Notes under the pieces: model-generated
Seen by the model: only the letters and a program-made list of their open reading frames with translations
What the model was told of the DNA's origin: nothing
The model's database searches: none
Assembly: GCF_009834535.1 (NCBI RefSeq)
Contig: NC_045696.1
Span: forward strand, 72,108,001-72,172,000
DNA length: 64,000 bases
Direction of reading: 5' to 3'
From: Camelus ferus
Lineage: Eukaryota
In this document: positions 1-64,000 of the stretch, piece by piece
How positions within the stretch are numbered: the first letter of the stretch is position 1
How the letters are laid out: each line of letters begins with the position of its first letter
Position numbers and translations under genes: made by a program

Positions 1-375
1 CACTTTCATTCAACATAGTAGTGGAAGTCCTAAGCAGAACAATTAGGCAAGGAAAAGAAATAACAGGCATCCAAACTGGAAAGAAGTATAATTGTAGACG
101 GTATGGTATTATATATAGAAAACCCTGAAGACCCCACCAAAAAGTATTAAAACTAATGAGCAAGTTCAGTAAAGTTGCAGGATACAAAATCGATATACAG
201 AAATCTGTGGTGTTTCTACATACTAACAACAAACTATCAGAAAGGGAAACTAAGAAAACAATCCCATTTACAATGGAACCAGAAAGAATAAAATACCTAG
301 GAATAAATTTAACCAAGGCAGTGAAAGACCTGTATACTAAAAACTGTAAGACATTGAAGAAAGAAACGGAAGAAA

Positions 376-1121
376 CCATCATCAGAAAGTCTACAAATAA
401 TAAATGCTGGAGAGGGTATGAAGAAAAGGGAACTCTCCTCTATACTGTTGGTGGGCATATAAATTTGGGCAGCCACTATGGAGAACAGTATGAAGGTTCT
501 TTAAAAAACTAACAATAGAGTTACCATATGATTCAAAAATCACACTCTTGGCCATATATCCAGAGGAAATTGTAATTTGAAATGATACATGCACCCCAAT
601 GTTTACAGCAGCACTATGTACAATAGCCAAGATATGGAAACAACCTAAATGTGCACTGACAGATGAGTGGATCAAGAAGATGTGTGTGTACGTACACACA
701 CACACACACACACACTGAAATATTACTAAGCCATAAAAGGGAATGAAATGCCACTTGCAGCAACATGGATGGACCTAGAGATGAAGTGAAGTAAGTCAGA
801 TGGAGAAAGACAAATACCATATGATATCACTTGTATGTGGAATCTAAAAAAAGTGATACAAAAAAACTTACTTACAAAATAGAAACAGACTCACATAGAA
901 AACAAACATGATTACCAAAGGGGAAGGGATAAATTAGGAGTTTAGCATTAACAGATAAACAAGGACCTACTGTATTGCACAGGGAACTACATTCAGTATC
1001 TTATAATAAACTATAATGGAAAAGATTCTGAAAAAGAACATCTTTATCTATATCTATATCTGAATCTCTCTGCTGTATACCAGAAACTAACATATAAACC
1101 AACTATACTTCAATAAAAAAA
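376..1121 (+). mobile_element. 5'-truncated L1 3' end nested in an older L1
   Basis: ORF2 C-terminal sequence (NNKCWRG; atagccaagatatggaaacaacctaaatgt), 3' UTR, ending tacttcaataaaaaaa. Confidence 0.85.
693..715 (+). repeat. (CA)n microsatellite
   Basis: Direct reading; lies inside the L1 3' region. Confidence 0.9.
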
Positions 1122-2999
1122 TTACCATGTGAAATTTTAAAAAATTATTTTGTCATTCTAGAAGAAAGACCTTAAGATCAATAAATAGTACTCTCATGGA
1201 GGCAGATTTGAACTCATTGCAGTGTGAAGCTCTCTGGAATTAAAGTTATCCAACAATAATCCAACCCCCTTCCCCCCAAAAAAAGATACTGAAGAAGACA
1301 CAAATAAATGGAAAGACAATCTATGCTCATGGATTAGAAGAATTAATATTATTAAAACGTCCATACTACCCAAAGCAAATTATAGATTCAATGCAATTCT
1401 CTTCAAAATTCCAATAGCATTTTTCACAGAAAAAGAACAAACAATCCTTTAATTTGTATGGAACCACAAAAGATTCTGAATAGCCAAAGCCATCCTTAGA
1501 AGAAAGAACAAAGCTGTAGGCTTCAGGCTTCCTCACTTCCAACAACATTGCAAAGCTCTAATAGAATAGTATGATATTGGTGTAAAAATACACACAGATC
1601 AATGGAACGGAATAAAGGACCTAGAAATAAACCCACACATATATGGTCAATTAACTTACAATAAAGAGCCAAAAACCTACAATAGGGAAAGGACAGTCTC
1701 TTAATAGTTGGTGTTGGGAGAAACAGACCACTATCTTAGAATCATACATAAAAATTAACTCAAAATGGATTAAAGATTTACATTTAAGTCCTGAAACCAC
1801 CAAAGTCCTAGGAAAAAAATTATGTGGTAAACTCCTTAACATCAGTCTTGGTATTGATTTTTTGGAACTGACACCAAAAGCAAAAAAGTGGGACTACACC
1901 AAACTAAAAAGCTTCTGTGACCAAAGGAAGCCATCAACAAAACGAAACGGCAATCTACAGAATGGGAGAAAATATTTGCAAATCATATATCCAACAAAAA
2001 GTCGAAGCAAGAAAATAAACTATACAATTAAAAAATGAGTAGAGGTTCTGAACAGACATTTTCCCAAAGAAGACATACAGACAGACAACAGGTATATGAA
2101 AAGGTGCTCAACATCACTAATCATCAGGGAAATGCTAGTCAAAACCACAATGTTACCTCACACCTGTTAATGAGAATGGCTATTATCAAAAAGGCAGTAA
2201 GTATTGGTTGACGATGTGGAGAAAAAGGAACACTTGTACATTGTTGGCAGGAAAGTAAATTGGTGTAGCTGTGGAAAGCAATACAGAAGTTCAACCTATG
2301 ATCCAGCAATTCTACTTCTGAGTATTTATCCAAAGAAAATAAAAAAAATTAACTTGAAAAGATATGTGCAAAGCCATGTTCACTGAAGCACCTATGTCCA
2401 CTTACAGTATCTAACATATGGAAACAACCTAAGTTTCCAATGATGGATAGATGGTAAAGAAAATGTACATACATACATACATAAAGGAATATTCAGCCAT
2501 AAAAAATAAGGAAAACTCTGCTATTTGGGACAACATGGATGGACCTTGAGGGTATTATGCTGAGTGAAATAAGTGACATAGAAAGATAAATAACCACATG
2601 AGCCAATTTATATGTGGAATCTAAAACAAAAACAAAAAAACTAAGCGCATGAATTAGAGAACAGCTTGGCAGTTGCTAGAGGCAGGAGCTTAGGGGTGGG
2701 TGAAATAAATGAAGGGGGTTAAAAGGTACAAACTTCTATTTACAGAATAAATCAGTTGTGGGGATGTAATGTACAGTATGGTGACTATAGTTAATACTGT
2801 TTTGCAACTTTGAAAGCTCCTCAGAGAACAGATATTAAAAGTTCTCATAACAAGAAAAAAATTTCTAACTATGTTTGGTGATGGATGTTAACTAGGCTTA
2901 TTAACCATTTCACAATACATACAAATATATCAAATTATGTTATAAATATGAAACTAATGGTATCTGACAATTATATCTTAAGAAAAGTGTGTGGAAAAA

Positions 3000-5900
3000 T
3001 AATCTAGAAAGGAGAAATTATTTACATATGCAGATGAGTCTTATGAACTAAACTGAAATATGGACAAGCTACTAGTAACATATAAAATGTATAGGCATAA
3101 CTTGAGTAAACTAATGAACTATAAAATATATATTAGAAATATTAAAAAAAAAAAAAGACAGCTCCTCTCAAAAAAAACCTCGGGTCCAAATGTTTTTATT
3201 CTACCAAACTTTCAAAATAGTTTAATTCTATTTTATGCAAGTTGTTCCAGAAACCAGAAAACTGGTGGGGGGGGGGGGAGTAGGCTGCGGGAGCAGGGGG
3301 ACTGGGAGGCTTTCCCAGCTCATTCATTGAAATTACTATAATACTGACTCAAAAACAAGGGGAAAAAACAATAAAAAGAGAAATTATAAGCCCATTTATG
3401 TACATAGATGCAAAATCCTAAATAAAGCAATAGTTAAGTGAATCCAACACAGCACTAAAAATAATATATCATGAACAAGCAAGATTTGTGCCAATAATGC
3501 GAGGATTGTTCAATATCAGAAAAATCCATCAATATATTTCTCCATGTTAATAAAATAATGAAAAACATTTTATGATAATTTTAATTGAACCAGAAAAATC
3601 ACTTTGCAAAGTTCAACACCTGTCTATAATTAACTGTTAGTAAACCAGGAATAGAAGGGAATATTCTCAGTAAGGGAAAAGCTATGATGTATACTCAAAC
3701 CCTACAGCATATATTACACTAAATGGGTAAATGTTAGATGAATTCCTTTTAAGAAACGAAATTAGGATATCCTTATTACCAAAAATGTTTAACACAGTAT
3801 TGGAAACCCTAAGGAAAAAGAAGTGAAGGGAATGGAAGGGGGAAAAAATTATATCCTCCAAATATTTAGAAATCAAAACACCTCTAAATAATTCAGGGAT
3901 CAAAGAAGAATCATAAAGGAAAAAAGAAAACATTCTGATATGAGTAACAGTGTAAAGATACAATCTGTGGAATGCATCTGAAGCAATGCCTAGAGGGAAA
4001 TTGTACAGTTTTACTGTCTTTATTAAAAAGAAGTGTTTAGAATCAATTATCGAAACTTCAAAAAAGCCATAAAAGAGCAAATTAAAACCAAAATAGAAAG
4101 AAGGAATAATAAAGATGAGACATAGGGTAATAAAAACAAATGGATAAAATTAACACTGCCAGAAGTTGGTTCTTGGAAAAAAATTAATAAACTTGATTAA
4201 ACCTATAGCAAGACTGGTCAGATTAAAAAGTCAAGAAAAAAGCTACTAATATAAAAAAGGAAAGCAGAAACATTACTACAGATCCCACAGTCAGTATAAG
4301 GATAATTCAAAGAATATTCTGAACAATTTTATGTCAAAAATAGTGGCAATTACCTGAAATGGACAAATTCCTTAGAAGATAAAACTTACCAAATATGACA
4401 AAAGAAGAAATAGAAAATGTGAATAATCCTGTATCTGTTTCAGAGAGTGAATTTGTGATATACAATATTCACCCTTCAACACACAAAAAACCCCAAAAAG
4501 CAAACAAAAAAACCCCTCCAACTCTAGGCCCAGGTAACTTCAATGGTGAATTCTTCAAAAATATTAAAAGAAATAATATCAGCTATCTCATAAACTCTTC
4601 CAAAAAAGAGGGAAAGGACCACTTCCCAAATTGTTTTATGAGGCCAGCATAACCCTAATACCAAATCTGACAAAGATGTTATACGAAAATGAAATTACTG
4701 ATCTATATACTTCATAAGCACAGATACAAAAGCCCCTAACACAATATTAGTATATCAAACAGCAATATATAAAAGGTAACACATCATAACCAAGTGAAAT
4801 TTATTTCAAGGATACGAAGTTGGTTTAACATCTGAAAATCAACCATAGTATGTCACCATGTTAGCAAACTAAAACATAAAAAACTATATGGTCATCTTGA
4901 GTAATGGAGAAAAAGCATTTTCAAAATTCAACACATATGTTTCTCACCATGTCTGTTTAACATTGTACAGGAAGTTCTAGACAGTGCAATAAAATTGTAA
5001 CTAGAGATTAAAGGCACAGATATTGAAAAAATTGAAACAATTCTCAGATGATGTAACTGTGTGCATCATAATCAAAAAGGTTCCACAGAAAAGAAAAAAA
5101 AAAAAAATTTTACTAGACCAGTAAAATGAATTTAGCAAGGTTAAGTTACAAAGTCAAAAGCACAAAAATTGCAGTTATATATGATGCTAATAATTGGAAA
5201 ATAAAAGACAATTCTAGTTACCACAGCACCAAAAACCTTAAAAATTTTAGGAGTTAACGGTCTGCCAGATGTCTACACTGTACAAAACATTCCTGAGAAA
5301 ATAAAGACCTAAAATAAATGGACAGATATACTATGTCCACAGACTAGAAGAGTCTAATAGTTAAATGTCAGTGATTTCCAGATTGCTCAATTCAGAGCAA
5401 TCCAAATCAAAATCAGATCAGGATTAAAAAAATATATAAATTAATCAATTTATTCCAAAATTTATATGGAAATACAAAGTCCTAGGATAGCTAAAACAAT
5501 CGACATCAGAATTGTAGGACTTAGATACCTGATCTCAAAGCTAGACATAAAGCTATAGTAATCAAGACAGTGTGCTACAGGTATAATGATAAGTGAACAG
5601 AGTCCAGAAATAGACCACATTTATATAGCTGGTTAATTTTAAAGGGACACCAAATGAATTAAATGGAGATAGAGGACATTTTCAACAAATGAAGCTAAGC
5701 CAAACAGATACTCTTATCGGAGTTAGGAGGAAGGAAGATCCTCAATCCTTGCCTCATACCATACACAGAAATGAATTTGAGATGGATCATGAACTTAAAC
5801 TTAAGAGCTAAGACTGGAGAGCTTTCACAATGTTCTCCTAGGGCAGTCTACCCAGGCAATAGAAGTGAAAACAAAAATAAATAAATGGGACTTAATTAAA

Positions 5901-8030
5901 CTTATAAGGTTTTGCACAGCAAAGGAAACCGCAAGCAAAACAAAATGACAACCTACAGAATGGGAGAAAATATTTGCTAATGATGTGACTGACAAAGGTT
6001 TAATTTCCAGAATATATAAATAGCTCATACAGCTTAATAACACAAAACCAAACAATCCAATCTAAAAATGAGCAGAAGACCTAACTAAACAAGCAATTCT
6101 CCAATGAAGACATACAAATGGGCAACAGGCACATGAAAAAATGCTCAGTATCACTAATTATTAGAGAAATGCAAATCAAAACTATACTGAGTTATATCAC
6201 CTCACATCAGTCAGAATGGTCATCATTCAAAAGTTCACAAACGATAAATGCTGGAGAGGGTGTGGAGAAAAGGGAACCCTCCTACATTGTTGATGGGAAT
6301 GTAGTTTGCTGCAGTTGTTATGGAAAACAGTATGGAGATTCATCAAAAACTAAAACAGACTTACCATATGATCCAGTAATCCCACTCCTGGGCATATATC
6401 CAGAGGGAACCTTAATTCAAAAAGATACATGCACCCCAATGTTCACAGCAGCACTGGTTACAATAGCCAAGACATGGAAACAACCTAAATGTCCATAGAC
6501 AGATGACTGGATAAAGAAATTGTGATATATTAATACAATAGAATATTACTCAGCCATAAAAAGAATAAAATAATGTCATTTGCAGCAACATGGATGGATT
6601 TGGAGATTGTCATTCTAAATAAAGTAAGCCAGAAAGAGAAGAAAAAAATATCATTATCACTTACATGTGGAATCTAAAAAAAAAAGACAAATCAATATAT
6701 ACAAAACAGAAAGAGACTCACAGACATAGAAAACAAACATGGTTACTAGGGGAGAAGGGGGTGGGAAAGGATAAACTGGGAGTTCGAGATTTGCAGATAC
6801 TAACTCATATATATAAAATAGATAAACAACAAGTTCATACTGTACAGCACAGGGAACAATATTCAGTATCTTGTAACTTATGGTGAAAAAAATTAAAATG
6901 AATATATGTATGTTCATGTATGACGGAAGCATTATGCTGTACATCAGAAATTGACACAACATTGTAAACTGACTATACTTCAACAAAGTGTAAGACTAGA
7001 GTGCTTTCAGAAGAAAACATGGGAAATATCTTCACGAACTTGGGGCTGACAAAATATTCAAATGACACAAAAAGCATACAACTGGAAAGGAAACAAAAAA
7101 AACCCCAGACTTCATCAAAACGAAACACTTCTGCTCCCCAAAGTCACCATTAAAAAAATATACAGGCAGGCCAGACTGGGGGAAAATCCTAGCAGTATAT
7201 ATATCCAACAAAGAACTTACATCCTTATGAAGAGGATTCCAACCATTCTGTAATGAGACAAGTAGCCTAATGAAAAAAATGGCCAGACACCCGAACAGAC
7301 ATTTCAGGAAAAAAAAAAGATAAATTGCCAGTAAGCATATGAAAAGGAGTTAAACATCATTAGTCATGCAAATTAAAATCATGAGATAAAATAGAACAAC
7401 TGGAACTCTCATTATTCCAAACACATAAATACACATAAAATGGCATATACAGTCACTTTGGAAAACTTTTTGGCAGTTTCTCATAAAATTAAATGTAAAC
7501 CTATTTGATGACTCAGCAATTTCACTAGTTATTTAGTAAGAGAAATGAAAACATGCCAATAATGTTCATAATAACTATACTTATAATCACCTCAAATTGT
7601 AAATTGTGCAAATGTGTCCATAAATCAAAGAAAGGATAACTGTGGGATGTTCCTGAAAAGGAACACTACTGAGTAGCAAAAAAAATCCCAAACTATTGAT
7701 ATATGCAACAACACGGAGGAATCGCATAGATGCTGTGAACCACGTCAGATGCAAAAGTAAACATGTAAAATTTCATTTATATGAATTTCAGGAACAGGTA
7801 AAACTAATCTATGACAATAGAAAACAGCAAAAATGGTTGCCAAGGTCAGGAGGAGAGAGAAATATATTTCCTGGAAAGAGGCACAAAGGAACTTCCTGGG
7901 ATGATGAAAAGGTTTTCTATCTGGTTTGGAGTTAGGATTACACAGATGTATACATTTGTTAAAAGTGGCAGAATGTAGTCCTAAAATTGATGCACTTCAC
8001 TATCTACACATTTTACTTGAATACAAACAA
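3000..8030 (+). mobile_element. Old fragmented L1M elements (ORF2 remnants and 3' end)
   Basis: Decayed ORF2 motifs (GPGNFNGEF, FPNCF, gatgcaaaatcctaaataaa) and old L1 3'-end-like sequence at 7500-8030. Confidence 0.8.
5828..6990 (+). mobile_element. Younger 5'-truncated L1 with 19-bp TSD
   Basis: ORF 6118-6498 is the L1 ORF2 C-terminus ([14 protein letters not shown]...[11 protein letters not shown]...WKQPKCP); TSD taagactggagagctttca (5809-5827) / taagactagagtgctttca (6991-7009). Confidence 0.92.
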
Positions 8031-8889
8031 ACTTACCTTAAAAACTAGTATTACAACTCTGACTTATCAGAAGGCTCTGTGCCACTTCCAAAAGGGGCTG
8101 TTCACACAGACATATGACCTTATCTCCACTTACAATAGCTTTGTTCTTTGAGTCAGTTAGCTCTTCAAAATAAAACTTGACCTGTTTTTGAATTCACTAA
8201 ATTTCCTGATGAAATGCTCACAAAATTTTACTTTGTCCTAAATATCTTATTAAGAACCCAATTCATTATGCTGTACAATAAATGTTAAAGACTGAAGTGA
8301 CCCTAAAGATAGTCCAAGCCCTCAACTCCTTTTAAAATAAAAATAGAAGCTTAGATAAACTGACATGTCCAGGATTATGTTATTTCATTTCAGAAATAAA
8401 AACACATATATTATACATTGTCATCCTTTGCAAATACTAACACTTTGGCAAAGACAACAGCTTACCTTTTACACAGATGAAATGATTACATATTTTAATG
8501 GCACCTGAAGCATTAGGAACAATGACTGAATACATTTAAAACATAAATACGTATTTTAAAGAAAGCATTTTCTATTGAACTGAGGCATTTCCAAATTCAC
8601 ATGGCTGGTTTTTCACCAATGATGCAATTTCTAGCTGAAGTGTGTTGGCCTTTATGGTTGGTGCATTTCAATCACACCCCTTTTCAGGAGCTGTACTGAT
8701 AATTTACAAAAGTTGAGTAAAGAAAGAATTTCTAGATTTTTGAAAACATGCAGTGAAAGGCATAATGGCATTTCTGTACTACAACAGAGGGTAAATGTAG
8801 TAAAATTAAAAAAATTGATTCGTGATGAGCAGGGGGAGGCTTAAAATGCATTTAAATAATGGAAAAAGACTCAACTTATAAAAGAAATT

Positions 8890-8895
8890 TTTATT
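8890..8895 (-). terminator. Distal polyadenylation signal AATAAA
   Basis: AATAAA on minus strand, with TGTA elements ~45-55 nt upstream and a T/GT-rich tract downstream. Confidence 0.65.
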
Positions 8896-11149
8896 GGATA
8901 AATATAATTTCATAAACTTTAAAAAATTACTGAGAGCTGTACAATAGGTACACATTTACTGACAATGCAGATAATTTTTAAAGATTATATTAGACAGCCA
9001 CAGTATCTGAGGTCCAAAATTTTAAACTGAGTGTTGCTACAGTATTTCCAGCTACTAATTTCTCATAAAAATCTAACAATCACCATTATTACAAACATAT
9101 CATTAGTTATGATGTATTTTTTGCAGGAATATCATTCAGGTTATCTCACATAAATAGCATTTTAATAATGCTCTATTTTTGTGAAAACAGGTTACTCATT
9201 TCAGGATAGAAAAATATCTCTAAAGGGGGGACCAAAATTAACAGAACATGTTTTACATAACTCTTTGGTGTTTAAGTTTTATTAATACCTGCTTATAAGC
9301 GTATCCCAAATTGATCTTTACAGGAAAAACACAAACATGGATGAATTTTTTTTCCCTCAGCCTTCAATAACTTTCCAGAGAAGTGTATTTTTAAAAACTG
9401 TCGGTATTAATTGTAAATTTTTTAGTGGCCTTGACTCCTGAGTCTCAAGCTTGTAAGTCCAATTTCACAATCTTATGCAGTAAAAATAACCCTGGTCTGA
9501 GTAAAGGTATTCCCTAACTGGGTGATTTGCCTCTGTTTAATCTCCTTCCTACTCAGGATAGTGCCAGAGTTTGAATCAGGTCTTTGAAGCCTTTGGCTAT
9601 CAGGGAGAAGATGACCCAAAGAGGAGAGGCTAGTTAAGAGAAATTCAAACTAAATTCTCCCCTTTTTTCTTGTCAACTCCACAGCAAGCCTGGGGAGCTA
9701 CAGTTCTTCTGGCCTACACCCTACTCCTCCTAGGGTGAGTTTACTAATGCTTGCTAAAGCTGAGGCAGGGTGCGGAGTCACCTAAAGTGGCTGATGGACG
9801 ATTCTGAAAACTGACTTGGTGCTTGCTACTTACTATCTCCAAGGCTACAGCCTTCCGGCTAGGCAAAAGCAAGCAAGTGAGGCAAATAGATTTGAGATCA
9901 CTAATTAACTAGCAATAACACATGTAGCATCGTACCCTGGTTTTGGCAGATAACAGTAAGTTCATTATCAACATCATACTTTCCAAAGAATTTTAAAGAA
10001 ATACGCAAAGGGGAAAATTTCTGATTACTCATTAGGTAGTAATAGCTTTACAATAAGAATATTAACACTAGAAAATGATTGGAAACTTGAGGATAACACT
10101 GTCACTTTCTTAAATAAATAGAAAACCTCTTTCTTGAAATTACAAGATAATCTTCTAAATGGAGCAGGTTTTGAACAGAGTAGGATGAGCATATCAGGGG
10201 ATGCTATTATCTTTCTTTCAGAGACAAAGTTCTTAAATAAATTCAAATAGTAAATGCAGAAAATTGCATCAATCACATCTTAAGCACCATATAAGCTAGC
10301 TGACCCCTTTGCCTTGCTGCAGTTGGTCAGAGACTGCTTGCAGTCCTCTCCTAGTGTTAGCAGTTTAGCTGATGGCAAATAAACACAAGGCAGATGTAAT
10401 GCAAGGTACTTAATGTCACTTTGTTACATGAACATTTTATAAGACATTCTAAGAAAAAGCAAATTCTGTATTATTTTCCACTAACTACTGAGTATTTTCT
10501 GGAATACTTCCTCTTCTGGAACATGAATTGGTGAGGGTACACATGGTATATTTTATTATTCTGTTAATGTATTTCCAGAATAACAGTAACTTCCTAAACC
10601 CAATTTTGGAATGTCCAACTTAAAGAAGAGCTATTAATGAAAATTAGTATTTAGGATGACATTCATAACCTAACATCCTTGCATTATTGAAACATATAAA
10701 TGTTATATTAGCAAGAAAATAGTTTACCAGTAGACAAAGGTAAGGTCTTAATTCTACCATTCTTTCCCTACCAGCCCAGTTCCAGAAGTCTTATATTCAT
10801 GAAATGGGAAAGGGGTAGAGGGTTGTGCAATAAATTTACAAAAAGGAATCATATTCTGAAGGAAAAGTGTTGGCAAAACCTTACTGAGCCATTTTCATAC
10901 AATTTTGAATGTATATGTACACAATTATTACATGCTTAGAGCTGGGTAATAGTTCTTAAACCAATAATCATTTTCAAATTTTAAAACATTACTTTTTATC
11001 AAAACAAATAAAAACACTGGATCTACATGATAAATTCAGGATGGAAATCAATTACTGAAGTGCAGTGAGTTAATGGCAGTAACTGCATACCCCATTGTTT
11101 TTAGCATTTATATGTATTGCAGTCATTACCCATAAAATTTAGCATTTTG

Positions 11150-11791
11150 GACTTTGTTTCATTTACATTCTATACCCACATCTGAAAATGTACCTTATAA
11201 TGAGACACTGGGCAGATTTCACTTTACTGTGGTAGTCTGCTATAACTTAGACAACATATACTAACCTAAAAATAACAGGATTCTCATCTGAAATCCTTTA
11301 TTCTAAAAGCTAGCTTACTGAAAGGCAAGAGCAATTCTAAGCTAGCTATAGAAAGAGGCTCTTCTCAAATTTTACTTAGTTGCCCTAAACTTTTGATTTG
11401 TATAATTTAAAGTATTTGCAATATTTAAATACTGTCCAAACTTGCTTTTTATTGATATAGTTGAACTTAACAACAGTATCATAAAATACTATAAACAGAG
11501 TCTTCAGATAGAAGAAAAAAAGCAAATTTAAATATATTAACCAGATTAAAGCATGCAAAAGATCCAACTAGATAAACACATGAAATAATAATAATAATAA
11601 TTCACCCACTATAGGTTCTTTATACTGTCACAAAAATAGTAAACATCAATTTGAAATCTGGTGAATGGACTTGATTCCTGATTTATATGTAAGATATGAT
11701 ATATCCTTTGCATGTATATAGTTAGACTTTGTTTCATTTACATTCTATACCCACATCTGAAAACATACCTTATAATGAGACACCGGGCAGA
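11150..11791. repeat. Dispersed 67-bp direct repeat (11150-11216 and 11725-11791)
   Basis: gactttgtttcatttacattctatacccacatctgaaaa..taccttataatgagacac.gggcaga; 64/67 identical by manual comparison. Confidence 0.92.
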
Positions 11792-12442
11792 CTGTTACAG
11801 TACATTTAGAGAAATTTTGGTACCGGTATATACTTACTACCCATAATGCAGGAAATAATGGTTGGAAATGCATTCTCCTAATTTGCTCTGGGAACTTAGA
11901 AAGCATTAATGAATTAGCAACATGGGTCACTGAGGGACCAAAATTCCTTACTATTCACATTAACTTTTCCCATGAAAAGCTTCAAATATAACTCTAATAA
12001 AAAAATAGAGTTTTCAAGGCAAACTTCAGCATAATTTACAGAAGCAGATTTAAATAGAAGACTCAATAACCAAGCTAATACTAAAAAATACAATTAACCA
12101 GGAATTACCTCTTTTTTACCTTGATATTAAAATATAGTGGCCTTAGCAAGAGGCTGAAATGCCATTAAGAGTCCCATAAGCACATGAGACAATCCAGATA
12201 AAGAGATGAAAAATGTCTCTTTATTCACAAATTTTAACATGTTCAGATTTAAATTAAAGGGAGCTGAGAGGGGTGCATGTTAATGATTTTTGTTTGCTTG
12301 CCATTATAACTTTGAGTGGGTATGAACTATTCCAGAGATGTCAGAAACTAATTCTGCAGAGCTAGTGTGGCCATTACCAGGATGCTCACACTGAGTTTTA
12401 GGAAAGGAGTTGAAATGGCTCCCACAAAGTACTACTGCCCCT

Positions 12443-12524
12443 TTAACAAGTAGATGAGTCCATTGTGGAGAGAGTCAAGATGCTCCTGTCGTTGGTATAG
12501 AAAGGATCCGGTGCACTCCATGAT
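12443..12524 (-). CDS. ATP11B: ATP11B last exon, coding part (82 nt incl. TAA)
   Basis: [29 protein letters not shown] acceptor with T-rich tract. Confidence 0.94.
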
Positions 12525-15500
12525 CTAAAGTAACAATAAAAGAAAAGTTTGGCTCACCAGGACCTATGTTTTAATTCAGAAAAAAATTTACTCTAAAACT
12601 TAGGACCAAAATGCAATTTGAGTATTAAAAAATAATCACTGACTGATTCACTTTTAAATGTTAAAGTTGCATTTTTAAATGCTAGCAGTGAATGACCAAA
12701 CATTCTATTTATATTATACAAAAACTTGGGAAAAGTAATGCTCTAGTTATCATATGAAATTATTAGCCACAATTCAGACATTCATTAGCATTAAAACAAC
12801 TTCTATAGATAGTAAAGCATGAGACAATTTTAAAATCTTAACAATTCAATAAGAAACAAGTATGTTATTAAGAGTTATGCACATTCAGTTTTACTGAAAA
12901 GCAACTAGGCTGTATTTTGACATTACAGAAGCAAACAAAATCACTTACCAAAAGCTTTGGAATGGAACAGTAGTATGTTCATATTACACTATTATTTCTT
13001 TTCAGTTATAAATTCTAAGGTTTTAGCATAATCAGCTTGAATGAAGTAAATGTTTTAATTCAACAGGTATCAAAGACACCTGTAAGTCACTAGGGTTTCC
13101 ACTTAACTAAGAACAAATGATCCTCTACTGGTCTGGAAAAAGTTAACTACTGTCTTGTCTGAATGTTAAGGCCCATAAGCAATTCATTATACAATATTTT
13201 ATTTGCAGCTGTATGAATTTCAGCCAAAGTAACTGAAGACTAAAAACAGCCTGTCATGCTTAAAATAGCTTAACCTATTCAAAGGACAGTATTAGGGTTA
13301 CCAAGTCAAAGGTGGCTTTTTTTTTTTTTAGAAGACTAAAAGCACTTAACAATACATACATTTTATGTAACGTTCCCCATCTTTCTTTAAATAAAGATGT
13401 TAGAGGATGAGAGTAGCATTTAAAACAGCCTACATTCACTTTTATCAAAAACCTGTTTCCTAGAGACTGTAAAGTTTGTATGTAATTCAAGTTTAAATCG
13501 GTTTAAGTGAGCACAGTCACAATGAAGTTTGGAACCTAGAAACTTTACAAAGTTAGCTAAGAGGAAGACAAACAAGCAGAAACCATACCAGAGGTTTACA
13601 GGTTCTCTAATAATTTTACCAGTTTCCAAAAATCTTAAACAATATCTACCTTAGTTTAAGAAGGGCTTGTTCAATACCATCTCTCTAGCACCTAGAACTG
13701 TGCCTGGTACATAGTAGGCACTCAGTATTCGTAAACTAAATGAATGAAATGAGACTATGAACATTTCTTAGGGTTAAGTATTTATGCAAGGAAAAGTATG
13801 TTCAGAAACACACAACAAAACATAACTATAAATACACTAACTATCTGGAGTCAATTTTCCACTCCTCAACTGTCAATATTTATGTTATTTTTTCCTCTTT
13901 TCCAACCATTGCTTATGTAGAAGAATCTCATTAGGTAAAGTTTCTTTCATTTTTGATTTTTTCAAAGTGCACATGTGCATTCATATTGTTAAATATAATA
14001 ATTGACAGAAATATTAAACACCTGAACTACATGTGAACTAATAATTCTTACCTATTTAAAAGATAGTTTTGATTAAGATAAAGTAACTGTTGGTAAAATA
14101 CATTAAAAAAAAAAAAACATTTATTGCTGAAGTATAGCCCTTTAGCATACAACATGGCATATCCCCTACATAATACCATGATGCTACCTTTGAAACTGAG
14201 CTTGCAATATGGCATAACCCCTTGACAACATCAATTGATAAAATATAAGTAGAATTTCTGTGCCTAGATGGTAAAACTTCATCAGTAATTTGTCATATGA
14301 AAGCATTAGCTATATTTCTCACATGATACCCATTATCTCTTATGTTTAATGTTAATGGAATAAATATTCAAGGGATTCTACATCATGTAATAGTGGTATT
14401 AGCCTTGTCTTACCTTTTAAATTAGACATGAAAGAGAAATGTAGAATAGGAGCTGCTCCAAAATCAAAACAGAAATGCCTAACATATTCCACTAATACTA
14501 TTATATGTAAAAAACAAAAACAAAATTCAACATATCAAAAATGGCCTTTTCAAAGTTTAAATATAATGTTAATGAACTGATGGCAATTTTCATATAGCCC
14601 TTTGAAAAGCACTGAGTGGTTTTGCATACTGTATGATTTTATCCACTAAAAAAAGAAAAAAGAAAGAACAAAAGAACAAATCTCAAAAGACTTTTTAGAT
14701 GATTCATTTGAAGAAAACAGGGAGGTCACGACAGTAGTAACCAATAATATAACCTAAACAATTTTAAGTGAAAAGAAGTGCAGATGAGAACAGACACCTT
14801 CAGTAGAACATGCAGAAATAAATCCTATAATTCCTGGGGCAGGTTCAAAAGGAATAATGTGGCATAAAAATGACTATGCAAATAATATTTGCATAATAAT
14901 AATAAATAGGAATATACTTAAAGCAGAAAAATATTTTGGGCTCACTGAAAATTATTTCTAGTCTTTTTTTTTTAATAGGGAAGATTTATATCGTAACTAA
15001 AGAGAACTTCTTGTTGAAAAAGATATTTTAAAAATTCTCTAAAAGTTCTATAGTAGTCTCTTAATCTAACTCTCACCTTAGTTCTGTGCAGTGAAGCTTT
15101 CTTAATAAGTAAAAGAATGTTGTAAATTAGATCCTTGTGAACTTCCTTTGGGAAGTTCACTGGCCTGGGTACATGACAGAACTGCTTTTCTGTAACACAT
15201 TTTATAATACTATTGTCTAAGTCATAACATATAAGTCCCAATAAATTTAGCTGCTCATGGCAATTCTTATATATGCAATAAAATTACTATAAAATGATGA
15301 CAACATTATGGAAATATTTTTGATTACATTATAATCAACAAATGGAGGCTGAAACCATAGAAGTTATATTGACATAAGGATGCTCTTTATAAATGCAAGT
15401 GTATGGTAAAGAAATGGCCATAAATAAAGGCAAAGTGGGAACTAACTAGTTCACCAGTAAAAGTTACCTGTACTCCATTATACATGAATGATACCATTCT

Positions 15501-17270
15501 TATCATTTTAAAAACATAAAGCCAACCAAGTATTAAAAATTTTTTTTATCAATAGATAAGAGAATAGTGTCTCCTCTACCCTTTATTCCTCTGGAGTCTT
15601 TCTTTCCAACATTTTCCAAGCGATGGAACATGTAGAAAATGATACTATTTACATGGCACACTGTGGACAATCGAAATCACCATCTATCCTTGCTCATCTG
15701 TAACCCTTCATGCACACCAGAGCCCTGCTGCTCTGATTTGTGGACTTTAATATCATCACCTAACGTACACCGAAGTATGAAAAAAGTTACTTCTATTCCT
15801 TAATATTTCCTAAATAATAATGTCTCTTGGATAACCACATAAAGAACTGAATCAATTTCATTTTTAAATACAGTTTAAGTAGTATTTACCAAAAGATGGT
15901 ATTTTTTTGTTATAATCCACAAAAGCAAATCTAGTTCAAGAAACACATTTGGGAGGGGATAGAAATGTTAAGATTCTTCTAAACCATAATTTAAAGAGCC
16001 TGTTCTAACTTACAAACTTTTAATTAGACCACAAATGCCAAGTAAAAACTTAAAAATCATAACTCATTTTAAAACATCATTACATAGATAAAAAGATATA
16101 GGAGAGCAGAAATGCAGCCTTATATGTTTATAAATACCTCAAAGTCTCAAATGACTGAGTAGTAAATACGCACGAAGAATAAGAAAAGCAAAAATCTTCT
16201 GATTTTACTATTATGTGTAGATTATTTTATAAATACAAAAAAGCAAAAAAATGCAGGAAATAAAACAACAGTATAGGTATAATCAAAAAAAGAAAGTTAT
16301 AAATACCAACCAAGAGTACCATATACACACTCCTATATTCACATTTGAGAAAGACTGTAAAGCAAAATTTTTGTTCATTAGATGAAACGTCTCTTCAAAG
16401 GTGCTTTTTCTTCCTCTGTTAGTGAAAGAACCCTCTACCCTAAAGCCACACAGTGAAATACCATCAAAGAGTGCTAATAAATGGCACACTTTCTGCTTCA
16501 GCTGATAAAACCAGCTGCTGATTTATTAGGTATCTAGAGATGCAGGTTCATCCTGTTGCAGTTTACAGGATACTCAACTGCAGCAAAGGCTACTTAGAGA
16601 AATTTCACACCTGCTGACATGGGTTGGACTACATCTTCCGATTACTCGTTCCAGCATTCTTCCAATAGACGCGCACGCTGTTTCTCCTTCTGAGAAACAG
16701 CACATGGAGTCCAAGCACTTGATACTTGAATTTGTTTCAGTAAGCTGGAGGAGTTGAAGCAGAAAAATATTATTTATAGGTTTGGAATTCCAGAAAGCAT
16801 TAAAAAAATTACAACAAGCACTTTAAAAATCAAAAGTAATGTATATAAATACATGTTTTCTACAATATGGAAGGCTTTAATTAAGAATAATCATACAAAA
16901 ATATTTAAAAGACACTGTGTCCAAAATTAGAGGCTGACTGAAATAATTATATGAAAACAAATAGCTGAGTATTATATAAATCTGCAAAGATTTTGGATTT
17001 TAATATCTTAATAATATATTATGGTCAAAATGATTTACATCAATCACTTAGAACTTAATAAATTCTATTTTTTCTTTAAGCTTTTGTTTAGGTTAAATGC
17101 TCCTGCAATTTCAATTAAAAATACCTAGCAATTGAGAAAAGTAGATTGTAAGTTATTTTGAAGACTAGAAATAACCAGGCAGGACCACCTATCTCTAATC
17201 TTCAACAATAACAACAACAATAGTAGCAAACACCTTATGTAGTGTTTACCATATGCCAGGTTTTAAATAC

Positions 17271-17312
<42 letters not shown>

Positions 17313-20300
17313 TACATACACACACTCCATACATTATCCTTGAAAAAAGCATCATTTGCCTTAAATTGCTAAGAAACTATTAAGTGCTAACCATTCCCAT
17401 AAGCTCATCTTGCTTTTAAAAAATTAACTGATTGTACATTATTAAAATCTATTAAAGTAGTGACTAAGTGACCAGATTAATTTCTGTAAGTATGCAAGAC
17501 GTACACTGATTCAGGCATAAATAACCTGGCAAGATAACATAAAGCTATAGTACTACTAATTTTAATCCTGTTAAAATAGGGGGAAAAAATGGTATGACCA
17601 CATAGCCCAATGAATCCCAACCCTGGTTTTGACACAGTCAAGGATACTCCTAAATTTCTCAAGGATTATCATTTTAAACAAACTTACTTTCATTCACTTT
17701 CCTTTACATATATAACATATTGCATAACAAATCTTTGAAAGTATGGAGGAAGGAGAACAACAAATACAGATTTTAGAGTGCTGCAATTCAAAGGTTGGGA
17801 ATCACCAAGTGTCAAGTGTAAGCATGGCAACAGCGGACATTTGTGGAGACACTCACAATGGACAGAAGAGACGGATGTGATGAGACATAAGTAACCTGGC
17901 ATTCTGAACCTAAGCAACTGGTGAGGTCCTGCAAAATTCCTGCATGGAGTAATTCTGCCAAAATCATGAAGTGCAAGACAATGCGGTTCCTATTTGGCAA
18001 CGAACTGATTGCACCTTATGTCCTAGGATCTGCTAAGCACTGAGAAATAGCCAAATTTTACTTGTGCTCTCATTATAATACTCTGGGTTTATGACTGTTT
18101 GCATTACTGTTTTTTTAAACTGTGTTTATGAGATATTTACAGATGTTGCATAAAAAAAGTTCTATGGCTAACTTTGAGAAATACTAGTTCAACGAAGGTC
18201 TACAAAGACTTCTTGAGTAAAGGACTGTCAATAATCAGGATGTATGGAAGTCTTCAGGGGGAGAGCTAGACAGTGCAATTCTCAAATTTGTTTTTTTGGT
18301 ACACTCCCCTTCCTTCCATTCCCCCAGGGAACATTACTCAACACCACAAGGAATGTCAATATTCAGAGGGATAGTTTAGGAAATGCTGGTTTAGGTAACA
18401 GGATTTCACCAATTTCCCAGTTTTCTCCTTGGGTCACTAGGCTCCAGCTTCCTTTATCTCAAAAATCATCCTCTGTAGGAAGCGGGACTTTAGAGCTCCC
18501 ACATGCTCAAAGGAGAAAGTACACCACCACAAGGTGGCCTTTAAAGCCCCTTTATAACCTGACCTCAGGCTGCCTTTCTTATTCTAAACGCTCCTAAGTA
18601 GTCTCCACACAGCCAACCAGGCAGTGTTCCCTGCCTGTGGGCACTGTCACCAATAAGGGGCAGAATGCTGACCCACAACATCAAGTTCAATTTAAATACC
18701 ATCATCTCTATAAAACTTCTCTTACCTCTCCAGCTGTCAGTAATCTCTCTCTGAATTCTATTCTACTGCTTGTTTGTATCATTTAAATGACAGAAGCACT
18801 TACATTCAACTGATGTTTATTGAGCAAGGCTGGTTTCTACTGGGACAGCAACCCTGCCTTTAATCTAGTGAGTTAAGGATAAAGGATGGGAGATAAGTTA
18901 GGAATAAATAATAATGGCAGTTATATTAATGGAATGCTTACTACACATGTGCCAGTTACAATGTAAGATGCTCCGCATAGGTTATCTAATTTCTAACCAC
19001 CTTTTGGGATACACACCATACTCATGCATATTTTACAGATAAGGAAACAGAGAAGTTAAAAACATGTTCAAGCTCATCCAGTTAGGGCTTTAAGTCTTGG
19101 TTTTTTTGATTCCAGAGCCCAGACCTCTTTACCATGCCATTATACTGCCTTTTTATAATTATGGGAAGAGGCAGACTTCGAATATCAAAAAAGAGAAGGG
19201 AAAGCTCAAACCCAGCTGTTGTCGATATTGGTGGGAGGGCATGAGATATCTGATGAGAAAAATAGCATCTAAAATACATACTGAACACTAGATGGGATTT
19301 CAATAGCTGGAGATAGAGGAGAGAGCATTTTAGGCTAAGCAAAGAGAATGAGTAACTGTGGATGGGCAGAAAAGCATGTTGTGTATTCAGCACACGTTTA
19401 GCCTAAGTGTGAGAGAGAGTAGTTACTCCTACTCCCTTGCAAAAAGACCAATGCGACTCACAGTATGATCCCTGGATCAGTGTTGTTCCGAAGACACTGT
19501 TACTGGCCCATGAGGAGACAAGTATCTGGTCTGTGAGTTTAAGAGATTAGAAAATTTTATGGCAATTTGACAGAATACTTTTGTAACTGTTGAATCTAAT
19601 AATAATTTTAAAATTAGGGTTTATTTTATGTATCTTTTAAATTTCATTTCCTAATAATTTTTACTTGTATTTTACAAAAGCATTGGTCCATGGTGAACTG
19701 GAACTAAAAAACAACAAAACCAGAAAACAACAAACTGGTCCTTCACCACATTCATCTGGGGAGCACTGAACTAGACCAGAAAGAGCTAGGAATTTGTCTG
19801 GTACTTCTTAGTTCAATGTGTGCTTTGCACTGGTACTAAACCAACTGACAGGGATTCACTAAAGATGACATCCATAAAATCAGCAGCATTTGAGTGTCCA
19901 CAGATGTGCAGAACATTGCTTAGGTCTGGACCTGAAATTAGGTAATTACCTTGCTTTGCATTCATCACCTTTCACTTTAAAATCTAAGGACAGGTATTAA
20001 ACTATGGGCAACTTAACACTGAGAGTAAACATCTTGAAATATCAAGAATATTATAAAGAACTGACTTCTTCAGATCACTTTTTGAACTAAGCAAAATACA
20101 CTTCCTTTATTTCCCTAAGGAGGAAAAAACCCCATCTGCTTTGAAAATGCTGAATTCTGTTTAACTGTTTCTGTAAATCTATCTATAAAGAGTTCTCTAG
20201 CAAATCTCCAAGCTCCACCACTTTCCCATATACCCATCTTTGATCTCATATTTAGAACTAAGACCCCAGCCACAGTACATGTAGTCATAGCTTCTAGTAG

Positions 20301-23300
20301 AAGTGGGGGTGGAGCATTCAGATCTCATTTCATTTAATCTAAGGAAAGGGAGTCGTTATCTTTTCTTTTTTAAAGACAACTTATAAATACTTAGAAAAAC
20401 AATACTAGAAAGAAAAAATAAAGTGAGACCCTACCTGGAAGCACCAAAAAGTAACTTCTGATTAATTAGAAATGTTGACTTACTGGTAAGACTCACTTTC
20501 TACCACACTTACTTCTCAGGAACAACCACGTAATTTAGAACTAAAAGGGCTGCCAAGCAAAACAACTATGAAGATTCAACATGACTGTGTACAGCTAATA
20601 AAAAATTTTCATCTTTACAGAACTTGCATTTTGAAATAAATTCTGGTTCACTGCTCTTACTATTTTCATATTGATGATGGTAAACATTTAGAAGTTTCTC
20701 CTGTTGCTTCTACAAAAATCTTCCATAAATCTTTTTTTTTTAAGAGCTAAGACTTTATTTATTTTGCTTTTTTGGGGGGGGGGAGGGTGTAGTTAGGTTT
20801 ATTTATTTTTAATGGAGGTACTGGGAATTGAACCCAGGGCCTCATGCAAGCTAAGTGTGTGCTCCACCACTAAGCTATATACTCCACCCTCTTCCCCATA
20901 AATCTTCTTAGTGTTAGAAAACTGTCATACATTTCTACTTTTTAAAGTCATTCTTACGGCATTTTACCTATCAAATAAAGCTTCTTTAAGTTTAGATAAG
21001 AATTATCGAACTATTTTAAACCATATTTTTCTTTTGCACTTAAAACTGTTTTATATACTTGATAATCAAAGTGAGCACCTTGCTCAGCCTTAAAGAGATA
21101 TTTGGAAATAAGTCTTAAACTATAATTATGAGGGGAAAAAAGGTTTGTGTTTAAGGAAATATCTTTCTTTTTAATGTGAGATCAATAGTCATCAAATATT
21201 ACTGATTTTCAAATTTGGTTAATAACAAAAACCCTAAAACAAGCAATATCTTCATGTCATTATTCAGAACTGGAAGAGGTAGCTGTTTAGTGATGGCATT
21301 TAAATAACTGCTTCTCTTACCCAAGGCCTGTTTCTCCAAAACATGCCTCAAACTCACATTTACTGCCCTAGACTCCCTTCCCTCTTTACTTCTCCCCAAG
21401 TAAAATAAGCAATTTTGAAAGACAGTCATAATAAATAAAATACCTCTATACTGTCTTTTAGGGATTTCCAGAGAGAAGATTTCTGTACATGCTGCCTAAA
21501 TTTAAGTATGAAAATAAGCATATAATATGAATTATATTAAAGCTTATTTTAATAAACTGGGCTTATTCTTTGTTTCAAAAAGACTGAAGCCCCTTTATTT
21601 TTATGTGGTTACATAAATAAAAACATATGACTAGGAACTTATAGTTTAGGTAAATGAGAGTATGAGTATCTGTGAAAAACAAAATCCCCAATTTTAACTG
21701 AGAGGGTAAATCAGACTAGCAATAATTAATTAACTAATCACAGCTGATATTAAGAAATCAGTTTTCTAAGTATCGATCATTCACAGCATGTCACAGGATA
21801 ATTGTTAGGAATAAAGTCAATACTAGTATTTTCTTCCTTTTGACCTCCAGATGAAAACATTTAAGTCAGCATGGATTTGAAAATAACATAGTTTTGTAAA
21901 GTGTCATACTTACCAGATATGCATTCTGCCACTAATGGCAGCCTTATTATTATCAATTTATTAAATGTTTGATTCTATCTGTTTATAGAATTTCATTCAT
22001 TCAGAAAAGTGTAGCTTTTGGTGGCAAATAACTGAATACAGGCCATTAAGGTTTTCTGTTCCTTTTGTAGTTCAATGCTTTGTTAAATGAGGCAATAGCT
22101 GTAAGTATCTTTGTCACACAAGGAGAGGTAGGTGACCTATAGTTGATTGAAATGGCTTCAAATGTTTTTTGTTGGTGGTGGTGGTAGATTTCAGGTCTGG
22201 GGCCTAAGCACCTTGATCCATAATGAGAAAGGTCAGTAGCCCTAGCATCCTGTTGGTATCACTACAGTTGCTAAGTACAGCTGCAAAGAGGGCATCCAGA
22301 GCAGGGCCAGGAATCCAGAGGGAAAAAAATGACTGAACAATGGAGGCCAAAGAAGCAGGCGCCAGTAGAGGGAGATGACTAGAAGAGCCTAGCCCATGGC
22401 CACAGCTAGGGCTCAGCGTAATAGTCCCCCGATTTTGGCAAGGCTGATCAAATTTTGACTAGAGAAACTACTGCTGCCACTTCAGTACAGAAAATATAGA
22501 AGATATTATTTAACACATTTTAAAAAAGTGATTTTTATCTCAAACTATATGCCAAAGGCAGAAATATATGAGAAGAGAAATATTCAAGACATATTTCACT
22601 GAACCACTTAAAATTCAGTGATAAGCAGGAAAAAACCTGCAGATCAGGGTAACATCCCCCAGCAATTCTACTAAAATCATATTTTCAGTCTGAGAGTTCT
22701 TCTGCTTTCTTGTTTATAGAAAGACCATATGTCACAGGATGGTAAGAAAATTCACTTACCAATCCTTTGTAAAAGTAAGCATAACAAGGCCCCTACTATT
22801 TAATAGGAACATTCTAAGAACCCAATTCTCAACTGTACTATACATTTTAATCAACATATTAAAGTAGCACCAGATCCCTGTTTTATGAAATATTCACTTG
22901 AACCTTTGGGGAATTTTTATTGCAAAGGACATAATTTCACATTATTAGTAGAGTCAGGTCCCAAGTGGATTATCTGCTTTGTGGATTAACCAGGACATAA
23001 TATAAATCCTGGCCAGCTACCCCTCTTTACCCAGTGAGCTTTTCAGCTCAATTTTCCTTGCAGCCCAATAAGGGCATGTTTCAAAAACTAAAAATCTGTC
23101 TATATTTATCAAAGCAAAATGTAAGATAAATATATTGTAAAGATAATCATATGAAGTAACTCAAAACAAAGTAAGAATTCAGATTCCTTTGAATTTCTTT
23201 TCAATTAGTAGTAATGCTGATTAACTTTCAACATTTTCCATTTTGGGCAATATTTTAAATTAGATTCCTATAGTATTAATTAACATAATAATTCACATTT

Positions 23301-26300
23301 TTTCAAACTATTGCATCTGTTCCATTGTCTGATTTATAGCAGAGTTAAGGGATTTATAATCTTCAAGTAGTTTTGTTTTAAAGTTTCACCATTTATGAGG
23401 GTTTACCCCAGATGAAACAGCAACACCTTCTTGACCAGTAATTATAATACACAAAATGGCAAATAGTCCAAGTAAAAATATAACTATTAGTGGTAAGAAT
23501 TTTTATCCTCCATAATCACTACCAATTAAAATATTTTGTATATCCCAACTAGGTCTAGAAATGGTTGTTAGGGTTTAATTCTCAAGAGGGGAGTGAATCA
23601 AGTCCTTATCAATTCATACTTTCTCATTACAAAGATGTAACTGTGAAAGTTTATGAAAAATAAGAACTGAGAGTTCAGTGAATTATCAGTCAACAGGGAA
23701 TTATTCAGTAACAGGTCCAAGCACCCCTACATTTGACCATTCAATTCAAGAGGTAGACTTAGATAAGTAATTCACTGTCTAACTATATTAACATATATAA
23801 AATGATATAAAACTATCAAGTAGGAAAACTGATTTCAGAAATAATAAATAGCACAACATATTTTGAAAAGTGAAAAAGAATAATTTCTTGAATGTAGGGC
23901 CACAGGTTTTGAGAATACCTTACTAGGTTAGAACCTGAGGTGATGTAAGATTTAACACTCTAACTCCAAAGGAAGACTAATGAAATATTCAGGTATGGAC
24001 ATATAAAAAAGTGTAAAGATCACAAAAAGGGAAAACAGGTAAACAAAAACAACATGTGAGAAACAGTGAAGGAATTAGTAAAGTAAAAATGGCAATGTCA
24101 GGCCAGTTCTCCCATAGCATGCCCCAAGTTTGAGAACTTAGCGGATATGTCCCCAGGAAGGTCCAGCGCAGTACTACCTAGTGCACGCAAGAACTGTCCT
24201 GCTGGCTGCAAGCCTCAGCTAGCAGGTGCCTACTGTCCTCCCCTCTGTGCTTGCTTTCAGCAAATTCATATGCTGAGCTGACTGAACCCTTATCTTCTTC
24301 CATCTGGAAGGACAGAAAAGCAGTAAGTCTCATATTACAGAACAATACTCTCACTGTATATAAGTTAACAATCAAAACAGCAAGTTGGGGTCCACAATCT
24401 ATAAGGCACAACTGAATGTTCACACAACACCACATTCATTTACTGTCACAAAAGAGAGCTAATAGTAGCTTCTCAAGGAGCGCACAAAATAAAAGCCATG
24501 ATTTTCCAGTGTACAACGTTATGTTAAAACCAGGTTTGTGTTAATAAAACTCAGTGTCTTCTATTAAACAAATTCCTTGTCACCAAGAATTAGGGTTTTT
24601 AGCATAAAGGTGTATCTCATTTCGCTTTTCTCATGCTCCCTTCTCAGAAGGCTTCTCTACTGAAACTGGTCTTCGGCAGAGTAGAAGGGTCAATCACATA
24701 GCCTCACAAATGTTAGACATATAGGTAAGGAGGGGGCTTTACTTGCCTAATTAAACAAATTATTCTAATCCTTAATTTGAAATATATATTTTTAATGAGT
24801 ATTAACTAATTTATACAAATTTCTATTCTTTGCTTTTTCTATATCTGTAAGTATTAGAGACCTTCTGAGGAGTATGTGCCCACAGCTGAAGTAATTTTAA
24901 CCTTTCTTAAATTATTTAAAAAAAAAAAAAAGTCCTCAATAAACAGAAAGTAATTCCCCCCCCCATTTCTATGCATTTTCTCAGCTGCAGGACTGATCAA
25001 TAATTATTTCTATAAATAAATGCTATGATAAATTTCTTACATACATGAAAAATAAAGCAGAAAATTTCTTGGTTTCAAGAGTACAATAAATTTACATAAA
25101 GATAACTTATTATTATAGTTTTGCCTATAACAAAGGAGTATAAAATACTCAAAGTGAGTTTTCTTTTATTTAAAACTGTTATTAGTACTGTGTTAAGGGT
25201 TCTTAAGAAGTGCTAACCTGATTAACAATTTGTAAGTTCTTGAAGATATATGACATATGCACAGTTTTCCTCTCTGTCACAGCACTAAACAAGCTACTGT
25301 GGATCACACCAAGGAATACTGTTCAATGTAGTTCAAAAACAAGATGTACTCCAAATTCATAGGATGCATCAGCAGATGGATGTTTGTGGGCACTCGTTCT
25401 TCACGCAGCTATGAACAAATGCCCACCCAGTGGTCACTAACTGCTCACTTAGGCACTGTTATTTCTGCCTGGCCTTTGGTTGAGCATAGTATTTCTTCTT
25501 TCTGTTTCTCTCTGATGCTGACAGTAAGTAAACAGACCCCAGTGTGTAAAATGATCATCTGACAGGTGAAGAACCTGGAGGTTCAAAGACGTGAACTAAT
25601 TTGGCTAGGACATACAGGCAGCAGTGCCAAGGACAGCACTACATTCATGCCCATGCCCACTGTCTCCACAACAGGGCTCTTCTCCCTTTGTTACACCACC
25701 TGACTGGGGAGTGACTTGCAGTGAAGATTATGTTACTAATGTATCCTGCTCTCATTGTGCTCTTTCACAGGTGAATACTATGAAATATTTACTCACTACT
25801 TAATTACATTATTACAGAATGTGAGATCTCCTTAATTTATGAACTCCTTGCCTGATTCTTTTTTAGTCTATTACTGCTCAAAAAATGTGCTTGATTTAAG
25901 CCACTATATGTGGAATTACGATATAATAAAAAAAATTGAGTTTATTCATAATGCAAGTAATCTTCACTTCACAAAAGTGCTAGCCAGAGTGTTCTTTTAA
26001 ATAATGAGCTCTCCTATTGCCTTAAATAATTAGATGTTTGAAAATGTGATACCCATTGTTTTCAGAAAGGCACATACAGATAAAATGTGATATACATATT
26101 TGGCTCAACAAAAGGTGAAGGCAAATGTTCCAGGTTTGTATTGATTTTAGATCTTGCTTTAAACATAAAATATAGTTGACTACCTCTCAAACACCTATTT
26201 GTATATTCATCTACAATTATTATACCTTTGTAATTCAAAGCACTTCAAAAATCCCAATGTTAATAGGAATAATAAAATTAAAAGGTTTGGTAAAACTTTA

Positions 26301-29300
26301 GAAAAGCTCAAAATTATGAACTCATAGGGTTACATAAGAGGTTATTTAAGCAGTGCTTGTCAAAGCCATTCATTTGATCAAGTGAACACAGGCAGATTAG
26401 AAACTCTGAGAATAAAAAAGAACTTAAAAAATATATATGATTAAGAATCCACAAGATACTGATAGGGTGAGAAGTTGAAGGGTGCCAAAACTAAAAAAAA
26501 AAAAAAAAAAGTTGTAATACTTTTTCTCTTCAAACCAGACTGGAGTTAAAGTTAATATATAGTTTCGGTATTTTAATATGAAAAGTTCTAGGATTTAAAC
26601 TTTCATTCTCTCCCATCAAAAGACATCTCTAGACTACTGGTTATTTTTTGTGGAAAGAGAATGGATCTGTATGTGGAGATAAAGCTATATACAAGAAATA
26701 CAAAATATTTGTTCAATTTATAGATGCACTAAACAGTGCAGGGTATGAAATGTTCCGGCAGTCATTATAGTGTACAAAGACAAATATGCACATGTATTTA
26801 CAACACAGATTAAGGCAAGATAAAAGAAATGGGCAACTCTCACTTCCAAGTAACTGAAACTTAAAACTTTAAATTTTATGGTGAATTTTGTAGCTTAAAT
26901 TACTCAACATGCAGGAGCATTCTTAAATATGAATAATATGACAAGCAGAAGCATAAGAATTGTGCTAGGAAAGGTAGTTAAGATGTAAAATATATAACAA
27001 GGTACAGATCTCTGTCCTGTTATGCTGAATTTTCATCTGAATTTTATTCTCAAAGAAGAAATGGATTTTTTTAACATATATATTGATAGAGATCAAATTA
27101 GAGACAGAGCTATGCTAACAAAAATGCACCACTCTTAATCCATGCCTCTGCCCATCTTTTGAATATTTTTTAATTGACTTTCAGCATGCAGAAGAGTTAA
27201 CGAGGTTCTACTCCTCCTACTCTACCTAAGTTTGCTCAGCTGATTCCTTGCCCTCGACAATGGCTGCAGTGCGATGAACTCATCACTTAAAGCGACTGTG
27301 TTGGAGTACATCTATAAGTGGACAGAAAAGGGATGGGACATACAAGTCAGTGAGCTGTATTCATCACTTAAGAGACAGACACAGGACAAGCTTTGTAAAG
27401 ACATTTATTCCTACAAGAGTAGGAAATATACATGATATACATACATGACTGACGTTAGTAGGGCTGTTGGCTTTGCCATCAAAAGAATTTACTCTTAATA
27501 CGACACTGTTATTCTGGAGAAAAACAAAGCTCAAAACAAATGCTGACCTGACAACTCTTCTTTTAATAGGATTTTTCTTGCTACTTTTGGTAAAAAATGA
27601 AGTAAACAGCTGACAACTTTCTAACAATTTTGTCATTTGAAATCAGAGGTGGCAGTCCAAGGCTGAAATAGTAAAGATTAGTGACTAAAGTAAAGGAATA
27701 ATGTCACACATGGGATTTGAATGACCATACACTGTTTCAACAAAAACAAAACCAAAATCAAAAACCCCTAGCAGGCTAGAAGATCCCTGAGTGGAAGTGA
27801 GATTTCCTCTTTAGATTAGACCACAGTAGAACATCCAGTAAAGTAATTTAAAAGGAATTTAGTGGGGCAGAAAGGGAGCTTATGCTGGCTTTCACACACA
27901 GAAAAATGATTGATTTTTAATCAATTCCATTTTTTATCAACTTAACCAATGGTAAAAGAACCATAATATATATAAAGTACTTTTAACTTTTTCTTATCTA
28001 AGGGACCACCTTAAGGTATCCAATATTTCCTGTGTAATCCTTTAAAAGAGGCTATAAAAGCAGTAATAAGAACTAATATCACTTTTTCATTACCATTAAG
28101 AAATCTCTATGAAAATACTTAAGTTTGCAAATGCTCTGCCTAAAGAAGACTTTCTAAGGAAATGCAAACAAATCTGATTATTTACTTTTATAAAGAATTA
28201 AGCTTTTAAAGTGATGTCATTAATATATTTTGGTGAAATATAACTTTACATAGCCAAAAGGGCGAGACAAATATGTTCTCCATAATGGTCTAGAAGAAGT
28301 ATAATAGACGATGTATTAAAAATGGCATTCTCTTACCATAAATATTTATCTCTGAAGATAAGAAAAAAGATAGGCAAATCTTTCTGATATATATTTAAGT
28401 AATATATTGCAGAGTGGAAAAGCTTGTCTATAGGCAGACAGAGTAATCAAGATCATGCAAATTTTTTCAACCCCATGTGGAGATCAGTATCACAGAACAA
28501 CATGCTCATCGCCCTTAAAATTATGTTCTTACTGAGAACTTAGTACACACGACCCACGATGAGTTTTTATATTCATTATTTCTAACAATCAGGTAAGGCA
28601 GTAATTATTATTCTGATTTTACAGAAGTGGAAATTGAGGTTTAGGGAAGTGACTTAACCAAGGACATACATTTTATAAATGGTTAAAACAGTATTTGAAT
28701 TAAGTCTGTCAGGCTTCAGAGGCCTATGCTGTTCCTACGGTGTTAAAATGTATACTGACTAGGACTGAGTTATCAAAGCAAATAAATGTTAAAGAAATGT
28801 TGATATGATCAACTGAAATTAAAACCAATACACCATTTAGAAAGCCTAACTCAAATTACTAAATACCTGGGGAGCATTTATTCTATTTGTAGCATAAACA
28901 TGCAACTAAACTTCCAAAATTTAAACAAAATTTGCTTGATGTGTAGCAAACATGCAAAAATAAAATAAAACAAAAAAACACAATCCAGGCAGAACCAAAT
29001 GATTAATAAACTCTGTTTATAAAGGCTGAAATAAAAGTTGATTAGAATATATTTTTGAGGATATATATTCAATGCTATGGCACTGTTAATAGGACAAATT
29101 AAGATAGATTTCTAGTTTATGTACAAGTCAAATATACAAAAAAGACATTCAACGAAACAGCTACCATTTCTTGAGCATCTACTCTGTCTGAATATTATTT
29201 CATTCAATACTCATTACAAAGGTAATGAAGTAGACATTTTTGTCAAAATTTTACTCATGAGGAAATGGAGACTTAAAGTCACAGAGCTATCCAGTAGTAG

Positions 29301-32300
29301 AAGTGAATTTTAACTGACAACTACCAGGCCCTAAAGATCATATTCCTAAACACTACATAACATACTGATAATACCTATTATACATTAATATTTATTAGTA
29401 AGTGTTTAGTGAGAGAATATTTTAAAAATCCATTCTGTAAAAATTAATTAGGTTAAAAAACTTATTTCATACTTTTGTTGAAAATAACATAACCTGAAGA
29501 AGTATTACTCAAATTCTAATATTTCTTTTTGTATGTTTGTTGTTTTTTTAAGGGTAGGGGAAATACTTAATATAGGAATAATTTCCTATCTTCTGATATA
29601 AGCAAATTATAATGACAGCTATTCATCATTAAAGACTCCTAGTTAAAAAGCTATTGTATATAAAAAGGTTACCTGTGCCTTTTCAATATTTGTAGGATGG
29701 ACCTGTTGGTCAAATACTTTCTTCATAATATCAAGAAATAGACATGTAACAACCATGAGAATTATGGCAAACCAAGCTGAACCACTTGACAGGAGCTGAA
29801 TAAATACAAAGTACATATTCTGGGACCCCAAAAATGGCCTGCAAAGAAAGAAAATGGGCTTAATAAAAGTAGAAACTGAAGACAGATTCTTAAGTCAAGA
29901 TATCAAGTAAATCCAGTATATCTGAAGGTTACAATTTTAAAAATACACCATGAAAATGTACAAAATTTGGAATCACTGAAATTTAATTAATCAACTAACA
30001 AAACAAGACAAGATTTAATTGTTAAAAAATAAAATCCAATTTAATTAGTTTCAATGAAAACTGTAATTTTCACAATTAGGAAAAGGCAAGTAGTTGACTA
30101 GATCATTCTTAGTGGTACAATATCAAAAGAATTATGTAAAATACAGACTTGAGAGACGAAAATAAAAGCAATAAAAAGTATGTAACAAAATATTTTCTAC
30201 TAGGCAACTACAAGCTTGATTACCCAAATTTTAGGCTGAAAAGGTCTTAGAAGTTCTTCTCTACAAATATGTTTTAAAATAAATGCACTCACGAAAAATA
30301 TTAGTTCTATATACAAGTAGGTATTGTCAGGATACTCTTTTTGGGGTTTTATACATATCACTTCAAAAGAATATAGGGAAATATATAAAGAAATGATGAG
30401 GATTAAAAACAAACATTACAAATGCTATGCATAAGAGTATCCTTATATGATCCTAAATGAAAGTTATTAATGTTTAGCCAACCCAAGTTTTTGCCTACCT
30501 TTAAGTTTTTGCCTTATACAGGGATCACAGGCACAGCATGTAAATGTAATATAAATTCTTCAACTGAGAGACTTTAGCTGCCCATCACGTACCAATGACT
30601 CTTAGAAGAGGTATTAATTTTTAATCTATCAGAGTAGCTGAATATCTGATTTTTACCAATGAAGATGCAGCATACTATTTACTTAAATTGAGAGAGGAGT
30701 TAATGCATTCATGAAAATTTAATGGTTCTGTGCAACTTATTTTATTACATACATTAATAATAATTTAAAGGTAATATTGGTAGTGTAAAGAACACTACTG
30801 AGTAAATCCCAGCTTTGCTTACTTTTCAACCTTTGTGATCTTGGGATTCAGTTTCCAAATAGAAAAAATGGGGTAATAAGATTATGATGATGAATCAATG
30901 TCATATCTTAGGTAAAACACCTAGAATGTAGTAAGTATTAAGTAATTGTTAGTTTCTTTTTCCCTACATATCAGTAAGATCAACTGAAAGAACTATATTT
31001 CTTATCACAATAGGGTCTCAAAATTATTCTAAGCAGAATTTGTTCATAATTTATCACAATAAATATTTGTTAGAGTTGAATCAATATAATTAAAATATAA
31101 TTTAGCCACTCACCAGAGAATCCCTCCATAAAACAAAGAAAATACAAAATAGAATAAAATAGATCCCCAGGTAACAAGATGATTGATCCAGGTCCAAAAA
31201 TGAGTTTCCAAAGCCATCTAAAACAATAAATTGAAAAATCCTGAATATAAATTAATACATCTTTAACTTCTCAGATAAAACTCAAGAATAAAATGTATTA
31301 ATTATAAGTGACTAAGGTTCCTATGGCGAAGTCCCTCAGAAGGTAAACATTAATGAAAGGATCCTAGAATGGAATTGAACAATTTCAAGTTTAGGTTAAT
31401 TTTCTTCTGTGAGGAAGCAGCATTAAAATTTCATCAGTACTTTATTCTCAACTCCATGGCCTAACTCCAATTTGTGTTGTCTTACATTATATATAGAGAA
31501 GCAGAATTTCAGAGATGAGTATTGTTGGGTTAACCTTTATTTGACCATAAAAATCAGCTAAGGCTTCTTTCCAAAATACTGAATTTTAAAAAGGATTTTT
31601 TGACAGAAACTAAAATGAATTATTAAAATAGCGATTATTCATGACTGAAAAAGGAAAAGGGAAAACTATCTGTGGCTAAAAAAATCAAGAAAATTAACAA
31701 TTACACAGATACAAAATGATCCCATGCTTCTAATTTCCATACCGTACCTTTACTGTGACTGTAATAACCATGACTGTGAAGACCAAGGTGCCAAATGTCC
31801 AGTTTCCAAACATCTAAAACAAAGAATAAACCATTATTGTATTATGTGTTAACATGATGCTAAATTAGATGTGAGGCAAAAAGTCACTTTATTTTCACTA
31901 AAAATGACTTGCATCATTTACACCAGTCACATTTGAAATCTGTGACTGCAAAGTTAAAGGATTATGAGAAGAAATACCATAAAGCATTATTATGTAAAAT
32001 GATTCTTTGGATAATATTATCAGATTAGAAACCCAAAGATAGGTTTGGAATTGTGTGGCAAACATGGTTTTTAGTTAGAATGTTAAAATTGTTAGTAACT
32101 GCTTTATTCCTGTCACACAGTAAAAATGATAAACAAAACCCTGATCATTCATAATTATTTTCTGAAACCATTTCTAATCAGAAATCACATAGTAACTTAT
32201 GGTTAAAAAGAATATGAAAACGAATATATGTATGTTCCTATATGACTGAAGTATTGTGCTGTACACCAGAAATTGACACAACATTGCAAACTGACTATAC

Positions 32301-35300
32301 TTTAATAAAAAGATATATATATATGTATATATATAAAAAGAAATCACAGCAGATCAATTGCCACTGTATTTCTAGACACAGCAAAGACAAAGCACATAAA
32401 AAGAGATACATACAAAATCAATACCTGAAAGGAAAGATAATGGCCAGTGGAACTAATCCTCAAGTATTCCATGTAAAAATGAAGTTAATGCCAGTCAGAT
32501 GCTAGTCCCATGGGCTTTACAGCCAAAACTTACTAAGGTTTACTAAAAGTGCGGTATCTCCAAATGTCAGGATTTTATTTCCACAAATAAGAGCACAATC
32601 AGAAGTGTATGTTCATTTACTTTACAAAGTAGTCACAGTCTTTACCGTCGGTTTTAAAAAAAATTTTAAAGACTTTTTTAATTACAGATTTCTAACAATT
32701 AGCATTTACTTGACAAATTACTTAACCTCTCGATAGCTCACCTTTTTCGTTTGTAAAATGGGGAAAAATCTTATAGGTACCTATAAGAATCAGGGTATGC
32801 AAAAAGGAAAAGGTGCCTGGTATACAATTATCAATCAATAAATAATAGCTACTATCATCAGCAATGAAACATCAATTAATATTCATATATTTGAGAGTAT
32901 CTGGGGAAGTTTGTCATGAGGAGAACAGAAAGGTTGTATTAACTTTTCTTGCTTTTATCATCTCTAGAAATGACCTGAAAATACTGAAAAACCACCAGAG
33001 GTCTCACTCAACTCAGCTCTTAAGAGTGCCAGTCTCTTCTTTCAGGGATATGGGGACAGGTATTTGATGCTGTCAGGGAAACTGCCTGGAAGTGCGAACA
33101 ACTACACACGTCTATCCCTCAGTTATCTGGTTTTACTGGGTGCAAACTGGAGCTAGTTACATGGTATCTTCCTTAGGCGCAGAGGACAATTTAGGGCTCT
33201 TTCTTGCATTCAATGCCCTGGAGGGAGCTGTAGAAAACACATTCACATTGCACCCCCCCGCCTTTTTTCTTTGTATAATTAGCAATGTATTTCAATTGTA
33301 ATCAGTCAGTGAGGACTCCTTCCATTCTGATTTCCTCTTGAGCTAGCTGGTGATGAAGTAAGTGGCAGAGGGAATTTTGAGAATCTGGCTAAACAGAAGT
33401 AAAGTTGGACTCATTACATTGGCTTAGGTTAAGTGGGACCTATTTATGTCACTAACAGTCACTTTCACATATACTTAAGTTTGTATTTACAGTTGTATGG
33501 CCCTAAAAAAGGGCCTGCCAAAATGTGTAAGGTTTAGACTTGTGGATGAAAAATACTGCCTGCCATATGGGTAAACAAAGGATTTTGGGGCCATCCTTTG
33601 TTTGGGATGCAGTGGGGCAGCCACTGCAGCCACCCCCAACTGTTAGCCTGAGGGAAGCCAGGACGGAGAAAAGCAGGATACTGGCTCGAGACAGTTAAGG
33701 TGCATATCAAAGGAATGATCTGCCCAGACTCTTGCACCTTCCCATACAAAGAAAAATGCTAAATTCATTAACTTGATATATCTGATTTTCTTTAATTAAT
33801 AGTAATCTTTTGATGTTCCAACTACCTGGTTTTTGCTGCAAAACTCCTATATATCCTGGCTTCCCTCACCTCTTCAGAGCAGTCCCTCAGAGCTATCTGA
33901 GCAGCTATCTTCTGGGCTTAAGTCCTCAGTTTTGTCCATCAAATAAAACATAACTCTCAACTTTAAGGTTGTGGCGGTTTTTTTAGTCGACAGACTACTA
34001 AACCTGGATCTGCCCCTGCTAAGAAGAGACAGATGCTCAAAACACTTTCTATTACAATCTGCCTATTTTCTGGATTACTTCTTCTAACTTATTTTGTTAC
34101 CTAATTATTTAATAAAGCCAAGCGTGTATTCCAAACTAAAAAAGGATCAATCATTATCCATTTGTAATACTCAATAATAGTAACTGAGCACTGAGTCTAT
34201 GCCAAGCACCATTCCAGGCCTTGGGGAATAAAGCAGTGATAAAGTAAAGTTCCTGAGCTGACACACAGTAAGCTTACATGCAGAGGAGACAGAAAATAAA
34301 TAAATCTAAAAATACATACTTTCAGGTAGAGATTAGTGCTATGAAGAAAAATAAATGTAGAGTAAGGGGTCAGGAAGCGATGGAAGGTGAGGGAGATGGG
34401 ATTTTACTGGAGTGGGCTAGAAAGGCCTACTCAAGTCAGTGATATCTGAACAGACCTGAATGAATGAGGGAGTCAATTACATGACCATGTGAATAAAAAG
34501 CATTCAAGCAGAGAAACAGCAAGTGCAGAAGTCATAAGCCAGAAACAAATTGGACTGAAGAAGCAAGAAAACCAGTGTGGCTGGAGTAGAGTGAATAAAA
34601 GGGAGGGTGGTAGAAAATGCAGTCCAAGAGGTAGTCCAAGATCTTATTTTTAAAAGATCACCTGGGCTGCTGTATGGACAATGGATAACAGGAAAGGGAA
34701 GAACAGAAACAGAAGCAGGAAGGCAGTTACTATGGTCCCAGAAAGAGATGGTGATGATTTGCATGGTGTGGAGGAGGAAAGAAGTAGAAACGCTCGGGAT
34801 ATGAGCGACACTGAAATCAATGTGACTGCACATAGGCTGTGAGAGAAGTGAAATCAAGGATGATTCCTAGACTTCTGCTTGAGTAGTTGGGTAAAAGGTA
34901 GTTCCATTTATTAATACAGAAAGAACTGGAAGGGAAATGGGTTGGCAGAAGACACAAAAAAAGTATTTTTTAAGCAATATTAAGCTTGGGATTCATATGA
35001 GACCTAGAAGTAGAGAAAGCAGTTACTTGAATCATGGAGAGACTGCCAAAGATGTAAAATTGGAAGTTCAGCATAAAAGCAGTATTTAAACCATGAGAAG
35101 GATGAATTCACCTTGTGTACAGACAAAGGAAAGTTGGCACAGCACTGAGCTCTAGGCTACTTACTGCTCTGTGTAGAACAGTGGTTCTCAAGTTGGGTGG
35201 GGAGGGGGGGATTTTGCCTCCCAGGGAACAGCTGGCTGGGTCTGAAGACATTTTTGGTTGTCATAAGAAAAGGGAAAAACAATTAAAAATTAGTCACTAG

Positions 35301-38300
35301 TTCACAGTTCTCTTAATATATTTTGTTCTCCAGCAACTTGTTAAGGAGTGACAGTGAAGGAATGCTTTTTTTAAATGATGCTCTGAAGGTAAAGATCTGC
35401 CCATAGGAAAGCAGTTTATAGACACACACACATAAACAGGTACTCAGACATGTCATATACATTCTTACAGTCTTTTCAAATCTCAGAGAAATTTTCTCTG
35501 GATTCTTATATTTTACTATGGGAAAGGAAGACTATTAAAAAGATCTGAGAGGATTATACAAAGAATTAATAGTTCTTTCCTAAGTTAAAGAGAAATTAAG
35601 AATGAATGACTACTTTAAAAATTCTGTTGAAAATTTATTAGTAGCTATAATATTCATGGTACTGCTAGGCCTTTACACAAAAGACAGGGATAGAATCTTA
35701 ATTTTTCCTGAACTGTCCTACCCTGTGTGGACCCCAGACTACTGCAACTCTTTCTTCTGCTCTTCCCTCAGTACCACTTGTTTGTACTGACTTCACCTTT
35801 ACCTCTAAGTCACTCTTCTTCCCAGTACCTCTCTCCCTAATGTTTTCTACTCTAGGTCCTCAATTGTTTGCGGACTTCTTGGGCATACAAGAATAATAAC
35901 TGGAAAACAGAAAGCATTCAACCTATTCACGTCTGAACAATGGGAAAGGGACTAGATGTCTAAAAAGATTTTTAGTACAGGGAGATGTTAAGAGGGATCT
36001 GGAGCAAAAGGTCTGTGGGCTCAACCCTGAAAAATGGTCATAAGAAAGACTTTGGGAAAAAGAGGCAAGAGCACTCTAGAGATGAAAGAGCAATGGCTTG
36101 GAACTAGAAAGGAGCACTGCATGTTCTGAGAGAGACCTGAATGAATAAGGGAGTCAGTAAAAGCAGAGTTTCTGGGAGGAGCAGATCAGACAGGATCTTC
36201 AATATAATGATTTGACAGTAATAACAAGTAATATGGCTAGCATTTACTACATAAATTTTTTTCCTATATAATATTTCAAATTTACTATCATGGGCACGTT
36301 ACCTTTAAAATCAGAAAAAAAAAAGTAGTAACTACAAACAAAAGATCTCTTTGACTTCCTTTTCATCTAACGACATCTTTCGCCTTTCTTAACTCTTTCC
36401 CCTTCTTTGTTCTGTCCAGTTTTCAGCCCAATTATCTCAGATGGAAATGGGCACGCTCACTCATATGTCTATATATTTGAAAGTCCTTGTACAGGTGGCA
36501 ATACTGCACGGAAGGACACTTTGCTAATACTTGCTTTTCAAAGAAATTTAGGATCATGGGTAGGCATATGGGCTTTGAAGTCATACAGATCTGAGTTTAA
36601 ATACTACTCTAGTAATTTACTTACTGTGTTACCTAAGGCAAATTCCTTAACCTCTCTGAGGTTAATTTTCTAATATGTAAAAAGTAACATACTTTCTTCA
36701 CCCAGATTGTTATAACGAGTTAATAAGCTAATATATGTAATATACCTGGCACAGAGAAAAAATTCAGTAAGTAGTTACTACTTGGGGAAGCACTGTATCC
36801 TTCATGCTACACAAACCAGATTCAAATATTTGGCCAACCCAGGCTAAATATGTCCTCAAAAGTGACATGGTAGTAACATGTATGTTCCTGTTTTACATCC
36901 TAAATGGATATGCATGGTTAAATCCTCTCTACAATTGAAACCAATTTCCTTCACTGCATTTGAATGTTTTGTTATTATTTTACTTGCTTATTTTCTGTAT
37001 CTGTCACAAGACTCTAAGCTCCATGACTGTGTTAGTTATTCTCATATATTCAGAGCCTAGCATAGTTCACAGGAATGGTGGTCCTCAATAAATGTTTGTT
37101 GAACAGATAAAACTTCATATTCTCCCAACTTCATATCTTGTATCTCTATGTCTACAAATACATTATGGAATATTTAAGTACTGCCAATGGAAAAGGGAAA
37201 CTAAAGGTGACAAGCATTTCCAGTCCACCACAAACAACTGCTGTCAATCCCTTTCCTCCTAACCCATCTAGCTAAGCCTAGAAAGAGGCCTAGTTCTGCC
37301 AAGAGTTCTCTCAACATGAGCAATCCAGTCACGACACAGAAACAATGTACAGTGTGGTACTCTTTCCCAATTTCACGTTTCAGAAAAGTGGCCATTCTAA
37401 ACAGTAACTTGACATTTTCAGAACTGCTGGTATGCCCTGAAGACTATGGCAACATTTCCTAAGCATACCCAAAAAATAATTCACGCAATTAAAAGCAAAA
37501 ACCTAACCACTCAGTCCTGGTTTCTCATCTAAAAAGGCCGGGTCATAATCTCTCTCCAACAGTATTATGGTATAGTGAGCGTTAATGGAAATGGGCCATG
37601 TAAAGCACTTAGCACAACAGTAAGCACTAAATTAACAGTAGCTATTATTAAAACACAATCCTGAAGTGAACAGCAGGCAGGGGCATGAACATATCCTCTT
37701 GTGTGAATTAATCTTTTAACAGCAAAACTGCTTAGGTAACTTGAGTTTCATGTTAAGATTACATTGCATTGCCTTTTTGTTTTAATTTTCATTTGTATGA
37801 AATTTTATTAAGAAAAAAGTTCAAACCCTTTTTATACTTGCATTTTAATATCTGCAATTTTATAACTTAAATTGAATTTTACTTTTTATGACAGAAAGGT
37901 ACAAGAAAAAACCAAACAAAATCAAATTATTAACAAATATTAAAAAAAAAAACACTATATATTTTACCTGGCCATTTCCAAGCAGAGATGTATCTTTCCC
38001 AATTAGAAAATAGGATCCAAAAAAGAAAATAAAGGCATGACTGAAACCCAAGAGGGTCCAATAAAGAAATGTTTTAATGCTTAGTTGACGGTTTTTACTA
38101 ATGTCTCTGCAAATTAAAAAGAGAAAGAGAAACACATTAGGACTTATATTTATTATTTACCTACTAAATAATTATTACAATTTGATAATTAAAAAACAAG
38201 ATGGATTTTTAAAATTTAAGATTGCTTAGAAATTTTTGCAAAACAAATTCTAATTTACAAACCACTGCTTATATCAGGTATCTGTGTAACAGCTTATAGT

Positions 38301-41300
38301 TCTCATAATACACTTAAATGTTTTCTCATTTGATGAAGAAATATGATACAGACATTATACTTCAGTTTAATTGTGAAAAATTGACTTATCTATATCATAT
38401 TCTGTTGTAAACATTCTGGAAAAAGTGTTCGTTTTCTCTTTAATGGTCAACAATTATAAACCATTTGACAACTTCCCTTAGTAAAGCTTTAATTACCAAG
38501 ACACTGCCTAATATATTTGCTTAATTTTAAGGTATTTTTAAAAATTGGCAATTGTAACATTCTACCTGCAGTCAGAAATGTTACAAACATTTAATACTGG
38601 AAAATACTTACCGATAGAGGGTAGGCTTGTTCTGTAATACATGAGGGTCTATATGTTGTTCTAATAGACTATATATCAGAATAGGTAGGGATGTAAAACA
38701 AATATTATATAAAGTCAGGTACACGCTGTCATACAGTGTCTAGAAAGAGAAATTGGTAGGAACTTTGAGACTTTAAACTATACATTACTATTATACTTAA
38801 GCATTTAATCATAATAAAGAAGCATATTAAAAACATAAAAATACAGTTTTTTTCAATTTACACAAAATCCATTTTAATAATTCCAATTTGTTTCTTATAG
38901 AGACACAAAGATAATATTACTAGATTTATATTCTTTGTGGAAATTGAAACATTTTGTTATGTCAAGTGTTTCTAGAATTCTAGTGAATTGGATCTGTATG
39001 TCACTGTGATGCAATTCTACACAATTCTCCTACATGCATCTTAGGCTTGTTATTATCCCTTTGATATGCTATACACGTAGTTTTGCTTTCATGGCTTTGT
39101 CTTCCCATCTAACCGCTGTACTTCCTTTAATCCATGATCCAGGAAACTTAAAATCATTGGCTCAAATTCTTGATGATAGCTTCCTTTTCTAAACAGTCAT
39201 ACGTGCTACTGCTTGTACTAATGGCTTAGCACTTGGCCTACACTTCATATATTGTTTCTGTTGATTTTGATACTGTCTCTCAAACTATACTATGAACTTG
39301 AAAACCTAATCAAAATAGGTTAAGTCTCCTTGTCACATACTCTTACAGCATTCTTTTTTTCACCTAAGTAAGCAAACATTTTACTGGCAATCAATGTCCA
39401 AGCAAATATTAGAAATTTAGGGTAACAAGTTTGTAAACAGAGGAGAAAATGGTGATTATGGGTAGAAACAACTCATAAAAAACCTAAAATAATTAAGCTC
39501 TTGTCATTTCAATAAATTAACACAAATGTCTCGATCAATTAGATATGTGGAATGTGGTATGTGAAAATGGTGCTCAGTTACTCAGAAGCAGTAGGTCCAA
39601 GGATGATTTAGTTACTAACTTAGCTATGAGATCTTGGGCAAGTTACTTAATCTCCATGGATTTCAATCTCCTTTTTTTATGGGACATATGTACAATAAAA
39701 GATCCACCATGTGTGCATCACAGCTACTGCTAACTTATCACATAGTTTTCCCTCTGAACCTATAGCTTCAAGAACTCTTTTCAATATAGCTCTCCTGGGG
39801 CCTCTAACAATTTTATTTAGTTACCTTCTGAGATAAAACCTATAGGTCACCCCTAGACTCAATCACTAAGGTTCCTTCTAAATCTAAAAAAAATTTTGAG
39901 TCAAAAAATAAATAATGAAGTAATCCCCCAATAGTTATCTGGCCTGGCTTCATATGGATTTTTACAGAAATATTACATATCATATGAGTTGAATTCATAA
40001 ACCATTCAAGAGTTCAAAAAATTCATAAACTATTACGAGTTAACATCCATTTTTAAAAAAAGCATCCAGAATTAAAATATACTTTGGTATTAACATTCAC
40101 TTTGGAGGGGAGGGTATAGCTCAAGTGGCAGAGTGCATGCTTAGCATGCATGGGATCTTGAGTTCAATCCCTAGTACCTCCTCTAAGAATAAATAAATAA
40201 ACCTAATTACCTACCCCCACCAAAAAAAAAAAAAAAAAAAAGTAATCTTAAAAAACAAACAAAAAAAGATGCACTTTGAACTGAAAATTAGAGTGAATGA
40301 ATATAAATATTATACTAATTAAATATACTAATTAGAAAAGTTCTGTTTAGTTATCTGTAGGACTAGGAAAAACGGAAAAAATCCCTTTAAGTATCTATCA
40401 AAAACTAAACATACAAACTTTATTCTGAAAGGATAAAAGAAAAGCTTCTATTTACCTACCTGTTGAGAAAACAAACAGTAGAACTGATACAAAAATTGGG
40501 GTGTGATAAAGCACACATTCTGAAAAAAAAAAAAAGAATGGAAATAATTAAAATATTTAGGTCAAAAGAGAAATAATTTCTAAAACCGGCTATTAAAGAG
40601 TCCAACAATCTCAGCTGACATGTTAAGTAGAAGATCTGCCCATAAGAACTTGTCCATATACAATGGAAAATTAGGATTCCCATTTTACTGAAGAAAAATC
40701 TAAAAGTTGTCTAAGCAGCACTGCAAATGTCAGCATGAAAATACTCTTGACTGCTAATACTGCCAAGCAATACCATAATTTTGAGTTTACAATCTGCCAA
40801 CTGTTTTTCAGTATTTTTCATATCTAGGACAGTAGGTAAGGTTTACTTATACTTTTAGGGCTAAAATTGCTTTAAAATGTAAAAATACAACAAATGGGAC
40901 TATCAACCATCCTTCCATTCTAACAGACTTATGTCACAGCAAAAGCTATGGTAACAGCTAGAAAAAAATCTGCCATTGGCGTCTATTAGCATCATGCGAT
41001 CTACCTGTGCCCTTTCATTGGGTTTTAGCTATTATTTAATTACAGGAATATATGCAATATAGGACAAACACTGTGATGTATTTAATGTCTTGGTACTCAG
41101 GGGCTTTTTTAACATTGGTTCCACAGAACCCTAAGTTTGACCCAAAGGGTCAAGAGAGAACAGTATTTCAACATAATTGGTTTCCTTGTAAACCTATGGA
41201 TTTTATTTTATGCATCTAAAATTCCTATACTGAATAGTTTATACGTTTCTATCAGATGACCAAATGGTAATTCATGGCCCCAAAAAGATTAACATCTGCT

Positions 41301-44300
41301 TGAAATCATCATATTAGAGTTAAAATTAAGACTTACTACTGGCTCAGGACAAAATAACACTGAAGAAATCAAATTAACTGCGTTCTAATTTGCATAGAAT
41401 AAAACATACCAATTTTAAGTGTGAATTTTGATGTGTTCTGACAAATTTATATACCCATGTAACTACCACCGCAATCAAATTAGAGAACTTCTCTGTCACG
41501 CAAAGTTCTCTTACATCCTTTTCCAGTCAATTCTATCACCTGTACCCTTGTCCTCAGGCAACCACTGATTAGCTTTCTGTGAGTACACATTAGATTTATG
41601 ACAAAATAATAGAAGTATATCCATAGACTGTTATTTTTATTTATAGAAATAATTTTTAAGAATAATTTATACAGTAATAGCATTCCTTAAGTTCAAACCT
41701 CAAATACTGTATCAGTAATAGATTCTAAAATATCTCCATAAAACTCACCTTATAAAAAAAATACTGTACAAGAGTAGCTATTCTAATATAGTAAAAATGA
41801 CCATGAACAAAAAGCAATTTGGAGAGGAATTTAAATCTAGCTATTGCATAGTCACTGTTCCTGGCAGCTTGTCTTCCTTCTTTACCCATGATTCCTGCAA
41901 TAAAGGGGACAAAAAGGCAAATTCATTCATAACTGGTAAGTGTAATTTTCATGATATCTCTGCAAATATCTTAATTATCTACAGAAGTTAAACCTGAACT
42001 TAGGATCACTATGTCCTAAAATACAGCAGACAGATTACCAAAAAGTTGTTCTACTTAAATCAAATATGTAACTAATACAAAGCCACAATAAATACCAAGG
42101 ATGTAACATCAATTTTCAAAGTATTAGAATAAAATAAAATACAATTAATATGAAAATAAAATTAAAAGTTCAGGATCTAAGGAGAACAACTATTTTTAGA
42201 TTAACAAGCACAAAGTACTAGTTAATATATTTCTAATGAAGAGAACACTTTTAACAGCTTTAACTTCACTATTTCCAATGAATATAAAAAATACACAAAT
42301 TGAGTAATTTGCACCAAGCAAAAATGATCATGCTGAACTGTTTTTTGGGTTTTTTTAAATTTATTTTTTTTATTGAAATACAGTTGATATACAATATTGT
42401 GTTACTTTCTGGTGTACAGCAAAGTGATTCAGTTATAGATATAAATGCATATTCTTTTCCATTATGCTTTATTACAGGGTATTGAGTATAGTTCCCTGTA
42501 TGATACAGTAGAACCTTGTTGTTCATCTGTTTTATATAGAGTAGTTTGTATCTGCTAATCCCAAACTCTGAATTTATCTCTCTCCCATCCCCTTTCCCCT
42601 TTGGTAACCATAACTTTGTTCTCCAAGTCTGTGAGTTTGTCTCATAAATAAGTTCATTTGTGTCATATTTTAGATTCCACATATGATATCATATGGTATT
42701 TGTCTTTTTCTTTCTGGCTTACTTAGTATGATAATCTCTCGATCCATCCATGTCACATCAAATGGTATTATTTCATTCTTTTTATGGCTGAGTAGTATTC
42801 CACTGTGCATATGTACCACATATTCTTTATCCACTCACTTGCTGATGGACATTTAGGTTGCTTCTACATCTTGGCTACTGTAAATAGTGCTGCTATGAAC
42901 ACTCGGGTGTACGTATCTTTTTTGAATTACAGTTTTCTCTGGATATATGGCCAGGAGTGGAACTGCTGCATCATATGGTAGGTCTATTTTTAATTTTTTA
43001 AGGATACTGTTCTCCATAGTGGCTGCACCAAATTACATTCTCATCAACAGTGTAGGGGAGAGTTCCCTTTTCTCCACCTCTCTATTTGTTATTTGTAGAC
43101 TTTTTAATGATGGCCATTCTGACCAGTGTGAGGTGGTACCTCACTACAGTTTTGATTTGCATTTCTCTAATAATTACATGCTTAACTTTTAAAACTTTTA
43201 TGCATAAGTCAAAGTGTACCTTTTTAAAAAGAAAAATGTACAATATTTCAGATCAGCACATAATTTTATCTGATAAACATGCATACTTTTTTTTAGGTTA
43301 CAATAATCCTTTAGGTTTCAAAAGAATTACTACCACGTTTGGTTATTCAATGTAGAAGAAGCTTTGATAAAATCATTTTTTCAAAATTAAAAATTTTAAC
43401 TTTTGTCGTAAAAAGATCAAAATGTTCCAAAATGTAAAGACAACCACCTATAGTCACAACTCCTAGAGAAAAATCACTATTTCTGATCTACATCCTTTTA
43501 GAATTTTTTCTTCTGCATATTTCATGTGTGTATATCTAATACATATACAAACAAGTGCATAAACGTGGGATTATTTGTTCTGTAATCTGCTTTTGTCACT
43601 ACATTATTGACATTGTTTATATCATAATCATTTATCTTCTTAAAAGAAATTCTTAGATGCATAATTGCTAGATCAATAGGTATACACCTAAAAATGTTAT
43701 ACATAATAACACAGGGTGTACCAATTTACATTCCCACTAACAACATACACGAGCACTTGCTAATCTATACTTTTGCAAATTCCAGGCTTTATCAATCTTT
43801 GTAATTTTTGCCAATCTCACAGGCAATTTTAACTTACATTCTTTTGATTACTAGTGAGACTGAACACTTTTTTCATGCATTTAGTATTCACTTTAGATTT
43901 TTCCTTTTTGTGACAATTGATGGTTCACATCGTTCAACATATCTCTACTTGGGTGTTTTTCTTATTCTTCTGAATTTGATAAGACCTCACATATTAAGGA
44001 ATATTAAGACTTTGTCATCTATTTTGCAAATATTCTTTCCTGGTTTGTCTTCACAATTTGTTTATGTGGAGTGTTTACTTCTGCCACACATACTGATCTT
44101 TTCCTTTTTAGTTCCTTGTTTTGTCTGGTTTTGTACTTAAAGGATCCTTCCACATCTCAAATAACAGGATTATTTATTAAAATTTCCTATCACCTTTTAT
44201 TATTGCTAAAAATTATTTAAATCTTTAATCCATCTGGAATTGGTTTTGCTATAAGCAATCTAAAAGAACTCACTTCTTTCTTTTCCAAATAATTAACTAG

Positions 44301-47300
44301 TTATATCAGTATTTTTTAAATCAAATAATTTGTTTCCCTATTTATTTGAAACATCTCCTTTGTTATATCTAAATTTCCAGATGTTTGAATCGATTCTATT
44401 CACTAGTCTGGCTGTTACCATATTAGAATCAAACAGTTATAAATACTGTAGATTTCTGTGGTCTAACAAATGGTATACGGAAGTTATCAAATTGTTATGA
44501 AGATCTAAGGGAAAACAACAGTATACATAGTGGAAAGATAATGCAGTTTTCAAAATGAAGAGTTAATTATCCCAAAGAGGAAGAAGCTAATTTGAGAGAT
44601 ACACTAGAAATATTAGACCTGATAACCACCTATCACAGGATAAAAGCAATTCCAGGGTGAGGACTATTTTCTTTTCTAATTCTGAAATTTTATCCTTCAA
44701 CAAAATCTCATACTTTTCTCTTTTGCTTCTGTATTTGTATAATAAAATTAGTGGGGCAGAAAGGTCAGAATATGGTTTAAATATGAAATGACTGATAATT
44801 CAAATATAATAAAGTCATATTAGTATTCTGCATCCAATGAAAACTTTAGGCAAAAATAGTATAGAAATCAGAATAAAGGTTACTAAATTAGAAAATTATT
44901 AAAAAATTTAATTTTTATATTATAGTTTGTTGTAATTTCCTGTCTCTAAAACCATCTTTCAAATAAGTTTCAGAATCTTCAGACTGACAAATAAATAATA
45001 ACAATGTCTAAAACAGGAATTTAAAATCATAAGGGCAATTATGTAAATCACAAACTCAGAGTTTAAAAATGATTTTAAAAAAGCATGAATATACAAAATG
45101 GCATGTAAAAATAACGTCATTTCATTAGGAAGGAGAATTACCAAAGATAAAATTTACTAATGTGGTATTTATTTTCTTGAAAATTTGGAATTAAAATACC
45201 CTAAATATTCGGCTTAATTATAATAGTTTTCTGATGGGGATACAATGAGATATATTACTCTGTTGCACTTAGTTTTCATTTGTATATTTGATAATTGTGC
45301 TTTAGTCTACAAAAGGAAAATTCAAAATCACCAATTATACCAACTTTAAAAGTTCAGAAAAAAAATCAATCACCTATGCCAACATGTGCTTCTTGTATCA
45401 TGCTTACATCATTAGCACCATCACCAACAGCCAGTGTTATAGGTTTCTCAGGTGAGATTTTTATCAGTCTTATTACCTGAAAGACATACAATTAATTAGT
45501 TACAATAAAATTTCAATTTTCTTATATTTATATAAGAAATAAATGTCAGTTATCTGAAATGACTCTGTTGTAAGAAGAGTAGAAATAAAAAAAATTAATT
45601 TTGTTATATAATAATATGCACTGGGGTTCATTTTTTGAGGGGTGTCTCCATTAAGTATTAGGAATGTCTTTTAGAAATGACACAGCAAAACAGAGTACTA
45701 TTTTTGGATTTTATGATGAGAAGCAAGAATCTTTTAAATACAGTTCCATTTATAAAAAGCTTAATAATAATTAAGTTTGTAAAAAGATAATTATACTTAA
45801 TTGAACTTTGTCAGGCAAAATTTTTTCTTTCCCAAGAAAATATTCTTTTCATTTGACACAGAGGAAAGATAATTATTTTCCCTTAAAATAAAATTTTTTT
45901 TAATTGAAAAAGCAATCAAGATTAAATTCAATAAAATCAAAAGAAAGGTTTCTTTGGAATACTTGAATGTACTTTTATAAAGAACCTAGGCATTTGCTCT
46001 GTTTGGTCACTAGTTTTAGTCTCTATAAATTGGGGTACATGGATTATAATAATTAAAATATAGACATTGTAACAAAATTCCATGAAGCTAAAAACAACTA
46101 ATGCATAATTTATTAGATCTATATGAGAAACAATCAGTGTTCCAACATGCATTTCAAAGGACATCCTTGCGTAGAATACAGTTATAAAGTTATCTGTATA
46201 GGCGTCTAATTGAATCATAGTTAGATGAAATTAAAATATTTTCTATATGCAGCTTCATATCACAAGTTAACTGGCTTTACAACTTTTTACTGAAGCTCTA
46301 CTTATCACTTAATAGCCATTTTTAACAAAGAATTATCACTTCATGAGAATGCAAGAATAAGTAAAGATCAACAGAACCACCTGAAGATGCAGAAGAACTT
46401 AAGTCTTACAGGCTCCCTCACTAGTTAAGTAACTAACTTGCAAAACTTTGGTTATCACAATTCAATTTTGTGTCTCAGGAAAATCACTGCTACCCATCAC
46501 ATGGACATTTTTAGCCACAGTGACTTATTTCTAGGTCATTATGAATAGTTGAAACTTCAATATTCACTCTGAAATTTCCAAAGGCCTAATGTACAAGGGT
46601 TAAAATTCGTAATATGAATTACTGCCTTCGAGTCAGATTCATATATTGCATACCACCAAATGGAATCAGATAAGGCATTAACCTTAAAGAATACTTTTAG
46701 ATCTAAATATCTTTATGGGACTTTTTATAGCATAAACATACCTTTGCTTTCTGCAGTGGTGCCATACGACAGCACAGTACAGCTGAACAGTTTCTGCAAA
46801 CTTCCATGAATAGTTTTTCATGCTCCCTGAGTGCAAGAGACAGACTGGTCCCATCTACCACCAGACCATGCTGAATCACATGATCCTCTGTAATTCTAAA
46901 AAGGAAAATAATTATATTTTCTATAAGATACTTTGAAGCCATATTATTTACACTCATTTAGTAAACAAAAGATTCTTACTGAAAGATGGACCATTCATTC
47001 ACTCACAGACTTCACTGTTACAAAACTAGTATCTCAAGGAAGAACTAAGTTGTATTACCTGAAAGTTAAGATTAAGCAGAACTGAGACTAGTATGATGAG
47101 TAAAACAGATGATAATCAATTTTGCAATGAACTGGTATTTAGATAGTTATGAAATATGGAAAAACACCTCACAGTTCTAGCACCTACTAGGTAGCAACTG
47201 CTCATCTCTGTAGCTTCATGTCTCAATACTTCCCACACCTGTTCCCATCTATCCATTCTCTAGTTATACTTAACTACTATCAAGTCATCAAATGAGTCTT

Positions 47301-50300
47301 TTTCTCAGCTCTGGGAATTTGCATACACTGTTCCCTTTGCTTCTTGGTGTTACTCTCTGACCAGTTCACATTTCATCTCAGGAGACAACAGTCATGAATT
47401 CTTCCACAGAGGTAGAGCTTAGCTGTGTAGGCTAAGCTTCCTTCTTCTATCCACTGACAGCCCTCTGTTCTTGCCTCAGTTGTGAGAAGTCTATACAATA
47501 TATTTACTTCTATTTTTCCTACACACTGTAAGTATTCTGAGAGTAAACAATACATTTCATATGACTCCGTTCTGAATGCCTAGATAGGTGACAATTAATA
47601 ATGCTTGTGGAGGAATGGATATACATACTAAGCTTTCAAAGGTAAGGAATTCTTTCCTCTACCCAAGATTTTTAGACTAGATAACTTCCTGAAAAGTCTG
47701 TAAATAAGAATCCAATTGACTTACGTGTATAACTCAGAAAACACATTCCACCAAAAAGATGGTATCTCTAAAATATAATATAAATTTCACATAGCAAGCC
47801 TAAAATTCATTTTAAGATACAACCCTCAATTTATAATACAGCTTTTGCACAAAAAGAGAAATGAACAATATCCATGATCTTAACACTCACTAAAAGCACA
47901 CATACAGAAGATTAAAAAAAATTCTAAAATATGTAAATATACATAAAATAGATATACAAGTTTATACTGTATAGCATAGGAATTATATTCAATATCTTTT
48001 AGTAACTTATGGTGAAAAAGAATATGAAAATGAATATATGTATGTTTCTTTTTTTTATATGTATGTTTCTATATGACCGAAGTACTGTGCTGTACACCAG
48101 AAATGGACACATTGTAAACTGACTACACTTCAATTAAAAAATATACATAAATAATAATTATCTTTAGATGGCTGTATTATATCATTAAGCATCATATCTT
48201 CTTTATAACTGTCAGTATTTTTAAATGAACATTATTTTTATAATCAGGAATAGTATTTTAAAAGGCACATATAAAGTAAATAATTCTCAGCAATTAATGC
48301 CTATGTTTTAGGGAGTTCCTGACATTATCATACTTAAAATTTTAAGTAGCCACAACAGTGATGACACTGCTCCAAAACTGTAGTATAATAATCTAGATAA
48401 ATCACCTTTATGAACTCAAGCAAATACTCCTCAGAGTTGTAATGTCTCTTTAAGACATTCTTCAAATAAGTTTTTCTTTGATGAAATCCAGAGTTTAACA
48501 CCACATCAATGCCAGCATAATAAATGTAAATAAAGCTCTGAATGTACATTGAGAACTCTGGTATTGTCTTTTTGGGTTTTTTTCTGCGTTAATGTCATAA
48601 GACTGCAAAGACAGGAACCTACAGGACATCTAAGGTGCCTACATACAAGCAACCCTGATGCTTACATTGAAGCACTCCTAATTTACTGTGAAAAATTAGA
48701 CTCTGTTAAATGGGGGGCTCCTAGATAAGACTGCTCTCCCTATAAAAAGAAGATTCAGAGAAAAAGAGAATTAAGATAATAAATGCTTATGAAATTTTCT
48801 TTGAACAGTAAAATGCAGATTAATTTCCCAGTTCGGCCATGTGAACTGTATCAGGGGTTGGCACATGTTTTCAGTAAAGTGTCAGAAGTAAATATTTCAA
48901 GTTTTGAGAGCTAAGAGGCTAAAATTGAGGGTATTAGGTAGGCACTTACACTACAAAAGAGGAAACAAACTTTTTCAAGTAAAAAATATAGTAAGAATAA
49001 GTATAAGTTTTTAAAATAATAGAAATCTACTAATGAAAACAGAAATCTTTTTTATGTAGAGGGAAGAACATTTTGATTAACTGGGGTTTAAAGTTAATTT
49101 CTCTTCCTTATCATCAAAATCAATTGCAAATGACCATCTGTTAATGCTGATCTGTAATGAGACTTTATATTTCATTTTTGATTGTCTTTCAAAGAGGTAG
49201 CATATTAAAGCATATTATCACTGAATAATAAACAAAATGCTTTGCCATCTAATTTGATAATAAAATAATCAACACTCCACTGTGCCTTAAGAACATGACA
49301 TTAAAAGTCCATTTTTCTTTTCATGCTTGCACATGATAAGTAAATACTGGTAATAAAAATATCCTAAAATGTCAGTCATATGGCAATATGTGTGGCACTC
49401 AAAACAAGTTATAACTGTGTCGCTGTAATTTGTAATGTATCAAGCAGCAGTGAGAAATAATAAAAGTGTTCATAAGGTCTCTGTTGCAATTACTCAACTG
49501 TGCTGTTATAGTGCAAAAGCCTTCCCTGATGATATATAAACAAATGTGGCTTTGTTCCAATAAAATTTTGTTTACAGGCATTGAACTTTGAATTTCATAT
49601 AAATTTCACATCACAAAATATTACTCTTCTTTGAATTCTTTTTCATTCATCAAAAAGTGTAAAAATTATTTTAAGCTCATAGGCTGTAAACAAAGGGCAG
49701 TGGGCCATATTTGGGACCATGGGCCATAGCTTGCCGCCCCCTGAACTCCATGATCTGGATAATTATTCTTACCTTCTGGCAAGCTGTCTCAATTGTTCAG
49801 CACATTCACTGTCTGATTTCTGGTTTATAAGTTCAAGGATGTTCATGGTTCTGTGAAAATGTCCACATGATAAACTCACACTAACAGCTGTCTCATGTTT
49901 ATCTCCAGTAAGTACCCATACTTTGATACCAGCCATTCTCAATGCTTCAATCGTTTCTCGAACTTTATCTTGTAGTCTGAAAATAAACAAAATTAGTAGT
50001 AGAGAATACTTTTTTGACTGCATTTTAAGTATAAAGCACATAGTACAAGTAAGTAAGGAGTTCTGGACTCCTTAACTTGGGAATATTATAGTACAATAAT
50101 ATAACTGAAAATTTTTTTCCCCATTAGGGAAGAAATAGGAATAACCAGATTGGTGATTGACTAACATAAAATGTACAACTTCAGATTTTAAGAGTGTATC
50201 TTCAAAGTTGATTTTTATAGAACCAACTAACTATATAGTCTTTACAAACTCTTATTTTAGTAGAAAGTCTTAAGTTTCAAATTAGAAGATTTCTCTTTTT

Positions 50301-53300
50301 TTTTTTTTTCTGATAAGAAAATCTCTCATCTCAGTAGTTCAAAAATCAGACCATGGACAATAAAGAACTATAAAACCTCAGTTGAGTCAGAAACCTCATG
50401 AGGACAACTGAAAAGTTGTCCTAGATTTTGTAAAATGCAAGCACCCTTAGATCCAGGGGATAGAGAAAAATATAACAATAGGCTTAATTTGTAGAATTCA
50501 ATTTAGTTCAAGAAACTATGAAACACACATTGGGAGTGATGCTGGGGAACAAAGGCAAAGAATAAACAGACCTCAAGAAATTCACAGGCTAACAGAGGAA
50601 AAAAGTCTTTAAATAAATAATTATACTGTTAAAAGGACAAGAACAGAACTACTTACAACACAGACTTAACAATGAAGAGAATTTTTAATCTATTATGGGC
50701 TAGGAAAGGTCTTCCTGAAATAGGGGTACTATATGGAGTAAATTTTATGAATAGGTATTCACAAATGGATAAGGGAAGAATGATCCAGGCAGAAGGCACA
50801 GCTTTGCCAGAGAACAAAGGCACAAAATACAATAGTTTTAACTATAGTTGTTGTTCAGAGGGGCACTATAGACAGTTTGGCACTGCTGAAAATGTAAAGA
50901 GGAAGTGGGCAGTGGTAGGAGGTGAGTGAGGACTAGGCAGGTGTTTCAAGTCTCTGTACAGCACACTGAGGAGCACAACTATACACAGCTGGATTCTTTC
51001 AACAATTTCAGATGTCTGGCTAGAATAAAAATTGTATATATGGACTGGGAAAAATTAAGGATTTAACTCTATTTTTATTTTAAATATGTTGTCATTATAA
51101 AATGTTAATAAATGGAATCTGTCAAATTCAAAACACCTGGCTAGAAAAATTCTTATGAGAGAAAAATGACATTGCCTGCTTATCTGGTACTTACTTGTCT
51201 TCTACTGCAGTAGCTCCCAGTAATATCAGGTCTTTCTCTATGAACTGGAAGACATCTGCCAATTTCTCTTCCCGCTGCTGCAAGGCAGTCCTGGCTTCAA
51301 ACAGGCGTCTATCTATTTCCTCATACTCTTTAGATGTAAACTGTCTATAGGCCATACATAGAGTTCTTAGCCCTTTCTGAAAAGAAAAATTAAAGACAAA
51401 AATTGAACAAAACTTACTAAATTAAAGACAAAAATTGAACAAAACTTACTAACGGGGAACCAGGAAGTCACTGAAACAAACTGAGGACCCTATTACCAAA
51501 AATCAATTGAAAAAAAGTACTATTATCTAGTGATAGGAAATACATAAACCATCATAAAACCCTAGTCATCTAAGTTATGGGTCACATATCATAGCTCTTC
51601 CAATTTCTGATGAGTTCTTAAAAAGTTGCTCAAAATAATTAAGATTTCTGAATTGTCGAATATTAGCGCCTAGACAGGATCATAAAGACAATCTATCTGT
51701 GATTTTAAAACTGTTCTACCTGGAAAGCCAGAAAGTTCCACAGTGGTACCTTCAGGATTGCCAAGAGATAGGCAGCCCCAGGTTCTACTCTCCTGTTTTA
51801 ATCACTGCAAGCTCATTTTTATCTACTTTGTAAGAATTTTTTTAAGCAAAGGGGACTATAATATCCTGAGGGTTTATGGTACGACAAATTCACAATTTAA
51901 ATAAAGAAGCCTGTAAGGTGGACATTATCAACAATACTTTCTAGAGTCACTGAATGAATGATTTTAAATTATATTATAACATCTTTACTAGTGAACTGGA
52001 ATTACACAAAACTTAGGAATACATACTTGATTATCTGATTCTACTGGGTGCAAATTTTCCTTATGGTGTGAATATCTGAAAGTTGACATCCAAATCTGAA
52101 AGCTTATGAAAGTTCTTTTCCCTAAAACACATTTTCCTCAGAAAAACCTAAAATAAATGTTCTAATAACAGAACTTGGAAAGGGTAGGTTTTAAAATACT
52201 GTATGACACTATTTAGAAGATTTCTAAGTACTGGCATTCCTTTATTTACAAGTGATCCAACTTACGAACACCTATTTTTCTTAAATAAATAGTTAAAGGA
52301 CCATGAGAGTTATTAATGTATGAAATTAATCAATTCATTCTACAACAAACAATTACTGAGTGACAACTACATGTCAGCTTTCTTCCGGATACTAAAATGA
52401 TATAGACCATAAACAATTAAGAGACAAGTAATGGGAGAAAAGAAACCATAAGTAAAGGAGGCAGGTGAGCAGTGGTAAGTATGGAGCATACATTTCAGAA
52501 ATTCAGAAATGAGAGATTATGAAGCCCTAAGACTGAGAGAACTGCTTAATAATTTTCCTCTTCACATAAACTGTGGCATTTTGTTTTTGTGAGATTACCA
52601 GATTCTTCTATATTCTTTCATTAAGAAGGACATAATTCTGGATATAAGCCCAGGAGTGGGATTCCTGGGTCATATAGTAAGTCTACTTCAGGATGACACC
52701 TGCACCCCAATGTTCATAGCAGCATTATTTATAATAGCCAAGACATGGAAACAGCCTAAATGTCCATCAACAGGTGACTGGATAAAGAAGGTGTGGTATA
52801 TTTATACAATGGAATACTACTCAGCCATAAAAACTGACAACATAACACCATTTGCAGCAACATGGATGCTCCTGGAGAATGTCATTCTAAGTGAAGTAAG
52901 CCAGAAAGAGAAAGAAAAATACCATATGAGATCGCTCATATGTGGAATCTAAAAACAAACAAACAAACAAAGCATAAATACAGAACAGAAATAGACTCAT
53001 AGACATAGAATACAGACTTGTGGTTGCCAAGAGGGTGGGGGGTGGGAAGAGATAGACTGGGATTTCAAAACTGTAGAATAAAGAAGATTATACTGTATAG
53101 CACAGGGAAATACATACAAGATCTTATGGTAGCTCACAGAGAAAGGAATGTGACAATGAATATATATATGTTCATGTATAATTAAAAAATTGTGCTCTAC
53201 ACTGGAATTTGACACAACATTGTAAAATGATTATAAATCAAAAAAAAGTTAAAAATAAATAAATAAATAAATCGGATTTCTACTTTAAAAAAAAGGACAT

Positions 53301-56300
53301 AATTCATATATCATAAAATTCACTCCTTTTAAGAGTATATATTTAGTGGTTTTCAGTGTACTCAAAAGTTGTGCAGTCATTATACCTATATAATTCCAGA
53401 CATTTTCATCACTTGCTAAAGGAATCCCATATCTATTAGCATACACTTCCCTTTGACCCCTTCCTCCAGCTCCTGGCAACCACTAATTGCTTTCTGGCCC
53501 TATGAATTTGCTTCTTCTGGGTATTTCATACAAATGGAAATAATGGCCTTTTGTGACTAGCTTCTTTCACTTAGTCAATCTTTCCAAGGTTCACCTATGA
53601 TGCAACATATATCAATACTTCATTTCTTTTAATGGCCAAATAACATTCCACTATATAGCTATAAGACTGTTAAATCCATTCATCAGTTGATGAACATTTG
53701 GGTGTTTCCACTTTTTGGCTATTAGGAATAATGCTGCTAAGAACATTTGGCCACAAGTTTTTGTATGGACATATGTTTTCAACTCTCAGGTGTGTACTTA
53801 GGAGTGAAACTACTGGGTCATATAGTAACTCTGTATTACTCTATGTTCTATGAGAAACTGTCAAACTATTTTCTAAAGTGGCTGTAGCATTTATAGTCCC
53901 ACCAGCAATGAATGGGTGTTCTAGTTTCTCTATGTCTGTGGGATTTTTGTAAATCTCCCTTTTTAATATAGCAATTGGGACTGGTCCTTGCAGTCGTAAG
54001 GGCTCTGACTGTAATGGGTTCAAAGAGAAGACATATTTTAGCAGGTTAAAAATCAATTTTTAACCAAACAATGAGGAGCCAACACATAATGTAATAGAAC
54101 TGTAGAATTTCTATAATTTTTGATAAAACGTTAATGAAAAAATGAAATCCCAAATCTTTCTGAGAGTTTTTTAAGTAAGAGAATTTGCACTCACCAAAGC
54201 AAATTCATCTACATGAATTCTGGTTTTTTCTATTTCTCCACCTATACATTCAGGGAGAATCGATGATTCAGCTCCTTTAACAAATAAAAGCTTCTCACCT
54301 AAAAAGAAAAATGAGTTATTAAGCTCTTAAAATTAGATACAAAAAAATTCATAAAAGTTTAGATTGGTTACCTGAAGGTGCCTGAACAATTACACTCATT
54401 CTTCTACGATCTGAATCAAATTCCAGAACATGAAGCAGTTTGTACCTAAGGGAGAAAAAATAAGAAAGGCAAAATCTTTACTTTTTGAATAAGTGAGTAT
54501 TTGGAAAGAATCCCTATAGATAAAATGGTTAATTCAGAACAAGAAATTAATCTCAACTACGTTTCTCAAGATGATGGATTATGAGTCTTTAATAACAATA
54601 CAAGATAGAAAAAGAAGGAACTGACATTTATTAAGTTCTCACCAAATACCTTATGTACTTTACACACCTTATGTCAATATCCGTGAAAACCAAACGCAGT
54701 AGGTCTTCTACCATTTTACAGATAAGGACTGCTAAACTCAGAAAGACATATTAATTTGCCTAAAGTCAAATAAGCTTGTGAGTGGCAGCACAAGGATTGG
54801 AATCCAGATCAGTCCAGCTCCATGTTGTCCTCACTAAAAAAGGTGACTGATTCTCAACCCTTTTTTCTGCCCAAACATACTTGAGAAATACAAACAAATT
54901 AGTAACAGAGGCTCATTATAGCAGTGATTCTGAACCTAGGACTGGGCACGTAGGGGGAACAAATGCCTCTCTAAAGGGCTGTAAAAGACTGTGTAGATGG
55001 GTTAGGTATGGCTTGAAAAGTCTTCTGGATGAATTTATACAACCATGTACATAAGGCATGTTTTGTACATCTCAAAGAAAAACACTGAGTAGAATGATGG
55101 CTTATAAGTAGATAAAATGAGCTATGCAGGCTCCAAGATAAAAGAAGCCAAAGATTGGGCACTATTAGTTCAGAAAATCATAGTTTGGAAAAGCACAGAT
55201 GTAGCTGAGATGTGGTCAGAATTGATAAAACCATGAAAGGTACGAATAATAACAATGGACTAGTTTATCACAGTGGAAATACTGGAAATAAGAGAGAAGT
55301 TCTTTAAAGGCTAAAAGATAAAATTACAGGAAAGACCTCATGCACGTTAAGTGTGTGCTCTAGCACTTGAGCTATACTCTCCCCCAAGGAAGTTTTTTAG
55401 TGAGTAGAAACTTATGAAACTTATAACTCCAAGAGTGGTAAAAATAAACACATCAATAAATTCGAGAAACATCTAAAATGCAGATGAAAGACTCAGAGCA
55501 TAATATTGTTATTACTCTGATGAGATACAATATTATATTGACATCATTCTAGAGCAAGGATCAGTAAACTTTTTTAAAGGGGCTAGATAGTAACTATTTT
55601 AAGCTTTGAAGGCCACAGATGGTCTCTGTTGCATTTGGTGGGGGAAAACACTTTAAAAATGTAATGTAGTTTGCAGGCTCTACAAAAACAGACTGTAAGC
55701 CAGATTTGGCTTGTGGGTATGCTTTACTGATTCTTGATCTATAGTAAATAATGAATATATAGAAAATTACAATAAAGAAAAAAATTACCGTTCCAGTTTT
55801 CCAAGTGTCTTAACTTCCATAGTTTCTTCAGAACTGCCAATAAATACAATGCCAAATCTAGGGATCAAAAAAAGAAGAAGTATTACGATTTAAAGGATGT
55901 TTCACAATATAACTTAGCTTGAATAAAAATATGTAAAATATAAGTTTAAGATGTATTTTAAAGTATTTCCTTTGAATATAGCATTATTTTTAAGAACCAT
56001 TACTGGGGTTCGCCCTAACAAACTAATAGCCCTAGGTAATCCCTAATCTCACAATAGCTCAGGCTGGTTTGTCTCAGCCCACCCACTGCCCTTCACGGAC
56101 TCTAAACTCCTCACCTCACCCACAGCCAATTAGAGACTTGTGTACAAGATCAGGCACCTTGTGATCCTACCTTACAAAAGACCCCAACAACCAACCCTCA
56201 GGGCTCACACAGGCACCTCTTGCCTTGTGGCCCGCTATTGTCTATGGCAGCATAAACTTTTCTATTCTCAAAAAAAAAAAAAAAAAAAAAAACAGAGAGA

Positions 56301-59300
56301 GAGAGAAGAACTTGAAAGATCAGAGTAGGTCTAAAACAATACATACACAAGTATTTCTCGCAAATTATATTATTCTTATTTTGTACTAACCAGATTTTTA
56401 AAGAGATCGCTTCAAAATATGACTTAATGCAAGTTTAACAACAAAATTAATGACACATTTCAAATTCACATATAAAATACCTTAATGTGTTATGAATTTT
56501 GTCTGATAATTTAAAATTATTTTCTAGATTTTTCACATTTTTTATTTAAAAGTATTTTTCTGAAGATTTAAAAGTTAGACTCAAACTACCTTGCAGCAGC
56601 TTCCACTAGAGCTTTTTCATCTGGTGAAGATGCATAGTATTCCAACTGGGAAGGTGCAAGGTTGGATTGCCAGGGACCATCGCCAATGCCATCAGTCTGA
56701 ACATTGCTAATCTGCACAGTGTGACAGAGACTGACTGCTTTAAAGAAGAGGTCATGTTCTTTAATCTGTAGAAACATAATTAATACTCGTAATAAAAATA
56801 CCAATACCAAATAACATTTAAGAAACCAAAAACAAAATTCTAAAAAAGTCAATAAATACAGTTAATAATTTGGTAAACTAAGATGTAGAATAAGACTGCT
56901 ACAATCTTAAATTGCATAAATAATAGCTGGCTGCACCTCAGAAGATGACATATTACTTCTAAAGAGTAAAATGTCACATTTGCTTATGACCCTTCAAAGT
57001 GAGTATTTTTTTAGGAGGCATAACCAAATTGCCAGTAAAGATGGAAACTCTTTTATGGAAGAATTGAGATCTCAAAAGGTATTAAATAAATTTAAGCTCT
57101 ATTCCTTAGTAAAATCTTCTTTACTTCAAGGCAGAAAGGGCTTTCCTTAATCCCATGAAAAAACCCAGAGAACTAAAGTAGATACATACGAAGTGATAAC
57201 TACAAATTCTCAGTGCTGAATCAAAGGATAAATATTTCAAATGTATATTCCTTGCCTACTAACACTTAAACTTTTTCTTCTACAAATCACCAACTACCAA
57301 AGAGTTACTATTTCAAAGGAAACTCCTATTTATTAATTTAAAAATTACTTACTAGTTCAGTTTCATTTTCAGGACTGGTTCTAAAAGAGGAGCTAGTTGC
57401 AAGATGGGATAAGTTGTTAAGACGAGAAAAACTACTAAGATAAGGTAAGTTTCCTTCTGAAGAGTCTGGTGTTGGTCCTTCAGATACAAGTCTACCATTG
57501 ATTTCTTGGTATTTTACACCATTAATTGAACATTCTCGAAACTGCATCTCATTTTCTGTCAATGTACCAGTTTTATCTGTAAACACGTACTCCACCTAGA
57601 GATACAAAACAAAAGAAAACAAACCTTTGTATTCAGGGTCTTATGTTAAACAAAAAAACTTCGTCCTCTGTCTCCTGAAGTCCTTTACCTATTAACATTG
57701 ATACAGTGATGCTGAGTCTTATAAAACAAGCACAATCAAATAATTATAGATGCCATGGAAACAAACAGGGTGACAAAATATTCTAAATCTATATACACTT
57801 TGAAGTTTGTGGAATCTTTAAGTTCACGTTCATCTACAGAGTTGACTGATATTGTGGCATTAGTACTTCTTTTCTACCCTCTGGATAAGGCATTTTTAAA
57901 TAGTAGGACTAAGAATGAACTTTGAACAAGGGTGGAAGGGATGCTTAATAAGCTAAAATATGAAATAATTAATTTTAATTATTCTTCGAGGCTAATTTTA
58001 GGAAAATAACCCTAAAATAAGATAGGTCCTCAAAGAGAAAGATAAAATAGTCAAATCTTCATGTAACTAGGATTATAGTAAGGATTTGATTATTGCAATA
58101 ATGATCTGAGAAAGAAGTCATTTACAAAGGGAAGCAGATATCATAAGGGGAAAAAAAAACCCCACAGTCAGTATCTTTTATGAAAATACAAACAGAACAA
58201 ATCCAAAAAGATATAAAAAGGATTACACATCATGACATGTGGGATTTAACCCTGGAATACAAGATTAGTTAAATACAAAAATCAAATCAATGAAACCCAC
58301 CATTATAACAGAACAATACTTGTCCTTTATTCTATTAATAAAATGATCATCTCCATAGATGCAGAAAAAGCATATGGCAAAATTCAATACCCTTTCATGT
58401 AAAAGCACTCAACAAATTAGGGACAGGAGGGTACTCAATCTGATAAAATGTATCTATAAAAAACCTATAGCAAGGATCATACCTTAATGCAGAAAAACTG
58501 AATGCTTTCCCCTTAAGTTCAAGAATAAGACAAAAATGTCCGCTCTTGTCACTTTTATTTAACATTCTACTGAATATTCTAGCCAAGGTAGTTAGGCAAG
58601 AAAAAAGAAATAAAAGGTATTCACATTGGGAAAAAGATAAAAACTAATCTATTTCCTTTTTTATAGCAAATTTGAATGAATACATCAAAAAACTAATAGA
58701 ACTAATAAATGAGTTCAGCAAGATTGCAAAAACAAAAGATCAATATACAAAAAGGGAGGTAAAGTTAATGTTGGGAAAAAAACCCTCACACGGTCAGCAG
58801 CTATCATCAAAAAGAATACAAATAACAAACACTGGCAAAGATGTGGAGAAAAGACAGCCCTCGTACACTGCTCATGGGGATGTGAACTGGTGCAGCCACT
58901 ATGGAAAACAGTGGAGTTTTCTCAAAAAACTAAAAATAGAACTACCATATGACCCAGCAATTCCACTCCTGGGTATATATACAAAAAACAAACAAACAAA
59001 AAACCCTAAAAAAACTGATTTGCAAGGACACATGCTAATGTTCATAGTAGCATTATTTACAATTACTACGATATGACAGCAACCTAAGTGTCCATCAACA
59101 GATGCATGGATAAAGAAGATATGGTGTATACACACAGTGGAATACCACTAAGCCATTAAGAGAATGAAATTTTGCCATCTGCAGCAACATCAATGAACTT
59201 GGAGGGCATTATGTTAAGCAAAATAAATCAGACTGAGGAAAACAAATACTGTATAGTATCACTTATATGCGGGATCTAAAAAACACAACAAACTAGTAAA

Positions 59301-62300
59301 TATAACAAAAAAGAAGTAGACTCAGATACAGAGAACAAACTGGTGGTTGTGAATGAGGGGTCATATAGGAGTAGGGGATTAATAAGTGCAAATTATTAGG
59401 TATAAAATAAGCTATAAGGATATATTGTACAACACGGAGAATATAGCCAATATTTTATAATAACTATAAATGGAGTATAACCTTTGAAAACTGAATCACT
59501 ATATTGTACATATGTAAGTTATATAATATTGCACATAACCATACTTCAATAATAAGAAAGATTAAATGGTAGTGATGAGTATATAAATTAACTTTTATTT
59601 GAAAATACATAAAATCAAGAAGTTAAATCTTTTAACTTTGGTGAAAGAGGTCACTGGATACCTTTATAAGAGAGTTTCTTGGATAGTAAGGAAATGAAAG
59701 GACATAGAAGAGTGTGAAATAAAGTAGATTTCATTAACATAAAAACAGAAAAGTTACAGTAGCACAAACAAAAACACACCTGTAGGCTTAAAAGTAAAGA
59801 AACTGATGAATTAGAAACTGAAGACCATTATCATTTATAGTTTCTTAAAGAGAATGCAGATATGAATATCTGAGCATACAGTGTGTGGTTCCAGAAAAAC
59901 GATAATCTATCATCATAAAGGAATGAGGAGGAGGAAATAGGGATAGAAAAAGTCAAAGAAAAAAATAGGGAAAAAATGTGTTCCTGAGAAGCAGTAAAAA
60001 CAGGCTGTTTTTAGATCTTAAATATGTAATACATAATTCAAAAAATGTGACATGAATTAATATTTAGTGTTAAGTTATTAAAGCCTCCTAAATGCTATTA
60101 AAAATAAATGGATCAACTTCTGGTTAAAAATGGCAGGCTGAACAAATGCAATTAATTATCTCTGTTCCTCTTCAAACTTCACCAAAATAAGAGTAAAAGA
60201 ATAAAAAAAAGAACAGAAACAATGACAGAAGAGACAACATGAAAAGGGGAATTTTTCAAGTTTGGAAAAGAGATGAATCAATGGTAAGTGACTTAGCAGA
60301 ACTTAGAACATGAAACCTAAGCAATGGGGGAAACCCTATTCCCAGAAACTCTCAGAAAGTAGATGTACTATCACTGAATGTGGGAGTAAAGGATGAGACA
60401 GAAAATGGAGGTATCAAGAGCAGTTTGAATCCTGAAATCCCTTTATAACTTTGCAAATTTGATACTGACCCCCTTCTATCAGAGCAATAGCTGACAGGGT
60501 TTATTCTCTAAGGAGGCTGAACCAGAGAGAATCTGGACCCTGTGGAAAGCTGAAAATGGGTGAGCAGTGCACTAAAAACAGGTTTCTACTGGACAGCTCC
60601 AACAATCACAAGCAGAAGAAATACCAACCGCAGTTATTCTCTCTGGGGAAACTGAAGAAAGATCAATTATCGATATTGGGAACACCCCAAAAAACAGCTG
60701 GGCTGCCAGGCTTTTCTAGAGGAAACTTTTAGAATTGTAAAGAAAACCAAACATTAGTATTCATTTGAGGATATCCACTTACATAAAAAGGTAGAGTCTA
60801 AAACAAATTATAGGAAATTCTGCTAAAACACTGTCTTAAAAGGACAAGAATTTATTACAATAAGATTGATACATAAGGACACAATTTGAGCTTAATATGA
60901 GCACAGTTTGGTTATGTACAATTTCATCTATGAGAAATGGTAGGTGAATGGAGAAAACTGCACCTAGAATACATGAAATGTACAAACAGCTAGCAGCTAC
61001 CACAGGTCACCATATATAAGCCGCACCCATCCACATATGATACAACTTTCCTTCTGTTTTCTGATAACCTTCCTTTCAATACTTCACAGTAATATATAAG
61101 TTGGAATATTTCAGATGGCCATTTCCACAAGTAAACGTCAGAGTTTTTCCAAAATAAACTGCCATATTTATTGCAGTATTTATCTATTTCTTAATAATTC
61201 AGCAAGCCCTGTTTTTATCAGGCTCCTATCTTTTTATTTTAAATGTGTTACTGACAAAGTTTTATTGTACACCTATCTCATTTTCCCATAATAAGCCCTG
61301 TGGTTTTTACTAAGCAATTTTGTATAGAACACTGATTTTTAGGGATGCGTGTCACATTACAGCAGAACTGACGTATTGAAAAAGGAACTCTGTACAAACA
61401 GAAAATGCAGGGAGCAGAAGACTTTAAAAAAAACTGTCATTAATATCCTCAGAGAGGTAAAAGAATAAAGTATATTCAGGAAACAAGAATAAGATGTAAT
61501 TAAGAGAAGGCTATTCAGATATACTAGAATTATTAGAAATTTAAAATATTACAATAGATATAAAAGAAATCAAAAGAAAGGGGGAAATACAAAGTTCACA
61601 AATTCTCCCAAAAAGCAGATTATAAAAACAAGGAAATGAAAATTGAAAGTCAAAAAGAATTAGAGAATCAAGATAAATGATCTGACATCCAAACTAATAA
61701 ATTTCTACAAAAAAAAACCCCACAAAACATAAAAAGACATGTTTATCAAATTAAGAAAAATTCCTAGAATTGAAGAATATGTGTTTCCAGACTAAAAGTG
61801 TTCAGTGTTCACTGCCCAATGAAAGAAAAAAAAAAGAAAGAAAACAAAAACAAAAAACTCACACCAAGGCATACTATCATAAAATTTCAGAACTATTGCA
61901 GAAAGAAAAGATTCTTAAACCCTAAATACTTTCAGAGATAAAACAACAAACTACATAGAGAACCTGGGAATCAGAATGGCACTAGACTTCTTAACAGAAA
62001 CACTAGAAGCTAGGGGGAAAAAAACAAAAATGGAGAAATGTTTTTGAATTTTTGAGGAAAAATAATTTCCAGCCTTGAACGTGTTACCCAGCTGAATTAT
62101 TAATCAAGTGTAAAAAGGGAATCAAGATATTTTCAGACTTTCAAAGCTCAAAATATTTTTCTTACGCACCCCCTTTCAGAAGTTATTAGAAGAAATAAGA
62201 GAGTAAGTCACAGGTGGGAAGACATAGAATCTAGAAGACAAGAAATCCAAAACAGGCGGTAGACAAAGGAACTGCCAAGGTGATGATAAAGGAAGTCTAG

Positions 62301-63170
62301 GGTGACAGGCTGAGAAGCTGGCCCAGAAAGAAGTCTGAATTGAAGCAGGAAGATAAAAGGCTTCAAAAGAGAGTGAGGGAGAGAGCAATAAAGATTAAAG
62401 AAGTCCTAGATTACCTGATGTGTATGAATACGTAGAGATGTTTCATTTATTTGTCAGAGATTTGTTTTTGGTATATGGAAATTAAAAAATGAAAATACAG
62501 AGCAATTAACTCTAGCAAAAACATCTAAGAAAGAAAATGTAATTATAGTATTATAGGGCACACATAAATAACTAGGAGTTAGTGAACGACTCTAAAAGTC
62601 ATAATAATGTCAATAAGTGAATATTTATTAAATCTCAAATTGTGATTTAACAATATTGGGACCATGGGGCAGTAAAGTGGGTATGTGTCTGTTTGCATAG
62701 GGTTGTGAAAGGAGTAGTATAAGAGCCATATCTTTATATTCCATGGTAAATAATGTCTCAAATTGAAAAACAACAAAGAATACTATATACAAACACAGTG
62801 CTAAATAGTGAAAGAAATGGCTTAATATTTAAAACTGTGAAATAAGAAATTAGGTATGGAGCAAAGTAGTGATTTTTTTGGTATAAGCCTCATAATATTT
62901 TTGTTTCATTTATCTTTGTACACGTATAATTTTGATAAAAATAACAAATTAGAAAAACAAAACGATCATTACCTGTCCAAGTTCTTCATTTAGATCAGAA
63001 GTATTGACTTGAGCTTTCTGATCTGATTCTTCATGATAGAGATCAAGATCCCAGCCAATAAAAAATGACCCAAGAAACTTCTGCATTTCGACTGTCACAT
63101 ATAACGAAATTGGAATGATGAAATTGTAGAGTACCAAAAAAGCAAGGAAGTCTGAAATAAATTTCAGAAT
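12443..63170 (-). CDS. ATP11B: ATP11B P4-ATPase phospholipid flippase, 5'-partial spliced CDS (19 exons in window, probably exons 12-30)
   Basis: Exons join in frame to 843 aa + TAA. Motifs: TM4 [11 protein letters not shown], phosphorylation site DKTGT, TGDK, GDGAND. C-terminus [26 protein letters not shown] recognised as ATP11B rather than ATP11A/C. Exon numbering is inferred from the recalled human structure. Confidence 0.96.
16611..16744 (-). CDS. ATP11B: ATP11B penultimate exon, 134 nt
   Basis: [44 protein letters not shown](R); CAG acceptor, AG|GTGTGA donor; phase 0/2. Confidence 0.93.
17273..17325 (+). repeat. (CA)n microsatellite with (TACA)n tail
   Basis: Direct reading. Confidence 0.9.
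18910..19150 (-). mobile_element. MIR SINE remnant
   Basis: MIR core-like attttacagataaggaaacagaga...aagctcatccagttag. Confidence 0.65.
19478..19768. mobile_element. hAT/Charlie-like MER DNA transposon remnant
   Basis: cagtg...cactg terminal inverted ends with AT-rich interior. Confidence 0.45.
20734..20895 (-). mobile_element. tRNA-derived SINE (camelid-type), full length
   Basis: Minus strand box A TAGCTTAGTGG, box B GGTTCAATTCC, A-rich tail; TSD ccataaatctt at 20723-20733 and 20896-20906. Confidence 0.88.
24178..24303 (-). CDS. ATP11B: Candidate alternative (possibly terminal) exon of ATP11B, 126 nt to the first plausible donor
   Basis: Strong acceptor CTTACTGCTTTTCTGTCCTTCCAG. Phase-2 entry reads (R)[27 protein letters not shown]; phase-0 entry reads MEEDKGS...SSCVH*. 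Possible donor TAG|GTAGTA. Confidence 0.6.
   Translation of the reverse strand: MEEDKGSVSSAYEFAESKHRGEDSRHLLAEACSQQDSSCVH
27226..27311 (-). CDS. ATP11B: Candidate alternative cassette exon of ATP11B, 86 nt (frame-shifting)
   Basis: CTGAC branch-like motif, pyrimidine tract and TAG acceptor; open in phase 0 as [36 protein letters not shown] donor; several CpGs in an otherwise CpG-poor intron. Confidence 0.75.
28560..28740 (-). mobile_element. MIR SINE remnant
   Basis: attttacagaagtggaaattgaggtttagggaagtgacttaaccaagg. Confidence 0.65.
29150..29360 (-). mobile_element. MIR SINE remnant
   Basis: ttttactcatgaggaaatggagactt...aagtcacagagcta. Confidence 0.6.
29673..29838 (-). CDS. ATP11B: ATP11B exon, 166 nt (TM10)
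   Basis: [55 protein letters not shown]; phase 2/0. Confidence 0.95.
31114..31217 (-). CDS. ATP11B: ATP11B exon, 104 nt (TM9)
   Basis: [34 protein letters not shown](W); phase 0/2. Confidence 0.95.
31748..31813 (-). CDS. ATP11B: ATP11B exon, 66 nt (TM8)
   Basis: [22 protein letters not shown]; phase 0/0. Confidence 0.94.
32190..32338 (+). mobile_element. Very short young L1 3' end with 10-bp TSD
   Basis: Matches the 3' terminus of the L1 at 6870-6985; TSD agaaatcaca at 32180-32189 and 32339-32348. Confidence 0.88.
33541..33992 (+). mobile_element. Solo ERV LTR (452 bp, likely class I/ERV1)
   Basis: TG...CA ends, perfect 4-bp TSD GACT, TATA-like ctatatat ~33847, AATAAA ~33942. Confidence 0.85.
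34170..35160 (-). mobile_element. L2 LINE remnant
   Basis: L2 3' motifs (actgagcactgagtctatgccaagcacc, purine-rich body, aagatcacctgggctgctgtatgg). Confidence 0.7.
35180..35265 (+). mobile_element. MER20-like hAT fragment
   Basis: cagtggttctcaa...gattttgcctcccagggaaca...tctgaagacatttttggttgtca. Confidence 0.65.
36560..36780 (+). mobile_element. MIR SINE remnant
   Basis: ggctttgaagtcatacagatctgagttta...ggcaaattccttaacctctctgag. Confidence 0.7.
37968..38106 (-). CDS. ATP11B: ATP11B exon, 139 nt (TM7)
   Basis: [46 protein letters not shown]; phase 2/0. Confidence 0.95.
38612..38739 (-). CDS. ATP11B: ATP11B exon, 128 nt (TM6)
   Basis: [42 protein letters not shown](R); phase 0/2. Confidence 0.95.
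40105..40267 (+). mobile_element. tRNA-derived SINE (camelid-type), full length
   Basis: ggggagggtatagctcaagtgg (box A), gagttcaatccc (box B), aataaataaacctaattacc tail, poly(A); degenerate TSD ending cactttg. Confidence 0.88.
40460..40519 (-). CDS. ATP11B: ATP11B exon, 60 nt (TM5)
   Basis: [20 protein letters not shown]; long poly-T acceptor; phase 0/0. Confidence 0.93.
41749..41894 (-). CDS. ATP11B: ATP11B exon, 146 nt
   Basis: [48 protein letters not shown]; phase 1/0. Confidence 0.95.
42355..43175 (-). mobile_element. 5'-truncated L1 3' end
   Basis: Reverse complement closely resembles the L1 at 376-1121 (ORF2 C-terminus, 3' UTR, T-rich tail). Confidence 0.88.
43400..44480 (-). mobile_element. 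Ancient L1 (L1ME-like) remnant
   Basis: Decayed motifs taccaatttacattcccactaacaa, tgaacacttttttcatg, tttaatccatctggaatt. Confidence 0.6.
45374..45476 (-). CDS. ATP11B: ATP11B exon, 103 nt (GDGAND motif)
   Basis: [34 protein letters not shown](G); phase 0/1. Confidence 0.96.
46742..46895 (-). CDS. ATP11B: ATP11B exon, 154 nt
   Basis: [51 protein letters not shown]; phase 2/0. Confidence 0.95.
47935..48145 (+). mobile_element. Young L1 3' end fragment
   Basis: Near-identical to 6810-6985 and 32190-32310. Confidence 0.85.
48852..49743. mobile_element. hAT DNA transposon (MER58/Cheshire-like), internally deleted
   Basis: TIRs caggggttggca ... tgccgccccctg; 8-bp TSD aactgtat / aactccat. Confidence 0.78.
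49773..49976 (-). CDS. ATP11B: ATP11B exon, 204 nt (TGDK motif)
   Basis: [40 protein letters not shown]...LRQLAR(R); phase 2/2. Confidence 0.96.
51195..51376 (-). CDS. ATP11B: ATP11B exon, 182 nt
   Basis: [60 protein letters not shown](K); phase 0/2. Confidence 0.95.
51387..51452. repeat. Perfect 32-bp tandem duplication
   Basis: aaattaaagacaaaaattgaacaaaacttact x2 (+aa). Confidence 0.95.
52639..53292 (+). mobile_element. Young L1 3' end with 5' inversion and 13-bp TSD
   Basis: Intact ORF2 C-terminus ([24 protein letters not shown]...); TSD aaggacataattc at 52626-52638 and 53293-53305. Confidence 0.92.
53306..53975 (-). mobile_element. L1MB-like 3' end
   Basis: ccagctcctggcaaccactaat, ccattcatcagttgatgaacatttgggtgtttccactttttggctatt. 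Confidence 0.8.
54195..54298 (-). CDS. ATP11B: ATP11B exon, 104 nt (KGA nucleotide-binding motif)
   Basis: [40 protein letters not shown] donor; phase 1/0. Confidence 0.95.
54372..54445 (-). CDS. ATP11B: ATP11B exon, 74 nt
   Basis: [24 protein letters not shown](G), containing the P-type F-x-S-x-R-x-RMS motif; phase 2/1. Confidence 0.95.
54620..54830 (-). mobile_element. MIR SINE remnant
   Basis: ccattttacagataagg...aatttgcctaaagtca...aggattggaatccag. Confidence 0.65.
55335..55385 (-). mobile_element. Head-only fragment of the tRNA-derived SINE
   Basis: Reverse complement GGGGGAGAGTATAGCTCAAGTGCTAGAGCACACACTTAACGTGCATGAGGT matches the first ~50 nt of the copies at 40105 and 20895. Confidence 0.75.
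55556..55737. mobile_element. MER58A-like hAT MITE
   Basis: caaggatcagtaaact ... tttactgattcttg inverted termini; MER58-type interior. Confidence 0.7.
55789..55857 (-). CDS. ATP11B: ATP11B exon, 69 nt
   Basis: [22 protein letters not shown](R); TAG acceptor, GTAATT donor; phase 2/2. Confidence 0.93.
55998..56305 (+). mobile_element. Poly(A)-tailed retroposed fragment, LTR U3-R-like
   Basis: C-rich segment, CCAAT 56126-56130, CATAAA 56251-56256, A23 tail 56270-56292, (AG)n, flanking aagaac direct repeat. Confidence 0.55.
56590..56765 (-). CDS. ATP11B: ATP11B exon, 176 nt (N domain)
   Basis: [17 protein letters not shown]...[16 protein letters not shown](R); phase 0/2. Confidence 0.95.
57353..57595 (-). 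CDS. ATP11B: ATP11B exon, 243 nt (catalytic Asp, DKTGT)
   Basis: [26 protein letters not shown]...[11 protein letters not shown] acceptor, GTAAGT donor; phase 0/0. Confidence 0.96.
58140..59560 (+). mobile_element. L1 fragments (ORF2 RT piece joined to a 3' end)
   Basis: ORF 58672-59076: [14 protein letters not shown]... then [20 protein letters not shown]; 3' UTR ending tacttcaataataag. Confidence 0.85.
60110..62945 (+). mobile_element. Ancient L1M remnant (5' region/ORF1-like and 3' end pieces)
   Basis: cttctggttaaaaatggc start; ORF1-like cacaccaaggcatactatcataaaatttcagaac and aatcagaatggcactagacttc. Confidence 0.6.
62973..63170 (-). CDS. ATP11B: ATP11B exon, 198 nt (TM4 with PISL motif)
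   Basis: AG acceptor, GTAATG donor; [66 protein letters not shown]; phase 0/0. Confidence 0.95.
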
Positions 63171-64000
63171 CTAGGAGGGAAAATGATTGTTTGGTAAGAG
63201 AAAATACATGAGAATTTCTTAATTATCAGATATTTAAGAAAACTGTAAGACAGTTTCATATCAAAACAGACCATCAACTACATTCTGAAGCAGAATAGTC
63301 TCATGAATTGAAATTCATTTATTGAATTGTCTTTTTAACACATTTCCTTTGGCTATTTTATTGCTCATTAGAATCCTGAACACAGTAAAAGACGAAAAGG
63401 TTAAATTCAAATTACTTTATTTGTTACTTTTTATAGAAGCTACCAAAAACGTTTTGCGACTAAAAACTACCTGTGGCAAAACTATAATAAAAACCTCTGG
63501 GGTATATTTACTATTCTACTTCTAGTCTTCAAAATCAGATAATTACAAATTGACTGTAATTTAAAAAATTTAAAATAATAGCTAGGCTAGAACTATTAGA
63601 AACTGAAATTCTTAATTATTGACCATACAGGAATAGCCTACTTCAATGGCAGAGCAACTCCACATGTGTTCTGGGAAAGGTAAAATATTTAATTGTGATT
63701 GATACTGAAAAAACGTTCCTGTCATTATCTGCTCTGTGGTCTCCTGAGATCCAAACTTGTCTTCCAATATTTGTATTCTGATCTCAAGTGAAATTTGGAG
63801 AACAATTATTTACTAAAATTGCAGGTTAACTTCTCCTGGTAGTCCACACTCAACCAGTTTAAACTTTTATGACATAATTTGATTTGTTACTTCATACATG
63901 AATACACTGATAGTAAGACTCCTAGATTTATTCTGATAAAACTGAAAATAAATCAACTTACTCTTTAACTCAATAACATACATAAATGGAGTAAAAAATT

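Follow-up and report, generated by a model that had tools for sequence, protein, structure and literature searches.

Evidence that an exon near the 3′ end of the lipid flippase gene ATP11B is read in two conserved frames

Alternative C-terminal tails have been described for ATP11C, another ATP11 flippase, with ATP11C-a using the motif SVRPLL for PKC-dependent endocytosis and the alternative tails setting ATP11C localisation; the available text of the review covering them names tail variants for ATP11C only (PMC11775268). The tail of ATP11B is reported to be sufficient for early/recycling endosome targeting, although its signal residues are unknown and the available text does not state the isoform (PMC7530900). 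A broader class of splice-derived dual-coding C-terminal regions has also been catalogued, in which a cassette whose length is not a multiple of three alters the frame of a later exon, both frames are kept and the C-termini differ (Tress preprint, 10.64898/2026.05.28.727796; PMC13247117; PMC13160074). The accessible part of the Tress preprint counts 537 such regions, including some in another P-type ATPase family, ATP2B1-4.

Cassette exons of ATP11B itself have appeared in splicing surveys (Clark 2007; exon 28B in Sam68/FXTAS; a mouse exon responsive to TDP-43), where they lie just after exon 28 and are regulated and tissue-biased. These surveys use them as splicing markers, and their available text does not discuss the reading frame or the protein tail. 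Predicted ATP11B isoforms in NCBI/UniRef share the exon order described below and a 62/63-aa tail (PNI54635.1, chimpanzee 'ATP11B isoform 10'; XP_077899839.1; XP_069474760.1), but these are automatic models with no function stated. The tail sequence is already in databases and the class of arrangement is known, while ATP11B appears to be a new member of that class: ATP11 is absent from the main text of the Tress preprint and from 8 supplements of PMC13160074, as far as these are accessible, and for ATP11B the accessible part of PMC13247117 lists only a 126-nt exon (exon C below). Because the arrangement is well known, with 105 transcript pairs in the preprint under selection in both frames, the gain is gene-specific.

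The window analysed here, a stretch of 64,000 nt from Camelus ferus, carries on its minus strand the 3′ part of ATP11B (lipid flippase, P4-ATPase IF). All named matches of the protein searches were ATPase IF or ATP11B, identifying the gene as an ATP11B orthologue. Its relevant features are as follows.

29673..29838, minus strand: exon U, the last transmembrane exon of ATP11B, ending ...EKAQ in phase 0; human 'exon 28' of Clark 2007.
27226..27311, minus strand: cassette exon B, 86 nt (2 mod 3), flanked by TAG and GTAGAG; encodes 28 residues, after which the next exon is read in the +1 frame.
27185..27190, minus strand: TGCATG, a candidate RBFOX-type element 36 nt downstream of the B donor; another lies at 26913.
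24178..24303, minus strand: cassette exon C, 126 nt; the matching human exon has the same length and place.
16611..16744, minus strand: exon P, 134 nt, flanked by CAG and GTGTGA; 44 codons in the canonical frame, 33 in the +1 frame.
16642..16644, minus strand: TAA that closes the +1 frame 31 nt upstream of the P donor; found at this codon or the following one in 23/24 species.
16522..16610, minus strand: read-through extension of P, past its weak donor to AATAAA (16527-16522); candidate terminal form of P.
12443..12524, minus strand: coding part of exon L, the last exon; the canonical tail ends DSSTC, and its TAA ends 82 nt into the exon.

Splicing of U-P-L yields a 71-aa tail with the end DSSTC, and U-B-P-L yields a 62-aa tail that ends LLEECWNE at the TAA (16644-16642). 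A preliminary description had proposed that inclusion of the 86-nt exon shifts P into a +1 frame open to the TAA at 16642-16644, with the stop 31 nt before the last junction, and these numbers hold. The different 62-aa tail without DSSTC also stands, but the accompanying statement that it lacks the Cys cluster requires refinement, as two Cys are retained (positions 43 and 59). P was further described as the penultimate exon, which applies to U-B-P-L but not always, given a candidate extended terminal form of P. This form and cassette exon C also shape the tail, and the original picture was to that extent incomplete.

Splice-derived dual coding was defined as a non-triplet splice event that places one exon in two frames over at least 60 nt; here the event is the 86-nt exon B, and 33 codons of P are recoded. 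In one genome, the open +1 frame is weak evidence, because when the canonical frame is recoded synonymously at random, the +1 frame still stays open for 33 codons in 6.5% of 20,000 trials. At only 5 positions of P could one synonymous change introduce an early +1 stop. The case for the predicted dual coding rests on the orthologues.

Published transcript data concern the same part of the gene. The primers of Clark 2007 (PMC1896007) map to U and P, the forward primer at 29760-29741 with 1 mismatch, and this human RT-PCR lists two cassette exons between them. From their order, we infer that Ex29 of that study is B and that its novel exon, reported as brain-enriched, is C. An ATP11B exon designated E039 is heart-enriched in GTEx, but it is given without coordinates, so which exon is meant is not stated in the available text (PMC5778607). 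Two reviews, in their accessible parts, list ATP11B among the Sam68 targets in FXTAS; one of them specifies exon 28B, with B and C not distinguished. In mouse, an Atp11b exon of 126 nt, identified with C solely from its length, falls by 0.44 and 0.28 on TDP-43 loss (PMC6440020). None of these transcript papers, in the text available, shows B joined directly to P. A literature search returned no paper matching four tail peptides and no description of the B-P tail of ATP11B, most subscription journals lying outside its coverage.

The orthologue survey combined protein searches, which gave 5/7, 22/36 and 74/80 candidates among the matches listed, with three cluster look-ups that added members, 15 being listed for each large cluster. 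The resulting 192 orthologue records (112 labels) comprise 27 B-P forms, 17 B-C forms, 1 garbled bird model and 147 forms without B. The B-P proteins are predicted models or assemblies; NCBI isoform models rest on transcript alignments. For Camelus, U followed by the canonical tail and U followed by the B-C tail are each identical to one of two records, and the Camelus records fetched are canonical and B-C, none of them B-P.

The +1 peptide of P is present in 24 tetrapod species (11 placental mammals, 1 marsupial, 4 squamates, 2 salamanders and 6 frogs). It is entered from B in 23 of them, corresponding to the 27 B-P records, and from a frame-shifted C in Pipistrellus. Sixteen species have a peptide of 33 residues, 7 have one of 34 and 1 has one of 60; across the 24, 13 of 33 positions are invariant. 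Early +1 stops in orthologues, which would have spoken against the proposal of dual coding, occur in 0/24 species, as judged from predicted proteins and annotated isoforms. None of the canonical exon P peptides (n = 87) forces one either. The exceptions to the usual stop position are all later, none earlier: one frog has lost the stop, as have a cluster of 9 records (195-199 residues) and one further record (69 residues). The Tress preprint, in its accessible part, tolerates one or two orthologue stop losses in dual-coding regions. Among the 10 species in which both frames could be compared, the stop falls one codon later in 4, via different canonical codons; in some mammals it has shifted by one codon instead of disappearing. 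The peptide of exon B is itself found in 34 species labels, is conserved to frogs and has 15 of 28 positions invariant.

The B-P tail is thus predicted in mammals, squamates, salamanders and frogs, and has been retained from frogs to mammals. No B-P form was seen among 36 bird or 6 turtle records, drawn from 15 listed members each of clusters of 1141 and 167. Exon B was not found in fish in the protein searches, and a search with a chimpanzee fragment showed no fish or paralog B-P tail among 12 of 98 matches. In one fish-like ATP11B, a Met-Thr pair makes a +1 stop unavoidable at the corresponding position. A whole codon has been deleted from exon P in several mammal lineages, with both frames kept. 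In a Hippopotamus record the B-P junction carries three additional residues, which could reflect an acceptor of P lying further upstream.

Because the wobble position of a canonical codon coincides with the second base of a +1 codon, the +1 peptides expose synonymous sites of the canonical frame. Each of the 12 reptiles and amphibians matches the window at 11-12 of 14 four-fold canonical wobble sites. A simulation that held the canonical protein constant gave a mean of 6.5 matches at a neutral distance of 1.0 (P(≥11) = 0.012) and a mean of 9.0 at 0.5 (P = 0.21); the neutral distance between mammals and amphibians exceeds 1. The stop-lost frog serves as an internal control, with four-fold matches at 11/14 sites before the stop versus 3/9 after it (P = 0.04); for all degenerate sites the figures are 21/31 versus 13/25 (P = 0.18).

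Substitutions were compared in both frames for 10 species, with bases inferred by minimal change, the Bos pair mixing two species, and differences counted against the window as a single reference, not on a tree. The base inference was checked once, and the published human primer reads EL-stop exactly as inferred for chimpanzee. The 42 distinct differences include 23 that are silent in the +1 frame versus 11 silent in the canonical frame, with about equal opportunity for these two one-frame-silent classes (57 versus 63), which is the opposite of an ordinary exon. By canonical codon position, 23 differences fall at position 1 (21 of them +1-silent), 5 at position 2 (2 +1-silent) and 14 at position 3 (11 canonical-silent). 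The excess of +1-silent over canonical-silent changes is seen in mammals (12 versus 5) and in non-mammals (16 versus 7), and changes that alter both frames are the rarest per opportunity. Canonical identity of the P region is 23-33 of 33.

If the canonical frame is assumed to be neutral, the +1-silent excess has P = 0.05-0.07 in mammals and 0.03-0.04 in non-mammals; with a canonical dN/dS of 0.5, P is at most 0.002 for both. A stricter test restricted to position 1 gives P = 0.001-0.14, depending on transition bias. Under lenient nulls, statistical support for selection on both frames is modest. Purifying selection on both frames is assessed here by substitution counts, not by formal dN/dS. 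Together with records from 23 species in which B leads into the +1 frame, a substitution pattern favouring that frame supports the original suggestion that P is dual-coding. The comparison strongly supports protein-level constraint on both predicted frames of P, with the +1 frame constrained at least as strongly as the canonical one.

The alternative that survives best treats the +1 frame as a by-product, with P conserved for splicing or RNA structure and B-P a minor transcript whose protein is unimportant. The region is short (33 codons), and both the few positions open to an early stop and the share of synonymous recodings that stay open are compatible with this account, as is the loss of the +1 stop in some lineages. 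The Tress preprint, in the part available, also warns of passive preservation for short overlapped frames. General nucleotide constraint, however, would not favour +1-silent changes, and of the 14 canonical amino-acid changes in mammals, 12 are silent in the +1 frame, where 27-39% would be expected; nor would it account for an exon B peptide that is itself conserved to frogs. We regard this alternative as unlikely.

Stops located less than 50-55 nt upstream of the last exon junction usually evade NMD. In B-P-L the stop lies 31 nt from that junction, within this distance, and where P is terminal in its extended form the B-P stop lies inside the last exon; by either route the B-P mRNA would escape NMD. 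The two exon-C stops lie 134 and 175 nt before the last junction when L is used, and such transcripts should decay; with P terminal, these stops lie 0 and 41 nt from the last junction. Escape of B-P fits the locus, since the human 126-nt exon between U and P is NMD-sensitive (delta-PSI 0.23) with a stop 137 nt from the last junction in U-C-P (PMC13247117). The accessible HCT116 UPF1 table of that study has one ATP11B row, which concerns exon C only.

An extension matching P read-through occurs in 11 records or labels (birds, turtles, lizard, newt and one further record), and the read-through matches the 72-aa annotated tail of birds, turtles, lizard and newt. Polyadenylation in the window may use the AATAAA at 16527-16522. 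A TGA truncates the camelid read-through after 56 aa; the old end is still present, as is the AATAAA.

Exon C is likewise read in two frames. Without B it encodes 41 aa in frame 0, with a TAG formed by the last 3 nt of the exon; after B it is read in the +1 frame, giving a 56-aa tail that ends GTC at the TAG 24221-24219. This B-C tail is conserved from frogs to mammals, its 17 of 192 records including a turtle and platypus. Frame 0 of C was considered as a functional tail and downgraded, given its NMD sensitivity in human cells and the drop in its conservation past the +1 stop (24/28 identical between birds and the window, then 4-7/12). Models of Pipistrellus and naked mole rat have C one base shorter, leading into the +1 frame of P. 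The canonical and B-C tails both end in Cys. The B-C tail (27250-27226 joined to 24303-24222) contains a basic stretch with Trp and Leu 13 residues apart; such a stretch with this spacing resembles 1-14 calmodulin-binding helices.

These properties of C bear on a second alternative, in which B serves mainly the B-C isoform, with its 56-aa tail in brain, and B-P is a side product of C skipping. The phylogenetic spread of B-C records is in line with it, as are the reported brain enrichment of the novel cassette (Clark 2007) and the fall in frame-0 identity past the +1 stop, which points to constraint on C in the B-C frame. Yet it leaves selection on the +1 frame of P unexplained, as B-C never translates that frame, and B-C-P-L, whose stop precedes the last junction by 175 nt, would be expected to decay except where P is terminal or left out. 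This makes it quite improbable. That B is a regulatory off-switch, with B-P degraded or its protein unstable or mistargeted so as to lower ATP11B output, is very improbable: exon C is already a poison exon at this locus and stops close to the last junction do not always evade decay (the accessible part of PMC13247117 labels as NMD-sensitive an ATP11C row whose stop is 6 nt from that junction), but decay would not need a stop kept within 31 nt and never earlier in 24 species, or a peptide conserved over its length.

We consider, with good confidence, that P is truly dual-coding and that B acts as a frame switch, with a B-P product that would escape NMD and be translated and whose tail swap may relocate the flippase. 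In this mechanism, inclusion of B replaces the 71-aa canonical tail with the 62-aa tail, the B-P mRNA would be stable and translated in tissues that include B, and the flippase core would remain intact, so that the swap would change the location or internalisation of ATP11B, as the tail variants of ATP11C do. The role of B is likely a tissue-regulated swap of the endosome-targeting tail. Changed location or cycling is the best guess because B-P removes the whole canonical tail, the carrier of the endosome-targeting signal; by analogy, the chance that the B-P tail alters where ATP11B works or how it is internalised is close to even, on the lower side.

The likeness to ATP11C-a and ATP11C-b extends beyond the presence of alternative C-tails on an ATP11 flippase. 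The B-P junction creates S-x-x-S-L-L in 21 of 24 species (SKLSLL in the window), resembling the SVRPLL of ATP11C-a. The Ser four residues before Leu-Leu is conserved in 21 of 24, with Asn in both salamanders and Thr in the species entering from C. In a phospho-dileucine tail of the ATP11C-a type, PKC phosphorylation would drive uptake by a clathrin-dependent route. The ATP11C motifs, in contrast, were proven by mutation; the ATP11B junction motif is a pattern match only, exon homology is not assumed, and the dileucine likeness may be taken as only a lead. An LLxY motif is absent from the B-P tail. AlphaFold2 with a 22-sequence B-P alignment gave a mean pLDDT of 31 and was uninformative on the tail. 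An autoinhibitory G[F/Y]AFS-type motif was sought in exon B, and the match was only loose.

A more ambitious reading, which we put forward tentatively, is that the 3′ end of ATP11B forms a combinatorial frame switch whose age is at least that of tetrapods. Here inclusion of B would make a conserved coding tail of C, otherwise a poison exon, and a second conserved tail of P, which otherwise supplies the endosome-targeting one; intronic polyadenylation after P would render all stops NMD-proof (0 or 41 nt from the last junction, or in the last exon); the +1 frame of P would be the more constrained; and the B-P junction would build a regulated dileucine signal like that of ATP11C-a. If such a signal is formed, this phosphatidylserine flippase would be placed differently in heart and brain than elsewhere.

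Second and third tails conserved across tetrapods suggest that tissues may run differently placed ATP11B. Exons at this locus are mis-spliced on Sam68 or TDP-43 loss, and the tail switch therefore offers a testable protein-level consequence. Variants in exon P classed as 'synonymous' would act as missense changes for the second isoform.

B and P are each 2 mod 3 in length, and U-B-L would therefore regain the canonical DSSTC end, with a 55-aa tail; no record among the 192 has this form. The TGCATG near B is not significant alone, because nine such hexamers occur in the 17.1-kb span. A 69-nt candidate exon just upstream of B (27513-27445, minus strand), with AG/GT ends, was rejected for now, its peptide occurring in 0/299 proteins. 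The same stretch holds TACTAAC (27459; QKI- or branch-point-like) and may be a regulatory element for B. Elsewhere in the window, positions 1-8000 and 58001-62000 show a strong A-over-T skew on the plus strand (0.22-0.29), as is typical of L1 insertions.

Follow-up and report, generated by a model that had tools for sequence, protein, structure and literature searches.

A conserved alternative exon behind the TM10 exon of ATP11B that probably opens a switch between C-terminal tails

The DNA analyzed here, called the window throughout (the whole stretch of 64,000 nt), contains, on its minus strand, the 3′ half of a P4-ATPase gene, the last exons of which match records named ATP11B or ATPase IF. 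Its relevant features, listed from 5′ to 3′ along the gene, are the following:

29838-29673, minus strand: e28, the last constitutive exon (166 nt, ending in phase 0), with TM10 and the start of the tail
27350-27312, minus strand: acceptor region of exon X by sequence inspection, with a branch-like CTGAC (27350-27346), a pyrimidine tract and a TAG acceptor
27311-27226, minus strand: exon X, an alternative coding exon of 86 nt (28 codons plus 2 nt), its peptide being part of annotated isoforms that range from camel to coelacanth
27190-26908, minus strand: two TGCATG (27190, 26913) and one more GCATG (27145) 3′ of the X donor, candidate RBFOX sites
24303-24178, minus strand: exon Y (126 nt), giving after X 28 residues and the stop TAG at 24221-24219
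16744-16611, minus strand: e29, the canonical exon (134 nt), apparently dual-coding, read in frame 0 without X and in a shifted frame after X, with the stop TAA at 16644-16642
16610-16522, minus strand: e29L, a read-through of the e29 donor, with the stop TGA at 16576-16574 and an AATAAA at 16527 as candidate internal poly(A) site
12524-12443, minus strand: e30, the coding part of the terminal exon, entered in phase 2, with 26 residues and then a stop

All tails discussed below are translations of possible exon joins within the window. A published pair of human primers could be placed on the exons flanking X and Y, the forward primer in e28 at 29760-29741 (1 mismatch) and the reverse primer in e29 at 16627-16647 (2 mismatches). 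In the 3′ UTR region a near-identical stretch of ~60 nt was seen by eye to occur twice on the minus strand (11790-11725 and 11215-11150), and both ends of the window (1-8000 and 58000-64000) have a low G+C content and a strong positive AT skew (0.18-0.32), as expected of LINE-1 on the plus strand.

An earlier note on this DNA had described X as an 86-nt segment with a CTGAC, a pyrimidine tract, a TAG acceptor, an AG/GTAGAG donor and an open reading frame in phase 0, and re-reading the sequence returned every one of these features. X has the canonical AG and GT sites, the branch point and the pyrimidine tract of a cassette exon, and both its inclusion and its skipping are annotated within single species (Camelus, Rousettus, coelacanth). 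A simple home-made scoring matrix places its acceptor among the best 1.6% of the AG sites on the minus strand of the window and its donor, a weak one, among the best 11% of GT sites. In the 12.9-kb intron, X is the sole segment of 60-200 nt open in phase 0 that reaches X's own acceptor and donor scores, a scan whose thresholds were taken from X itself and which shows only that few segments resemble it. The G+C content of X is 48% and it has 3 CpG, against 0.32 CpG per 86 nt across the intron, and its peptide is single-copy in the 2.09-Gb genome.

The decisive evidence that X did not arise by chance is the conservation of its peptide. Using a desman protein with X and most of Y unchanged as the query for X-bearing proteins, all 17 proteins returned (of 20 candidates) carried the X peptide, a search for shorter X-bearing proteins returned 4 of 7, and cluster look-ups gave more. 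The identity of X to the window is 28/28 in Camelus bactrianus, fruit bat and ground squirrel, 27/28 in rat and orca, 26/28 in a duck, 25/28 in platypus, 24/28 in a frog, 21/28 in sugar glider and 18/28 in coelacanth. Read after X, Y is identical to the window at 28/28 positions in Camelus bactrianus, fruit bat, ground squirrel, rat and orca, and at 26 (glider), 23 (platypus), 21 (frog) and 21 (coelacanth) of 28, and its stop falls at the same position in each; in the duck model, Y is left early (12/28). The corresponding figure for the canonical tail in coelacanth is 57/71. In the 56-aa X-Y tail, 26 columns are invariant over 14 sequences, coelacanth included, and the changes are mostly conservative; the region around the X-Y junction is basic and holds an invariant Trp and two invariant Leu. 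Judged from these comparisons, X is a real and ancient alternative exon that is already in gene annotations, and it is very probably translated as part of ATP11B. The suspicion in the earlier note that it is annotated but little studied was borne out: X is present in RefSeq isoforms, and a literature search that covered few subscription papers found no functional study of ATP11B tails or tail isoforms.

A tally was made of 117 proteins with a recognisable ATP11B e28 end, among which 16 continue as X-Y, 18 as X and shifted e29, 1 as X and another sequence, none as X-e30, 2 as Y only, 58 as canonical e29 and 22 otherwise (mostly gene calls reading through into the intron); this tally is redundant and query-biased, Y has a different end in two of the X-Y models, and the count leaves out four X-bearing proteins that lack the e28 anchor. 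The canonical comparators were 48 matches to the canonical e29 frame, and most X-bearing records are RefSeq model (XP) isoforms. Both junctions proposed earlier for X, to 24303 (Y) and to 16744 (e29), exist as annotated isoforms, which use the same exon and the same junctions (X-Y, X-e29 shifted) with no sequence-level difference from those described here. Isoform X3 of Camelus bactrianus (XP_074223335.1) is identical to the window over X and Y, and other annotated X-bearing isoforms are XP_036075827.1/828.1 (Rousettus), XP_038959541.1 (rat), PNI54635.1 (chimpanzee isoform 10) and XP_064418350.1/353.1 (coelacanth). In addition, e28-X-Y occurs without introns in P0066, P0192 (Logan) and P0193 (JGI/IMG), on contigs of at most 1.3-6.6 kb from other animals, and gene calls on short contigs give an intron-less X-Y in P0102 and an intron-less e28-Y in P0096 and P0194; we infer that these short-contig records represent spliced RNA of other animals. 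Among the sequencing runs listed, 20/24 hold at least half of the region's words and 4 of these are recorded as RNA, a listing that says nothing about splicing. P0082 (hippopotamus) and P0069 (tamarin) have short insertions, either where X joins e29 or ahead of X, which suggest alternative acceptors in some of the models.

As the earlier note had proposed, X replaces the whole distal tail. The canonical tail (e29-e30, X skipped) has 71 aa and is cysteine-rich (6 Cys), and in its place stands either the X-Y tail, which has 56 aa, is basic (9 K/R vs 3 D/E) and carries its single Cys at the very end, or the shifted X-e29 tail with 62 aa, 8 K/R, 6 D/E and 2 Cys. Further possible tails are Y-only (41 aa), e29 read-through (56 aa) and X-e30 (55 aa). 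X had also been called frame-shifting, which holds relative to e29 only, and the shift is not disruptive, as both resulting frames are conserved. Between coelacanth and the window, e29 is identical at 36/44 residues in frame 0 and at 21/33 in the shifted frame, and in amphibians 20-25 of the 33 shifted-frame residues are retained. A null in which the coelacanth frame-0 protein is kept and synonymous codons are drawn at random gives 11.4-12.3 shifted-frame identities (P 0.0002-0.0003), under the assumption of free synonymous sites, so that constraint at the RNA level could contribute to the observed identity; in only 6-12% of the same draws is the shifted frame open. Exon e29 appears to be dual-coding, with two frames that are each annotated and conserved.

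Spliced straight from e28, Y is open over 41 codons, contains a match to [DE]xxxLL and ends with a stop in its last 3 nt; P0096 and P0194 are 34/41 identical over this frame 0 of Y and carry the [DE]xxxLL match. An open frame 0 of Y is expected in 30% of null draws and is not significant by itself, and these records hint only faintly that Y may be read in two frames. Read-through tails of e29 are annotated in platypus and coelacanth. Beyond the e29L TGA (16576-16574), the next 15 codons of the window resemble the longer read-through tails of platypus (P0048) and coelacanth (P0042), which suggests either that this stop was gained later or that it is occasionally read through.

Sellier 2010, as cited in reviews, reportedly described an ATP11B 'exon 28B'. 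In the available text of these reviews (PMC3245940, PMC4671264, PMC3379894, PMC3848198), exon 28B is included less often when SAM68 is depleted, and FXTAS is accompanied by altered ATP11B splicing. Clark 2007 (PMC1896007), in the part available, gives for human ATP11B an 'Ex29 cassette' detected by RT-PCR and a brain-enriched exon, DQ925668; the primers bracket exactly the e28-e29 intron, and two alternative exons lie there, as X and Y do in the window. The available text of Reyes and Huber 2018 (PMC5778607) lists ATP11B E039 as heart-enriched and describes it as the same event and pattern as in Clark, so that the literature holds tissue-biased splicing in brain and heart (PMC1896007, PMC5778607) within this ATP11B interval. 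Which of the published names (Ex29 cassette, DQ925668, exon 28B, E039) corresponds to X and which to Y was judged tentatively from their order. Table 2 of Wu 2019 (PMC6440020), as far as available, contains a 126-nt Atp11b cassette whose inclusion is lower by 0.44 and 0.28 after TDP-43 depletion in mouse neocortex, and this exon is probably Y, matched by length only. The view of X in the earlier note as an exon of predicted isoforms held in so far as X is annotated, but it is not merely predicted, as alternative exons in this interval were seen by human RT-PCR in 2007 and have been tied to Sam68. In their available text, these papers address splicing and not the function of the tails. Neither the name 'exon 28B' together with ATP11B nor the start of the X peptide turned up in any paper of the literature searched, and the available parts of PMC7261485 and PMC3723527 have nothing on these ATP11B exons.

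In a scan for splicing motifs (24 motif-by-flank cells), Sam68-type motifs were not enriched, and the one cell to stand out was TGTG on the upstream side of Y (7 vs a mean of 1.6, 1.3% of windows). These seven TGTG lie within the 300 nt 5′ of Y (24603-24304, minus strand), a signal that is weak after multiple testing and fits the reported TDP-43 dependence of the 126-nt mouse exon. The TGCATG and GCATG 3′ of X, which we take to be RBFOX motifs and therefore candidate sites, include at least two TGCATG within 400 nt downstream of the donor, as in 0.9% of windows, and only 1 within 300 nt, as in 10% of windows, so that the RBFOX excess depends on window size. ACTAAY motifs, presumably of the QKI/STAR type, were seen at 27682, 27459, 24079 and 16423 (minus strand), upstream of X and downstream of Y and e29.

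Very probably, X is a regulated cassette exon and the entry point of a switch between ATP11B C-terminal tails. In the mechanism that we propose, skipping of X would leave the common 71-aa tail of e29 and e30, while its inclusion would exchange this tail for the X-Y or the shifted X-e29 tail. In neurons and muscle, Sam68 and RBFOX-type factors may act on the weak X donor to favor inclusion; a dependence on such factors fits this weak donor together with the two TGCATG within 400 nt downstream. The exchange would then remove or change an endosomal sorting signal and move the flippase to another membrane pool, most likely with more of it at the plasma membrane. As set out in the available text of Okamoto 2020 (PMC7530900), the localization of ATP11 proteins is set by their C-terminal regions, so that the tail decides the site of action, and the C-terminal region of ATP11B, its endosomal address, is needed for targeting to early/recycling endosomes and is sufficient for it on a membrane anchor. 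Swapping tails between ATP11 proteins altered their localization, reportedly not their activity, and the residues of the endosomal signal are stated there as not known (PMC7530900); they could lie in the e28 part common to all isoforms. Because the ATP11B tail carries this address, its loss is the simplest outcome of X inclusion, and a scan of the X-containing tails for [DE]xxxL[LI], YxxPhi and LLxY motifs had no match, so that none of these known sorting signals would be gained in exchange. A change of localization is the outcome we favor, with moderate confidence.

That X might be a pseudo-exon or annotation noise has in its favor the weak donor alone, and this reading is close to negligible given the conservation of X to coelacanth, the intron-less junctions on contigs from sequencing runs and the published RT-PCR across the same intron. 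X and e29 could also be thought of as mutually exclusive exons that share the frame of e30, as their lengths (86 and 134 nt, both 3n+2) have the same phase and X-e30 is open with a 55-aa tail; this arrangement was rejected as very improbable, with no X-e30 against 18 X-e29 among the 35 X-containing proteins tallied. A poison exon, the inclusion of which (as X or X plus Y) would mainly lower ATP11B output via nonsense-mediated decay, with peptide conservation as a by-product of conserved RNA elements, agrees with the length of 86 nt (3n+2) and with the likely constraint at the nucleotide level (19/31 inferred e29 third positions common to coelacanth). As a general rule, a stop within 50-55 nt of the last junction escapes decay. 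With its stop 31 nt ahead of that junction X-e29-e30 escapes by this rule, as does X-Y-e29L with 41 nt, while Y-e29-e30 (134 nt) and X-Y-e29-e30 (175 nt) should not, and the distances thus speak for a poison exon in the latter two forms and against it in the former two. Further evidence against it is the conserved coding product, with its 26 invariant columns over 14 sequences, and, if the 126-nt mouse exon is Y, the drop of 0.44, which means a steady-state inclusion of at least 44% in cortex; on balance we consider it quite unlikely that decay is the main purpose of X. The X-Y form nevertheless poses a real question, a decay paradox, in that its protein is strongly conserved and yet splicing through e29 to e30 predicts decay; an X-Y mRNA ending at the AATAAA behind e29 (16527) or within the intron downstream of Y would not trigger it.

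The alternative tails could instead regulate activity or bind a partner or lipid, as an autoregulatory, polybasic or possibly calmodulin-type element, with the localization unchanged. The basic X-Y junction region with its invariant Trp and two invariant Leu lends itself to this idea, and it may bear a likeness to calmodulin-binding segments. C-terminal tails also regulate ATP8A1, ATP8A2, ATP8B1 and Drs2, according to the available text of PMC11775268. The X-Y tail, on the other hand, contains no G[FY]AFS-type motif, has no match in Pfam, PDB (best E 1.4) or ESM Atlas (best score 0.78), and has a lower hydrophobic moment than the canonical tail (0.33 vs 0.57); the absence of a reported effect of ATP11 tail swaps on activity in what is available of PMC7530900 likewise counts against regulation of activity. 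An AlphaFold2 model of the full-length X-Y isoform (14-row alignment) was uninformative (mean pLDDT 30.9). We regard this alternative as a serious one, albeit on the unlikely side, and the localization, activity or binding, and decay readings are not fully exclusive.

A tail switch with an effect on localization, the reading preferred here, can be extended tentatively, and more doubtfully than its parts, to a combinatorial 3′-end switch that would date back at least to the coelacanth-tetrapod split. Exon e29 would play a triple role in it (frame-0 coding, shifted-frame coding and 3′ UTR), neuronal use of Y would be coupled to the internal poly(A) site or Y would itself end the transcript, either of which would let X-Y escape decay, and the isoforms of neurons and heart would be relocated. 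Without the endosomal signal, these isoforms would flip phosphatidylserine at the plasma membrane or the synapse, and loss of Sam68 or TDP-43 (FXTAS, ALS/FTD) would relocate a flippase. The literature ties the ATP11B event to Sam68 (FXTAS) and also to TDP-43, in the latter case probably by way of Y. That almost the entire tail is exchanged, in a conserved and tissue-regulated manner, points to ATP11B forms in brain and heart that may have a location of their own. Exon X itself was already known, and splicing within the interval has been in print since 2007; the value of the present analysis lies in three or four defined tails, an apparently dual-coding exon e29 and the decay paradox of X-Y.

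The earlier note had likened X to the alternative tail of ATP11C, and this analogy stood for position and phase, as the tail starts right after the TM10 exon, but not for descent, as X has no detectable homology to it and lacks SVRPLL and LLxY, the motifs of ATP11A/C tails. In this genome the TM10 exons of both ATP11A and ATP11C could be placed, and the 9.7 kb downstream of each were examined. Here the ATP11C-a exon lies ~6 kb downstream of its TM10 exon, in phase 0 and with SVRPLL intact (L004 sense ~6316, G000:C37). Among 2898 six-frame pieces other than X and Y themselves, the profile HMMs of X and Y gave no hit better than E 1.4, and anchored scores of X against four ATP11A-type tails, compared with shuffles, were not convincing (P = 0.32, 0.26, 0.09 and 0.018), the four tails having been picked by eye and the best of them (P 0.018) being an ab initio gene call that is itself among the 42 background tails. 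A supposed likeness (E-F-x-x-L-x-x-L) between X and the ATP11A/C tail exons failed both the profile and the shuffle test, and their homology was rejected for the 9.7 kb behind each TM10 exon. In its layout the X switch nonetheless resembles that of ATP11C, whereas membership by descent is not supported by the sequences. The available text of PMC11775268 gives splice variants for ATP11C only, and PMC9035003, in the part available, reports for ATP11A a 104-bp exon after exon 28, in a region that matters in hearing loss; like X, this exon is 3n+2, follows the TM10 exon and is spliced to several downstream exons. In the ATP11C-a/-b/-c variants the alternative tails begin directly after the TM10 exon, as in ATP11B, which, unlike ATP11C, reuses e29 in two frames.
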